DNA of 64,000 nucleotides from Phycisphaeraceae bacterium. GTDB lineage: Bacteria > Planctomycetota > Phycisphaerae > Phycisphaerales > Phycisphaeraceae. The stretch is taken from assembly GCA_963674705.1 (NCBI GenBank), contig OY771506.1, forward strand, positions 2,784,001 through 2,848,000, read 5' to 3'. A model generated the notes under the pieces. That model saw nothing but the letters and a program-made list of their open reading frames with translations, was not told the DNA's origin and ran no database searches. A program made the translations under genes and the position numbers. Position 1 is the stretch's first letter; each line of letters starts with the position of its first letter. This document shows, piece by piece, positions 1 to 64,000 of the stretch.

Positions 1-158
1 TTCTGCGTTGATGTTCGCCTGGCAATAACCGGCTCGGACATGCATTGCTCGTCCTATGCACACGCTTTTGTATCGTTACCCGCGCGAGATGTAAGCCTTT
101 ATTTTTAAAAGTACTTGGCGTGTTTAGCATACGCTCGTCAGCACAGGATGAAGTGTTG

Positions 159-203
159 AAAAGCAAACCGCCGCCGCGTGGCTCTTGAACCTCGCGGCGG
201 CGG
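159..203 (-). terminator. Probable intrinsic terminator after the EF-G-like gene
   Basis: 11-bp stem CCGCCGCCGCG (168-178) / CGCGGCGGCGG (193-203), followed on the minus strand by TTTGCTTTT. Confidence 0.7.
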
Positions 204-237
204 CTTGAATCGTTGACTTTATCGTCTCGGCTCGTGC

Positions 238-2307
238 TTAATCTTCGTCCGGTTTCGGCTTGTACTCGGCGATGATCTGCTGCGCGACATGGGTCGGAAC
301 CGGATCGTAATGGCTCAGTTCCATTGAGAATGTTCCCTGGCCGCCTGTGACAGATTTTAATTGCCCTTGGTAGTTACTGACCTCGGCCAACGGCACGATC
401 GCGCGGATCATCGCCATATCGCCCGGCAACATGTCCGTACCCTGGATGCGGCCACGCTTGCCCGACAAATCGCCCGTTACATCGCCCATCGCGCTGCTCG
501 GGACGGTCACTTCCATGTCCACAACGGGTTCAAGCAGCGTCGGCTTGGCCTTATTCACCGCATCGATGAACGCACGCTTGGCCGCCGTCACGAACGCGAC
601 TTCCTTCGAGTCCACCGGGTGGTGCTTGCCGTCATAGACGCTGACCTTGATGTCCTGCATCGGGTAGCCGGCAATCGCGCCCTGCTCGATCACCTGACGC
701 ACGCCTTTTTCGATCGCCGGGATGAACTGGCCCGGGATCGAGCCGCCGAACGTGTCGTTGGCGAACTCAAAGCCGGCGCCGCGTTCCATCGGCTCGACAC
801 GCAGATACACCTCGCCGAACTGACCAGCCCCACCGGTCTGCTTCTTGTGACGGTGATGGCCTTCCGCCTTGCCCTGGATCGTCTCGCGATACGCGATCTT
901 CGGCTGCTTGGTGTCCACTTCCACGTTATCACGGTGCTTGATCTTCTCGAGGATAATACGCAGGTGCAGGTCACCCACGCCGTGGATCACCGTCTCGTGC
1001 GTCGTTGCGTCACGGGTCACCTTGAACGTCGGGTCTTCTTCCTGCAATTTGTTCAACGCATCGGCGATCTTCTGCTCATCGCCGCGGCGCTTGGCCTCGA
1101 TCGCCAGACCCGCCATCGGGACGGGGTAGGGCAGGGGCAGCAGGTGCAGGTTGTCTTCATCATGCGATTCATGCAGCACGCCGTCGCGGTGTACCTCGGC
1201 AAACTTCGCGATCGCCGCGATGTCGCCGGGGATCGCTTGATCGACTTCCACGTGCTTCTTGCCCTGCAGTTTGAACAGGTGACCGATCTTGATCGGCTTT
1301 CGGCTCTCACCGTCGTGCGGATCGCTGATGAACACCTGCGTTTCTTTCGTCAGTGTCCCGCGATGCACACGGAACATGCTCAGCTTGCCCGCGAACGCAT
1401 CGACACGCACGTTGAATACATGTGCCAGCACCGGCGCTTCGGGGTCCGGCTTGACGTGAACGATCTCATCCTTGTTGCTGCCGGTAATGAACGGCCGGGG
1501 GTTGCCCTCGATCGGATTCGGCGCCAGCTTCACGATGATATCCAGCAGCTCCTTGATGCCGACCGGGTTGTCCGGATCGTTATGCGGATGCGCCGCTGTG
1601 AAGCAGATCGGGACCAGATGCCCTTCACGCAACGCACGCTCGAACGGCTCGTGCAACTGCTCGGGCTTGACCTCGCCTTGTTCGAGATAGATCTCCATCA
1701 GCTTCTCATCGACTTCCACGACCTGGTCGATGATCGCGGTGTGCGCTTCCTCGACCGAGCCGAAGTCGCTCTCACCCGACGGGCTGAAGAAGCAGTCGAC
1801 CACCGCCTTGCCGCCCTGGGCCGGGAGGTTGATTGGCAAACATTCGCCGCCGAACGTTTCTTGAATTTGAGAAACCAGTGCAGGCAGGTCGACGCCTTCC
1901 GCGTCGATCTTGTTGATCACGATCATCCGGCAGAGCTTGCGGTCTTTGGCGCGATCCATCATACGGCGCGTCAGTGATTCAATACCCGCCTGGGCGCTGA
2001 TCACGATGGCTGCCGTCTCGACCGCGGGCAGCGCGCTGATCGTCTGGCCGACGAAGTCGGGTGAACCGGGCGTATCGATGAGGTTGATGTGCCGGCCATC
2101 GTGGTCGCCGTGCACGATCGCGTTGAACAGGCTGTGACCGTGCTCTTTTTCCTCGTCCGTGAAGTCACTGAGCATATCACCGCCACGGCCCATCGCCCCG
2201 ATTGCCCCCGCCTTCCACATCAAGGCCTCGGTTAACGTTGTCTTGCCTGAACTGGCGTGCCCCACCAGGGCGATATTACGAATGTCGGAAGTGGTGTAGC
2301 TGGCCAA
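238..2307 (-). CDS. fusA: Elongation factor G-like GTPase (EF-G2/FusA2-type paralogue)
   Basis: 689 aa; GHASSGKT, DTPG and NKID motifs; EF-G domain IV/V motifs KKQTGGAGQFG and HPVDS. The canonical RGITI and DTPGH are altered to HGHSL and DTPGS, as in non-canonical EF-G paralogues. Confidence 0.9.
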   Translation of the reverse strand: MASYTTSDIRNIALVGHASSGKTTLTEALMWKAGAIGAMGRGGDMLSDFTDEEKEHGHSLFNAIVHGDHDGRHINLIDTPGSPDFVGQTISALPAVETAAIVISAQAGIESLTRRMMDRAKDRKLCRMIVINKIDAEGVDLPALVSQIQETFGGECLPINLPAQGGKAVVDCFFSPSGESDFGSVEEAHTAIIDQVVEVDEKLMEIYLEQGEVKPEQLHEPFERALREGHLVPICFTAAHPHNDPDNPVGIKELLDIIVKLAPNPIEGNPRPFITGSNKDEIVHVKPDPEAPVLAHVFNVRVDAFAGKLSMFRVHRGTLTKETQVFISDPHDGESRKPIKIGHLFKLQGKKHVEVDQAIPGDIAAIAKFAEVHRDGVLHESHDEDNLHLLPLPYPVPMAGLAIEAKRRGDEQKIADALNKLQEEDPTFKVTRDATTHETVIHGVGDLHLRIILEKIKHRDNVEVDTKQPKIAYRETIQGKAEGHHRHKKQTGGAGQFGEVYLRVEPMERGAGFEFANDTFGGSIPGQFIPAIEKGVRQVIEQGAIAGYPMQDIKVSVYDGKHHPVDSKEVAFVTAAKRAFIDAVNKAKPTLLEPVVDMEVTVPSSAMGDVTGDLSGKRGRIQGTDMLPGDMAMIRAIVPLAEVSNYQGQLKSVTGGQGTFSMELSHYDPVPTHVAQQIIAEYKPKPDED

Positions 2308-2529
2308 CGAAGTGCCTCCTTGTGACGAGTGGTTTCAATCTGCCGGCCGATGCCCGGCGAGCAACACAGTATAAGAGGCTTTATGGTGTTTACCAACCTC
2401 GCGCTTAACCTCTTGCTAACCCTGACTTCCACCGAACATCTTATGTAATCAGCGCCTTTTATGACCCATTTACTTGGCACCGCTTTTCCCGGCCGCCGCC
2501 CATCCACCATCCGCTATTACAATCCCCGC

Positions 2530-3972
2530 ATGACCGATACCAAACGCCTTGCAAAACTCGACCACCAGCACGTCTGGCACCCGTTCACCCCCATGAAACA
2601 GTGGCGCGACGAGCAACCGCTCATCATCGACCGTGCTGAAGGCTTCCACCTTATCGATACCGAAGGCAACCGCTACATCGACGGCGTCTCCAGCCTCTGG
2701 TGCAACGTCCACGGCCACCGCGTCGGCGAAGTCGACCACGCCATCCGCAACCAACTCGACAAAGTCGCCCACTCCACCCTCCTCGGCCTCGCATCACCCC
2801 CATCCATCGAGTTCGCCGCCAAACTCTGCGACGCCGTCAACTCAAGCCTCAAGCCTCAAGCCTCACCCCTCAGCAAAGTCTTCTACTCCGACGCCGGCGC
2901 GACCGCCGTCGAAGTCGCCTTCAAAATGGCCGTCGGCTACTGGCACCACTCCGGTCATCCAGAAAAAAACAAATTCATCGGCCTCGCCGGCGCCTACCAC
3001 GGCGACACCACCGGCTCCATGAGCGTTGGTTACTGCGACCTCTTCCACAAACCCTTCGTCTCCATGGTCTTCGACGTCAAAACCTTCCCCGCCCCCGACG
3101 CCCCGCGCGCTTATGGGATTGAAGGATTGCAGATTGATCAAACACAAAGCCCGGGGATAGCTATCCCCGGGCGTTATCCCAGTGAGGATGAATCTCTCAC
3201 TGATGCACTGAAAAACCACTGCCTCACCAAACTCGACGAACTATTAACCGAGCAAGCCCACCAGACCGCCGCCGTCGTCATCGAACCCGTCATGCAAGGC
3301 GCAGCAGGCATGATCTGCCAGCCGCCCGGGTTTGTGCGAGGCGTGCGCGAGCTTTGCGACAAGCACAACGTCCTGTTCATCGCCGACGAAGTCGCCACCG
3401 GCTTCGGCCGGACCGCCGAACTGTTCGCCTGCGCCCACGACCAGGTCACCCCCGACATCCTCTGCCTCGCCAAGGGTATTACCGCCGGCTACCTGCCCCT
3501 CGCCGCCACCATCACCACCGACGCAGTCGAACAAGCCTTCTGCGGCGAACTGTCCGACCGCCGCACCCTCTACCACGGCCACACCTACACCGGCAACCCC
3601 CTCGCATGCGCCGCCGCCATCGCCAGCCTCGACCTCTTCGAGAAAAACAACATCATCAACCACGCCAAACAAAGCGCCACAATCATCGCCGACAAGCTCA
3701 ACGCCCTCCGCGACCACCCCAACATCCTCGACATACGCCAGCGCGGCCTCATGGTCGGCATCGAACTCTGCAAAGACCGCACGCAAGCTGAATCCTTCGA
3801 CTTCGCCGCCCGCACAGGCGCGAAGCTTTGCCGAAACATGCGCAATCAAGGCCTCATCATCCGCCCCCTTGGCGACACACTCGTCCTAATGCCCGCACCA
3901 GCGATGCATCATGGCACGCTTTCAGAGATACTCGACATCATCATCAACACCGTGCAGGGTTGGTCGTTTTAG
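2530..3972 (+). CDS. bioA: Adenosylmethionine-8-amino-7-oxononanoate aminotransferase
   Basis: HVWHPFTPM, DGVSSLW, YHGDT, IADEVATGFGRT, LAKGITAGYLP and HGHTYTGNP motifs; start taken at MTDTK (2530). Confidence 0.93.
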   Translation: MTDTKRLAKLDHQHVWHPFTPMKQWRDEQPLIIDRAEGFHLIDTEGNRYIDGVSSLWCNVHGHRVGEVDHAIRNQLDKVAHSTLLGLASPPSIEFAAKLCDAVNSSLKPQASPLSKVFYSDAGATAVEVAFKMAVGYWHHSGHPEKNKFIGLAGAYHGDTTGSMSVGYCDLFHKPFVSMVFDVKTFPAPDAPRAYGIEGLQIDQTQSPGIAIPGRYPSEDESLTDALKNHCLTKLDELLTEQAHQTAAVVIEPVMQGAAGMICQPPGFVRGVRELCDKHNVLFIADEVATGFGRTAELFACAHDQVTPDILCLAKGITAGYLPLAATITTDAVEQAFCGELSDRRTLYHGHTYTGNPLACAAAIASLDLFEKNNIINHAKQSATIIADKLNALRDHPNILDIRQRGLMVGIELCKDRTQAESFDFAARTGAKLCRNMRNQGLIIRPLGDTLVLMPAPAMHHGTLSEILDIIINTVQGWSF

Positions 3973-4019
3973 GTGAAGCAAAAGCTGGAAAACTTGAAAA
4001 CTCAAAAGCTGGAAATAAA

Positions 4020-4080
4020 AAGCGGAAAGGCGAGATGCCGCCCCTTGTGTTCATAAGGTGCTCATCCCGCCTTTCCGCTT
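4020..4080. terminator. Long inverted repeat between convergent genes (bidirectional terminator-like)
   Basis: AAGCGGAAAGGCGAGATG / CATCCCGCCTTTCCGCTT, 18-bp stem with one mismatch. Confidence 0.55.
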
Positions 4081-4124
4081 CTGGTTTTAAATCAGCAATT
4101 AAAAATTAGAAATCAGCAATTCCT

Positions 4125-6431
4125 CTACTCCCCATACCGCTTCGGGTCCTCCGGCGAGGTCGCGGCCTCGATTAACTCGTTGAATTCACCTTCATCGTGG
4201 ATCGCCTCGAAGCTTCCATCCCCGAACATCACCGTCACCACGCCGGGCCAGGTGTCGAACGGCTCGTGGAGCATCACCCGCCCGATGCCATTGGGCAGGT
4301 TTCTGGCGATGTGGATGTACACAAACGGCGGATCGGCATCAGGATGCAACGGGTTTTGCATCGCTTCACGGGTGATGTAACCGCCCTCAATAAGCTCATC
4401 CAATGTTTGCGGATGATTCCAGTTGTGGTCCGGCTTGTATTTATCCACCGCATTCTCGATATCCCGCATCACCCTTGTCATCTGCCAGTGCGCCTGCGAT
4501 GTCGCTTCATCATCAAACCCGCGCGGCAACCCTCGGCCGTTTGTGGCGGTGTAGGTGTATTTACCGACCGCAGTAGGGGGGAGGGCGATGGTTTTGCTGG
4601 CCTGTTCCTCCGTGCTGACCCGCCGTGATTGCAGTGCTGCATACGGATTGGCAGGCTGCGGCACACCCTCGGGCCAATCGAAGAACGATCCCGCCGCCGC
4701 ACCTGGGCCGACCAGATACGTAAACCTCGGCTCAAGCTCCGAAGCGTGCGGCAACGGATCATCGCTCGTCCGCGTGTACTTGGCAACCTGCTTCGGGTAC
4801 CACTTGCCCTCGATAGTTTGCGCAAGGCCCAGCACAAGCCAGCCCTCGATGCGATCGCCATATTCCCGTTCTTCGCGACGGATACACAGATGATCATGTG
4901 CGGCATCGAACGTATAGCGGACATAATTCCTCGAATTGGTATCCCGCTCTGCAATGACATCGATCCAATCCGGATGCGCCTCGTCTTGCGGCAGCAGACG
5001 CCACTGCAGTAACGGCTCCCGGATACTTCGACCATGCGGGTGCAAATTTTCCTCATCCATCCAGTGAGGCCAGGCGATAACTCGCAGCACTTGCCCCCAG
5101 AAGTTGTCGTAGCCTGCGCTCAGTAACGTCGGCTGCAACTGCGCACTGATCCTGGGCCCGCGCCCACCCGAGCCGTAATTCACCATCGCATACCGGTCGC
5201 CGAACTTAATCGCACTCGACTGAAGCTTGAAGCCCGACCCCGTCATGGCAGACCATGCCTCAGACATCACATCCCCAGGCTCAATATCACGCGCCTCCGC
5301 GAACGCCTGGAATGCATTGCTCGTCCACTGCAGCTCATCTGCCCGCCACTGTTCGCCTTTCCGAGATTCCACATAGATCGGCAGCCCCCAGCCCTGCTGG
5401 CGAGACCAGATCAGTGCGCGGTAATCCCCGAACGTTTCCCGGGCCGCCGCCGCTTTGTCATACACATCCCGTACGTCTTCGGGCAGCCTCGCACGCAAAC
5501 CGTCACTGACGTTGACATACCCCTCCGGGGCTTTCACATCGAACCAATCCGTCGGCAACACAGGCTCAAACTCAACCGTCGCGTCATACCACTCACCTGC
5601 ATAGCCTTGCTCGCTGCCCGCAGCGGTCATGCGCTGTAATGTGTTCGATTCCTTGTCAAACCAGAACGTCAACGCTTTAAGCATCGGCACACCAAAGTTT
5701 TGCTCAGGATCAACGGGCTTTAGCTGATACCCACGAAGGTCAGGATCGATAGGGTGTTTGTAATTGACCGGTTCGAAACTTACCGGAGTCTGATTGATGT
5801 CGATCTTCGCCCCGGGCGTGTCCATCTGGACCGTCATCCCGAGAAGTCCAAGGATCGTCTTCGCCGACGACGCCGGTGCGACATACGCATTGTCCGGCTC
5901 GACGTGTTCCGCCACACCGCTGGACGCGTTCCAACGCACGCCGCCCTCAGGTGTCACGATCGCGCCTTCAGTCTCGACCTCTTTGCCATCTTCATATTCG
6001 TACTCATGCAATCGCAATGTCGACGGCGCTTGCAAATACATCTCCTGCCGGCTCTCAAGCGTTTTGCCTTGATAGGAACGCACATCCAGCTTCGCGACGC
6101 GCACATCTTTCGTCTGCTTGAGCACATCCGCCCATGTCGGGTTCGTCAATCCGCCTTCAGGACCGATCGCCATCCAGATGAACATCACTACCAACACCAT
6201 CGCCGCTGCTGCGCTGATACGCATGAGCCACCTCCGGGAACGAGGAACGTTTTGAGAACCGCGCTGGCTTTGCTCAAGCAATAGCTTCGCCTTGTCCAGC
6301 GCACGCGTGGCGTCCTTCGCATCAGGCTCATACCGAGACAGCCCATCCAAAGCACGCCAGGTCGGCGACTGTTCTTCGTGGGGATTATTCCGGGGGTCAT
6401 TCGGATGATTGTTCCGGGGGTACTCATTCAT
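4125..6431 (-). CDS. Putative anti-sigma/sensor protein with a single TM helix and large extracytoplasmic region
   Basis: ATGA overlap with the ECF stop codon; N-terminal cytoplasmic part, TM (ISAAAAMVLVVMFIWMAI), TWADV then a LolA-like stretch; C-terminal PQTLDEL...VMFGDG region. Confidence 0.65.
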   Translation of the reverse strand: MNEYPRNNHPNDPRNNPHEEQSPTWRALDGLSRYEPDAKDATRALDKAKLLLEQSQRGSQNVPRSRRWLMRISAAAAMVLVVMFIWMAIGPEGGLTNPTWADVLKQTKDVRVAKLDVRSYQGKTLESRQEMYLQAPSTLRLHEYEYEDGKEVETEGAIVTPEGGVRWNASSGVAEHVEPDNAYVAPASSAKTILGLLGMTVQMDTPGAKIDINQTPVSFEPVNYKHPIDPDLRGYQLKPVDPEQNFGVPMLKALTFWFDKESNTLQRMTAAGSEQGYAGEWYDATVEFEPVLPTDWFDVKAPEGYVNVSDGLRARLPEDVRDVYDKAAAARETFGDYRALIWSRQQGWGLPIYVESRKGEQWRADELQWTSNAFQAFAEARDIEPGDVMSEAWSAMTGSGFKLQSSAIKFGDRYAMVNYGSGGRGPRISAQLQPTLLSAGYDNFWGQVLRVIAWPHWMDEENLHPHGRSIREPLLQWRLLPQDEAHPDWIDVIAERDTNSRNYVRYTFDAAHDHLCIRREEREYGDRIEGWLVLGLAQTIEGKWYPKQVAKYTRTSDDPLPHASELEPRFTYLVGPGAAAGSFFDWPEGVPQPANPYAALQSRRVSTEEQASKTIALPPTAVGKYTYTATNGRGLPRGFDDEATSQAHWQMTRVMRDIENAVDKYKPDHNWNHPQTLDELIEGGYITREAMQNPLHPDADPPFVYIHIARNLPNGIGRVMLHEPFDTWPGVVTVMFGDGSFEAIHDEGEFNELIEAATSPEDPKRYGE

Positions 6432-6997
6432 GATGGACCTCCGATCCCGTTCAAAACCTTGTCGCCTTCCTCTCCCAAAACGTCCTGCATCCGCTCGCGC
6501 AAACGTCGCACCGCGTGATGACACAATCCTCTTGCCTGGTTGCCTGTCTTTCCGATCGCCTGGCCGATGTCTTCAAAAGGCATCGCGTCCATAAAACGCA
6601 TCACGATCAGGTCCCGGTCGCGCTCCTTTAAGTGTTCCAGCTCATCCAGCATCCGATCGATCAACTCCGCTTGTTCCAGTTCGATTAGCGGATGCCCATC
6701 CAATCCCTCCGGCCGCGCGTTCACCGACTCGCGCTTATGCCGCGATACGTTCCGCCTGCGCCAGTCCATCGCCAAATTCACCGCCGTCCGCCGCGCGTAG
6801 GCATAGGGATACTCAGCCCGGCCAAATCCATCCGACTCCGCCAGCCGAACCGTCAAATCCTGCAACAAATCCTCCGCCACATCCCCGCGCAACGTCAGCC
6901 GGACCAGCAGCCCATGCAGCCGCGGCCCGTCCGCCTCCAACAGTCTCAATACCCTCTCAGCGTGCCTGATTTCGACGCCTCCACACTGCTCAGCCAT
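6428..6997 (-). CDS. ECF-family RNA polymerase sigma factor
   Basis: 189 aa; region 2 (VAEDLLQD, AVNLAMDWRRR) and region 4 HTH (MPFEDIGQAIGK...AVRRLR). Confidence 0.9.
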   Translation of the reverse strand: MAEQCGGVEIRHAERVLRLLEADGPRLHGLLVRLTLRGDVAEDLLQDLTVRLAESDGFGRAEYPYAYARRTAVNLAMDWRRRNVSRHKRESVNARPEGLDGHPLIELEQAELIDRMLDELEHLKERDRDLIVMRFMDAMPFEDIGQAIGKTGNQARGLCHHAVRRLRERMQDVLGEEGDKVLNGIGGPS

Positions 6998-7362
6998 TAG
7001 CCGTTAGCCATTAGCCATTAGTATCCGCGAAGCCCACGGACTCCGTCCGTGGGACCGTTCCTACACACCCCCCGGAATTGGTCTAATTCTTCACCCTACA
7101 CCCAACACCCTAAACCCTACACCCTCTTAATAAACGCACTCAACCACCCCGCGCAAACCCCTCCCACCTGCCAATTCGACACCATATATATAGTCTCCCG
7201 CCCACCCCGGCAGTCTGCCCCCGGGAGCCGTATACGGGCATATTCCATAAATGCTTTAAATAAATGTAATTATGCCAGTAATCCAAACTTCCGGGGGCTT
7301 CCGGGGGTGGCACCGCCATTGCAACTGTTCTGGCACCTGCGGGTAGCGTCTATCCGCTGAGA

Positions 7363-7884
7363 ATGACCATGGCAGACACAACGCCACAACCCGACCCCCG
7401 GACCCCCAGGCCCAGCGCCCGGTTCAACGTCCTGCTCACCGAGGACCGCGACCACGCGCCCGGCCACTGGACCCGGCAACTCCCACGCCTGCTCCAGCCC
7501 CAAGGCGTCCAGGCTTATGTCGCCCGCACGGGTAAAGAGGCCGTCGCCCTCGTCAACGATGTCGAAATCCACGCCGCACTGATCGACCTCGCCACCCCGC
7601 AGGACGACCCCCGGAATTTGACGGGTAGTTCCAAAGGTATCGCACCCGGCGATGCCCAAGGCCTATGGGTCCTCGAAGTGCTGCGTCGCCTGCCCAACCG
7701 TCCGCCGGTCGTTGTCGTCAACAGCCGCGCCATCGCACGCGGTGAAGCGCAGCGCTGCCTCAACCAGGCTCTGCGCCTCGGCGCGTTCACCGTCGTGAAC
7801 CGACCCAGCGACATCGAAGACATGCTCAACGTCATCCGCCGACTCATCGACCGCCAATACGAAGGAGCCTGGCCCGCGAATTGA
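7363..7884 (+). CDS. Stand-alone response regulator receiver-domain protein
   Basis: VLLTED, ALIDL (phospho-Asp position), PVVVVNS, ALRLGAFTVVNRP. Confidence 0.75.
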   Translation: MTMADTTPQPDPRTPRPSARFNVLLTEDRDHAPGHWTRQLPRLLQPQGVQAYVARTGKEAVALVNDVEIHAALIDLATPQDDPRNLTGSSKGIAPGDAQGLWVLEVLRRLPNRPPVVVVNSRAIARGEAQRCLNQALRLGAFTVVNRPSDIEDMLNVIRRLIDRQYEGAWPAN

Positions 7885-7892
7885 AAACACAT

Positions 7893-7947
7893 TTAGCCTC
7901 GGGTCGACGACCCGGGGCTTAGCCCCACGTCGTCGACGTAGGGCTAA
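7893..7947. repeat. REP-like palindrome doublet, family TTAGCCCC..TCGACGA..GGGGCTAA
   Basis: Two adjacent hairpins; relatives at 10288-10310, 15755-15814 and 18621-18648. Confidence 0.75.
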
Positions 7948-8058
7948 ATACAAACGAACCACCAACCCCTACGAAACGACGCGACTCGTCGCGTTTTCCA
8001 AACTAACCAACAACCCTTAACTATCAACAAAACCATTAACGCAACGGAGAACATACCC

Positions 8059-8346
8059 ATGAAAATCAAACCCCTCGGCGACAAGATCCTCGTACAGCGT
8101 CTCGAAGCCGAAACCAAGACATCGTCCGGCATCTTCCTGCCCGAATCCGCCAAGGAAAAGCCCCAGCAAGCCAAGGTCATCGCCGTCGGCGAAGGCAAAG
8201 CACTGGACAACGGCGAACGCGCCAAGCCCACCGTCAAAAAGGGTGACACCATCATCCTCTCCAAGTGGGGCGGCACCGAACTCAAAATCGACGGCCAGGA
8301 ATACCTCGTCATGTCCGAAGACGAAGTCCTCGCCATCGTCGAGTAA
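8059..8346 (+). CDS. groES: Co-chaperonin GroES
   Basis: MKIKPLGDKILV, GIFLPESAKEKP, VIAVGEG; preceded by a GGAG RBS. Confidence 0.98.
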   Translation: MKIKPLGDKILVQRLEAETKTSSGIFLPESAKEKPQQAKVIAVGEGKALDNGERAKPTVKKGDTIILSKWGGTELKIDGQEYLVMSEDEVLAIVE

Positions 8347-8350
8347 CGCA

Positions 8351-8530
8351 GTCATCGCGAGCCGAAATGCATAACCGCGAGCCGCAACACGTAACCGCGA
8401 AACGCAAAACATAACCGCGAGCCGGGATGTCCCCATCCCGGCGCCCCCGGGCAACCCCAAACCGCCCAATATCACGGACGCACGATTCTCGTAAATCGAA
8501 TCACACCGCGACGCGGACGTCACGGCTCGC
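8351..8530. repeat. Degenerate ~20-bp tandem repeats and REP-like hairpins between groES and groEL
   Basis: Four units with core (A/T)CGCGAGCCG at 8353-8430; hairpin GCCGGGATG/CATCCCGGC; an inverted copy ending 8530; another copy at 10223. Confidence 0.6.
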
Positions 8531-8591
8531 AAACGACACGAAGTACACAAGTAACAAAACAATAAAACCGTAAACCCATAAGGAAAGAGAA

Positions 8592-10220
<1,629 letters not shown>

Positions 10221-10422
10221 TAATCGCGAGCCGCGGCCCATCGCCGCGGTTCAACCTGATCGACGTGCATTTGAAACCCCAACCCGTTTAGCCCCGCAGC
10301 TTGCTGCGGGCACGGGCCGCCAAGGCCCGATCAATAAAAGGCTTCGGTTTAATAAACACCCGGTTATAATGGAAACATCATGAAGAACCACCCGGGGCCG
10401 GGATACAATCCGAAGTAACCGC

Positions 10423-10459
10423 AAACGGCGGGACGGCTGAAACGCTGTCCCGCCGTTTT
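10423..10459 (+). terminator. Terminator-like hairpin just upstream of the DUF5343-like gene
   Basis: AAACGGCGGGACGGC / GCTGTCCCGCCGTTT followed by TATATTT. Confidence 0.55.
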
Positions 10460-10476
10460 ATATTTAGGAGATTAAT

Positions 10477-11199
10477 ATGGCAAAGAAACGTACAGTAAAA
10501 AAGAAAACTTCAAAAAAGAAAGCCGCGAAAAGGGCTGCGAAAAAGAAGCCAGTGTCAACGAGCTCACCAAAGCTACCATATACGGTCACCCCAAATGCAC
10601 TTAGGAAATTTTTAAAATTTGTTCCAGAGAAACCTAAGCCAGAGAAGGTAAACAATGAATTACTGTCGGCATGGGAATTAGGTGGTAATAACGCGAATTC
10701 AATTATTCGGGTTCTAAAAGCTATTGGATTAGTATCGTCGGCAAATGATCCCACTGAGGACTACGAATTATTTATGCACCGCCAAGGTGGTCCTCAGCAT
10801 TTAGCTAATCTTGTACGAGTAACATATAGACCATTATTTAATGCATCTCATAATCCACACCAGGAATCCGACGATTCGCTTAAGAATTTGTTTAATATTC
10901 ACTCTGGTGGATCTGAGGCTACGTTGCAACACCAGATTGCCACGTTTAAGACGCTCTGCGAGTTTGCTGATTTTTCTAGTGCCATTCCAGAGGGAGCGGT
11001 CGAATCAAGTGCAGCCGTCTTGAGTGATACTGGAGCTGCTCAGGCAGGCTCCAGTGGTATTGGGAACTCCGGCGGGGCAACGATTCACATAGATTTGCAT
11101 ATTCACTTGCCTGAAAACAAGAGCGCTCGAGACTACCAGGCGATATTCGAAGATATTGGCCGATACATTTACGGTCATGTGGGGTCTGCTGATGAGTAG
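10477..11199 (+). CDS. DUF5343-like protein with Lys/Ala-rich N-terminal tail
   Basis: LPY...PEKV...IIRVLKAIG...PT..Y...YRPLF and C-terminal IHIDLHIHLP...YQAIF match my recollection of DUF5343; AGGAG RBS; AT-rich. Confidence 0.7.
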   Translation: MAKKRTVKKKTSKKKAAKRAAKKKPVSTSSPKLPYTVTPNALRKFLKFVPEKPKPEKVNNELLSAWELGGNNANSIIRVLKAIGLVSSANDPTEDYELFMHRQGGPQHLANLVRVTYRPLFNASHNPHQESDDSLKNLFNIHSGGSEATLQHQIATFKTLCEFADFSSAIPEGAVESSAAVLSDTGAAQAGSSGIGNSGGATIHIDLHIHLPENKSARDYQAIFEDIGRYIYGHVGSADE

Positions 11200-11752
11200 T
11201 CAGATACATCCTGAAGTAGTACGTTTGTGTGCTGATGCGGCTGAGATTCGGAAAAAGTATAGTTGCCAGGAAGTTAGATCGGAGATGGGTGACGTTAGTG
11301 ATATTGTTAATGCATTAAATGAGTTTCAAGAATGTGTTCGATATCTTAATACACGCAGATCTCAAGGTGCTGTGCTTCATCTAGATTCGGAGGCTGATGT
11401 TCAGGATGCGTTATATTTGATGTTGCGTCCATGGATACCAGACTTATTAGAAGAAGATCCGGGGAGTCGGATTGCAAGCCGTTATACGATCAAAGATTTC
11501 GTGTCTGCACATTATAGAACTGTGATTGAGGCAAAGTATATTCGTGATCAAACTCATGGGAAGTCTATATCTAAGGAGTTGCATGATGATATCGAGACGT
11601 ATCGTCACCACATTAACTGCAGGCATCTTGTATTCTTTATATACGACCCAGATTCCTTAATCCCAAATCAACGATCACTGCGTGAGCAAATTGAAATATC
11701 ACGCACGCATGGATCAAAAACAATTTACTGCCACCTAATTGTGAAGCCATAG
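11192..11752 (+). CDS. PD-(D/E)XK nuclease, REase_DpnII-MboI-like
   Basis: EADVQDALY...EDP...IKDFV...VIEAK...ELHDDI..Y...LVFFIYDP; overlaps the upstream stop by 8 bp; AT-rich. Confidence 0.7.
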   Translation: MSSQIHPEVVRLCADAAEIRKKYSCQEVRSEMGDVSDIVNALNEFQECVRYLNTRRSQGAVLHLDSEADVQDALYLMLRPWIPDLLEEDPGSRIASRYTIKDFVSAHYRTVIEAKYIRDQTHGKSISKELHDDIETYRHHINCRHLVFFIYDPDSLIPNQRSLREQIEISRTHGSKTIYCHLIVKP

Positions 11753-11767
11753 CCGCAGACCGGGATA

Positions 11768-11920
11768 GGAAAAGGTGTCAGGGGATAGAGAAGAAACGGG
11801 GTCAGAGAAGAAACGGGGTCAGACCCCGTTTCCCCCTTACATGGGGCACAAACGGGAGAAGAAACGGGGTCAGACCCCGTTTCCCCCCTTACATGGGGCA
11901 CAAACGGTGTCAAACACCTT
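11768..11920 (+). repeat. Cluster of REP-like elements AAACGGGGTCAGACCCCGTTT / AAAAGGTGTCAGG with a ~51-bp tandem duplication
   Basis: Partial copy at 11788, full copies at 11805 and 11856; more copies at 12225-12250, 13049-13120 and 14553-14592. Confidence 0.85.
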
Positions 11921-11954
11921 ATGCCCACCTTATTCCCAAACAAAGGAGGTAATC

Positions 11955-12125
11955 ATGGAATTGAGTAATGCGGCCGAATCTAAGCTTCGCGATTGGTGCG
12001 GGCCTAATACTTGGCATACATCACATGACAGTGATATGGATCGGTGGTATGACTTTGTAGATCAATATCAACGTGATCATGGTTACACCATTGATGAAGC
12101 AGCATTGCCGGGTGCCACACTTTGA
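11955..12125 (+). pseudogene. Short hypothetical gene apparently truncated at a REP element
   Basis: AGGAGG RBS; protein-like MELSNAAESKLRDW...TWHTSHDSDMDRWYDFV; the frame runs into CGGGTGCC at 12109 and stops 17 bp later. Confidence 0.55.
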
Positions 12126-12143
12126 TCCGCAGGACAAGGTGTG
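12109..12143 (+). repeat. REP-like hairpin, family CGGGTGCCACACTTTG..CAAAGTGTG
   Basis: Second copy at 12322-12356; an inverted pair of the same family lies at 38828-38910. Confidence 0.75.
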
Positions 12144-12392
12144 AAAGATGGGCAGCGACATATGGCAACATCAAATAAACCATCAGAAGCACGTATGTTT
12201 ATGAGGTTGTTGTGGACAATATTTAAGAAGAAACGGGGTCAGACCCCGTATTAGGATCCGGGTAAGTAACAATCCGACAGGCCAATCAAAGACAGGGACG
12301 CATTATGCGAATGATCAGTGCCGGGTGCCCGCCTTTGACCCGCAGGCCAAAGTGTGCGATTGTGGGGACACAACATAAGAAGGAGATTGTCT

Positions 12393-12743
12393 ATGGGATA
12401 CGATTTACACATCACACGTGCGGACGATTGGTCTGAGAGTGAAGAGCATGCTATCACGCTTGATGAATGGCTGTCATATGTTGCATCGGACCAGGAATTG
12501 CATTTGCAAACACATGCGGAAGTTCAAACGCCTACCGGGACGCTGAGCTGCGATAACGAGGGGCTGGCGATATGGTCGGGAACCCAAGCAGGTGGTGCCG
12601 ATCCAGAGAATATTTGGTTCGATTATCGACGTGGCCGTATTGTTGTAAAGAATCCCGAAAAGCATGTCATAGCCAAAATGATAAGAGTCGCCGATCAACT
12701 GAAAGCAAAAGTCATAGGCGACGAAGGCGAACAATACAGCTAG
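12393..12743 (+). CDS. Hypothetical protein (MGYDLHITRA..W type, 116 aa)
   Basis: AAGGAG RBS; complete acidic ORF ending VIGDEGEQYS. Confidence 0.75.
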   Translation: MGYDLHITRADDWSESEEHAITLDEWLSYVASDQELHLQTHAEVQTPTGTLSCDNEGLAIWSGTQAGGADPENIWFDYRRGRIVVKNPEKHVIAKMIRVADQLKAKVIGDEGEQYS

Positions 12744-12747
12744 TGGC

Positions 12748-13048
12748 AAGAAAAGGGGATAAGTACATTTAAGAGGGCTAGGGGGCGCGGAAAAGGGGCC
12801 ATTCAACTTTAGTGCGTCGAGAAAGCCGGGGGCGGAAGTGGGTTCTGATCCCGCCCCGCGGGGCCGATACTGTTTCACTCAATCGGATACACTTATATAG
12901 CCGAGCGTGCCCCGACGTGGTTGGGGTTACATCGCTCCGTGTCGCACCATACTGCCTGAAAGGGCGTCCGCATGGCCAACAAGGATCAAAACAAGCGCAC
13001 CGACAATAAGAACAAACCCAAACTCACCGTCAAGGAAAAAAAGGAACG
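12748..13048 (+). repeat. 301-bp direct repeat, copy 1 (copy 2 at 13528-13828)
   Basis: Offset exactly 780 bp; 5 mismatches counted by eye. Confidence 0.95.
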
Positions 13049-13088
13049 AGGAAGAAAAGGTGTCAGGAACCAAATCGACGGGAGATGA
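12972..13088 (+). pseudogene. Truncated/chimeric copy of the small Lys-rich peptide gene
   Basis: Same protein sequence as 13752-13862 up to ...KEKKER, then continues into REP sequence (GRKGVRNQIDGR*). Confidence 0.55.
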
Positions 13089-13347
13089 AACGGGGAGATG
13101 AAACGGGGTCTGACCCCGTTTAACTCACAGGATCAGCCGCCGCGCCGGCCTGTATGGCAAGCCGGCACCGAAGGGTGTATGCAAGATGCACAACACAACA
13201 AAGCACAATCTCTTTGAACTGCTAGGCGATATCTGCCTGTCTGTTGCTGAATGCATTGTCGACGTCGTTACGCTATTATAATTCGTAGGTCCGCACTGCA
13301 CGGACACTAAGTTCTAAAAAGGTTGTATGACGTAACAGGAACACATC

Positions 13348-13542
13348 ATGCGAATGATCAGTGCATCGATATTCATGTTGGCATCGGCCGTGTTTTTCCT
13401 TGCGGTGCAGACGGCCGTGAGGCAGGATGAGTTGTCGCTGATAGGCGTCGGCGCTTCACTGATCTTGGGCATCTTCGGCGTCACGGAATACATCGTAAGT
13501 CTGGTGGAGAGGGTAAGAAAAGGGGGTAAGAAAAGGGGATAA
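13348..13542 (+). CDS. Small two-TM membrane protein whose C-terminus is supplied by repeat sequence
   Basis: CAGGA RBS; two hydrophobic segments; stop codon lies inside AAGAAAAGGGGATAA. Confidence 0.55.
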   Translation: MRMISASIFMLASAVFFLAVQTAVRQDELSLIGVGASLILGIFGVTEYIVSLVERVRKGGKKRG

Positions 13543-13828
13543 GTACATTTAAGGGGGCTAGGGGGCGCGGAAAAGGGGCTATTCAACTTTAATGCGTCGA
13601 GAAAGCCGGGGGCGGAAGTGGGTTATGATCCCGCCCCGCGGGGCCGATACTGTTTCACTCAATCGGATACACTTATATAGCCGAGCGTGCCCCGACGTGG
13701 TTGGGGTTACATCGCTCCGTGTCGCACCATACTGCCTGAAAGGGCGTCCGCATGGCCAACAAGGATCAAAACAAGCGCACCGACAATAAGAACAAGCCCA
13801 AACTCACCGTCAAGGAAAAAAAGGAACG
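13528..13828 (+). repeat. 301-bp direct repeat, copy 2
   Basis: Matches 12748-13048. Confidence 0.95.
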
Positions 13829-13862
13829 CAAAGCCCGCAAGGCCGCGGAGAAGAACAAGTGA
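13752..13862 (+). CDS. Small basic protein (36 aa) MANKDQNKRTDNKNKPKLTVKEKKERKARKAAEKNK
   Basis: Below the ORF-track cutoff; GAAAGGG upstream; host-like codons (AAG, AAC, GCC); the one difference between copies within the shared coding part is synonymous (AAA/AAG). Confidence 0.65.
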   Translation: MANKDQNKRTDNKNKPKLTVKEKKERKARKAAEKNK

Positions 13863-14024
13863 GTCTGGTGTCGTGAGCCAGGTGTCGGATACCGGATCCA
13901 CTCCCGACTTTTGCCATTAGCTCCCGAAGCCGTTGGCGATGAATAACTTGTAGTATAAGTTCGTGGCGTTCGGGCCAGGCCCGTTAATCCACATAGGGTG
14001 GTTACATGAAAGCCGGGTGGCACA

Positions 14025-14552
14025 ATGTTTCGATGGCTCTACCGGACCGGACTCATCCTGTTCATCATCGCAATGTTGATAGTGATCGGCCTCTGGGTAA
14101 ACAGCTACCGACGTGCCGACGCACTGACATTTCTTTTGCACACGGACACCAGCTACCGACTCCAGGCCGACCGCGGGCGGTTCGAGGTCTATACCTTTCC
14201 GCACCTTGGCGACAAAACATACTGGTACAGCTTCACACACTACACACCCAAACCGGGCGCAACGCGTCTAGACAAGCGGTGCACCCACCACGCATGGGGC
14301 TTCGGCTACACCGGGCAGAAGCAAGCCGGCCACATCTGGCCCGGCGGTGGTGATCGCATGGTCGACATCTTTCAACTCGTCGTCCCCGCCTGGGCGATGT
14401 TGGTCTTTTGGACGCTGCTGTTCGCCGCCTACATCGCAGCCGTTCGCAGGATTCGACGCACACACCGCCGCCGCCACGGCCTCTGCACCCGCTGTGGCTA
14501 CGACATGCGCGCAAGCCCCGACGCCTGTCCCGAATGCGGAAAGAGCAAATAG
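14025..14552 (+). CDS. Two-TM membrane protein with C-terminal zinc ribbon
   Basis: TM..WVNSY, loop, TM, then CTRCGYDMRASPDACPECG. Confidence 0.75.
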   Translation: MFRWLYRTGLILFIIAMLIVIGLWVNSYRRADALTFLLHTDTSYRLQADRGRFEVYTFPHLGDKTYWYSFTHYTPKPGATRLDKRCTHHAWGFGYTGQKQAGHIWPGGGDRMVDIFQLVVPAWAMLVFWTLLFAAYIAAVRRIRRTHRRRHGLCTRCGYDMRASPDACPECGKSK

Positions 14553-14768
14553 GATATGAAACGGATGGACGAAACGGGGCCAAACCCCGAATGGTTGAGC
14601 CAACATGAGAGGCAATTTATAGGGGAGCGGAAAAGGGACATTTTACTTTTAGCTAGCAAGTAGCATGGGTCCCATTCCGGGGCAGGGTGGGGAGTAAGAA
14701 TAGGGGATACGTACATTCATTTGACAGCGTAAACTGATTATCTTCTGCTGTAAGTACAACGATCGACC

Positions 14769-14816
14769 GGACCCCCGGACCCCCGGACCCCCGGACCCCC
14801 GGACCCCCGGACCCCC
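14769..14816. repeat. Tandem octamer (GGACCCCC)x6
   Basis: Six perfect units ending 10 bp before the next start codon. Confidence 0.95.
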
Positions 14817-14826
14817 AACCCAGGGA

Positions 14827-15588
14827 ATGCAGGCACTGGACATCACGCAAACTATTCTTGTTGCTTCGGCACTGGTGTTCGCCTGCATGGTGCAGGGCGC
14901 GGTCGGGTTCGGGGCGGGGATGTTTGCGATCCCGTTGATGGTCTGGGCGGGTGAGAGTTTGCCGGCGGCGATCACCATCACGATGGGCGGCGTCATCGTG
15001 CAATGCGGGTGGAACCTGTATCGATATCGCGGCCACGTCACGATGCGTGAGTTGATGCCGTTGACGACGACCCGGTTGCTGACGCTGCCGGTGGGTGTGC
15101 TGCTGCTGAGCGTCCTGGTGGGTCTGGGGACGGACCGCGTGAAGCAATGTGTCGGCCTGATGCTGTTGCTGGCACTATTGACGCAGTGGCTATTGAAGGT
15201 CAGGCCGCGTGAGCGGGTAGCATGGGGCTGGACGCTGTTGGCAGGTGGGGCGAGCGGTCTGATGGGTGGGATGGTCGGCATGGGTGGGCCGCCGGTCGTG
15301 TTATGGGTGATGGCGCATGACTGGCCTGCGAAAAAAGCGAGGTCGTTTTTATGGGGCACCTTCGTGCTGCTGATCCCATTCAACCTGTTGCTTCTTGTGT
15401 ACAAGTTCGGCAACGAAATTGGGTGGGCGTTGCTGCTGGGTTTGTGCCTGGCGCCGCTGGTGGTGGCGGGTTCGGAACTGGGCCAGCGGATCGGCGGGCT
15501 GATGAACCGCCATCGCTTGCGAACCGTCGCGCTCGGCTTCCTGCTGATCCTGGCCCTGGTCTCCGTGTTCGGTCCGCTGCTGCGTTAG
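14827..15588 (+). CDS. TauE/SafE-family (sulfite exporter-like) membrane protein
   Basis: VQGAVGFGAG and GLMGGMVGMGGPP repeats; about 8 TM. Confidence 0.85.
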   Translation: MQALDITQTILVASALVFACMVQGAVGFGAGMFAIPLMVWAGESLPAAITITMGGVIVQCGWNLYRYRGHVTMRELMPLTTTRLLTLPVGVLLLSVLVGLGTDRVKQCVGLMLLLALLTQWLLKVRPRERVAWGWTLLAGGASGLMGGMVGMGGPPVVLWVMAHDWPAKKARSFLWGTFVLLIPFNLLLLVYKFGNEIGWALLLGLCLAPLVVAGSELGQRIGGLMNRHRLRTVALGFLLILALVSVFGPLLR

Positions 15589-15754
15589 GATGCTTCTGGA
15601 TAAGGAGCAAAAGCTTTCAGCAAGCAGCATGGGTCACATTCCGGCGTAGGGCGGGTGTAGCGAAGCGACTGCTTCAATTGATGTTTCATGTCCGAACCGC
15701 AACGCACCATTATTGCGGGCATCACACATGACCGTTATCGAAACCGGCAAGGCC

Positions 15755-15814
15755 GACCCCACATCGTCGATGCGGGGCTAAATAATTAGCCCCCCGTCGA
15801 CGACCGGGGGTTAA
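15755..15814. repeat. REP-like palindrome doublet (same family as 7893-7947)
   Basis: ACCCCACATCGTCGATGCGGGGCTAA and TTAGCCCCCCGTCGACGACCGGGGGTTAA. Confidence 0.75.
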
Positions 15815-16052
15815 CGGGGGTAATCCGGGGGCGCGGGGGTGAACAGGCCTTGGGCGTTCGTGGGATTGGGATGAATAAGCGATGCCATGTGACACGTTGC
15901 CACAATCAGTTTACGATTGAATTGTGATCGGATTGGCTACAGCAAGTAGCATACGTCCCATGACGCGATAGCGGCGTGATGTAGTTGTAACGACGCGACG
16001 CCTTCCACAACGCTACGTGTTATACCCACCGATCCGACAAACGAGGTACTTC

Positions 16053-16220
16053 ATGAACGATATCACCGTGGGACTCTTGCTTATTACGATCATGGCAATG
16101 ACGTCGTCAGCCGTACACGCTTCATGGCGTAAGAAACACAATCGGGTAGTAGATCATCTGAATCAACAGATCGATGACCTGAAGGCAGAGATCGAACGAT
16201 TAAGACGAGGTGTGATGTGA
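16053..16220 (+). CDS. Small protein with TM helix and coiled coil
   Basis: GAGG RBS; GTGA overlap with the next gene. Confidence 0.55.
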   Translation: MNDITVGLLLITIMAMTSSAVHASWRKKHNRVVDHLNQQIDDLKAEIERLRRGVM

Positions 16221-17281
16221 ACAGGCTTGTGATCTGGTTCGGGCTGTTGCTGATGTGTGTTGTTTGTCCGGCAGCGGGAGAGGGGCCGGCGCTTTCGCAG
16301 CTGCCGCCGCTACAACCTAAACCTTACGCCATCGGCATCGCGCCCTCGCATATCACGACCGATCCTAACCCGATGTTCGCATCAACATCGCAGTGGCAGA
16401 ACGTCGCCGAGCATACCGACCTTTACAAGTACTACGGCGTGCAACTGCTCGATATCGACTGGTCGACGAACCTCGACGCCAAAGCATTCGTTGCCTGCAT
16501 GAAGCAGCAGGAAATCCGCATCGGTTGCGAGTTCGGCAGCTTCGGCCTCGGCGGCGACACGATCCCCGACCCGGCGCAAGCGGCCTTCAATGAAATCGAC
16601 CCGATCTACGACGCCGGCGGCGAAGTCTATTCGCTGCATCTCGACGGGCCTATCCGCCGAATGATCAAAGGCTTTCAGGACCATCCCAACGCGCAGAGCA
16701 TGGACCAGATCGCCGCCCGCCTCGTCGACTTCTACCAGAAAGTCCACGCCAAGTACCCCGACATCCGCATCGGCCTGATTACCAACTTCCCCAACTGGGA
16801 CTACACCGCCGAACTCGTCGGCTACAACGGTCACTACACCGATACCTCCGGCGTCACCTACGCCCAGGCCCTCGACACGCTCTACGAAGCCCTTAGAAAC
16901 GCGGGTGAAAAGATCGCTTTCATCGAAGTCGATTGCCCCTACAACTATTACAAGGAATCACGCACGCGTAACAGCGACGCGCCGCTCGATAACGCGACGA
17001 AGTTCATCAAGCTGCAGAAGTGGTGCAACCAGCGCGACATCCGCTTCCACATGATCGTCAACGCAGAGCCGCGCGGCACGGGCGGCAAGGGCTTCCACGA
17101 TATGACCTGCACCTATATCAAACAACTCCGCAACGACGGCATCTTCCCCGATCTCTTTCTCATCCAGTCCTGGTACAAACAGCCCGAAGAACATTTGCCC
17201 GAATCCGAACCCAACACCTTCATGAACACCGCACGCGACGCGATCGAGTTGTTGCCTTCATCTGCAAAAAAGCAACGGTAG
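16217..17281 (+). CDS. Secreted hypothetical protein
   Basis: 354 aa; N-terminal signal peptide; strong host codon bias. Confidence 0.75.
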   Translation: MNRLVIWFGLLLMCVVCPAAGEGPALSQLPPLQPKPYAIGIAPSHITTDPNPMFASTSQWQNVAEHTDLYKYYGVQLLDIDWSTNLDAKAFVACMKQQEIRIGCEFGSFGLGGDTIPDPAQAAFNEIDPIYDAGGEVYSLHLDGPIRRMIKGFQDHPNAQSMDQIAARLVDFYQKVHAKYPDIRIGLITNFPNWDYTAELVGYNGHYTDTSGVTYAQALDTLYEALRNAGEKIAFIEVDCPYNYYKESRTRNSDAPLDNATKFIKLQKWCNQRDIRFHMIVNAEPRGTGGKGFHDMTCTYIKQLRNDGIFPDLFLIQSWYKQPEEHLPESEPNTFMNTARDAIELLPSSAKKQR

Positions 17282-17388
17282 TGGTCCTGGTTTGATAATG
17301 GATGAACGTTAGTTAATACTGATGATTGTCTGGCCTAGTAAAGCAAGTGGAGTATTCAGAACATCTGATTAATGAAGGAGCGTTCGAT

Positions 17389-17724
17389 ATGACGACCCTG
17401 GTACTTGCTAAGTCATTTATTGTCCCGGCAATGATCCTTGCGATGATCGCAGCGGTTGTTGCTTTGGCGATCCATCATCGCTGGCGGCGCCTGTGGCTGG
17501 GTTCGGTGGCGGCGGCGGTTTTAGGGACCTGTCTGTGGTTCGCCATTACGTTACCGCTGTCGCTGATGGACGGCTGGTCAGGCTTCACACAGGAGTGGCC
17601 TTACATGCTTAACGCGCTGCTGATCTGCGCCGCAATAAACTTCCCGATCGCATTAGGTGTGGGGCTGCTCGTTCGTCATCATCGAGCAACGCAGCACATT
17701 GAAACGACCGGCGGCGCTACGTGA
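17389..17724 (+). CDS. Small three-TM membrane protein
   Basis: AAGGAG RBS; three hydrophobic segments. Confidence 0.65.
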   Translation: MTTLVLAKSFIVPAMILAMIAAVVALAIHHRWRRLWLGSVAAAVLGTCLWFAITLPLSLMDGWSGFTQEWPYMLNALLICAAINFPIALGVGLLVRHHRATQHIETTGGAT

Positions 17725-17935
17725 TGCGTAGATAAAATGCTTTTTTACGCATGGCCTCGTCAAAAAGGGATGAAAGAGCATTGGTGCTTTTGGTACCATA
17801 TCTTGTCCTGCCAATGTCTGAGGGGTGTACTCACAGATGTGCCGGGCCGATCGGGACACCCGATTATTTGCAGTACCCATTTGTATACATGAGTCTTCTT
17901 CATACTTATTCTTCTGTGGAATATGGAGGTTGGTT

Positions 17936-18610
17936 ATGACGCGTTATACAGGTATGACTGATAACAACCATTTGATGTGTTTCTTGTTTGCCATGGCTGC
18001 TGCGCTGTGCATCGCCACCACAGCACCGGCGGTTGTCATCGACGACTTTACGGTCGGCCCGCAAAACGTGCTGCTGCAGGATCAGAGCAGTGACCTGTCG
18101 CAAACGAGCCTGTCGGGCGATCACGTCCTCGGCGGCCGGCGCGGTGTGGATCTGTGGGGCAACGGGGGAAGCACTTCATTAGTGATCGATACCACCAACG
18201 GCGGCAAAGCGATTGTTGATGTGGCCGACGGCTGGGGATATCTCGCGCTGACATACGGCACCACTGAAAACCCGCTCAACCTCAACCTTGCCGCCATCGG
18301 ACACGACACGATCCGCCTGCGCTACCGGATTTCAAGTGTCAGCGGAACCACTTACGTCCCTGGCTGGTACCGCGTCTATGGCACGGGCCAGCAGATCGAC
18401 ATCCCGTTCGCCAATACCGCCAGCGACAACATCATCGAAGTTATCAGCAGTATCCCTGCAAGCAACGACCTGACCGACATCGATAAGATTGAAGTCAATA
18501 TCCTCCGCATCCCCGCCGGCACGACTATTGAACTCATTGACATCATCACCGTCCCCGAGCCCACGTTCGCGCTGCTATTGCTTACGCCGATGTTGTTAAG
18601 AAGGAAGTAA
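17936..18610 (+). CDS. PEP-CTERM protein
   Basis: GGAGG RBS; signal peptide; VIDDF mature start; C-terminal VPEPTFALLLLTPMLLRRK. Confidence 0.85.
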   Translation: MTRYTGMTDNNHLMCFLFAMAAALCIATTAPAVVIDDFTVGPQNVLLQDQSSDLSQTSLSGDHVLGGRRGVDLWGNGGSTSLVIDTTNGGKAIVDVADGWGYLALTYGTTENPLNLNLAAIGHDTIRLRYRISSVSGTTYVPGWYRVYGTGQQIDIPFANTASDNIIEVISSIPASNDLTDIDKIEVNILRIPAGTTIELIDIITVPEPTFALLLLTPMLLRRK

Positions 18611-19516
18611 AACGCATCAGTTAGTCCTCGGTCGACGACCGGGGGCTGTTTGTCCTGCATCTATCCATATAGTCTCGAAACAGATCGGATTGGTTCGATC
18701 GCATGCAAGAAGTGATGGCAACTTTGCCAATTGCTGGTCAAAACATCATGCCTGTTTACTTATACGAACGGTGATGGATATGCAAGCCGGCCTGCCGGAG
18801 TGTGCGCGACAGGCCGGGCGTACGACTGGCTGAACGCCGGGGGTTGTGAGTCGACCCACAACGTGCGCACGGCTACCGATCGCGACAGAACCGTGCGCCC
18901 AAAGAGTGGTGGATAACTGACGTCTGGCGCGAGGCCGATTTGCAGGTAAGAAACTATTGATGTAGTTCGCTCATGCCCGGCGTCCCGACCGAGCAACGGC
19001 GCGGCCGCGAGCTTGATAAACGACGACTTGGTGACATCACTAATGAACTTGATGAAGATCGGCCAAGTCCGTGCATGTCATGATGATGGTGTGCAGAAAG
19101 ACTCGCAACACAATTGTCGTACAACCATATCAAGGCGCAAGTAGCTACTTCCACTCAGCATCATAAAACATAGTGTTATGTCTTATGTGCTTGATGAAGT
19201 ATTTCTTCTTCTTGTTGCGAACAAGTATGCAAAGATAGTGGTGGTAAACGGACGCATTCAATGTATACTGGCTCTTATCTGGTCAACGACCGGACGGCGG
19301 CGGTTATATTGACATATCATGAAAGTGGAGGGAGTTCGAGCGGTTCATTATGGGTGGTTCACTTCTGAACGCACCATTGGGCGGGTTAATCATTATCTAC
19401 GTATGTAGCGTTATCGCGTTCCTGATGCGCGATATCTGTTTAACGACTATTTAGCTTAATAACAGGCTATGTGCCTGATTCATTACTTATACACAATTCA
19501 AAATGGGAGAAAGAAC

Positions 19517-20410
19517 ATGTCAACAAAGCTTTCCTGCACTCACGCCATGATGATCGGTGCCGCATTATCGATGTCCGGATCACTCACAACACAATCGACA
19601 CAAGCGGACGTCGTCGTAGAGCAGCGTATCAACACGAGCAGCCTGGTGATCCCGACGTTTAACACCGCACTGGGGACGCTTCAGAGCGTAGATTTGCAAA
19701 TCACTATGTTGCCGGGCACGACCAGCACGGTGGGTCAGCATTCGCACATGCCGGCCCAATCGCAGGTAACATCGGCGAACACAATCATGGCTGATTCGGT
19801 GAGTCCCTTTGCGCCGCAGACATTCCAGACGAACTTTGGCGGCGGGCATACGCACCCGACGGCCTCACCCGGTTATAGCGGCGGCGGGCTGACGATTGCG
19901 CCTTTCAATCTAACTATCTCCTCCGATACATCGCATGTGCATGATGTCACGATCACCTATGGCGGCACGCAGACGGTTGATCAAAACGTATTCGGGCCCG
20001 ACGAGCTGCGCGTCGTCGCCAACATCCAGCCGACATCAGGAAGCGGTCTTCACAATCACAGCTACGGCTCTTCAAATCAGAACCTCAACTACAGCGGAGC
20101 GCAGGTGTCGCCTTTCCTGGCGGTCGGCGATATCGTGATCCCGGCCTCAACGTTCAACACGATACCAAGCAGCCCCCATACGCATTCGTTGGCTCCGTTC
20201 AGCTTCCCTGTGAATACCGATGAAGGTATTCAGGTTGTTCAATTCTCCGGCATTAACTTCAACAGTTACGCTATGCAGGGCCATCAGATCGATCCATGGT
20301 TTACCACAAGGGCGACGTTTACATATGAGCCGGTCCCTGAACCCGCGAGTGTTGCGCTGATTGGTTTGGGGATGCTGGGGGTGTTGCGACGGGTTAAGAG
20401 GCGAGGATGA
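19517..20410 (+). CDS. PEP-CTERM protein with repeated HxH motifs
   Basis: Signal peptide; FNTALGTLQSV (choice-of-anchor E-like start); C-terminal VPEPASVALIGLGMLGVLRRVKRRG. Confidence 0.85.
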   Translation: MSTKLSCTHAMMIGAALSMSGSLTTQSTQADVVVEQRINTSSLVIPTFNTALGTLQSVDLQITMLPGTTSTVGQHSHMPAQSQVTSANTIMADSVSPFAPQTFQTNFGGGHTHPTASPGYSGGGLTIAPFNLTISSDTSHVHDVTITYGGTQTVDQNVFGPDELRVVANIQPTSGSGLHNHSYGSSNQNLNYSGAQVSPFLAVGDIVIPASTFNTIPSSPHTHSLAPFSFPVNTDEGIQVVQFSGINFNSYAMQGHQIDPWFTTRATFTYEPVPEPASVALIGLGMLGVLRRVKRRG

Positions 20411-20529
20411 AGTAAAGACAAATGCGCGATTATCGAATGACGAATGAATACCTAAATGACCAAGTGCAATAATAGTCGTTGATATTTGTGTTTATTTCAT
20501 ATGTCTTTCGTGCATTGATTAGCGTCCGG

Positions 20530-20562
20530 CCCTCACCCCGGCCCTCTCCCCGGGGGAGAGAG
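20530..20562. repeat. REP-like element CCCTCACCCCGGCCCTCTCCC..GGGAGAG
   Basis: Relative at 55834-55878. Confidence 0.65.
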
Positions 20563-20813
20563 AGTGAGCGTATGTTTCATACGTACATCTTTGTAATAAG
20601 TGGTAGTGTGTATTGGTTGAACGTGCATGTTCATACTTAGCTTTATCACGGCAATAGGATGAGGGGTGGTGGCGGGGATGTTTTATGCGTTTTCTTCATT
20701 CATGATGAAATCGCTTGGTAATCTTCAGCCGGCACGTGGGACCGAGGTGATGTGTAGCTAGTTCGTTTCGGCGCGGTATGATATGGACTCACACTTTTCA
20801 CGGGAGGTGGTTC

Positions 20814-21353
20814 ATGTCTGACTCGAGCATGATGCTGATCAAGTCTTCGGTAACGGAACAGATGGGCGCGTCTTTGCAGATGTTGCATGCGTGTATTGTG
20901 AAGTGTCCGGATGCGTTGTGGGAAGAGCGTGTGGGCAAGTGTGCGTTCTGGGAGGTGGCTTATCACATCGCATTTTATGCGGATCTATACCTGACGCCTC
21001 ACCTGGATCAGTACACGGGTGAGCCGAAGTGGGCGTGGCCTCACGCGGCTGGTTTTGGGCACAGGATGGAGCCGCCATTCGATGTGTTGAAACCGGAGGA
21101 GGTTGGGCCGGTGTTGGATCGCCAGATGGTGGCGGCGTATGTCAAAGGGATCATCGGGAAGCTTCGTCGCGTGATGGAAGCGGAGACGGCAGAGACACTT
21201 GCCGGTGAGTGCGGCTTTTTCTGGTATCCGATCAATCGCTTATCGATGCATTTGAATAACATACGTCACGTCATGCATCACACGGGGCAACTGTCCGCGG
21301 TGCTGCGTCGGGCTGGGGTCAATATCGACTGGCTGCAAAAAGCGGCGGAATAA
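20814..21353 (+). CDS. DinB-family protein
   Basis: CPDALW, FWEVAYH and NIRHVMHHTGQL motifs; GGAGG RBS. Confidence 0.85.
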   Translation: MSDSSMMLIKSSVTEQMGASLQMLHACIVKCPDALWEERVGKCAFWEVAYHIAFYADLYLTPHLDQYTGEPKWAWPHAAGFGHRMEPPFDVLKPEEVGPVLDRQMVAAYVKGIIGKLRRVMEAETAETLAGECGFFWYPINRLSMHLNNIRHVMHHTGQLSAVLRRAGVNIDWLQKAAE

Positions 21354-21504
21354 GGATATTTCGGTCTGCCGATGTGTATATTTGTCCCAGAATTGCAGAT
21401 TTTTATGTCTGGATTCTTCCTTTCAGTATAAGAATAGTCATAGACTTATTGTCGAACCGTGGGCGCTGCGCAGGCGTAGATGCGGTATGGAAGGAGGTTC
21501 CCGG

Positions 21505-21819
21505 ATGGACCTGACTATTCGTAACGATGGATTTGAGATGAGTGAAGCGATCGATACACATGTGCGTGAACGAGTGTCTGCTGCGCTCGATCAGCACAGC
21601 AGCCACGTGCGTTCGGTGGCGGTGACTGTTCGTGATGAGAACGGCCCGAAGGGCGGGGTTGATAAATCATGTCTGTTGCAGGTGGACCTGGACTTCCGCC
21701 ACGAGCCTGTGATTATCAAGAAGCTGCACGAGGATATCTATCTGGCTGTGACCGAAGCCGCCGACGCTGTGAAGCGCACGGTGGGGCGGCTGGTGAATCG
21801 GTTGAAGGATCACCGGTAA
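21505..21819 (+). CDS. hpf: HPF/RaiA-family ribosome-associated protein
   Basis: SEAIDTHVRER, DENGPKGGVDK, DIYLAV; AGGAGG RBS. Confidence 0.85.
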   Translation: MDLTIRNDGFEMSEAIDTHVRERVSAALDQHSSHVRSVAVTVRDENGPKGGVDKSCLLQVDLDFRHEPVIIKKLHEDIYLAVTEAADAVKRTVGRLVNRLKDHR

Positions 21820-21826
21820 AGTAAAG

Positions 21827-21990
21827 GCTTGAGTCTTGAGGCTTGAGTGAAGAAGTGATAACGCGTTCAGTAAGTGGCTGGCAACGCCGCGAACTCTGAT
21901 CGTGGTGTGGCTGAATGTTCAATGTCCGATGTGCAATGTTCAATCGGCAATCCATGCTAATGGCTACGAGCTAACGGCTAATGGCCCAAT
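21827..21990. repeat. Patch of degenerate heptamer repeats (GCTTGAG, AATGTTC, GCTAATG)
   Basis: Three short arrays at about 21827-21847, 21914-21944 and 21956-21986. Confidence 0.65.
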
Positions 21991-22145
21991 CAATTTAACC
22001 TCCCAAGTCGCGGGTGTGGGGTTCAGACATGGACTCCACGTTCCCGCGTTTTTTTGTTGGCGTTTGCGGGTGGTGGTTATGATGCAGACCCGACCAGGAT
22101 GGTCGAGCTATAGGATTGAAGCATTTGTCATTAGCCATTGGTCAC

Positions 22146-22200
22146 AAGAAACCCGGATCTTCGCTGCGATCAGGACCGGCGTTGGGGGGGGGAGAAAGCC
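22146..22200 (+). repeat. Diverged third copy of the core of the plsY-flanking element
   Basis: AAGAAACCCGGATCTTCGCTGCGATCAGGACCGGCGTTG(G)nAGAAAGCC versus AAGATACCCGGCCCTTCGCTTCGCTCAGAACCGGCGTTG(G)nAGGGAAGCC. Confidence 0.75.
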
Positions 22201-22225
22201 ACCACCACCAGCCACCGGTCACCAG

Positions 22226-23458
22226 TCAGAGGCGTTGAATGTTTTGTGGGCCCTTGATGCGGTAGCGGATGCTGCGCCAGGTAATGGTTCGGCCGAACGC
22301 GGCACGCAACAGTAAAAGCAGGTTGATACCGAGCCAGAGTGGTGTGGTCCAGCGTTCAAGTTTGAAGGTGGGGTTGAGTTGCTTGACGACTTGTGGTCCG
22401 AGCGTGACGCGGACGGCTTTCTGTCGCAGCGTTGCGCGGACCTGGTTGGAAGTGAAGACGAGCAAGAACGCGCCGATCGCGATATACCGTTCATGAGCGT
22501 TATTCGGCGCAATAAGCAGCACGGCGGCGGAGGTCATGCCTGCGAAGTAGAGCGCGTTGATCAAAACAGCGAGGATGAAGACCAGCGGCGCGTGTATGCG
22601 TGTGATGAGGTACTGGCGGTAGGCGAAGTCGAGCAGGCCGGACATGTCGTAGTCAACGGGCGAGGCGACGAGACATTCGGGCACGAAGTAGATGCGTTTG
22701 CCGAGTTCACGGGCCATGCGTGTAACCTGGTAGTCGTCACTGATCGCGCCGCGCCAGTGTCCGATGAGGTCGGCTTGTTGTGCGGTGGCAGCACGCATGG
22801 CCATGGACCCGCCCCATGCGTGGGTGTATCTTTCGCGTCGGATCAGGGCGGCGGTAGAGCTGTTGAGGATACTGGCGATCTTCGCTGCGAAGTTGACTTC
22901 GGTCTGTCCCGGCTTGGAGACGGGCACGAGCCAGCGGAAACCGGTGGTGACAGCGGTGCGATCCTGGCAGAGCGGGCCGACCAGTTCGCCTAACCATGCG
23001 GGGCCCGGTACGGCATCAGAGTCTGCGAAGACCCAAGCCTCTTCGCCGAGTTGTGCTTGCTGCAGGTGTTCGACGGCGGCGATGAGGTTGTGGACTTTCT
23101 GACCTTCATTGGGTCCGGCGGCGCCGGCGGTGATGATGGTCGCTCGGCGCTGGGGATGCTCCGCGATCGCTTCGAGCAGCAGGGGGTATGCCTCATCTTG
23201 TTCATCCTCGACGATCAACAGCAGGTGATAGTCGGGATAGTCCTGCGTGAACAGGCCGTGCAGGTTGCTGCGCAGCGCGGGTTCGACGCCCTTGAACGGG
23301 ACGATAAGTGCGGCCTTGGGGCGATAGCCTGAGTACCGTTTGGATTGCGAATGTGTAACGGTATCAACGAGCTTGAACTGAGCGACCGCTGCGTACGCCG
23401 CCTGTACCGCCCAAGCGACAGTCAGGCCTAACAGGATCCAGCCAACAAGCTCGTTCAT
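22226..23458 (-). CDS. GT-A glycosyltransferase (GT2/GT21, ceramide glucosyltransferase/HpnI-like)
   Basis: IVPFKG, QDYPDY, KVHNL, FADSD, AWGGSMA, ISDD; N- and C-terminal TM segments. Confidence 0.85.
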   Translation of the reverse strand: MNELVGWILLGLTVAWAVQAAYAAVAQFKLVDTVTHSQSKRYSGYRPKAALIVPFKGVEPALRSNLHGLFTQDYPDYHLLLIVEDEQDEAYPLLLEAIAEHPQRRATIITAGAAGPNEGQKVHNLIAAVEHLQQAQLGEEAWVFADSDAVPGPAWLGELVGPLCQDRTAVTTGFRWLVPVSKPGQTEVNFAAKIASILNSSTAALIRRERYTHAWGGSMAMRAATAQQADLIGHWRGAISDDYQVTRMARELGKRIYFVPECLVASPVDYDMSGLLDFAYRQYLITRIHAPLVFILAVLINALYFAGMTSAAVLLIAPNNAHERYIAIGAFLLVFTSNQVRATLRQKAVRVTLGPQVVKQLNPTFKLERWTTPLWLGINLLLLLRAAFGRTITWRSIRYRIKGPQNIQRL

Positions 23459-23501
23459 CCGTACGGGTTCCGCGGCGTTTGCGTGACGGTGACGGCCCGA
23501 A

Positions 23502-25124
<1,623 letters not shown>

Positions 25125-25258
25125 AGCAAAGGTACTCAGTAGTGCGGGGTTAAAGCGGCGTCGGTCACCGCGGACGCCATAAGGGTGGGATTGTACGCGA
25201 TTATGGCGACCTGTTGGTGCTTTGCCAAGTTAATAAGGATAGGTTTAGATACGTCGCT

Positions 25259-25597
25259 ATGGACAAGATCAAGGAAAAATTCTGCAGCCGCTGCGGATAC
25301 GACCTGACGGGTCTGGATTTTGAGGGGCGTTGTCCGGAGTGCGGCGGGTACTTCAGCCAATGGTCCGGGGAGGGGCTAAAAGACTTTGGGCCCATGGCTA
25401 AGCATCGGCGGGGGGAGAATGTGGTTCGGATTGTCCAGATCGTGGTGTTGGTGTTTCTGGCAGTGGGTCTGATCGGGTTCGGCTCGCTGTATTACATGTG
25501 GTATGGTGAGTACAAGCCGCTTTTCTTCACCAGCGTCGTTGCACTGATTTTCCTGGTGTTCGCCGGGGTGACGGCACTGTCGCTACTTAAGAAGTGA
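25259..25597 (+). CDS. Small membrane protein with N-terminal zinc ribbon
   Basis: CSRCGYDLTG...CPECG followed by two TM helices. Confidence 0.7.
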   Translation: MDKIKEKFCSRCGYDLTGLDFEGRCPECGGYFSQWSGEGLKDFGPMAKHRRGENVVRIVQIVVLVFLAVGLIGFGSLYYMWYGEYKPLFFTSVVALIFLVFAGVTALSLLKK

Positions 25598-25627
25598 TCG
25601 TTGAACCTCTTGCACGCCGGAGTTACG

Positions 25628-25636
25628 TGTTATAAT
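25628..25636 (+). promoter_or_regulatory. Possible extended -10 promoter element
   Basis: TGTTATAAT about 70 bp upstream of the lipoprotein start. Confidence 0.35.
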
Positions 25637-25705
25637 CCAGGCACGAACAGGGACGCCGAGGGCGCCATATCAATCGAACTATTTAAACAAAGAAGGAGAG
25701 CAGTC

Positions 25706-26086
25706 ATGCACAAGATGAGTCGTCAACTTGTTTTGGTGTTGTTAGCGGTGGGCTTCATGGTGGTACTTGGGTGTAAGACGGATCAACCGGGCGTGACCAA
25801 CACCGCAGGCACGATCAAGGCCACGCTTGCCTCGAACCCCGATAAGGTGACCGAGGTATCGAAGAAGGTCCTGGAAGATATGGACCTGGCCATCATCAGC
25901 AGCGGTTCGACCTCGATTGACGGTCAAGTCGAAGCCCGCACCGCGCAGGATGTCAAAGTCAAGATCACATGCAACAAGGCGGGCGACGACGTCACGGACA
26001 TCTCGATCCGCGTCGGCACACTCGGCGACAAGCAGTTGAGCATGACCATCCTGGATGAAATCAAGAAAGAACTGGGCGTGAAGTGA
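25706..26086 (+). CDS. Lipoprotein, DUF3568-like
   Basis: AAGGAG RBS; lipobox VLGC; ISIRVGTLGD..LS..IL motif. Confidence 0.75.
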   Translation: MHKMSRQLVLVLLAVGFMVVLGCKTDQPGVTNTAGTIKATLASNPDKVTEVSKKVLEDMDLAIISSGSTSIDGQVEARTAQDVKVKITCNKAGDDVTDISIRVGTLGDKQLSMTILDEIKKELGVK

Positions 26087-26214
26087 TTTTTTGGGGTCTG
26101 GGGGTAAAAGAGCCGTTGACAGGAGAGCAGGGGAGCAGGCGATGTCACAGTCGCAGTGCTCTACTGCTCTTCTTTTATTTCACCAGTTCTGAGGATTTGG
26201 GTGACGGTAAAGCA

Positions 26215-26439
26215 GAAACGCAGAAAATATAATCCGATACCCGATACCCGATACCCGATACCCGATACCCGATACCCGATACCCGGGAAGATACCCGGCC
26301 CTTCGCTTCGCTCAGAACCGGCGTTGGGGGGGAGGGAAGCCATTAGCCTTTAGCCGTTAGCCATTAGCAATACAATTCCCACACCCCACACCCCACACCC
26401 CACACCCCACACCCCACACCCCACACCCCACACCCCACA
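26215..26439 (+). repeat. Composite repeat element, copy A: leader + (CCGATAC)x7 + core + TTAGCCA-type units + AATACAATT + (CCCCACA)x~9
   Basis: Read directly; homologous to 27211-27594. Confidence 0.92.
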
Positions 26440-26441
26440 CC

Positions 26442-27137
26442 CTATCCACCCTTCGCCCATCCGGCCTTCGGCTCGGTACCTTCGCGCAGGCGCTGGATGT
26501 TGCCGCGGTGGCGCAGGGTGATCAGCAGCGCCAGGATGAGCGTTACCACGGTGTAAACGATGGTTTGGCCTATGCTTCGGCCCCATGCCAGGGCACTTGC
26601 GATGGCGAGGGCGGGCAGCGAGCAGGCGGCGGCGACGCTACCGAGGCTGACGTAGCCGGTGATTTTGACCATGGCGACCCAGCCGAGGCCCGCGATGATG
26701 CCGGGGATGGTCAGGACGGGCCAGAACCCGAGCAGGACGCCAAGACCGGTGGCGACGCCCTTACCACCTTTGAACTTCAGCCAGATTGAGAACACGTGAC
26801 CCAGGACGGCCGCAACCGCGATCGCCAGCCATTGCATCAGCGCTACCGCATCCCCCGAACCTCCTGCCACTTCTACACTTGGTGGGTTTAAGCACGCGAG
26901 GCCTGTCCATAGGCCGTAACTTAGTGTGGGGCCCATGCCTTTGCCGACGTCCAGCAGGAAGCAGATGATCCCCCAGCTCCGGCCAAGCACGCGTCCGGCA
27001 TTGGTCGCCCCGACATTACCGCTGCCGGCTTTCCGGATATCCACACCCTTCGTCAGCCCGATCAGCAGCCCAAACGGGATCGATCCCACCAGATACGCGC
27101 CAAGCAACCAGATGCACCATGCCAGGGTTGGATTCAT
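26442..27137 (-). CDS. plsY: Glycerol-3-phosphate acyltransferase PlsY
   Basis: YLVGSIPFG, DIRKAGSGNVGATN, LDVGKG, GH..S..LKFKGGKGVAT, HRGNIQRL..GTE. Confidence 0.96.
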   Translation of the reverse strand: MNPTLAWCIWLLGAYLVGSIPFGLLIGLTKGVDIRKAGSGNVGATNAGRVLGRSWGIICFLLDVGKGMGPTLSYGLWTGLACLNPPSVEVAGGSGDAVALMQWLAIAVAAVLGHVFSIWLKFKGGKGVATGLGVLLGFWPVLTIPGIIAGLGWVAMVKITGYVSLGSVAAACSLPALAIASALAWGRSIGQTIVYTVVTLILALLITLRHRGNIQRLREGTEPKAGWAKGG

Positions 27138-27210
27138 GGGTAGATTGTAATGTTTAGTACAGGAGATAGGAGAACAGGGGAGCAGGAGAGGCGGAAATCG
27201 GAAAACGCAG

Positions 27211-27594
27211 GAAACGCAGAAAATATAATCCGATACCCGATACCCGATACCCGATACCCGATACCCGATACCCGATACCCGATACCCGATACCCGATACC
27301 CGATACCCGATACCCGATACCCGATACCCGGGAAGATACCCGGCCCTTCGCTTCGCTCAGAACCGGCGTTGGGGGGGAGGGGAAGCCATTAGCCTTTAGC
27401 CATTAGCCATTAGCCATTAGCACAAATCATAAATCATCAATCCCAAATCATAAATACAATTCCCCAATCCCCAATCCCCAATCCCCAATCCCCAATCCCC
27501 AATCCCCAATCCCCAATCCCCAATCCCCAATCCCCAATCCCCAATCCCCAATCCCCAATCCCCAATCCCCAATCCCCAATCCCCAATCCCCAAT
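27211..27594 (+). repeat. Composite repeat element, copy B: leader + (CCGATAC)x14 + core + TTAGCCA units + AAATCAT units + AATACAATT + (CCCCAAT)x19
   Basis: Read directly. Confidence 0.92.
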
Positions 27595-27625
27595 CCCATT
27601 TACACACCGCCGCCCGGGGCCTATC

Positions 27626-27835
27626 ATGTTGTGTATGAAATGGATACCGATACCAGCGGCTGTCATAACGTTCCTGTTGTCTGTCGGACCGGTGCTGGCG
27701 CAGAACGCGACCAAGGCCCCTGCGCCCAAGGATTCGATGGCCAAGCCATGGGCTTCGATCGTGGTGGCATTCTTATTGATGGTCCTTGTGGCGGTCGGCA
27801 GCTTCCTGAGCGCCAAGCGCGGGCACCAGGACTAA
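27626..27835 (+). CDS. Small membrane protein
   Basis: Signal peptide, then TM helix, ending SAKRGHQD. Confidence 0.65.
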
Positions 27836-27899
27836 ACGCATCGACATGGTTCGGCTGAGGTCTTCCGGCCTCGGCTTTGTTCATACGGAAGGATTAAGC

Positions 27900-28196
27900 A
27901 TGAACAAACGATCACTTGCGGGATTGATTCTCATCAACGCGGTGCTGCTGGCGTCGCTGGTTGTCACGGCTTTCAGCCCCAAGGAAGCGCAGGCGCAGTT
28001 CGGCGGGGGCGGCGGCCAGTACCTGATGATCGCTGGTGACGTGACCGGCCGATCTTCGCAGCAGGCGGTGTACATCATCGACATGCGGTCCAGCCGGGTC
28101 GCGGCGATCATGTTCAACGGCTCGAACAACTCGCTGGAGATCATCGCCGGTCGCGATGTCCGTCAGGACGCCTCCAGGCCCGCGGGCGGGCGCTGA
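27900..28196 (+). CDS. Small exported hypothetical protein
   Basis: AAGGA RBS; N-terminal TM; VYIID..SSRVAAI. Confidence 0.7.
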   Translation: MNKRSLAGLILINAVLLASLVVTAFSPKEAQAQFGGGGGQYLMIAGDVTGRSSQQAVYIIDMRSSRVAAIMFNGSNNSLEIIAGRDVRQDASRPAGGR

Positions 28197-28254
28197 TACG
28201 CCAAGGCGTTAGTTCTTCTTTTTTTGACTTACATATACATTCGGGAGTCCACCG

Positions 28255-28581
28255 ATGAAACGGATTGAAACCGCTTGTTACGCCTTGATCGCTTCGGCGT
28301 TCGTATTGGGCGGGTTGCTGATTACGCAGGTCGCCAATACACCCAACACCGCCGAGGCCGGCCTGGTCATTTCGCGTGATGACTTCACGCTGCTCAGTGC
28401 CCGGACACGTTCGGGTGAAGAATCCTTGTTCGTGATCAACAACAACACCAACCGCCTGTTGATCTATACGCTGAACCTGACCGGCAATCGAATCGAACTG
28501 GCAGGCGGGGCGGATCTGACCACCCTGTTTAATACCGGTGCCGGCGAAGACAATGATGCCGACGACCGTCGCCGTCGTTAA
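28255..28581 (+). CDS. Small exported hypothetical protein, probable paralogue of the upstream gene
   Basis: GGAG RBS; N-terminal TM; LFVINNNTNRLLIY. Confidence 0.7.
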   Translation: MKRIETACYALIASAFVLGGLLITQVANTPNTAEAGLVISRDDFTLLSARTRSGEESLFVINNNTNRLLIYTLNLTGNRIELAGGADLTTLFNTGAGEDNDADDRRRR

Positions 28582-28635
28582 CTCAAACAATTGATCCCGA
28601 TTCAGGGCGGGACGCGAATCAGGGATGATCGCTGC

Positions 28636-29772
28636 ATGATTCAACCGAACAACGAACCCAGGGCCGACCGGGTCGCCGCGATAGCGCAAAAGGTCCTGGC
28701 CGGTGAAGCTATTAACCGTGATGATGCCGTCACGCTGACGCAGGTCAGTGGGGATGATATCTACGACCTGTTTTTCTGGGCGAACAAGATCCGTATCAAG
28801 TTCGTCGGGAGGCAGGTCAAGTTCTGCTCGATCGTAACCGGCAAGGTCGGCGCGTGCAGCGAGGATTGCGGGTATTGCTCGCAATCCAAGCATCACCAGA
28901 CGCACGTCACGCCCGACAAGATGACGGTCGACCAGATGCACTCGGCCGCGGACGAGGCGATCCAGAACGGGGCGTCGAGCTTCGGTATCGTGAACTCCGG
29001 CCGCGGGCCGACGGATCGTGAACTGGATTGGATGGAGCCGTTCTTCAAGAAGACAGCGGAAGAAGGCACGATCCGCCCGTGCGCGACGCTCGGTGAGTTG
29101 ACGCTCGATCAGGCGCGTCGTCTCAAAGCGATGGGCGTTCAGCGCATCAACCACAACCTCGAAACCAGCGAACGCCACTTCGCGAACGTGATCAGCACGC
29201 ACACCTACGCCGACCGCAAACGCACGATCCAGACAGCCAAGGCTGCGGGTCTGTCGATCTGCTCCGGCGGGATCTTCGGGCTGGGTGAAGACTGGAACGA
29301 CCGATTGGATATGGCGTTTGAACTGCGCGAACTGGGCGCGGACGTCGTGCCGATCAACTTTTTGAACGCGATCCAGGGCACACCAATCTACGGGAAGGTT
29401 GAGAAGCTTTCGCCGCTGGAGGCGCTAAAGATCGTAGCGGTCTACCGATTCATTTTGCCAGATAGAGAACTGAAGATCGCCGGCGGGCGTGAGAAGATCC
29501 TCCGAGATATGCAGAGCTGGATGTTCTTCGCAGGCGGATCAAGCTTCCTGATCGGCAACTACCTGACCACGTTCGGCAGATCGCCCAAAGACGATCACCA
29601 GATGCTCAAGGACCTGGGCTTAAGCTACACCACGTTCGACGAGATCGAACACGAAGCCGAACCAGCCACCGCAACCTCCCACGGCCCGGGGCATCCGGTC
29701 AACGCGCCGAACGCGCTACTGTCTCGCAAGCATGATTCACTTCTGACATTGCCGGTGATGCAGGGGGAGTGA
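28636..29772 (+). CDS. bioB: Biotin synthase
   Basis: CSEDCGYCSQS radical-SAM motif; NHNLETS; CSGGIFGLGE; VPINFL; IAGGRE; GNYLTT. Confidence 0.96.
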   Translation: MIQPNNEPRADRVAAIAQKVLAGEAINRDDAVTLTQVSGDDIYDLFFWANKIRIKFVGRQVKFCSIVTGKVGACSEDCGYCSQSKHHQTHVTPDKMTVDQMHSAADEAIQNGASSFGIVNSGRGPTDRELDWMEPFFKKTAEEGTIRPCATLGELTLDQARRLKAMGVQRINHNLETSERHFANVISTHTYADRKRTIQTAKAAGLSICSGGIFGLGEDWNDRLDMAFELRELGADVVPINFLNAIQGTPIYGKVEKLSPLEALKIVAVYRFILPDRELKIAGGREKILRDMQSWMFFAGGSSFLIGNYLTTFGRSPKDDHQMLKDLGLSYTTFDEIEHEAEPATATSHGPGHPVNAPNALLSRKHDSLLTLPVMQGE

Positions 29773-29842
29773 ATTACGTATGCAGTGGTTTTATTCCTGC
29801 AATATGCGATCACCCCGAGCAAACCCGGGGCTAATTGGGGGC

Positions 29843-30055
29843 ATGTCTGTGAAGCGGTATTACGAGCAGTCGAAGAAAGCGGTGCCGGTTGAATTAGGTC
29901 TGATCATTGCAGCGAGTTTGGCGTTCTATGCCTTGTCGTTTTTCATACATGTCCCGCTACCGATCATCGTGATCGTTATAGGATTGTCGTTATTCACACT
30001 GTTGTGTGATGTAATTAACATCATTCACTACAAGATGAAACAATCAAAGAGTTGA
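29843..30055 (+). CDS. Small two-TM hypothetical protein
   Basis: AT-rich ORF directly after the REP-like hairpin CACCCCGAGCAAACCCGGGGCTA (29811-29833). Confidence 0.5.
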   Translation: MSVKRYYEQSKKAVPVELGLIIAASLAFYALSFFIHVPLPIIVIVIGLSLFTLLCDVINIIHYKMKQSKS

Positions 30056-30128
30056 GTGTTAAATCACGCATTCTCATGTTGGTTCGAGTCTTTGCTCGAT
30101 GCAGACGGGAAACCCGCGCCGAACGATG

Positions 30129-30461
30129 TTACTTATGTTGTGTGCAGTGTTGAATTGTCAGAAACACGCCCGTTACTGCGATTACCGGCAACAGGGATGA
30201 ACCAAGTGAACTAATCACCCATGGCCAGCCGAGTTCATGCCAGATGGCATCTGAAATCGGATCGAACCAGCACTCATTGATATTGGCGTACGTCAATAAG
30301 CCTGAAACTGCGATGCTCAGGATCAGCATGATCCAAGCGACAACTCGGTTAATGCAAGCGATGACGGCGAACATGACGGCTATGATGGCCATCGTGATCC
30401 ACATCCCCGGGATGGTTCCCATTTTGTCCGAGATTTCCCCGAGTAAGAACATGCGTTGCAT
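30129..30461 (-). CDS. Small three-TM hypothetical protein (start uncertain)
   Basis: Hydrophobic segments in the 156-aa ORF; the upstream part of that ORF looks non-coding. Confidence 0.55.
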   Translation of the reverse strand: MQRMFLLGEISDKMGTIPGMWITMAIIAVMFAVIACINRVVAWIMLILSIAVSGLLTYANINECWFDPISDAIWHELGWPWVISSLGSSLLPVIAVTGVFLTIQHCTQHK

Positions 30462-30709
30462 TTTAGACGAGATTTTTGATGGCTGAATATATGCATGTTT
30501 GCAGTTGTTTGCTGGCCAGACCTGGATGGTCGGGCTATATGGGAAATGCGTGAAGTATGGGCCGGATCGCGGTTTAAACTGTTTAAAGGCTGTATGCAAA
30601 AATGATTATGATTGTTATACTAAGGGGCTCCACGGGTTATGACGGACTCGTGGTGGGGCGGATATGACCCGATGTCTATATTAGTAGCTTGTGATTGAGG
30701 AGCATGCAT

Positions 30710-32068
30710 ATGCGTCATAACAAATTTCCGATTATCCCCGAACAGCCTGCGGCCCCTGAGCTGGTGACCTCGCTTCCCGGGCCGAAGGCCAAGGCGCTGG
30801 TGGACCGCGACCAGGTCGTGACCAGTCCGTCTTATACGCGCGATTATCCATTGGTAATGGAAAGCGGGATCGGGTCGGTCGTGATCGATCCGGACGGAAA
30901 CAAGTTTCTGGATATGGCGGCGGGCATCGCGGTGAACGCGGCGGGGCACAGCCATCCTTACGTGCTTGAAGCGATTGTCGAGCAAGCGAGCCGTTTCCTG
31001 CATATGTCCGGTACCGACTTCTTCTACCGTGCACAGATCGAATTAGCGGAACGCCTGGCCAAGCTCGCGCCGATGTCGGGTAAGAACCGTGTGTTCTTCA
31101 CGAACTCCGGCGCTGAGGCGCTTGAAGCGGCGTTCAAACTTTCGCGTTATCACACGAAGCGTCAGAACGTGATCGCGTTCTGGGGCGCGTTCCACGGCCG
31201 GACCTACGGCGCGATGTCGCTGACGGGTTCCAAGGCGATCCAGCAGAAACACTTCGGCCCGATGGTGCCCGGTGTGTTCCACGTGACGTATCCGAACCCG
31301 TACCGCCCGGCGGGCAACCTTTCGCCCGAGCACGTCGTTGACTTCACGTTCGACGAGATCGAGCGGATCTTCAAGCGTAAGGCCGACCCTGGCACGATCG
31401 CGGCGATCTTTGTTGAGCCGATCCAGGGCGAGGGCGGTTATATCGTTCCGCCTAACGACTTCTTCCCACGGTTGCGTGAGCTTTGTGATAAGCACGGCAT
31501 CCTGATGGTGTGCGATGAAGTGCAGGCAGGCTTCGGGCGAACGGGCAAGATGTGGGCTGTGGAGCACTACGGCGTTGAGCCTGACATCATCACGAGTGCG
31601 AAGGGTATCGCCAGCGGTCTGCCGCTTGGTGCGATGATCGCGAAGGAATCGGTGATGGACTGGCCTTACGGGGCGCATGCCTCGACGTTCGGCGGCAACC
31701 CGGTCGCGTGCGCCGCGTCGCTATCGACGATCGACCTGCTGGAAGCGGGGCTGATCGAGAACGCGGCGAAGGTCGGCGATCACCTGCAGGGCAAGCTGCG
31801 TGAACTTCAGAAGTCGTGCCCGGCGATGGGCGATGTGCGTGGTAAGGGCCTGATGGTGGTGGCGGAGTTCATCCAGACCGACGGCAGCAAGGCGGCGAAC
31901 CCGAAGCTGCGTAACGACATCGTGATGGCCTGCTTCGATCTTGGTTTGCTGGTACTCGGTTGCGGCGAAAGCGGCATCCGCTTCAGCCCGGCGCTGACGA
32001 TCAGCGAAGCGCAGATTGATAAGGCGGTTGAGCTGATGGGCCAGGCGATCAAGAAGGTCGGCGCCTGA
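30710..32068 (+). CDS. Class III PLP-dependent aminotransferase (acetylornithine/4-aminobutyrate aminotransferase family)
   Basis: LPGPKA, FTNSGAEA, FHGRT, VEPIQGEGG, DEVQAGFGRTG, AKGIASG, STFGGNP. Confidence 0.92.
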   Translation: MRHNKFPIIPEQPAAPELVTSLPGPKAKALVDRDQVVTSPSYTRDYPLVMESGIGSVVIDPDGNKFLDMAAGIAVNAAGHSHPYVLEAIVEQASRFLHMSGTDFFYRAQIELAERLAKLAPMSGKNRVFFTNSGAEALEAAFKLSRYHTKRQNVIAFWGAFHGRTYGAMSLTGSKAIQQKHFGPMVPGVFHVTYPNPYRPAGNLSPEHVVDFTFDEIERIFKRKADPGTIAAIFVEPIQGEGGYIVPPNDFFPRLRELCDKHGILMVCDEVQAGFGRTGKMWAVEHYGVEPDIITSAKGIASGLPLGAMIAKESVMDWPYGAHASTFGGNPVACAASLSTIDLLEAGLIENAAKVGDHLQGKLRELQKSCPAMGDVRGKGLMVVAEFIQTDGSKAANPKLRNDIVMACFDLGLLVLGCGESGIRFSPALTISEAQIDKAVELMGQAIKKVGA

Positions 32069-32098
32069 TCCACGTCCCTATAACGCAAGGATTCAACG

Positions 32099-32122
32099 AG
32101 CCCGTTTTTGACGGGCTTTTTT
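32099..32122 (+). terminator. Intrinsic terminator
   Basis: AGCCCGT-TTTTG-ACGGGCT followed by a T run. Confidence 0.85.
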
Positions 32123-32257
32123 ATTGGTCTATGCGCGGTTGTTATAGATTAAGTCGCACCATTAATGACACGATACTGCATATAGGGATTTTGAGGGCTG
32201 TGCGGTCTGTGCGGGTTATGCCGTTATGGGACTGTTCAGGGATGCGGCCGAGTCGGC

Positions 32258-33496
32258 ATGGTTGCCGGCGGCTGCATGACAGGGATGCCGAAGGTCGTGT
32301 TGAAAGCGAGTACATGTCGGCGCTTCGTGTTGTGTTGGAGTGCGGTGCTGTTGATATGCGCGGCACTGCCTGTCGATGCGGCATTGACGTTCAACTTCAA
32401 CGTCCCGGACGCGGGCAAAGCGCCGTCGGCTCAAGCGCTGGCGGGGTTCAACGAAGCGGCGGCGGCGTGGTCGGCGATCTTCACCGATAATGTGACATTG
32501 AATTACGACCTGTACTGGGAGCCGTTGTCCGCGGGGGTGCTTGGGTCGGCGAGTTCGGAGTTTGCCAGTTTCAGTTACTCGTCAGTGAGTTCGGCGCTGG
32601 TGGCTGATGCGACGAGTCCTGATGACTCCACCGCAACGAGCAACCTGCCCGGCGGCAGCTCGTTCGACATCTTCATCAACCGCACATCCAACAATCCCAA
32701 CGGCGCGAACAGCTCGACGGGTTATGTCGATTCATCCACCACCGACCTTGATGGTGACAGTCACAGCAACAACAACACCATCCGGATGACGCGCGCCAAC
32801 GCCAAGGCGCTGGGCTTGATCTCCGGCAGCGACGGGAGCCTGGACGCAACGATCCGGTTTTCCAGCACGTTCTCGTTTGACTTCTCACACGCATCCATCG
32901 ACGGCGACAAGATCGACTTCGTCGGTGTGGCGATGCACGAGATCGGTCACTCGCTTGGGTTTACCAGTGGCGTGGACATTCTGGACATGAACGGTTCGGG
33001 TTTCCTGGATGACCAGTTCGATTATGTGTCGACGATGGACTTGTTCCGCTATTCGCCGGGGAGTGTTGCGGCGGGCGGTGTCGGGACGATCGACTGGACC
33101 GCGGGTGCGAGTGAGAAGAGCTTTTCGCTGGATGGCGGATCAACACGCGTGACCGGTGTGACATTTTCAACCGGCAGCACACTCGGTGACGGGCAGCAGG
33201 CGAGTCACTTCAAGGATAATCTCGGCCTGGGCCTGATGGACCCGACGACGGGGTTTGGCGAGAAGATTGATCCGGGAAACAACGATGTGCGCGTATTGGA
33301 TGCTATTGGGTGGGACCCTGCGAGCCCGTTATCCGGCGCGGCGACGGAGACGCTTGCTTCTGAATCGGGTAGCGGCGGTGGCGGTGCGCCGGAACCGAGT
33401 GTCTTGCCATACCTGACGCTGCCGGCGGTGGCGCTGTATCTGACAGGCCGATCGTCGCGATCGCGGGTAGTGGAGGAGGGCGATCGTGCTGCGTGA
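32258..33496 (+). CDS. Secreted zinc metalloprotease (NF038122-like) with an atypical PEP-CTERM tail; true start probably 32276 or 32285
   Basis: TRANAKALG, VAMHEIGHSLG, MDLFRY, QASHFKD, LMDP, DAIGWD; C-terminal APEPSVLPYLTLPAVALYLTGR. Confidence 0.85.
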   Translation: MVAGGCMTGMPKVVLKASTCRRFVLCWSAVLLICAALPVDAALTFNFNVPDAGKAPSAQALAGFNEAAAAWSAIFTDNVTLNYDLYWEPLSAGVLGSASSEFASFSYSSVSSALVADATSPDDSTATSNLPGGSSFDIFINRTSNNPNGANSSTGYVDSSTTDLDGDSHSNNNTIRMTRANAKALGLISGSDGSLDATIRFSSTFSFDFSHASIDGDKIDFVGVAMHEIGHSLGFTSGVDILDMNGSGFLDDQFDYVSTMDLFRYSPGSVAAGGVGTIDWTAGASEKSFSLDGGSTRVTGVTFSTGSTLGDGQQASHFKDNLGLGLMDPTTGFGEKIDPGNNDVRVLDAIGWDPASPLSGAATETLASESGSGGGGAPEPSVLPYLTLPAVALYLTGRSSRSRVVEEGDRAA

Positions 33497-35216
33497 ATCA
33501 GCGACTAGCTGTGAAGTTGTGCAGGCGGACCGCGAAGATGTGGTGCGATGTTCTGTCATGCGCAGGTTAGCGGCGAACTGGCGATTGATCACGGTGCTGC
33601 TGCTGATCGTGGTGGCGTGGTGGCAGACGTTTGAATGGATGTGGCTGCGCTGGTATCCGGGGTGGTGGGTGTCGGGGCTGAGTTGGGTTGAGAAGTTCAG
33701 GGTGGGGGATTCATATTACGCGCATGGGCCGATGGTGGTGCTGGTGAGTCTTGCGTTTGCGGCGTTTGCGTACAAGCGTGTGGGATTGCCTGTGAAGCGG
33801 ACGAGGCTGACAGCATTTTTCGGCGGATTGTTTTTGATCGTGTCTTTACTCGTGCATTTGGTGAGTCTGCAAGCGGGGGTGATGTTCAGTTCCGGCTTTG
33901 CGCTCATCGGCGTGCTGCTCGGGATGTTGCTGCTGTGCGGCGGGTTGCCTTTACTCAAAGCGTATGGCGCGTCGGTTTGGCTGCTGGTATTCATGGTGCC
34001 GCTGCCGATGGTGTGGATCGCGGATGCGAACTATGCATTGAAGATACACGCGGCGGAAACGGCGGTGGCGTGGGTGAATCTGTTTGCAGATAGCCCCGCG
34101 ACGATGCACGGCAGCACGGTTGTCGTGCCCGCTCCGGACGGTGTATTTCATTCGCTTGTCATAGAGAACGTATGCAGCGGGTTGCGCAGCCTGATCGCAT
34201 TGACCTGGTTTGCTGCGATGATGGCGGTGGTATTGCGGGTGCGCAGCGGGTGGCGCTCGGCGGTGGTAGTGTTGGCACTACCGTTAGCGGTTGCATGCAA
34301 TATTGCACGGATCGGCCTGCTGCTGCTGATCACGCACCGGTGGGGCGCATCGGTGGTCGCGGAAGACACGACACTGCACCAGTTGATCGGCGTCGGGATG
34401 TTCGTGGTGGCGATCGCGGGGCTGCTTGGCTTTGAGAAGTTGGTTTTGCTTGTCGGGAATTTACTTAAACGCGACTGGTCGGACCCGGGCGTTATGGGGT
34501 TCTTGAATCGGATCGAACGCAGCGGCGTATGGCGCTCTCAGTTTGTCGGGATGGGAACGCTGAGTCTGTTGTTCGTTGTCGCGGCATTGAGCGTATGGTC
34601 CGGGTATCAATCGGCTGATACAGCGCCACGGCAAGTCACCTGGGTAGGTGTGCCGGATGCTATCGAACTGGAGCAGGGCGTTCTTCTTAGTCGGGATTTA
34701 CCAGTTGATGGCAAAATGCGGTTGCAGCTTGGCACGCCCGATGTGCTATCGCGTTGGTATTCAGCAGCGAGCGATCAGCATGTTGCGCTATTTGTGGTGC
34801 ATCATCAAAGCGATCGGCAGGCGATCCATCCGCCGGAGGTTTGCCTGGTAGGTGAAGGAGTGCAGGTGTTGTCGCAGAGTGGTTGTGATGTGGTGCTGGC
34901 GGACGAACAGGTGTTGCCGTTCAAGGAATTGATCACCGCGTCGGCCGGCCGCAAGGTGGTTCATCTTTATACGTACCGCATGGGCGGGACGTACTCGACG
35001 AACTTCACGACGCAGCAGGTGCGTGCGATATTGAATCGGCTGTGGGGTGATGATCGATCCGTGACGCTGATCCGTTTCAGCGTACCTGTAGTTGAAGATG
35101 ATGTTGAAGCGGCACGCGGGTTGGCGCTGGCTGCGGCGGGCAGGCTTATGCCGCACGTCGAAGCGGAACTGACTCATCCGACGATGCAAACGGTTCGATA
35201 TACGCTGGCTCGTTAG
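33486..35216 (+). CDS. Exosortase fused to an EpsI-like domain
   Basis: YYAHG, FMVPLP; catalytic triad contexts VCSGLRS / NIARI / LHQLIG; C-terminal domain with HPPEVCL. Confidence 0.88.
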   Translation: MLRESATSCEVVQADREDVVRCSVMRRLAANWRLITVLLLIVVAWWQTFEWMWLRWYPGWWVSGLSWVEKFRVGDSYYAHGPMVVLVSLAFAAFAYKRVGLPVKRTRLTAFFGGLFLIVSLLVHLVSLQAGVMFSSGFALIGVLLGMLLLCGGLPLLKAYGASVWLLVFMVPLPMVWIADANYALKIHAAETAVAWVNLFADSPATMHGSTVVVPAPDGVFHSLVIENVCSGLRSLIALTWFAAMMAVVLRVRSGWRSAVVVLALPLAVACNIARIGLLLLITHRWGASVVAEDTTLHQLIGVGMFVVAIAGLLGFEKLVLLVGNLLKRDWSDPGVMGFLNRIERSGVWRSQFVGMGTLSLLFVVAALSVWSGYQSADTAPRQVTWVGVPDAIELEQGVLLSRDLPVDGKMRLQLGTPDVLSRWYSAASDQHVALFVVHHQSDRQAIHPPEVCLVGEGVQVLSQSGCDVVLADEQVLPFKELITASAGRKVVHLYTYRMGGTYSTNFTTQQVRAILNRLWGDDRSVTLIRFSVPVVEDDVEAARGLALAAAGRLMPHVEAELTHPTMQTVRYTLAR

Positions 35217-35904
35217 CATCTACCTCATCAGCGAATTTAATCGTCATATCTTCTTCAATGGTTACTTGTGAAGTTGCTTGTTCGCTTTCTATCTTGAGCA
35301 CCGTATCCGCTATCAGACGCAAGCGATACATCTTGCCCGCCATGACACCGAGGATGGAGATGTAGAGCCAGGCGAGCGCGAGCCCGGTCATCAGGCCGGT
35401 GAACGTCAGCGAACGCAGCGGCAGCCAGAAGTACAGGCAGATTACTAATAGCAGCATGCCCGGTGAAAGTACGATCCCCAGCCAGGGCTTGAGCGTGATG
35501 TATGGCTGAATCAGAAAGCCCATCACCCAACTGCCCACAAACAGGCATGCGGGTAACAGGGTGATGAAACCCAACATCGCGGCGAGCAAGGGGTTCCAGG
35601 ATTCAGAGATCGGCAGGTAAGCGAGTTTGACCACGCCGACGTACAACACGAGGCTGATCATGAAGCCGGTAAACGCACAGGTCAGCAGTGTCGCATAACG
35701 TTTGAAACGCGGCAGCAACCGTGGCGACGGCGTCACGCCCACACTCGAACGCATCGATTGGTGGAACGGCCTTCGGCATGACGGGCATCGGTTAGCCTTG
35801 ATTTCGTTGAGGATGTAGCCACACTCCAGGCAGAAGTGGGTGTAGTCTTCTTGGATCGGCCTGGTTTTCACTTTTCGGACCTTGTGCTTACCGCAGCGAT
35901 ACAT
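35146..35904 (-). CDS. Membrane protein with N-terminal zinc ribbon
   Basis: CLECGYIL...CPSC followed by four TM helices; 3' end overlaps the exosortase 3' end by 71 bp. Confidence 0.7.
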   Translation of the reverse strand: MYRCGKHKVRKVKTRPIQEDYTHFCLECGYILNEIKANRCPSCRRPFHQSMRSSVGVTPSPRLLPRFKRYATLLTCAFTGFMISLVLYVGVVKLAYLPISESWNPLLAAMLGFITLLPACLFVGSWVMGFLIQPYITLKPWLGIVLSPGMLLLVICLYFWLPLRSLTFTGLMTGLALAWLYISILGVMAGKMYRLRLIADTVLKIESEQATSQVTIEEDMTIKFADEVDANEPAYIEPFASSDESVPLRRAA

Positions 35905-36312
35905 TCGTAACCAATATCACAAGACGCTTAATCGCTACAGGTGCATCGCACGAATCGGTCTGGGACTTTATATCCAATGTCTGGATATCAAAAAACAGGC
36001 TTTGGCATGAAGCGGGGCTGTACGGTTCGGGTTAGCATGCAGACCGGAAGAGCCTTAATAGAAGGCCGCCGCCATCTATGAATGTTGCACCATAACCGCT
36101 GAATATCTTTTAAACAGAAGTCAGGCATTTTCTGTCATATGGCTTGATGAGGGTTGACGATGCCGGCGCCCATGGGACAATGGGCGTGTCTACTTGGGCG
36201 GGCGTTTTGAACATGTATTCATATTGTTGATTGCGCCTTTTCTTGTTGTTGCATTGCTGTTTTACAGGCATGTTATTTCGGTAACTGCCTCCACACCTCG
36301 TGTTGGAGGGGC

Positions 36313-38805
36313 ATGATGCGGATACATCGACGGGTAGCGCTGGGGTTGGCAATGTGTTTGGTTTGCGCCTCGCAGACGCATGCCATCAACATCGTTCCGG
36401 TGTTCAACAGTACGGACAACCAGACGCCTGCATTTGATTTGTTTAATGGGGGCATCCAGGACCTGTTCGCTTATGCTGAAGATTACTACGAAGACATCTT
36501 CGAGGATGCGGGCCACACCCTGACGATTAACTTCTGGTATGAAGATCTCGGCGGCGGATATCTAGGCGTATTCAATCCCGTGACCGAGACAAACGGGCGG
36601 ATCACGGAATGCAATATCCGTATCGATACGCAACTCGATACCGGTGGAAACTTCCGCAACTGGTACATCGATCCGTTCCCGGAAACGGATACCGAGTTCG
36701 AGATGGAAAAGACCGTGTGGGGCACGTTCGGCCCTGTGGGGGTCGGATGGAACTCGACGGGAGATGTGCCGGCCGGTCTTGAGATCGGCTACCGGGGCTC
36801 GGCTGTGGACGGCGGGGTGGCGGACCTCAAGTACGACATGCTTTCGACGATCCTGCATGAGTTCGGCCACGCGCTGGGCATTCGCGGCGGTGCGACCGAG
36901 AACGATGACGGTGACTATGACCTGAACCCCGGCATGATCTTCGGGGCCGATGTGTCGGCGGACATCGACACCAAAGACTTCGATCCCGACCCCGGGCACA
37001 TGCGCCCGGATGATCTATTGATGTGCGGCGAATGCGGCGCTTCGAGTGTCCGGCGGCGTCCGAGCCATGCCGACCTGATCGCGATGGCGACAAGCAACAA
37101 CTACTCACAGGTGGACCTGCCACGCAGGGAATTTCTCGGCGGCGGTGTTTTCAATTACGCGCCCAACTGGTCAGGCGCCCGCACGCCTGATGCGAATGAC
37201 GAGGCTTTCGTGCGCGGTGCCGGGATCGTAACGATGAATGCGGACGATACCGTTGCGGGATTGGCGATCATCGATGACACGACGCTTGCGGTCGGTTCAT
37301 ACACGCTCAACGTGAACGGCGAATTCTCTGTGGGTAGCCGGTTCAGCAATGCGCCTGCGACGATTGTGGTCGCTACCAATGGCTTGCTCCTGGCTAACGA
37401 TGTTGTCCTGCACCGTAACGGCGTTCTCGATTTGGCGGGCGGCCTCGTATCCATCTTGGGTGATCTGACCACAACCGAACTGGTGTACGGAGCGGATGAC
37501 GAGGGCACGATCACGGGCAACGGCAGCGTCAACGTGATCGGACAGGTGAAAGGTGTCGCGGAGTATCGGCCGGAGGGCGGCGTGCTTACCATCACCGCCG
37601 GCTCGTTCGACCTGGACGGCAGCTCCGATCAGTTCGGCTATACCCTGATCAACGCGACGCTCGGCAACATCATCTTCAACGGCCCGCATGTCGATACTTT
37701 CAAAGATGTTGTCGACATCGGCTTCGGCAGACTCGTCACCTTCAATAACCCGTGGACACTCGACGCCGACGGGGATGTCAATATCACCGATGGTGGATTG
37801 ATTAACAACGCGACGTGGCAAGCAGACGGCAACGTTGTGATCGATCATACCGTGCCGTTCGGCGTCGTCGGTATCGGCGGGACAGGCGCGATGGTTCAGG
37901 GATCGGCCGGCCACATCACCACGAGCGGCATCGTCGACTTCCTGGGTCAATCAACTATCGGCGGCGCTGTGAATGTAACGAGCGAAGCGGTTCGTTTCAG
38001 TGCCGGTGGGACGTTTGCGGATACGGCGGATGTCGTGCTCGATGCGGGCACGGCCATGTACCTGATATCAGCGAATACCTACACCATTCAATCCGGCGCG
38101 ACATTCAGCGGATCGGGCACGCTGGTGATCGGTGAGCAGGCATCGCTGGTTTTGCAGGACAATGCTGAGGCTAACGTGCTTTTGCAGAATGACGGGCATC
38201 TAGAGATCGGTAACTCGCCGGGCGCTGCATCACTGTCTGCAGGATTTACGCAGACACTGAGCGGCCATGCCGCATTTGAGATCGGTGGATTGACTGCCGG
38301 CAGCGACTTTGATCTGCTGGATGTCACGGGAGCCACGGCCAACCTTGACGGCTCACTCGAGCTTTCGCTGATCAACGGCTTTATGCCAGGTCCCGGCGAG
38401 TCGTTTCAGATCATCACAGCGGACAGTGTGATCGGTTCTTTCGCTGATGTCACAGGCACTGACATCGGCGGGGGGCTGATGTTCGAAGTGGTTTACAACG
38501 CAACGAACGTCACGCTTTACGTCGTCGGCCAACCGATCCCGGGTGATTTGAACGGCGATGGTTTTGTCGGGCTAAGCGATCTGGATATCGTGCTGGCGAA
38601 CTGGAACCAGACAGTGCCGCCCGGCAACCCGCTTGCCGATCCGTCGGGGGATCATTACGTGGGGCTGGATGATCTGGACATCGTACTCGGGCACTGGAAC
38701 ATGGGCGTTCCGCCTAGTGCGCAGGTGAATGTGATACCGGAACCGGCGAGCGCGTTGTTTATGTTGTCGGGATTATTGATGGTGGGGTATGGACGGAGGG
38801 GTTAG
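36313..38805 (+). CDS. PEP-CTERM surface protein: zinc metallopeptidase domain + beta-helix-like repeats + dockerin-like module
   Basis: Signal peptide; ILHEFGHALG; G/T/N-rich repeats; GDLNGDGFVGLSDLD...DPSGDHYVGLDDLD; IPEPASALFMLSGLLMVGYGRRG. Confidence 0.88.
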   Translation: MMRIHRRVALGLAMCLVCASQTHAINIVPVFNSTDNQTPAFDLFNGGIQDLFAYAEDYYEDIFEDAGHTLTINFWYEDLGGGYLGVFNPVTETNGRITECNIRIDTQLDTGGNFRNWYIDPFPETDTEFEMEKTVWGTFGPVGVGWNSTGDVPAGLEIGYRGSAVDGGVADLKYDMLSTILHEFGHALGIRGGATENDDGDYDLNPGMIFGADVSADIDTKDFDPDPGHMRPDDLLMCGECGASSVRRRPSHADLIAMATSNNYSQVDLPRREFLGGGVFNYAPNWSGARTPDANDEAFVRGAGIVTMNADDTVAGLAIIDDTTLAVGSYTLNVNGEFSVGSRFSNAPATIVVATNGLLLANDVVLHRNGVLDLAGGLVSILGDLTTTELVYGADDEGTITGNGSVNVIGQVKGVAEYRPEGGVLTITAGSFDLDGSSDQFGYTLINATLGNIIFNGPHVDTFKDVVDIGFGRLVTFNNPWTLDADGDVNITDGGLINNATWQADGNVVIDHTVPFGVVGIGGTGAMVQGSAGHITTSGIVDFLGQSTIGGAVNVTSEAVRFSAGGTFADTADVVLDAGTAMYLISANTYTIQSGATFSGSGTLVIGEQASLVLQDNAEANVLLQNDGHLEIGNSPGAASLSAGFTQTLSGHAAFEIGGLTAGSDFDLLDVTGATANLDGSLELSLINGFMPGPGESFQIITADSVIGSFADVTGTDIGGGLMFEVVYNATNVTLYVVGQPIPGDLNGDGFVGLSDLDIVLANWNQTVPPGNPLADPSGDHYVGLDDLDIVLGHWNMGVPPSAQVNVIPEPASALFMLSGLLMVGYGRRG

Positions 38806-38823
38806 CGCGAACACAATCCTACT

Positions 38824-38910
38824 GTAGCGGGTGCCACGTTTTGACCGCGCAGCGGCAAAGCGTGTTGGTCAGCGCACACTTTGCTCCTTCGGAGTCAAAG
38901 TGTGGCACCC
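38824..38910. repeat. Inverted pair of REP-like elements (REPIN/BIME-like)
   Basis: GTAG-CGGGTGCCACGTTTTG..CAAAGCGTG and the inverted CACACTTTG..CAAAGTGTGGCACCC, between convergent genes. Confidence 0.8.
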
Positions 38911-38938
38911 ATCTCGCCATGCCTGGATTGTGTTCGCG

Positions 38939-39760
38939 TTAGTTTTCGTTCGAGTCCGGCGGGACGGGCATGCTTCGACCGGCGGCCCAGAGGATGCCGC
39001 GGTGGACGTGCGAGATGAACGCCGGCTCGCTGAACGATTCTTTAGTGTGCCCGATCGCGGTGTAGAACGACCGGCCGCCATCGAATTCGTGGCACCAGAT
39101 CAATGGATGGTTCTCGCCCATCTCACCGCCTTCGTAAGTTGATTCATCAACGGTCGCGAGCATGGTCAGCCCGGTCTGCACATCTTTGAAGTTGTACCAC
39201 TCATCGGTGCGCACCCAGGGATTGGGCACATCGTGCATGCATATATGCTGCGGCGAGGTGATGTTGATAGTCGCTTCCTGGATCGCGGGGTGCTTGGTGA
39301 AGACCGCACCGACGAGTTTGCCGTACCACGGCCAGTCGTATTCGGTCGCGGACGCGCCGTGGATGCCGACGTAACCGCCGCCGTTACGGATGTACTTTTC
39401 GAACGCGAGTTGTTGTGTGTCGTCGAGCACGTCGCCGGAGGTGCTGAGGAAAACGACAACATCGAACTGCGCGAGTTTTTCATCGTTGAACTCGGTAGGC
39501 AACTCGGTGTGCTCGACGGTGTAGCCGTAGAGCGCCGCGAGGTCGTTGATCATCTTCACGCCGTCCTCGATGGACTTGTGGCGGTAGCCGGCGGTGCGTG
39601 AATAGATGAGAATATTCAGCGGCGTCGCGATCGGCGGATCGACGACATCGCCATCGGCCGGGCCGGCCGGATCATCTTCACCGACGACCGGGGCGGTGAA
39701 GAGAAAAGCGAAAACGAAAAGAGCCAGCACGGACACGATCGTGAGGTGTGGAGATTTCAT
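38939..39760 (-). CDS. Secreted ThuA-like domain protein
   Basis: ILIYSRTAGYRHKSI, VVFLSTSG, GGGYVGIHGA, TDEWYNF, GGRSFYTAIGH. Confidence 0.88.
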   Translation of the reverse strand: MKSPHLTIVSVLALFVFAFLFTAPVVGEDDPAGPADGDVVDPPIATPLNILIYSRTAGYRHKSIEDGVKMINDLAALYGYTVEHTELPTEFNDEKLAQFDVVVFLSTSGDVLDDTQQLAFEKYIRNGGGYVGIHGASATEYDWPWYGKLVGAVFTKHPAIQEATINITSPQHICMHDVPNPWVRTDEWYNFKDVQTGLTMLATVDESTYEGGEMGENHPLIWCHEFDGGRSFYTAIGHTKESFSEPAFISHVHRGILWAAGRSMPVPPDSNEN

Positions 39761-39816
39761 GGGGGTATTATAGCCGTGCAAGTCAGAGGGGAGTTAGCCA
39801 CAGATGAACACGGATG

Positions 39817-39924
39817 AACACGGATGAAGAGATAAGAAGGTTTTGATGTATAGCCGCGACCATTGGTCGCGCCGTGGGGTATATACAGAAAGCGAAGAGC
39901 GCGACCAATGGTCGCGGCTATACA
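39817..39924. repeat. Nonamer repeats (CACGGATGA-type) plus an inverted REP pair
   Basis: CACAGATGAACACGGATGAACACGGATGAA; GTATAGCCGCGACCATTGGTCGCG and CGCGACCAATGGTCGCGGCTATAC. Confidence 0.75.
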
Positions 39925-39956
39925 CGGAGCATGAAAGTAAGTTCACATCTGTTCGA

Positions 39957-40496
39957 TCAAGCTGTTTTTGTCACAGCTTGTTCATGCCCGCATTCCGGGC
40001 AGATACCGGAGGGGGTGGCTCGCAGGTCGTAGCCGCATTTACGACAGATATGTTGTGTGAAGTACCGGCGTTTGATGTGGCGTGCGGATGCGATTGCGGG
40101 CCAGAGGCCGAAGAGGAGGGTGGGGAGCCAGAGGGGGAATCGGAGGTAAAAGTTCGTCCCATATCGATAGACGCTTGAACCCCAGTTACCAATGCTCAGT
40201 ACGAATTGTGATTCGCCTTTCATTGGCGGGCCTATATAGTTCTCGGGCCATGTAACCAACATCAGCTTGTCATTTTTCTGAATAACAAAATCAGTACTCC
40301 AGTTTTGAGGAGCGTATTGTGGATGGATTCGATCGACCATTATGAGGCTACAACGTCCCCAAGACACACATACTTCCATGGGTGAATTTGAGCCAGCACA
40401 CGGACCGCTTGAATAAATGCAAACGTAATAGGATACAAGCCATAAGATGAGCAAGGCGATGGCAATGAAGGTGAAGCTGTATCTAATCCATCTCAT
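39957..40496 (-). CDS. Two-TM membrane protein with C-terminal zinc ribbon (tandem paralogue 1)
   Basis: Start set at MRWIRYSF by homology with the neighbour; FPLWLPTLLF; CRKCGYDLRATPSGICPECG. Confidence 0.8.
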   Translation of the reverse strand: MRWIRYSFTFIAIALLILWLVSYYVCIYSSGPCAGSNSPMEVCVSWGRCSLIMVDRIHPQYAPQNWSTDFVIQKNDKLMLVTWPENYIGPPMKGESQFVLSIGNWGSSVYRYGTNFYLRFPLWLPTLLFGLWPAIASARHIKRRYFTQHICRKCGYDLRATPSGICPECGHEQAVTKTA

Positions 40497-40576
40497 ATCC
40501 GGCCTCGGAAGTACAGCATAACAACCCCGGGCAAGCCCGGGGGGAGAGGGGGTCAGCGTATGTTGCATCTGTTCAA

Positions 40577-41128
40577 TCAAGCTGTTTTGGTTACCGTTTG
40601 TTCGTGCCCGCATTCCGGGCAGATGCCGGAGGGGGTGGCGCGCAGGTCGTAGCCGCATTGACGGCAGATGTGTTGTGTGAAGTATCGGCGTTTGATGTGG
40701 CGGAAAAGTGCGATCGCGGGCCAGAGGGCGAAGAGGAGGGTGGGGAGCCAGAGGGGGAAGCCTATTTCAGTGACTCTGTAGTGACTGCTTGGGGTTGAAA
40801 CCGGTGAGTGCCAAAATTTAAACGGAGGAATGGTGGCTGGATTCTTCGCATCAAACCCGGAGCCTGTGAGCATAACGGGACCAAAGATGTAGTACCACTC
40901 ATGAGGTGGCTCATAAGGTGATTCAAAACGAAATACACAATTTTGATTTGTATATTGAATCCCATAATGAACAGTCACATTGACGTTTCCATAAAACACA
41001 TAGCAATTCACATCCGTTTTTAGTTTTGAACTCACCGCTCTTATGTGGATCATTGAATAGTATGAAGCAATCCAAGCCAGTATCAGGATTGCCACAATCA
41101 ACACGAAGCTATTTCTGATCCATCTCAT
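40577..41128 (-). CDS. Two-TM membrane protein with C-terminal zinc ribbon (tandem paralogue 2)
   Basis: MRWIRNSF; FPLWLPTLLF; CRQCGYDLRATPSGICPECG. Confidence 0.8.
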   Translation of the reverse strand: MRWIRNSFVLIVAILILAWIASYYSMIHIRAVSSKLKTDVNCYVFYGNVNVTVHYGIQYTNQNCVFRFESPYEPPHEWYYIFGPVMLTGSGFDAKNPATIPPFKFWHSPVSTPSSHYRVTEIGFPLWLPTLLFALWPAIALFRHIKRRYFTQHICRQCGYDLRATPSGICPECGHEQTVTKTA

Positions 41129-41526
41129 GTGCGGCCTCGGAAGTACAGCATAGCGAACCCTGCAAAGCTGTGGCTATATGGACAATGTGCGATTGGTTCA
41201 ATTATCCCACATGAGCTTGAAGCCGTAGCAGAACTGGATCAGGCCTAAACCAAAAGCGCCGTAGGTTGCAATTAGAGCGCTGCCTGTTGTGTTTTTGTAC
41301 GTGATGATTGCAATGGCGATGCCGCCGAGGCACCACAGTACGCTGAAGGCCATGTTGCGAATTCCAGCTTTTCGGTAGGCTGCTTTACGCAAGCGGATGA
41401 CTTCATCCACAATCTCACACGCTCTCTGTTTTGCTATGCCTTGGTTGACAAGATTGTCCACGATCTGAGCCCGAGAGTGGCTCTTGAGCAACTGTTGCAT
41501 GACACCGTCATAGACCGCTTCTACTA

Positions 41527-42567
41527 GAGCGTCTTCCAATCTCATGTAGCATACCCGCAGCTGCGGAAGTAGTTGCGGCACTCGTCCAGGGATACCGCAC
41601 GCAACGCCCGACCGATCGCCTCAATCAGTTTGTCGTGGGTCCGTGCGGCGGCGGCACGCAGCAGGGCTTTGACCTTGCTCCACATCTTCTCGATCGGGTT
41701 GAAGTCCGGTGAGTACGGCGGTAAGTACCACAGGTCACAGCCCGCCGCTTCGATCGCTTCACGCACCCCGCGCACCTTATGCGACGCCAGGTTATCCATC
41801 ACCACGATCTGGCCTTGCTTCAGCGCCGGGGCCAGGCAACGCTCGACGTAGCCTCGGAACAGCGCCGCATCCGTCGCGCCGTCGAAGGCCAGCGTCGCCC
41901 GTTGGATCACACCCTCACAACCGATCGCGCTGAGCATCGTCGTCGTACGCCAGTGGCTGTGCGGCGCCGCGGCGTCCAGCCGGCAACCGCGTCCGGCCCA
42001 GCCCCGCAGGCGGGTCATGTTCGTCCTCGCGCCCGATTCATCCAGGAAAACAAGCTGCTTAGGCTCGATGAACCGTGTGGCGATGCGGAAGTTCACACGC
42101 TGCTGCTTCACATCCGCGCGGTCCTGCTCGCTGGGCCGTAATGACTTTTTTTAAACGTCCACCCCAGCTTCCAACGCACCGTCCGCCACATCGTGCCCAG
42201 CCCGCAACGGATGCCCAGCTCACGCTCACAACGCACACGCAACGCATCCAGCGTCGTGTCCGGCTTCTGCTTGAGCATCGCATGTACACGCTGCAGGTCT
42301 TCGCCGGTGAACCGGCTGACGTAGTCGCCGCCCTGAGGCCGCGGCGAGATCCCCTCGCCTTCACGACGCCGTTGCTTGAGCCGACGCACCCACGAGGCGC
42401 TGACCGAGAACCGCTTGGCCACCTCACGCGTGCCGTGCCCGGCATCACACGCCGCCAACACCCGCTTCCGCAGATCCATTGAATATGCCTTCATCAAAGC
42501 CTCCTTGCTTGAAGGCACAGCATAATCACTTGTGTACAAGGGCGCTACAGTGGCGTGGAAGATGCTC
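41527..42567 (-). mobile_element. IS630-family insertion sequence
   Basis: Terminal inverted repeats GAGC(G/A)TCTTCCA; TA duplication (41525-41526, 42568-42569) within a CTAG target; split transposase. Confidence 0.93.
41542..42494 (-). CDS. IS630 transposase in two frames (orfA 42108-42494 HTH; orfB to 41542 DDE), joined by a -1 shift at an A7 run
   Basis: MKAYSMDLRKRV; WTFKK at TTTAAAAAAAG (T7 at 42146-42152 on +); VFLDESG, VMDNLASHK, YLPPYSPDFNPIE. Confidence 0.9.
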
Positions 42568-42633
42568 TAGCTGTTCGGGGGTGAGATCCTGCTCTTGCAT
42601 GTTGTGATCCCAGAAGCCAGCAAGATTTATGAA

Positions 42634-42719
42634 TGCCGGTGGAGGGACTCGAACCCACACTCTGTTTAACCAGAAGCGGATTTTGAATCCGCCGCGTCTG
42701 CCAATTCCGCCACACCGGC
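42634..42719 (-). tRNA. trnL: tRNA-Leu (anticodon CAA)
   Basis: GCCGGTG acceptor stem; TGGCAGAC D-loop; GCGGA-TTCAAAA-TCCGC anticodon arm; long variable arm; GGTTCGAGTCC; CCA not encoded. Confidence 0.95.
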
Positions 42720-42903
42720 GTGGTGTAGACAGGGCAAGTTACTCGGGTTACCGGTTCTCGGCAAGTGCCCGAGAGTCCGGGGCTTATGGTCGGGATTATC
42801 AGGGCGACAGAAAAATCTTCAAAAAATCTCCAATCGCGCCATAAATGCGCACGGCGTTCGACATCCAAGTAGCGGATACGAGATCCGCGGAGCCCGGTTG
42901 CGA

Positions 42904-42920
42904 TTGTAAATCGTTTACAA
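42904..42920. promoter_or_regulatory. Operator-like inverted repeat abutting the RBS
   Basis: TTGTAAA-TCG-TTTACAA directly before AAGGAG. Confidence 0.4.
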
Positions 42921-42933
42921 AAGGAGATTTAAG

Positions 42934-43812
42934 ATGGTATGCAAATGGGTAAAACGTGGTGCGATCGCCACTGTGGGCTTGACCCTGGTCGGCGGTCTGT
43001 TGTTCGGCGATGACCTGATCAGCTATGTCAAGAGCTCGGCCAACGCGATCCAGGGAACGGTCAAGAGCAACGTCCCGATCGAGTTTGAACTGACTCGGGC
43101 CAAGGACCTGCTCGATGAGATCATCCCTGAGATGCACGCCAACGTCCAGCGGATCGCGACCGAAGAGGTCGAGCTGGCGGCACTCAAGCAAGACATCAAG
43201 GAAAGCGAAGAGAGGCTGGCCGAAGAGCGTGCACGTATGGCCAAGCTGCGTGATGTGGTCACGATCGAGACCGCCAGCTACCGGATCGGCGGCAAGAAGT
43301 ACTCACACCAGCAGGTCGTGGACGATCTGAGCCGTCGGCTGGACCGTGTGAAGGAAGCGGAAGTCGTGCTGGAAGGCAAGAAACGCCTGGTCACCCAGCG
43401 TGAAGCGACACTGGCTGCTGCGGAACAGATGCTGCAGAAGACGCAGTCTCAGAAGGCGCTGCTGGAAGACAAGATCGAATCGCTGGCAAGCCAGCACCGC
43501 CTGGTGCAGGCCGCAGCGACCACCTCGCATGTCAAGCTGGACAACAGCAAGCTCGCTCAGACCGAGAAGCTGATCAGCGAGATCCAGAAGCGCCTGGATG
43601 TGGCGGAGCGTGTCCTGGCCCGTGAGAGCGATTTTGTTCAGCCGATCGAGGTCAGCGTGGTGGATGAAGTCGATCTGCTGGCCCAGGTCGATGAATACCT
43701 GTATGGCCCCAGCGACCTGGCCGAATCCACCAAGGACAAGGAACTGGAGCCGGAAGCGCGTCTGGATGATGCCGAAGTGGAACGTTTGGCCGAGGCGCGA
43801 CGTCTTAACTAA
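42934..43812 (+). CDS. N-terminally anchored coiled-coil protein, PspA/IM30-like
   Basis: Hydrophobic N-terminus, then PIEFELTRAKDLLDEIIPE and about 200 aa of heptad helices; size and helix layout resemble PspA (by eye). Confidence 0.6.
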   Translation: MVCKWVKRGAIATVGLTLVGGLLFGDDLISYVKSSANAIQGTVKSNVPIEFELTRAKDLLDEIIPEMHANVQRIATEEVELAALKQDIKESEERLAEERARMAKLRDVVTIETASYRIGGKKYSHQQVVDDLSRRLDRVKEAEVVLEGKKRLVTQREATLAAAEQMLQKTQSQKALLEDKIESLASQHRLVQAAATTSHVKLDNSKLAQTEKLISEIQKRLDVAERVLARESDFVQPIEVSVVDEVDLLAQVDEYLYGPSDLAESTKDKELEPEARLDDAEVERLAEARRLN

Positions 43813-43953
43813 TACAGCTGATGCGGTCCTCGTGCCTACCGGGTTGCGGCGTAGCGCTTGGGGGTGCGGGGGCATTAAATAAACCGTCCGGTCAGTGAAA
43901 GCCGATCGGACGGATTCGAGAGCGAAAAGGGCGGATAACTAGCCAGGAGTTGA

Positions 43954-44208
43954 ATGATGAATGCATCAGAATCCAAGCTGCTGGCCGAGGCCGACCGGAT
44001 GAGTGAATCGATGCTGGTCCGCCTGGAAGACTGGGAACTGGCCTATCTGAAGGCGGCGATGCTGCATCAGCTCGAAGAAACGCTCAGCGAATCGCTTCAA
44101 CAAGATCAACAAGGTCCCACCCTTAGCCCCGATCGGGAGGCAGTGATCCAAGGCTGCACTCCCGTGCGGGGTTATCCTCACAGCCAGATTGCGGAGATGA
44201 GCCGGTGA
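43954..44208 (+). CDS. Small acidic hypothetical protein
   Basis: AGGAG RBS; GTGA overlap with the next gene. Confidence 0.55.
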   Translation: MMNASESKLLAEADRMSESMLVRLEDWELAYLKAAMLHQLEETLSESLQQDQQGPTLSPDREAVIQGCTPVRGYPHSQIAEMSR

Positions 44209-45812
44209 ACTTCTTGCGCATCAAACAAGCGCAGTGTGCCCTGGCCGACGGTCGGCTGGATGAGGCGCACAAACTGCTGAGCCAGGAATCGGTGCGTTCG
44301 CATCGTCACGGCCAGCGGTTGGCGACGAAGTTGATCGCTGCCTACGTCAAGCGCGGGCAGGGCCATCTCGATGCAGGCCGACTGCATGAAGCATTGGCGG
44401 ATTGCGAAAAGGCCAATTCGCTTGGCGGTCATGGTGCGGAAGTTTCTGAATTGCGTCAGAAGATCGCGAATCAGATGAGCGAGAAGCGGCACAATGTTGA
44501 ACTGCATAACGTTGCACTGGGTGCGGCACGGCAGCATGCAAACAATGGTTTTCTTTCTCGTGGGATCGCTCTATTAAAGACAGCGAATAATGACAGCGCC
44601 ACCGTGTTGCAGGCTGAACAGGAAATCGAACTGCATCGCGTGAAAGCAGAAGCCGCGATCGAACGCGGCGGTGCGGCATTGGATCGTGAAGACTGGGCGG
44701 CGGCCGGGCATCATCTGGCCGAGGCCCGTCGGTTGCGTCCGTATGACAAGCAGGTCGAGGAGCTTGCAGGTCGTTTGACGAAGCAGGCATCGGCGCGTGT
44801 GCGTGAATCGCTGAACCGTGGCCGGGTCGATCAGGCGGAGGCATTGCTTCGAGCGGTCGGGCCGGCGGCGGGGGATGACCTGGCGATCCGCGAGCTGCGT
44901 GAAGCAATCAACTTGATCGTGAAGACGACGGATGCACTGACATATGGAGATGCACGGACCGCGGGGCGTGAGTTACGGAAGATGAAGGCCTTATTGCCTG
45001 ACGCCGGCTGGATCGATGATGCGATTAAACATGCAGACAGCATCGTGACCAGCCGCGAAGCGTTAGCCGGTGGGCCGCTCGGGCTGATTTCGGATGGGTA
45101 CGCATCCGCAGCCCGCAGCGCCCCATCTTTGCAGGATCGGTCAAAGAAAGATTCAGGACCGGTGACGCCGATCGCTTACAATAACGGTGTGAACGTGCGC
45201 AATGATGCCATCGGGAGCCTGGACGTGTTGCCGGATCATTTTCTGATCCAGGTGGACGGCTGCGGCGCGTCGTGGGTGACTGAGAAGTCGGCCGTGAGTG
45301 TCGGGCCGGTCAGTTCGGCGGAGCGGCCTGATGTGGGCCTGATCGCCGACCCGAGCGCCCCGACGATCACGATCCGACGTGTTGAGGACGATTATTTTCT
45401 GCGAGCGCCACGGCCGGTGAATGTGAACGGCAAGGCGGTGCAGGAAGGATTGCTCAATGACGGTGACAAGATTGAATTGTCGCCGCGTTGCCGGTTCAAG
45501 TTCCGGATGCCGCACGCGGCGAGCACCTCGGCGGTGATCGATCTGTCAGCCGGCGCACGGATGGCGCGGGCTGATGTCAAGCGTGTTGTATTGCTTGACA
45601 AGCAGATCGTGATGGGCGCGGGGCCTGCCTGCCAAGTGCGAGCCGATGCGGCGGAGCAGCCGATCATTCTTTGCAAGCGTGAGGGCAAGCTGGTTTGTCA
45701 GACGCGAGAACAAGTGGAAGTCGGGGGCGAGGCGTGTGACGCTTCGCAAGGGGTCCCGGTGGACAAGTCTGTGTGTGTAGGATCGGTGACGTTCCGTATC
45801 ACGCAAGCCTGA
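44205..45812 (+). CDS. TPR-like helical repeats + C-terminal FHA-like beta domain(s)
   Basis: Ala/Leu helical repeats; VNVNGKAVQEGLLNDGDKIEL typical of the FHA C-terminus. Confidence 0.7.
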   Translation: MNFLRIKQAQCALADGRLDEAHKLLSQESVRSHRHGQRLATKLIAAYVKRGQGHLDAGRLHEALADCEKANSLGGHGAEVSELRQKIANQMSEKRHNVELHNVALGAARQHANNGFLSRGIALLKTANNDSATVLQAEQEIELHRVKAEAAIERGGAALDREDWAAAGHHLAEARRLRPYDKQVEELAGRLTKQASARVRESLNRGRVDQAEALLRAVGPAAGDDLAIRELREAINLIVKTTDALTYGDARTAGRELRKMKALLPDAGWIDDAIKHADSIVTSREALAGGPLGLISDGYASAARSAPSLQDRSKKDSGPVTPIAYNNGVNVRNDAIGSLDVLPDHFLIQVDGCGASWVTEKSAVSVGPVSSAERPDVGLIADPSAPTITIRRVEDDYFLRAPRPVNVNGKAVQEGLLNDGDKIELSPRCRFKFRMPHAASTSAVIDLSAGARMARADVKRVVLLDKQIVMGAGPACQVRADAAEQPIILCKREGKLVCQTREQVEVGGEACDASQGVPVDKSVCVGSVTFRITQA

Positions 45813-45862
45813 GAGGTTTTTGAGGGCAGTCATGGCCGGCTGACAGCCGGTGGGGCAAAACG

Positions 45863-48538
45863 ATGCACACTTACCAATACCAACCCGGTGACAAGCCATT
45901 AGAAGGCTACACCATCAAGAGCGCCGCGGGGCACGGCGGATTCGGCGAGGTGTACTACGCCGTCAGTGACTCCGGCCGGGAGGTCGCGCTCAAGGCGGTG
46001 CAAGGCTTTGAGCAGATCGAATTGCGTGGCATACGCCAGTGCATGAACCTCAAGAGCCCGCACCTGGTCACCATTTTTGATGTCAAGCACAACGACAAAG
46101 GTCAGCCGTTCGTTCTGATGGAATACGTCGCGGGGCCGTCGCTGCGTGACCTGATCGATGAATCTCCGGGTGGATTGGGCGCTCAGAAGGCGGCGTTCTT
46201 CCTGCGTGAAATCGCCAAGGGTTTGAGCTACCTGCATGACTGCGGGATCGTTCACCGCGACCTGAAGCCTGCGAACATTTTCTATGAAAACGGCTACGTG
46301 AAGATCGGCGATTACGGCTTAAGCAAAGCGATCAGCGCCGATCATCACCAGAGCCAGACCGTGACCGTCGGGACGGTGCATTACATGGCTCCCGAGGTCG
46401 GTGCGGGCAAATATGACCGCAGTATCGATATCTATGCACTCGGTGTGTTGCTGTATGAAATGCTGACCGGGCATGTGCCATTTAAGGGCGATACGCCTAG
46501 CGAGGTGTTGTATAAGCACCTTTCGTCGACGCCTGAGCTTGATGAAATTGAAGAGCCTTTCCGGGCAGCGATTAGCAAGGCGATGGTCAAGGACCCGGCC
46601 GAGCGGTATCAGAGCGTCAACGACCTGGTCGAGACGGTGTTCGGCGAAGAGCGGATGAAGCAGAGCATGGCCAGCTTCAGCGCGGCCGATTTGAGCATGG
46701 TCGCCGGTCAGGTGGCTGCGAAGGTGCGGCACAACGCGGGCCAGGACGCCGGCGGCGGGGCGGCGGTCGCGACGGCGGATAGTAAACCGGGCAGTACCGG
46801 CAAGGTTCCGTTTGAGCACCTGGCCGACACGATCCAGCACCGCATGGAACACGTCAGCCGAACGATCGACAACAAGCTGTTCACACGTGGGAAGTACCAA
46901 GGTGCCGCACATGGTGGTTTTGGTGATCCGGCGCGTGATCCGATGGGCGCGTTTCAGCGGAAGCTACTGGCATTGATCGCGCTTTGCCTGGTGACGTGGG
47001 GCGCAGGTTATCTTTCGGGAATCGATTCGGGTAAGGCTGGTTTCTTTGCGATGATGGCCGGCTTGGGCGCGATGTCCGGGCTGGTGTTTTCGCAGTGGAA
47101 GTTGATGCCGGGATTAAAGAACGAATCGGGCATGATCAAGCGTCTTGCGCTGGGTGGGTTGGGCATCCTGGGCGCGGGTTTCATGGGCTGGATCTTGGCG
47201 ATGGGCAACTACAGCCAATATCGCGATGTTTTCAGTTACACATTGATCGCGATTGCGGTGCCGCTGTTCTTGATCGACTGGTCGAAGCAGATGTCCTGCG
47301 GGCGGGCAGACCGCTTGTCTTTAGGTTCTGCGTTAGGTGCGGGGTTGTTGGGTTGGATCGCGTCGTGGTTCATGCATGACGCCAGCGGGATGCTTGCGTT
47401 CGGTATCCCCGCGGCGATCGCGCTGGCGGTGCAGGCGATCAGTCCGTTCGATCCGACGACGATCGAAGACTGGGCGCTGGATGACGATGATGACATCCCT
47501 CCGCCGCGAGATACCCAGGCGCGTAAAGCGCCACCGGCCCCGGGCGCCGGCGGCAAAGCCTCTTATTTACCGCCACACGCCCGGCGTAAGCAGGCGGCGC
47601 ATCGCACCGAGCAGGTGAACGCGTACTCGGCCGTGGTGACGAAGAACTGTTCTGATAAGAGCCGGTTAGCGGCGCTGCTGCTGGCGTGTATGTCGTATCT
47701 CATCCCGATCTGCGGCCTGCATCGGTTCTATGTCGGTAAGGTCGGCACGGGTATCCTGTGGCTGCTTACTTTCGGGTTGTTCGGCATCGGGCAGCTCATT
47801 GATGTGATCCTGATCGCTTGTGGTTCGTTCAACGACGTAAACGGTCGACCCATTACGGAATGGCAGCCGGACGGCTCGCGCACCGTTGTGTCTACGCCTA
47901 AACCGCATGGACACGTTGTTTCCAGTAAAACTCAGCCGCATCTTCATCATCCGGAGAGGCGGCATTCGCAGGGGTTCGTCGGTGTCTTGCTCTCGCTGGT
48001 CGCGACGATCATGATCTTTCTAGGGATGATCCTCGTGCTTGGGCTTAGCCTGGAGCTGCCTGAAGCGATTGCGGCGAATACGTTCGGCAGCGACATCGGT
48101 CCGTGGCTCAACAACGCGCTGGGCTACGATGATGTTTCCAATGCGGCGGGCTGGCCCGAGTTGATGCAACGTGTCAGTTTCCCGTTGGCGATCATGATGT
48201 TGATCTTCGGCGGCGTCCTGTTGGCGGTCGCGCGGCGACGGGAAGGCGTGATGCATATGTTCCGCGCCTTGTTCGGTGCGGGCGGCATGCTGATCGCGGT
48301 GGCGATCTCGACAGAGATCCTCAACCATTCGCAATCGCTGGACCAGCTTTGGCGTCCGGTGGCCGACCACATCCAGGGCGGCCGGGTCGGCCCGGCGATC
48401 GAAACTTTCATGCAACACACAAACAGCGAACCGTTTGTGTTCTCGGTGATATTCCTGGTCGGCTCGATCCTGATCCTGGCCTGGCCGGCCAAGCGGCGCG
48501 ACGCCGCGGGCCCGCGGCCAATCGGGGAAGGAGCGTAA
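45863..48538 (+). CDS. Hanks-type Ser/Thr protein kinase with multiple TM helices and a TM2 domain
   Basis: GHGGFGEV, VALK, HRDLKPANI, DYG, GTVHYMAPE; TM2 motif KSRLAALLL...GLHRFYVGKVGTGILWLLTFG...ID. Confidence 0.9.
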   Translation: MHTYQYQPGDKPLEGYTIKSAAGHGGFGEVYYAVSDSGREVALKAVQGFEQIELRGIRQCMNLKSPHLVTIFDVKHNDKGQPFVLMEYVAGPSLRDLIDESPGGLGAQKAAFFLREIAKGLSYLHDCGIVHRDLKPANIFYENGYVKIGDYGLSKAISADHHQSQTVTVGTVHYMAPEVGAGKYDRSIDIYALGVLLYEMLTGHVPFKGDTPSEVLYKHLSSTPELDEIEEPFRAAISKAMVKDPAERYQSVNDLVETVFGEERMKQSMASFSAADLSMVAGQVAAKVRHNAGQDAGGGAAVATADSKPGSTGKVPFEHLADTIQHRMEHVSRTIDNKLFTRGKYQGAAHGGFGDPARDPMGAFQRKLLALIALCLVTWGAGYLSGIDSGKAGFFAMMAGLGAMSGLVFSQWKLMPGLKNESGMIKRLALGGLGILGAGFMGWILAMGNYSQYRDVFSYTLIAIAVPLFLIDWSKQMSCGRADRLSLGSALGAGLLGWIASWFMHDASGMLAFGIPAAIALAVQAISPFDPTTIEDWALDDDDDIPPPRDTQARKAPPAPGAGGKASYLPPHARRKQAAHRTEQVNAYSAVVTKNCSDKSRLAALLLACMSYLIPICGLHRFYVGKVGTGILWLLTFGLFGIGQLIDVILIACGSFNDVNGRPITEWQPDGSRTVVSTPKPHGHVVSSKTQPHLHHPERRHSQGFVGVLLSLVATIMIFLGMILVLGLSLELPEAIAANTFGSDIGPWLNNALGYDDVSNAAGWPELMQRVSFPLAIMMLIFGGVLLAVARRREGVMHMFRALFGAGGMLIAVAISTEILNHSQSLDQLWRPVADHIQGGRVGPAIETFMQHTNSEPFVFSVIFLVGSILILAWPAKRRDAAGPRPIGEGA

Positions 48539-48541
48539 GTC

Positions 48542-50230
48542 ATGAGTTCCAGACTCATTTTCATGCCGTTTAGTTTTGGCATCCTCGAACTGATCCTGAT
48601 CGCGGTTCTTATCGTGCTCATCATTAAAGCTGTTACCGGCGATAACCGCGGCGGGAAAGTGATCGTGGGGATCCTCGTCGCGATCGGAACGATTCTGCTC
48701 GTGCCGGTATTGATCCTGGGCCTGATGTTTGTAGCAAGATCGAATACGCAGACTGTTGTGTATAACCAGCAGCAAGCCGTTGCAATTGACGCAGCGGAAC
48801 AGGCGAAGATGGAAGCCGAGCGTGTGCGTCTGGATACGCAACAGATGGCGGCAGAAGTCCAGGCCAAGGCGGACGAGATCCGTCAACGCACTTCGGTCAT
48901 CGTCGATGATGTGGCTACGGTTACGCCACACATCAATCCGCCTGTTATCGCGACACCCGATGTTGCTGAAAGCTACATTGAACCGCCTGCCGTGTATGAA
49001 GCACCTGAGATTGTCGCCCCACAGGCTGTGAATGCGGTGGAGATGAACGATCAGTCGATTCTGCATTCATATGAAGACCCGGGTACCGGGCGAGTCAGTA
49101 CGGTTGCGGTTTCAGCCACCAGAACCTCGGGCGATGCGGCGAGTGTATCTGTTACGGAGCACAGTGCTGCCGCAGCAGGCACGACGCAAGTCGAGGTCCA
49201 ATCGGGCATGACGGTCGCGGGTGTGCCATGGACCGATGCGATCGAGGAGTACCAGGATTTTGAAGCGGATATCTACCCGTCGATGGAAGACGCGGCCGAG
49301 GCGCTTGGTAGGCGCGTGGGTCAGCGATTGATGCAGGACCTTGGGGACACGGAAGCGGAAGGGGCGGACGCCCCGTATGTATACGTCTGGCGTGATGAAG
49401 CCGACGGGGGCGATGCGGCGTTCATCTCGCGCGATGTGCTTGAAGCAGTCGCGCGTGGATTGAAGCAGAAGATGTTCGACCCGGCGTATGTCTCGGTGGA
49501 ACGGCCGGTCAATGGGACATCGGTAGTTGTGGCGATCCAGGAACTGCGGTTTGAGAACCACAACCGTTGGCGCAAACAAGTGGAATCCAAGATCGGGGGA
49601 TTGGCGCTGCGGGTGAAGACAGCGGATGATGCGTTCTCCATCTCGACGCGGTTTGCAGATAAGCCCTGGCTTGTCGACCGTAGCGGTTTTACGCACGATT
49701 TTAATAACAATCCCTGGCTCGTCGCGTATTCCGACAGCACGCATACCCAGCAGAGCGACGCGTACTGGGATGCGGTGCACAAGGCGGCGGACGCGGTGTT
49801 GCCTATGGCTGAGGCTAGGATCAGTCAGCTTTCCGGTGCCGATCAGCAGCGGTTCCACCAGCAGCTTGCCAAGAACAGCAACTGGCTGCGTGACCGTGTC
49901 GCGGATGAGTTGGTGTCGCGGAACCTGGTGACGGATCAATTCACACAGCAATTCGATAAGCCGGCCTATACGGTCTGGCGGGATGCGGTGCTCGTGAATG
50001 CAACGCCGCAGCAGATCGAAGAGATCGCGCGGTCATTGGTGCAGGGGATTAACGTACAGGTGCAGCACAAACGCAGCGTAATCTTTTCTTACATGGCGCT
50101 GGGTGTGCTGATCTTAGGCACCTATCTGTTCCTGAACGTGGCGACGAAGGGTTACTATACTTGGTCGTTGCGTCTGGCATTGATCATCAGCCTGGGCGTG
50201 GTCGTGTTTCTGTTTATGAGCCTGGCTTGA
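48542..50230 (+). CDS. Membrane protein with large extracytoplasmic domain
   Basis: Two N-terminal and two C-terminal TM helices; ends YLFLNVATKGYYTWSLR; 3 bp after the kinase stop. Confidence 0.75.
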   Translation: MSSRLIFMPFSFGILELILIAVLIVLIIKAVTGDNRGGKVIVGILVAIGTILLVPVLILGLMFVARSNTQTVVYNQQQAVAIDAAEQAKMEAERVRLDTQQMAAEVQAKADEIRQRTSVIVDDVATVTPHINPPVIATPDVAESYIEPPAVYEAPEIVAPQAVNAVEMNDQSILHSYEDPGTGRVSTVAVSATRTSGDAASVSVTEHSAAAAGTTQVEVQSGMTVAGVPWTDAIEEYQDFEADIYPSMEDAAEALGRRVGQRLMQDLGDTEAEGADAPYVYVWRDEADGGDAAFISRDVLEAVARGLKQKMFDPAYVSVERPVNGTSVVVAIQELRFENHNRWRKQVESKIGGLALRVKTADDAFSISTRFADKPWLVDRSGFTHDFNNNPWLVAYSDSTHTQQSDAYWDAVHKAADAVLPMAEARISQLSGADQQRFHQQLAKNSNWLRDRVADELVSRNLVTDQFTQQFDKPAYTVWRDAVLVNATPQQIEEIARSLVQGINVQVQHKRSVIFSYMALGVLILGTYLFLNVATKGYYTWSLRLALIISLGVVVFLFMSLA

Positions 50231-50269
50231 ATCGATATTTCAACCTGAGAGCAAGGATACACGAACCCC

Positions 50270-51997
50270 ATGATGCGATCCGGGAACAAGCGACTGGTTG
50301 TCTTGCTCGTGATCGCGGGGCTCGTGCTGGCCGGGGTGTACGGTGTATTCCGGTTGTTCACTTCAAACGTGCCGGCAAGTGTTGGGCTCGATGTTTCAGC
50401 GGGCAAGATCGAAGCGAACAATATCACATCAACAACAAGTAAGACGACTACCAGCGAGAACGATGTATTTTCAATACGTCGCATCGCGATCATGGTTGAA
50501 AATGAACATCCCGTGCTCGATCAGGTCGCGGCCGCGCTGCATGACGCCTTGCTTGAATTGAAGTACGTCGATGAAGTTGATGTCTATACCGACGGCCGGA
50601 CGCCTGAGTACGGCGGCAGGCTCTACGATTCGTACATGGCGTTATCGATCGATGTGACTCAGGACAGCAAGCCTCTGCTTGAGCGCAATTTTAAAGCCAA
50701 ACTCACGATCACCGCGGGTAATATGCCTTACGTCAGTCATTCGGGGTATACGGATCACCTTGGCCCGCCGTTGGCACGTTATGCGCTGACATGCCAGCTC
50801 GAACACAGCAGCAAGAGCACGCAGGTTGGCACGCCATACAAAATGATCGGCGAGAATATCTCCGGGGAGGTTGCCAAGCAGATCACCAAGCAATTCAACA
50901 CGTGGAATGAGCAGCACGGCGCGGATGTCGACTGGCCCGATGAACTGATGGGACAGTACCCGGACGATACGGATATCCCATGGCCTGATGGGGTGGTGTT
51001 GGAGAAGATCGTAGATGGTTACGGCCTGATGTCAGACCGCCACGCGATGTGGACAGCGGTCACCGATGAGCCGGAGCAGATCGTTCGGGCATTTCATCAG
51101 ACCTACACCGATGCCGGCTGGCGGATCGACCACGGCGCGATCATCGAAGACAACGAGCACCACGAACGCCTGCACTTTCGGGCGTGGAACGACAGCCCGT
51201 ACATGCTGGAGGTGTTCGAGGTTCGTGATGGTTACGGCGAGCGAAAGCCGGGGGAACAGAGCCGTGTTTGTGTTCGCTACCTTGAGCGTTTTGACAGGCC
51301 CGAGTTCCAACCCATCATCGACGCGCTCATGCAGGACCCGGCCAATGAGAAGGTGTTGGGGTATCTGGCCAGGCATATGAGCGATGAGCAGGAAAAGCAA
51401 TACTACGACTCACTGGCTCAGCGAAACATCAGCGATCCGAAGGTTCTACTGAAGCTGGTACGCTATCAGCACAGAGTCGGTGATGATGAGCTTGCGAGAC
51501 AGAACCTGGTCAAGGCTTACTTTGCTGCCGAACGGGTGCAGGGGCTGGAACATTTAACTGAGCAGATCGAGAAGTTCGGCGAAGAGATCGGTGCTGAGGA
51601 TATGAACGATCTCGTGTTTGATCGTGATGTGCTCAACAGCATGGGGTATCAGCCGATAGAGGAGGCGGTCGGTCAGAAGCAAACGGTGGGGATCGATGAG
51701 CCGTTGTCGGTTTATTACATGTCGGATGGCAGGCTTCAAACGACAGATTGCTGGCTGTCGCGGGATATGACGGGAGAGAATGAGCTTCAGTGTCGCGAGT
51801 ACACAAGAATGTCCATGGGGGGCAGGAGCTGGTCCAGCCATGGGGTGTCGGGCGATAATCTATCCCTCGCCGCAAACCACCATGTGTCAGCCGATACCGG
51901 CGAATATTCGATCCAATTCCGTGCGGTGGCAGATGAAGCGGATCAATATGAGGTTGAAGTCATAAGTCAATCGGGGGCGGGTCCTCCCCGGTCGTGA
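50270..51997 (+). CDS. Membrane-anchored/exported hypothetical protein
   Basis: 575 aa; N-terminal TM helix; AAGGA upstream. Confidence 0.75.
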   Translation: MMRSGNKRLVVLLVIAGLVLAGVYGVFRLFTSNVPASVGLDVSAGKIEANNITSTTSKTTTSENDVFSIRRIAIMVENEHPVLDQVAAALHDALLELKYVDEVDVYTDGRTPEYGGRLYDSYMALSIDVTQDSKPLLERNFKAKLTITAGNMPYVSHSGYTDHLGPPLARYALTCQLEHSSKSTQVGTPYKMIGENISGEVAKQITKQFNTWNEQHGADVDWPDELMGQYPDDTDIPWPDGVVLEKIVDGYGLMSDRHAMWTAVTDEPEQIVRAFHQTYTDAGWRIDHGAIIEDNEHHERLHFRAWNDSPYMLEVFEVRDGYGERKPGEQSRVCVRYLERFDRPEFQPIIDALMQDPANEKVLGYLARHMSDEQEKQYYDSLAQRNISDPKVLLKLVRYQHRVGDDELARQNLVKAYFAAERVQGLEHLTEQIEKFGEEIGAEDMNDLVFDRDVLNSMGYQPIEEAVGQKQTVGIDEPLSVYYMSDGRLQTTDCWLSRDMTGENELQCREYTRMSMGGRSWSSHGVSGDNLSLAANHHVSADTGEYSIQFRAVADEADQYEVEVISQSGAGPPRS

Positions 51998-52089
51998 TAC
52001 ACTTCGTTACGGTTATAATGGGCGTTAAGCGAGAGTGCTCTACATCATCATCCGCAAGTGAATCATGTTAAGACTGGTTGCGCAGACTT

Positions 52090-52998
52090 ATGAACGCATT
52101 ATCCGAAGCTGAACAATACCTGCTGGATGCGGTACGTCGTGGTGATGAGCAGGGCTGGCCTAAGCTGGTGGAACGGTACCAGGGACGGCTGTTAGCCTTC
52201 GCGCGTAGTCGGGTGCGCAATGCCAACGACGCGGAGGACCTGGTACAGGAGACATTCATCGGCTTGCTGCGCGGGCTCGAACGATTTCGGGGCGAGTCTA
52301 GTCTGGAGACATACCTGTTTTCGATCCTGCGTCGGCGGATCATCGATTCGCATCGGGGTAAGAGTAACCGTGCGTGTCTGTTGAGCGATACGATGGGCGG
52401 CGGGCAGGTCAGTGACAGCAGCGTCGGGCCGGAGGCAAGGCTGGCGTCGAGCGATCCGACCGCGAGCTGGTATGCAAGGCAGGAAGAGAACCGCCACGAA
52501 CTGCACAGCGAGCTGGCGGCTGCGATCAATAGCCTGGTCAGCGGTTATAAAGAATCCTTGAACTTCCGGGAACTACAGATCATCGAACTATTGTTTTATG
52601 CGCAACTGAAAAACGCACAGGTCGCCAAGGCGGTCGGTGTGGAAGACGGGCACGTCGCGACGATCAAGCACCGCAGTTTGTCGCGGATCCGCAAGCAGTT
52701 GCTCGAAGCGATGGGGGATAAGCCGACGCACACGTTTGATCCACCGGACGCGTTATTGACCGAGGTCTGGGAAGAGCACCGATTGAGTTGTCCGAAGCGC
52801 AGCACGATCGGTGGGTATCACCTGGGCACGCTCGACCCTGCCTGGCACGAATACGTCGACTTCCATCTGAACACCCTCGGCTGCCGATTCTGCCAGGCGA
52901 ATCTCGACGACCTGAAGCAGAGCGAAGACCGCGCGAACCTCGACAGCCTGCGTCAGCGCGTGATGCAGTCGACGGTGGGATTTTTCAAGAAGAACTGA
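52090..52998 (+). CDS. ECF sigma factor with a C-terminal Cys/His (ZAS-like) extension
   Basis: NDAEDLVQETF, YLFSILRRRIID; region 4 (NAQVAKAVGV); extension LSCPKRSTIGGY...FHLNTLGCRFCQANL. Confidence 0.88.
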   Translation: MNALSEAEQYLLDAVRRGDEQGWPKLVERYQGRLLAFARSRVRNANDAEDLVQETFIGLLRGLERFRGESSLETYLFSILRRRIIDSHRGKSNRACLLSDTMGGGQVSDSSVGPEARLASSDPTASWYARQEENRHELHSELAAAINSLVSGYKESLNFRELQIIELLFYAQLKNAQVAKAVGVEDGHVATIKHRSLSRIRKQLLEAMGDKPTHTFDPPDALLTEVWEEHRLSCPKRSTIGGYHLGTLDPAWHEYVDFHLNTLGCRFCQANLDDLKQSEDRANLDSLRQRVMQSTVGFFKKN

Positions 52999-53245
52999 AA
53001 ACGCGTCGCAATTCTGAAAAATACGTCGAGCATATCAGGTAAAAGCTGTGAATATGGGGGGATTCTTTTTATCAAGCGGCCGCTTGTTCGTGGCTGTTTT
53101 TTCCGGGCTATTGTTAATTATCTCTTGTAGCAATCGTGTGACCGGTTAAAATAGCACCCGCAAGTATTTTTATTGCGGCGCGGTTTATTCTAACGCGCCT
53201 GTTTCCGCCACACATCATATTGCGGTCAAAAAGGAGGATATTGGG

Positions 53246-55477
53246 ATGTCCACATGCACGAACCATGCACGGTTTACATCGCGGTCAATTAATACATTTA
53301 TCTTCCCATGTGTGGTTTTGCTTTTTATGTATTTGATGTTCAGCGTATCTGCAACAGCGCAGACGACGACATGGATCTACGACGGCGGCGGGAACTGGAG
53401 CACGGATTCAAACTGGGATGCAGGAGCCCCTGCCGCGGGGAGCCTGGTGGTGATCGATGAGGGGGACTGGCCGGTTCAGGTTGTACTGGATGTCAATCCC
53501 AAGAATCCGATCAGTGGGCTGACAATCGGTAGCGACGACAGCCTAGTCATGCAGAACTTCGTTCTACCTTTCAATGCCGGTTCGACGATCATTAATGACG
53601 GTGAGATCCAACAGCTTGCGTTGATTTCTTCCGCATCGACTATCCGGTTCAGCGGTGACGCGACCGTGACCGGCACCGGGGTGTGGACCCTGTCGGACAG
53701 GACTTTTAATTACATCGTAGCCACGACCGGCGTTCTCGGTGCGGTCCTGACACAAGAGGCAGGCCACACCATCCACGGCGGCGGGACGATCGGCAATCAA
53801 AACATGGGGATGATCAACTACGGCCTGGTCGAAGCGGATAATCCATACGCGACTAATAATGTGGCGTTAAACATTGCCCCCGGCACGGCCATTGATATCG
53901 GTGCGACAGACGTAGACACGATCAATCACGGTACATTCAGCGCTTCCAAAGGCGGCAGGTTGATCCTGCGTGACGGCGTGTTTGATAACACGGGGGGCAC
54001 GATCCAAGCGATTGATGCAGACTCGATTGTGGTGATTGAATCGGCGGAAGTCCGGGACGGCGATCTGGTGACCGATGCGGTCGGTCGCATCATGCCAAGT
54101 AACAACAGCCTGTTGACTGATGTGACAGTCACCGCCGGCAGCACGGTGCAGATCAATAATATTTCGACAGCCATCTCGGGCACGATCACGAATAACGGCA
54201 CGATCTATCAGATCGCGGGAACCTTTTCCGTATCCGCGGTCGAAGTTACAGGCGATGTCACGATCGATGGTTCGGGCGCCTGGCAGACGACCAACAACTC
54301 GCTGAACCGTATTAACGGAACGGGGAACAACGTGCTGACGAACGGTGCCGATCATACGTTCCGAGGTACGCCGCAACTGGGCGGTAAGAATCTGGGCTTA
54401 ATCAATAACGGCACGATCATCGCCGATGAGCCTTATGCCACCACTGGTTCGAGGTTGATGATTTCGCCCGGTTTAGGCGTCAACATCAATGGGGGCGATG
54501 CCGATGCGATCAATTACGGCACCTTGCGTTCGGAAAACGCGGCGATCCTGCATATCCGTGACGGTGAGTTTGAGAACTTCGGTATCGTTGAAGCTCTGGA
54601 CGGGTCGCATGTGGAGATCGACAGCAGTAACTGGGGGGTCACGTTGAACAATCAATCCGGCACGCTGGTTGGCGGGACGTGGCGCGCCATCTCGAGCGGA
54701 TCGGGCGCGTTGCTTATGCTCAGCGGGAATAACATCACTCAGATCGCGAGCGGTACGGTTGTGGAGATAGCAGGGACGGGATCGGTCGTTCGAGTGAACG
54801 CCACGCCGATCGAAAACACGCTGACAGGCAACGCCGGTGAATTGATCGTCGGTAATGGGCGTTTGTTTGTCCTGGCTAACGCGTTAAACAATACGGGCCG
54901 GTTGTCGATTGATGCAGCGAGCCGGGTCGATATGGGGGCAAATGACATAACCAGCAGCGGAGCGTTGGAGGTCGGGCTGGACAGTTCATCAGCGATTTCG
55001 AAACCTGCGGTGAAGTCGACCGGAACGGCAACGCTGGCCGGCTCGTTGAGCGTGACTTTGGAGTCGGGATTTGAGCCGGGCGTGGGGGATGTGATTCAGA
55101 TCATCGATGCGGGCAGTGTGGTTGGGGCGTTTGATGATGTGACGTGGCCGGTGATGATGGGTTCGGTCGGGCTCGGTCTTGAATACCAGGCGAGTGGTGT
55201 ATTAGTGCGTGCCGGTCTGCCGGGCGATCTGGGTAATGATTCATTTGTTGGCTTGTCGGATCTGGACATCGTCCTGACTAACTGGAACCAGAACGTGACC
55301 GCGGGTGTCTGGCTGGAGGGCGACCCGTCCGGCGATGGCTACGTCGGGTTGGACGACCTGGATATCATCCTGGAGAACTGGAACGGAGGGTCGCCGCCGG
55401 CAACGACGGTGCCTGAGCCTGGCAGTGTGTTTGTTTTATCTCTTCTGGCGATCATGCCAACATATCGACAGCGATGA
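53246..55477 (+). CDS. PEP-CTERM surface protein with beta-helix-like repeats and a dockerin-like module
   Basis: AGGAGG RBS; signal peptide; GGNWSTDSNW; internal duplication (..ADNPYA / ..ADEPYA); VGLSDLD/VGLDDLD; VPEPGSVFVLSLLAIMPTYRQR. Confidence 0.88.
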   Translation: MSTCTNHARFTSRSINTFIFPCVVLLFMYLMFSVSATAQTTTWIYDGGGNWSTDSNWDAGAPAAGSLVVIDEGDWPVQVVLDVNPKNPISGLTIGSDDSLVMQNFVLPFNAGSTIINDGEIQQLALISSASTIRFSGDATVTGTGVWTLSDRTFNYIVATTGVLGAVLTQEAGHTIHGGGTIGNQNMGMINYGLVEADNPYATNNVALNIAPGTAIDIGATDVDTINHGTFSASKGGRLILRDGVFDNTGGTIQAIDADSIVVIESAEVRDGDLVTDAVGRIMPSNNSLLTDVTVTAGSTVQINNISTAISGTITNNGTIYQIAGTFSVSAVEVTGDVTIDGSGAWQTTNNSLNRINGTGNNVLTNGADHTFRGTPQLGGKNLGLINNGTIIADEPYATTGSRLMISPGLGVNINGGDADAINYGTLRSENAAILHIRDGEFENFGIVEALDGSHVEIDSSNWGVTLNNQSGTLVGGTWRAISSGSGALLMLSGNNITQIASGTVVEIAGTGSVVRVNATPIENTLTGNAGELIVGNGRLFVLANALNNTGRLSIDAASRVDMGANDITSSGALEVGLDSSSAISKPAVKSTGTATLAGSLSVTLESGFEPGVGDVIQIIDAGSVVGAFDDVTWPVMMGSVGLGLEYQASGVLVRAGLPGDLGNDSFVGLSDLDIVLTNWNQNVTAGVWLEGDPSGDGYVGLDDLDIILENWNGGSPPATTVPEPGSVFVLSLLAIMPTYRQR

Positions 55478-55573
55478 AGTGCAGGGCCACACATCGACGA
55501 TGTGCGGCTAAATAGTGGTCAGCGGTTGGCGGCCGTGGGCTTCGGTACGGCATGATTTGCGTACAATCTGGTC

Positions 55574-55780
55574 ATGGATGACCGTGTGACAAAAGTTGAA
55601 GAGAAGATTGCCTACCTCGAGCAGTTCGTTGGCGAGCTGGATGGTGTGGTGCGTGAGTTGCACGATGAGCTTGCGAAGGTGCGGCGGGAGATGGGATTGC
55701 TGCGGGATCGGGTCGAACAGCAGCAGGAGCAGGGGGATGATCCGAACGATCTGGAGGCGCATAAACCGCCGCATTATTGA
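55574..55780 (+). CDS. slyX: SlyX-family protein
   Basis: RVTKVEEKIAYLE...coiled coil...KPPHY. Confidence 0.9.
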   Translation: MDDRVTKVEEKIAYLEQFVGELDGVVRELHDELAKVRREMGLLRDRVEQQQEQGDDPNDLEAHKPPHY

Positions 55781-55950
55781 GGGAGATGGTCGATTGCGCG
55801 GATGGTTTTGTCATTGATGCCGCAATCAATCCGGCCCTTACCCTAACCCTCTCCCGCCCCCGGAATAGGGAGAGGGGACCGGATGTGTCACGGCGATCTG
55901 TGATCGCCCGCTAAACGTGTCGAGTTGTTGCTGTCACTTAATCGCGGCGG

Positions 55951-56934
55951 ATGATTTATGATGTCTGGTCTATGGCGGAGCGTGAGCGATCCATTGCGAA
56001 GGGCGTTTTGATCTGTGCCAATCCGTTCAGTGGGTCGGGGCCTAACCGTAAGCTGGTGGATGATCTGGTTGCGGAGCTTGAGCGTCGGGGGTTTGAGCCG
56101 AAGCTGGTTTGGGATATCGACGAGCGGCAGGCCTGCCTGTCGGATGTGAACCTGTCGGGCTGGTGCCGGTGCGTGCTGGTGGCGGGGGGGGATGGTTCGA
56201 TCAGGGCGGTGCTGAATGAGCTGTACCAGGCGAGGCGTAAGGGTGGGGATGTACAGGGGCAGGTGGTCGCGCTGGCGACGCTGCCGATGGGCAATGAAAA
56301 CCTGTTCGCCAAGTACTTCGGCTTCACACAGTCGGCAAAGCAACTGGTCGACGCGATCGAGGCGGGGCAGACCAAGCGGATCGACCTTGGATTGATGAGC
56401 ACCGAAGGATCGCGCAGCGGCGGGTGGGTTTTCACACTGATGGGCGGGGTGGGGTTTGATGCGGACGTGGTGCACCGGATGCATCGTTGGCGTGAGACGC
56501 ATTCGGGGTTGCGTCGGGTGAAGCGGGTTACGTATATGCCGAGGGTGCTTTCTTCGCTGTGGCGGTACCGGTATCCGAAGCTGAAGGTTGAGGTGGATGG
56601 TGAAACCTATACAGGATCGCACCTGTTCGTATTCAACCTGCCTTCCTATGGCGGGGGGCTGAAGCTCGCGCCGGGGTGCTGCGTTGAGGATGACGGGAAG
56701 CTGGACTGGGTGTTGTTCGAGCGGCCGGGGCTGATCTCGCTGGCGAGGTATGGGGTTTCGGTGGCGATCGGTCGGCACCTGAAGCGGAAGGATGTGAAGT
56801 GCGGGCAATCGACAGCGATCCGGGTGGTCTGGCCTCGGGGTATGGCGGTACAACTGGATGGCGATCCGGCGGGGCTGGCGCCGGTGTCATTTAGCGTGGT
56901 TGAGATACCCGGACTTGAATTGTTGATAACTTAA
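55951..56934 (+). CDS. Diacylglycerol/lipid kinase family protein
   Basis: ANPFSGSG, AGGDGSI, LPMGNENLFA, GVGFDADV, YGGG, QLDGD; start may be 55972. Confidence 0.9.
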   Translation: MIYDVWSMAERERSIAKGVLICANPFSGSGPNRKLVDDLVAELERRGFEPKLVWDIDERQACLSDVNLSGWCRCVLVAGGDGSIRAVLNELYQARRKGGDVQGQVVALATLPMGNENLFAKYFGFTQSAKQLVDAIEAGQTKRIDLGLMSTEGSRSGGWVFTLMGGVGFDADVVHRMHRWRETHSGLRRVKRVTYMPRVLSSLWRYRYPKLKVEVDGETYTGSHLFVFNLPSYGGGLKLAPGCCVEDDGKLDWVLFERPGLISLARYGVSVAIGRHLKRKDVKCGQSTAIRVVWPRGMAVQLDGDPAGLAPVSFSVVEIPGLELLIT

Positions 56935-57223
56935 GTGGATCATAGGGTCCGATCGGCGCGATCCAAGATACGGCAGCGTTTTTGTCGATCTGACACGATC
57001 TGTGTTATTGCGCTGTTAATTAAAGGCTTATGATGAAAAACCCACATTTTGCACGCAAAGTCAGGACCAGAACGCCTGATAACATGAAATTTTTACGGAA
57101 CCCGGGTTGTGGAGTGACTTAAAATTGTCTATTATATTCGGTTCGCGGTGTGCGAAGCGATGATCGGGAACCCGTAAGGTCAATTACTAACTACACTTAC
57201 CACTCGCAAGATCGAGGACATCG

Positions 57224-60200
57224 ATGCTGCTGAAGACGGTGCGCGACTACTCCAAGCGTGGAGATGCTTTAACAATCCCCAATCTGGTTGATGTTCAACA
57301 GGCCGCTTACGAGCGGTTCCTCCAGCAAAACGTCGGTTTCGACGAGCGCGATGCTTACATCGGGCTTGAGTCGTTACTGCGTGAAGTATTTCCGATCGAA
57401 TCATACGACGGGAATATGCAACTGGAGTACGTGCATTACCGGTTGGATGAACCCCGGTACACCCCAGACGAATGTCGGGAGCTGCGGCTGACCTACGGCC
57501 TGCCGTTCCGCATCCGTGTCCGCCTCGTCCGCAAGGACGTGCCGGAGATCCCCGAGGAGGATATCTACCTCGGCGAGATCCCCGTGCTGATGGGTGGTGG
57601 TGAATACATCATCAACGGTGCTGAGCGCGTGATCGTGAATCAGCTGCACCGCTCGCCCGGTGTGGACTTCTCGATCGCTTCGGCTGAGGCCGACCGCCCG
57701 CTGCACTCGGCCCGCATCATCCCGGACCGCGGTTCGTGGATCGAGCTGGAGGTGTCCAAGAAGGATGTGCTCCAGATGCGGATCGATCAGTCGACGAAGA
57801 TCCCGGCGACCACGTTCCTGCGTGCGATCGACGAGGCTTTCTCGACGACCGACAAGCTGCTGCGGACGTTCTACGACGTGCAGAGCATCAAGGTCAAGGA
57901 CCTGAAGCCTGAGAATTATGTTGCGGCCCCGATCATCGACACCGAGACCGGCGAAGAGCTGGTCCCGATCGGCGGTCAGGTCGGCGAGCATATCGACCAG
58001 GTCATGGCCAGCAGCCTTAAGAGTGTCGACATCATCGCCAACCCCGGCGACATGCTGATCCTTAATACGATCGCGGACGAGAAGCAGACCGAACTGGAAG
58101 GCGTCACGCTGACCGAGTACGAGGCTGCTCTGCTGGCGCTTTATGCCCGGCTGCGTCCCGGCAACCCGCCGCAGGTCGACAAGGCCAAGCAACTGATCGA
58201 TGAAAAATTCTTCGATGAGAACCGTTACCGCCTGGGCAAGGTCGGCCGGTTCCGTATCAACCGTAAGTTCGACCTGGATGTCTCCGAAGACGAAATGAAG
58301 CTTCGTGCCGAAGACTTCCTGCAGGTCATCAAGTACATCCTCGACCTGCGTAGCAACCGCAACAAGGCGCACATCGACGACATCGACCACCTTGGCAACC
58401 GTCGTCTGCGTACCCTGGACGAGTTGGCTGTCGAGGAAATGCGTAAGGGCTTCCTGAAGCTCAAGCGTACCGTCCAGGAACGCATGAGCGTCAAGGACAT
58501 GGACGAACTCAGCAAGATCGCTGACCTGGTCAACTCCAAGAGCATCAGCAGTGCGATCGATCACTTCTTCGGCCGCGGCGAACTGTCGCAGGTCGTGGAC
58601 CAGACGAACCCGCTGAGCCAGTTGACACACGAGCGTCGTCTTTCGGCGTTGGGTCCCGGCGGCCTGAACCGTAAGCGTGCCGGCTTTGAAGTCCGTGACG
58701 TGCACATCTCGCACTACGGCCGTATCTGCCCGATCGAAACGCCTGAAGGCACGAACATCGGCCTGATCGCTTCGCTGGGCTTGTACTCCAAGGTTGATGA
58801 GTACGGTTTCCTGCAGACGCCTTACCGCGAGGTCAAGGAAGGCAAGCTGACCGGCGGCATCGTTTACCTGCGTGCTGATGAAGAAATGAAACTGACACTC
58901 GGCCCGACCGACTCCATCGAGGATGATGGTTCGATCCAGCAGGGTATGGTCTTGGCGCGTGTCGATGGCGACCTCGCGCAGGTGCCATCGAGTCAGATCG
59001 ATTATGTCGACATCAGCCCGAAACAGATCGTGGGTGTGTCGGCGGCGTTGATCCCGTTCCTCGAGCACGACGACGCCAACCGCGCGTTGATGGGCTCGAA
59101 CATGCAGCGGCAGGCTGTGCCGCTGATCAAGACCGAGCCGCCGTGCGTGGCGACGGGCATGGAGAAGCACATCCCCGGTTACTCGGGCATGGTGGTTCGT
59201 GCTCGTAACGCCGGCGTGGTGACCTACGTCGACGCCAAGCAGATCGTCGTTGATAACGCGGACGAATACGATCTCCGTAAGTTCGTCGGCCTCAACGAGC
59301 GTACCTGCCAGAACCAGAAGCCGATCGTCCGGCTCGGTCAGCGTGTTGAGCAGGGGCAGATCATTGCCGACGGCGCCGCGACGAAGCAGGGCGAGTTGGC
59401 TCTGGGCAAGAACGTGCTCGTGGCGTTCAATACATTCGACGGCTACAACTTCGAAGACGCGATCGTGATCAGCGAACGCCTGGTCAAGCGTGACACGTTC
59501 ACCTCGATCCACATCGAAGACTTTGATGTTGAAATCCGCGAGACCAAGCTTGGCCGCGAAGAGTTCACGTGCGATATCCCGAACGTCAGCGAAAAGATGC
59601 TTTCGATGCTGGACGAAAACGGGATCATCCGCATCGGTGCTTACGTGAAGCCCGGCGACATCCTCGTCGGCAAGGTTTCGCCCAAGAGCAAGAGCGAACT
59701 GACCCCCGAAGAGAAGCTGTTGCACGCGATCTTCGGTCGGGCCGGTGAAGATGTGAAGAACGATTCGCTGGAAGTGCCCGCCGGCACGGAAGGCATCGTG
59801 ATCGGCGCGAAGCGTTTCAGCCGCCGCATGCACCTTAATGATGAGCAGAAAAAGCGGCTCAAGCGTGAGATGCGTGAGTACGAAGCGTCGATGGACGACC
59901 GTGCCGCCGAACTGTTCCGCCAGATGGTTGAGCAGATCAATGAAGCGACCGGCGCGCCGATGGTCGACCCGTCGACGCGTCAGAAGGTCGGCGCCAGTGA
60001 CATCACCGAGGTTATCCTCGAGCAGATCGAAAGCTTCGACCTGAAGTGGGTCAAGGGCAACAAGGAAGCCAAGGACGCCGGGACCGCGGTTTACAACCAG
60101 TTCTGGCCGCGTATCGTCGCGATCGAGAAGGAAAAGCAGCGTAAGCTCGCTCATATGAAGCGCGGCGACGAACTTCCCAGCGGTGTGTTGGAAATGGTCA

Positions 60201-61006
60201 AGGTGTACATCGCGACCAAGCGTCCGCTGAGCGTCGGCGACAAGATGGCCGGCCGCCACGGTAACAAGGGTGTCATCGCCCGTATCGTGCCGGAACAGGA
60301 CATGCCGTTCCTCGAAGACGGGACGCCGGTTGATGTGTTGTTGAACCCGCTGGGTGTGCCTTCACGTATGAACGTCGGGCAGATCCTCGAAACGCACCTG
60401 GGCTGGGCCTGCGGCGTGCTTGGATTCCAGGCGGTGACGCCTGTGTTTGACGGTGCGACCGAAGGTGAAATCCATAAGGTGCTCGAAGAAGCCAACGAGT
60501 ACGTGGCCAACCGGCTTGCAGAAACCGGTGGCAACCACGGCCCGGACGAGATCCTGGCCAAGATGCCGTACGGCGGCAAGATCCAACTCTACGACGGACG
60601 GACGGGTGAACCGTTCGATGAGAAGACCACCGTCGGTCATATGTACCTGATCAAGCTGCACCACCTGGTCGACGACAAGATCCATGCCCGTGCGACCGGC
60701 CCGTACAGCCTCATCACCCAGCAGCCGTTGGGCGGTAAGGCCCGCACCGGTGGCCAGCGCTTCGGTGAAATGGAAGTCTGGGCGCTCGAAGCCTACGGCG
60801 CCGCTTACATCCTTCAGGAACTTCTGACCGTCAAGAGCGACGACGTGGAAGGCCGGACCAAGATCTACGAATCGATGGTCAAGGGCACGAACACGCTCGA
60901 AGCCGGCATGCCGGTTGCGTTCGACGTCTTGTGCAACGAGGTCAAGGGCCTTGGCCTGAATATCACGTTGGAGAAGGTCGAACTCGAGGGTGGCAGCATC
61001 CTCTAA
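57224..61006 (+). CDS. rpoB: DNA-directed RNA polymerase subunit beta
   Basis: 1260 aa; [58 protein letters not shown]. Confidence 0.99.
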
Positions 61007-61112
61007 GGCGTATGCCGGGGGGTGACTCCGGTTGGCCGGAGAAACGTGCCCGGATTGGAAGCTGGGCTCGGACTTAAAACTATCACGCTCAAAGCTGAGG
61101 AGCGTTTGAACT

Positions 61113-64000
<2,888 letters not shown>

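Follow-up and report, generated by a model that had tools for sequence, protein, structure and literature searches.

A patchwork of short DNA pieces downstream of groEL with seams at a near-fixed offset beside transposon ends

Which process joins short pieces of DNA into the patchwork that lies 3' of groEL in the 64,000-nucleotide stretch analysed here (the window)? We found that the seams between the pieces lie at a near-fixed offset beside transposon ends: 9-11 bases outside TIRYT-type ends, and at the 5' foot of REP-type repeats. Since the seams are nearly fixed and the pieces in relatives differ in kind and order, it is likely that the enzymes of these little-studied single-strand transposons cut and rejoin DNA at such places. 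Judging from the sequence, we consider it fairly probable that the locus is a variable hotspot whose seams come from Y1 enzymes encoded elsewhere, which would nick one strand and rejoin the protein-linked end.

A preliminary description of the region had placed a mosaic of about 3 kb at 11760-14730. The mosaic is genuine and did not arise in assembly, but the variable region is wider, extending from the groEL terminator (10426) to 15619, where colinearity with the close relative G004 returns at an E end (15619..15660, +); G004 is the only close genome in the comparison, and the genome under study is designated G000. The repeat families listed in that description stand where it put them, and the region also holds a further end family (AGCAAGTAGCATG) and the remnant of an IS end. 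The features are collected in Table 1. The groEL terminator was rejected as a minus-strand TIR end because it is single-copy in G000. A search of Rfam gave five weak matches, all far under the gathering scores. In all eight genomes that retain the groEL terminator, the first slot holds a differing AT-rich gene (37-47% GC), seven relatives having other genes at this position. Defence-associated PADLOC models were matched in three of the six first slots scanned, and none of nine further slot proteins gave a PADLOC match. A plus-strand end follows the first slot in all seven genomes that reach that far, and no repeat end was found at the left seam of the slot in any of the eight genomes. For the TauE/SafE gene, the closest congener matches sit in other gene contexts.

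Table 1. Features of the variable region 3' of groEL in the genome under study (positions of the window)
Feature	Position	Strand	Remarks
groEL 3' terminator-like hairpin	10426..10459	+	conserved left border; single copy in genome
First variable slot	10477..11752	+	42.6% GC
First-slot genes	10477..11752	+	DUF5343/PDC-M34A-like gene and DpnII-MboI-type REase-like gene
A2-type TIR end	11764..11787	+	core GGTGTCAGG at 11774; type also flanks Y1 gene G000:C1:145192
A-type palindromic TIR end cluster	11788..11940	none	17-nt partial copy, then 51-nt tandem unit from -10 (11805, 11856), then minus-strand end (core 11918) carrying its own stutter
5' 51 codons of ~92-aa hypothetical protein	11955..12108	+	cut at B repeat; remainder absent
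Solo B-type REP	12109..12143	+	GTGC foot and hairpin; family flanks Y1 gene G000:C1:13195
A-type palindromic end	12225..12259	none	opens block common to G004 (12236-13048)
30-nt partial copy of MRMISA gene start	12292..12321	+	cut at the G-C step by B repeat
Solo B-type REP	12322..12356	+	
116-aa ORF	12393..12743	+	common to G004; no Pfam match, no PADLOC match
Partial copy (98%) of C end, D end and basic-peptide gene	12745..13048	+	begins at -10 of C core; cut at -10 of next A2 core
A2 end, then stuttered A palindrome (13082-13126)	13049..13126	+	
Segment X	13127..13311	+	joined at -9 of the palindrome's minus-strand edge; two copies in G004, at other positions
MRMISA gene, 64 aa	13335..13542	+	ends inside C end; run X1, a third strain, has it as well, behind A2 end
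Stuttered C end, D end, full basic-peptide gene, IS remnant	13510..13989	+	
Full 36-aa basic-peptide gene	13752-13862	+	old resident of the locus
DDE IS end remnant	13925-13982		at decayed A palindrome
175-aa membrane protein	14025..14552	+	absent from G004 locus; C-terminal zinc-ribbon-like motif, under Pfam cut-offs
Stack of decayed A end, D end (core 14635), E end (14655) and C end (core 14703)	14553..14717	+	
TauE/SafE gene	14827..15588	+	62% GC; absent from G004 locus

Most of the repeats are not REP hairpins but terminal repeats of TIRYT-type Y1/HUH transposase genes, belonging to several families, and two REP-type ends are mixed among these TIR ends at the locus. The earlier view that each segment starts with a hairpin does not hold, as the GGGGATAAGTAC and GGTGTCAGG ends do not fold (z +0.7 to +0.8); of the ten ends that were folded, just three were conspicuous: the A palindrome, one D copy and the 11918 end. 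The expectation that Y1/HUH enzymes act in trans is supported by a profile search, which gave 14 PF01797 matches in the genome and none in the window. The cognate transposase genes are found elsewhere in G000 or in G004. The A ends flank Y1 genes at C1:291753 and C1:4511231, the first of which spans about 291435-292145, and those of A2 and B are given in Table 1. In G004 an intact Y1 gene lies between C ends; all that G000 keeps of it is the last 64 codons. One further end family flanks a Y1 gene in G004. The expected flanking of Y1 genes by the same repeats was thus seen for A, A2 and B in G000 and for C in G004, but no cognate gene was found for the D and E ends. A Y1 gene lies within 1.5 kb in 14 of the 75 C loci of other genomes, several of which overlap. 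The Y1 proteins have 227-237 aa and a C-terminal extension; no Pfam helix-turn-helix (HTH) was detected at E<=0.01 in any of the three proteins scanned. Most show the motifs NHWH/DHWH, YQG, YVERN and W(R/Q)WSS, read by eye. The core GGGG[AT][CG]A[CG] is exact in A and off at one or two positions in A2, C and D. Family B flanks its own RAYT and includes 42 inverted doublet arms, and its foot is GTGC, with no GTAG/GTGG foot. At least two enzyme classes would use the same locus.

The seams had been supposed to fall at the 5' edge of the repeats, and they do so beyond chance. Among 100 core matches in G000, stutters start at -9 to -12 in 14 of 16 cases; in other genomes, where 111 distinct C ends at 75 loci were covered, all 12 stutters had the same offset, against 1 of 620 control positions. 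In the comparison of G000 with G004 (412 boundaries in 50 loci, which were picked around repeats), the breaks in homology are concentrated 9-11 bases to the 5' side of the repeat core. Near non-palindromic TIR ends, 9 of 25 boundaries (6 distinct events) lie at -12 to -8, where other windows hold a mean of 0.92 and a maximum of 4; the other 16 lie outside this window, which counts against seams made by Y1 enzymes. Breaks at the 5' foot amount to 4/10 for B and 7/15 for E, in windows that, like that for A, were set after an earlier result had been seen, and four control repeat families gave 1/11, 1/16, 0/3 and 2/13, about background. At the TIR-end seams there is a bias toward G (78/111 at -11 and 80/111 at -10 of distinct C ends). 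GC precedes 17 of 31 solo B copies with a hairpin, versus 2 of 42 doublet arms (59 solo copies were listed, 28 of them judged chance by eye), which fits the guide rule of PMC8266576, if extrapolated to the GTGC foot. Three cases are clean. At L025, a difference of 151 nt stops at -10 of a C end; at L034, a tandem of 76 nt that carries another transposase allele is joined at -9; and at L065, a solo end (about 37 nt) has entered an empty site together with its donor's flank. Three whole elements in another genome, 97-100% identical, differ at -10 to -6; therefore, whole-element moves do not carry this flank, and one fixed cut cannot explain everything.

Could the seams arise without the enzymes? 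It is conceivable, if rather unlikely, that MITE or REP ends insert independently into tolerated DNA behind groEL and that the enzymes only disperse the ends, the mosaic being made by host slippage, homologous recombination between direct repeats and groEL-anchored gene exchange. Slippage predicts no start fixed at -9 to -12 across flanks and families, and the control repeats lack edge enrichment. Recombination between repeats, however, would also put breaks at the 5' edge; solo ends do enter empty sites (L038, L048 and L065); the first slot varies with no end present at its left seam; and a DDE IS also targets A palindromes. The cut genes bear on this passive origin as well, since after a simple insertion the remainder of the interrupted gene should be found downstream. 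All four cuts named in the preliminary description were found, and three are true truncations. The 11955 ORF, cut at 12109, matches profile positions 1-51 of 92 in a family with proteins of mostly 88-108 aa, and the C-terminal half of the protein was found neither downstream nor elsewhere in the genome; because this second half is absent, simple insertion of B into the gene was rejected. The family gave no Pfam match, and its homologue P0002 no usable Atlas match. The MRMISA start is cut at 12322, as its match to the 13335 copy stops at 12321. For the 12972 peptide the cut is at 13049, and a complete 36-aa copy stands at 13752. The 13348 ORF indeed has its end within the repeat (near 13528-13542); it may or may not be truncated, its sole match, with proteins of 35-112 aa considered, being itself. 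Aborted partial copies are exact at 11788, 13082 and 13513, but imperfect at 14553; they are always 5' of the full copies.

We therefore return to Y1 enzymes encoded elsewhere as the probable source of the seams. Such an enzyme would nick one strand just outside an end, and the protein-linked end would be rejoined one-endedly to almost any other DNA end. The 3'-OH of the nick may be extended over the end for n bases and then rejoined, which would yield the stutters and the tandem copies of 11-304 nt; joining to a different 3'-OH would delete DNA on one side, truncate genes and replace sequence. Copies that are palindromic or double-ended could work from both sides, so that DNA would come to lie 3' of the end. 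Foreign genes might come in when such a join closes one side and homologous or illegitimate recombination the other. The nick-extend-rejoin scheme is the published model of BIME amplification (PMC3333891, legend of Fig. 7B), and we found no biochemistry for TnpA-Y1 subclass 2.1 in the literature searched. If this is true, TIRYT-type enzymes would be a sequence-tolerant single-strand joining activity. They would quite generally produce one-sided deletions, duplications and exchanges of genes at hotspots for accessory genes, whose turnover they would help without an integron.

The content and order of the groEL-to-TauE interval differ in relatives, as had been anticipated, and unique and shared blocks alternate along the locus in comparison with G004; a strict polarity with the newest pieces near groEL was rejected on this ground. 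The basic-peptide segment lies 1.3-4.5 kb 3' of groEL in G003 and G008 (after an rsgA gene in G008) and is thus an old resident of the locus. No second copy of a passenger was found behind the same end at another G000 locus, matches elsewhere in G000 being only repeats and two matches of about 50 nt. Many seams therefore record events within the locus (duplication, deletion or replacement), and some passengers were not imported but are copies of resident DNA made on the spot. Between loci, ends with 3' DNA are seen to have moved only as short pieces and as the transposase gene itself. As worded, the proposal that an end and its 3' flank are moved one-endedly and stacked is not supported.

It is unlikely that the TIRYT ends form an integrase-free and attC-free landing platform, into which several HUH enzymes acting in trans insert end-plus-DNA pieces at the nick site of resident ends behind groEL; if they did, a genus-wide slot of defence and accessory genes would be kept turning over by an analogue of the integron that is driven by HUH enzymes and has random 3' ends. 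Improbable, too, is a dedicated integron-like capture, in which single-strand cassettes of an end plus a gene would be excised or copied and then inserted at the nick site of resident ends and kept as an ordered array for accessory or defence genes. The described array without attC or integrase agrees with our searches: the best match to the integron integrase profile TIGR02249 was 76.8 bits versus a cut-off of 265, none of the two genomes exceeding it, and no pair of attC cores (RYYYAAC..GTTRRRY) 30-130 nt apart was found on either strand of 11701-15700. A gene-accretion system of the integron kind is no more than a possibility. A 780-nt stretch specific to G000 and a 425-nt stretch at L033 each have an end at their start and run up to -10 of a resident one, as captured cassettes would. 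The filled and empty pairs bounded by direct repeats (L033; 12745-13524) could also be losses by homologous recombination, a point against seams made by Y1 enzymes. The AT-rich first slots, their defence-associated models and the end behind them would also suit capture. The units have no fixed 3' end, genes are often cut, the peptide gene is resident, no passenger stands behind the same end at a second G000 locus, the blocks show no strict age polarity, and neither G000 nor G004 has a catalyst linked to the locus, all of which argue against it. Orientation was described as plus throughout. This is correct for the 12 of 12 non-palindromic ends from 11774 to 15622, co-oriented with groEL as capture would have them, but the GGGGTCWGACCCC palindrome is strandless, and minus-strand edges are in use at 13117 (offset -9) and at 11918, which has a minus-strand stutter of its own. 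Outside the locus, adjacent ends are co-oriented in only 15 of 25 cases, in line with a passive origin. Replication strand was rejected as a general cause of co-orientation because only 24 of 55 solo ends outside the locus are on the G-rich (lagging-template) strand.

An assembly artefact of repeat-rich sequence, an objection raised beforehand, is extremely improbable: although none of the listed contigs runs through the whole stretch, and positions 12847 and 14352 are joined on opposite strands in one X5 contig, X3/X4 unitigs, probably from the source sample, bridge the seams with 0-1 differences and largely refute it, blocks with 89-98% identity recur differently arranged in G004 and run X1, and the duplicated copies have diverged (98%, 90%). 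Run X2, which holds only a small share, was left out as evidence.

Integrons and CALIN carry co-oriented, strain-variable short accessory genes between repeats, downstream of a strong promoter region. The locus resembles them in its co-oriented, strain-variable short genes between repeats and in its place downstream of a strong promoter region, but has no IntI, no attC cores and no precise cassette ends, and three genes are cut at seams instead of standing as precise whole-gene cassettes. IS91/ISCR elements and Helitrons transpose by HUH one-ended rolling circles, with one precise and one variable end, and mobilise adjacent DNA. By analogy, HUH chemistry, one precise and one variable end and the mobilisation of adjacent DNA may be shared by the present locus, but its Y1 proteins have the IS200 fold (PF01797) and its ends are inverted repeats that could work from both sides, with no ori/ter pair seen. 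This one-ended transposition is named as an analogy in a passage of PMC3333891. In the relevant sections of the RAYT, REP, BIME and REPIN accounts (PMC3333891, PMC8266576, PMC5581495), 5'-phosphotyrosine nicking, strand transfer and nick-extend-rejoin are described, as we infer here from sequence, and the authors anticipate that neighbouring genes or parts of them could be captured. Family B occurs in REPIN-like doublets and flanks its own RAYT; unlike in those sections, its foot is GTGC and not GTAG/GTGG, the TIR-end seams lie at a fixed distance with a G bias only and not at scattered CT sites, and genes turn over by kilobases at this locus. Closest are TIRYT/TIRtron elements (Di Nocera 2013, PMC3733652), equivalent to TnpA-Y1 subclass 2.1 (Quentin 2018, PMC6006769), which ranks second in size among the classes of Y1 HUH proteins (14.9% of strains), with a length near 238 aa and NHxH, FQ/YQ, YxxxN and SS motifs in Table 1 of the latter paper. 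As in the sections on these elements, the Y1 genes here encode 227-237 aa between inverted flanking ends with a GGGGWSAS-like core, and ends are also scattered as singles, dimers and groups; the C-terminal HTH given for the class had no Pfam counterpart in three proteins here. The same sections describe no cut site, stutter, gene truncation or mixed-family gene array. The present locus and its relatives offer a cut position that can be tested (G-biased and some 10 nt beyond the core), a reaction signature (a partial copy 5' of a full copy) and filled/empty pairs.

The mosaic behind groEL is a real feature of this genome, a single contig of 5.54 Mb with 56.7% GC that carries the window at C1:2784001-2848000; unitigs from the probable source sample spanned its seams with 0-1 differences. 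Other records bearing the C repeat are titled mostly Phycisphaerae.

Neighbours of the mosaic (window coordinates)
Feature	Position	Relation
groEL	8592-10220	left neighbour
TauE gene	14827-15588	right neighbour

The repeats and the four gene cuts named in the preliminary description are all present, that of the 13348 ORF being only a candidate truncation. The 11955 ORF aligns with the first 51 of the 92 positions in its family profile; as its second half was looked for downstream and not found, the seam is one-sided rather than an insertion. A homologue of this ORF from another source (P0003) has 51 aa and ends at the identical residue. At 12292-12321 (the MRMISA start) and 12745-13048 (the peptide copy), the sequence is an incomplete duplicate whose full counterpart lies on the 3' side. 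In sequencing run X5, one contig connects 12847 with 14352 on opposite strands, either an inversion or a chimera. An 8-nt tandem array lies ahead of TauE (14759-14822); intergenic DNA throughout the genome is rich in 7-8-nt tandem arrays and in many further REP-like families.

As had been stated, no catalyst is encoded in the window: all 14 genomic matches to PF01797 (Y1 HUH transposases) lie elsewhere. Ends of family A occur on both sides of two Y1 genes, at C1:291753 and C1:4511231 (the second is out of frame close to its start); the gene at C1:145192 is flanked by A2 ends, and that at C1:13195 by B hairpins. Between C ends, the close relative G004 has an intact Y1 gene, of which only the last 64 codons are left here. 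D and E ends could not be matched to any cognate Y1 gene. The A, A2, C, and D ends resemble those of TIRYTs (Y1 transposases with terminal inverted repeats) in PMC3733652 and, as subclass 2.1, in PMC6006769. B is a REP/REPIN family with the foot GTGC, and E (AGCAAGTAGCATG) is usually followed by a GTAG REP. The C and A2 ends did not fold as hairpins in a folding test, contrary to the initial claim. A further TIRYT in G004, with GGTGTCGGATACC ends (gene C1:3531124), is missing from the Y1 matches of the studied genome; solo GGTGTCGGATACC ends in G004 (loci L026, L035, L045, L048, and L065) form filled/empty pairs. In the relative G007, a Y1-like, apparently frameshifted gene (L017:8581-9135, minus strand) lies about 2 kb behind groEL, within the same hotspot.

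Head-to-tail partial copies of an end ("stutters") were found at 16 of 100 matches to the core, a GGGGWSAS-like motif, in this genome and 11 loci; palindromes were scored on both strands, and one stutter pair is a single event read from the two strands. Counted from the core's first G, the stutters start at -9 (2), -10 (3), -11 (7), -12 (2), -13 (1), and -23 (1), and the sequences flanking these starts differ. A scan of C ends in other genomes took in 75 of 80 fetched loci (5 duplicates were left out); among the matches listed, 12 of at least 111 distinct ends were stuttered, all 12 starting at -9 to -12 and none at -5 to -8 (starts nearer than -5 are invisible to this test), and the control gave 1 of 620 positions. 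At 13311-13334 there may be a decayed end-like motif (core 13321), whose -10 position is where homology of the passenger segment X stops (13311).

G004 is colinear with the studied genome at about 95% identity. The comparison covered 765,740 bases in 50 loci picked for their repeats and gave 412 alignment boundaries. Of the 25 that lay near non-palindromic TIR ends, 9, representing 6 distinct events, fell at -12 to -8; other windows of equal width held 0.92 on average and 4 at most. Palindromic A contributed 13 of 30 boundaries and showed a mirror peak on the opposite side, and the 5' foot held 4 of 10 for B and 7 of 15 for E; boundary counts at four control repeat families were at background. 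The TIR window was taken from the stutter offsets; those of A, B, and E were set once results had been seen and are weaker evidence. Among individual cases, a 151-nt difference stops at position -10 relative to a C end; the 76-nt remnant of one transposase allele is followed by another allele, joined at -9; a 425-nt stretch starts with an end and terminates at -10 of a resident end; and a solo end (about 37 nt) sits with its donor's flank in an empty site. A passive hotspot, where ends insert independently and host slippage or recombination builds the mosaic, is an unlikely source of this pattern.

Instead, the one-ended seams were probably made by enzymes. We infer that TIRYTs would cut one strand some 10 nt 5' of the core and then attach the linked end to a 3'-OH, either an extended or an unrelated one; the B enzyme may likewise nick and rejoin at G|C steps, present in 17 of 31 hairpin B solos vs 2 of 42 doublet arms. 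For other Y1 classes, 5'-phosphotyrosine nicking and strand transfer are established (PMC3333891); the same paper models BIME growth as nick-extend-rejoin and foresees capture of flanking genes, and in PMC8266576 cut sites can be read from the foot. Three near-identical whole elements in one other genome differ at -10 to -6, which counts against a single-cut model and may point to two staggered cuts or to a flank derived from the target. In all 8 genomes compared, the slot right behind the groEL terminator has no repeat end on its left side, which the proposed mechanism does not account for.

The ends behave less like carriers than like joining sites. The claim that all lie on the + strand held for the non-palindromic ends (12 of 12 co-oriented); minus-strand edges are also used (at -9 for 13117; 11918 has a separate stutter), which explains how DNA can end up 3' of a palindrome. 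Co-orientation is peculiar to the groEL locus, as 15 of 25 adjacent pairs agree elsewhere. A replication-strand bias of the ends was rejected (24 of 55 outside the locus).

G004 shares blocks 12236-13048 and 13510-13989, carries two copies of segment X at other positions, lacks 10470-12225 and 13990-15618, and has other genes. A PF01609 DDE IS occupies the centre of an A palindrome there, with an 11-nt duplication (L011:4021-5531); in both genomes, remnants of such IS ends are found again at copies of A (C1:293750 and 3501188 of the studied one; window 13925-13989). In a third strain (run X1), the MRMISA gene lies behind an A2 end, itself preceded by a B tail. The basic-peptide gene is at the groEL locus in G003 and G008, and is thus resident; G008 also has it behind rsgA. 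Directly behind the groEL terminator, all 8 genomes keeping it have a different AT-rich gene (37-47% GC; judged from translations, by eye), and a + end follows this first slot in 7 of 7 with long enough contigs (a variant end in G007 and G019). First slots of the studied genome, G009, and G001 matched PADLOC models; no match was obtained for the G004 slot or for another 9 proteins. A 12-codon ORF just ahead of the terminator (10380-10418) is a candidate leader peptide or decayed remnant, and short look-alikes (8-10 codons, Pro/Gly-rich) occur in G003, G009, and G019.

A dedicated system capturing end-plus-gene units as cassettes is improbable. The mosaic, earlier likened to an integron array, is not an integron: no IntI was found in the genome and no attC cores in 11701-15700, and genes are cut. 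TIRtrons have already been described; searches of the open-access literature gave nothing on where they cut, on stutters, or on mixed-family gene arrays. One-ended rolling-circle elements work somewhat alike, but the enzymes of the mosaic have the IS200 fold and its ends are inverted.
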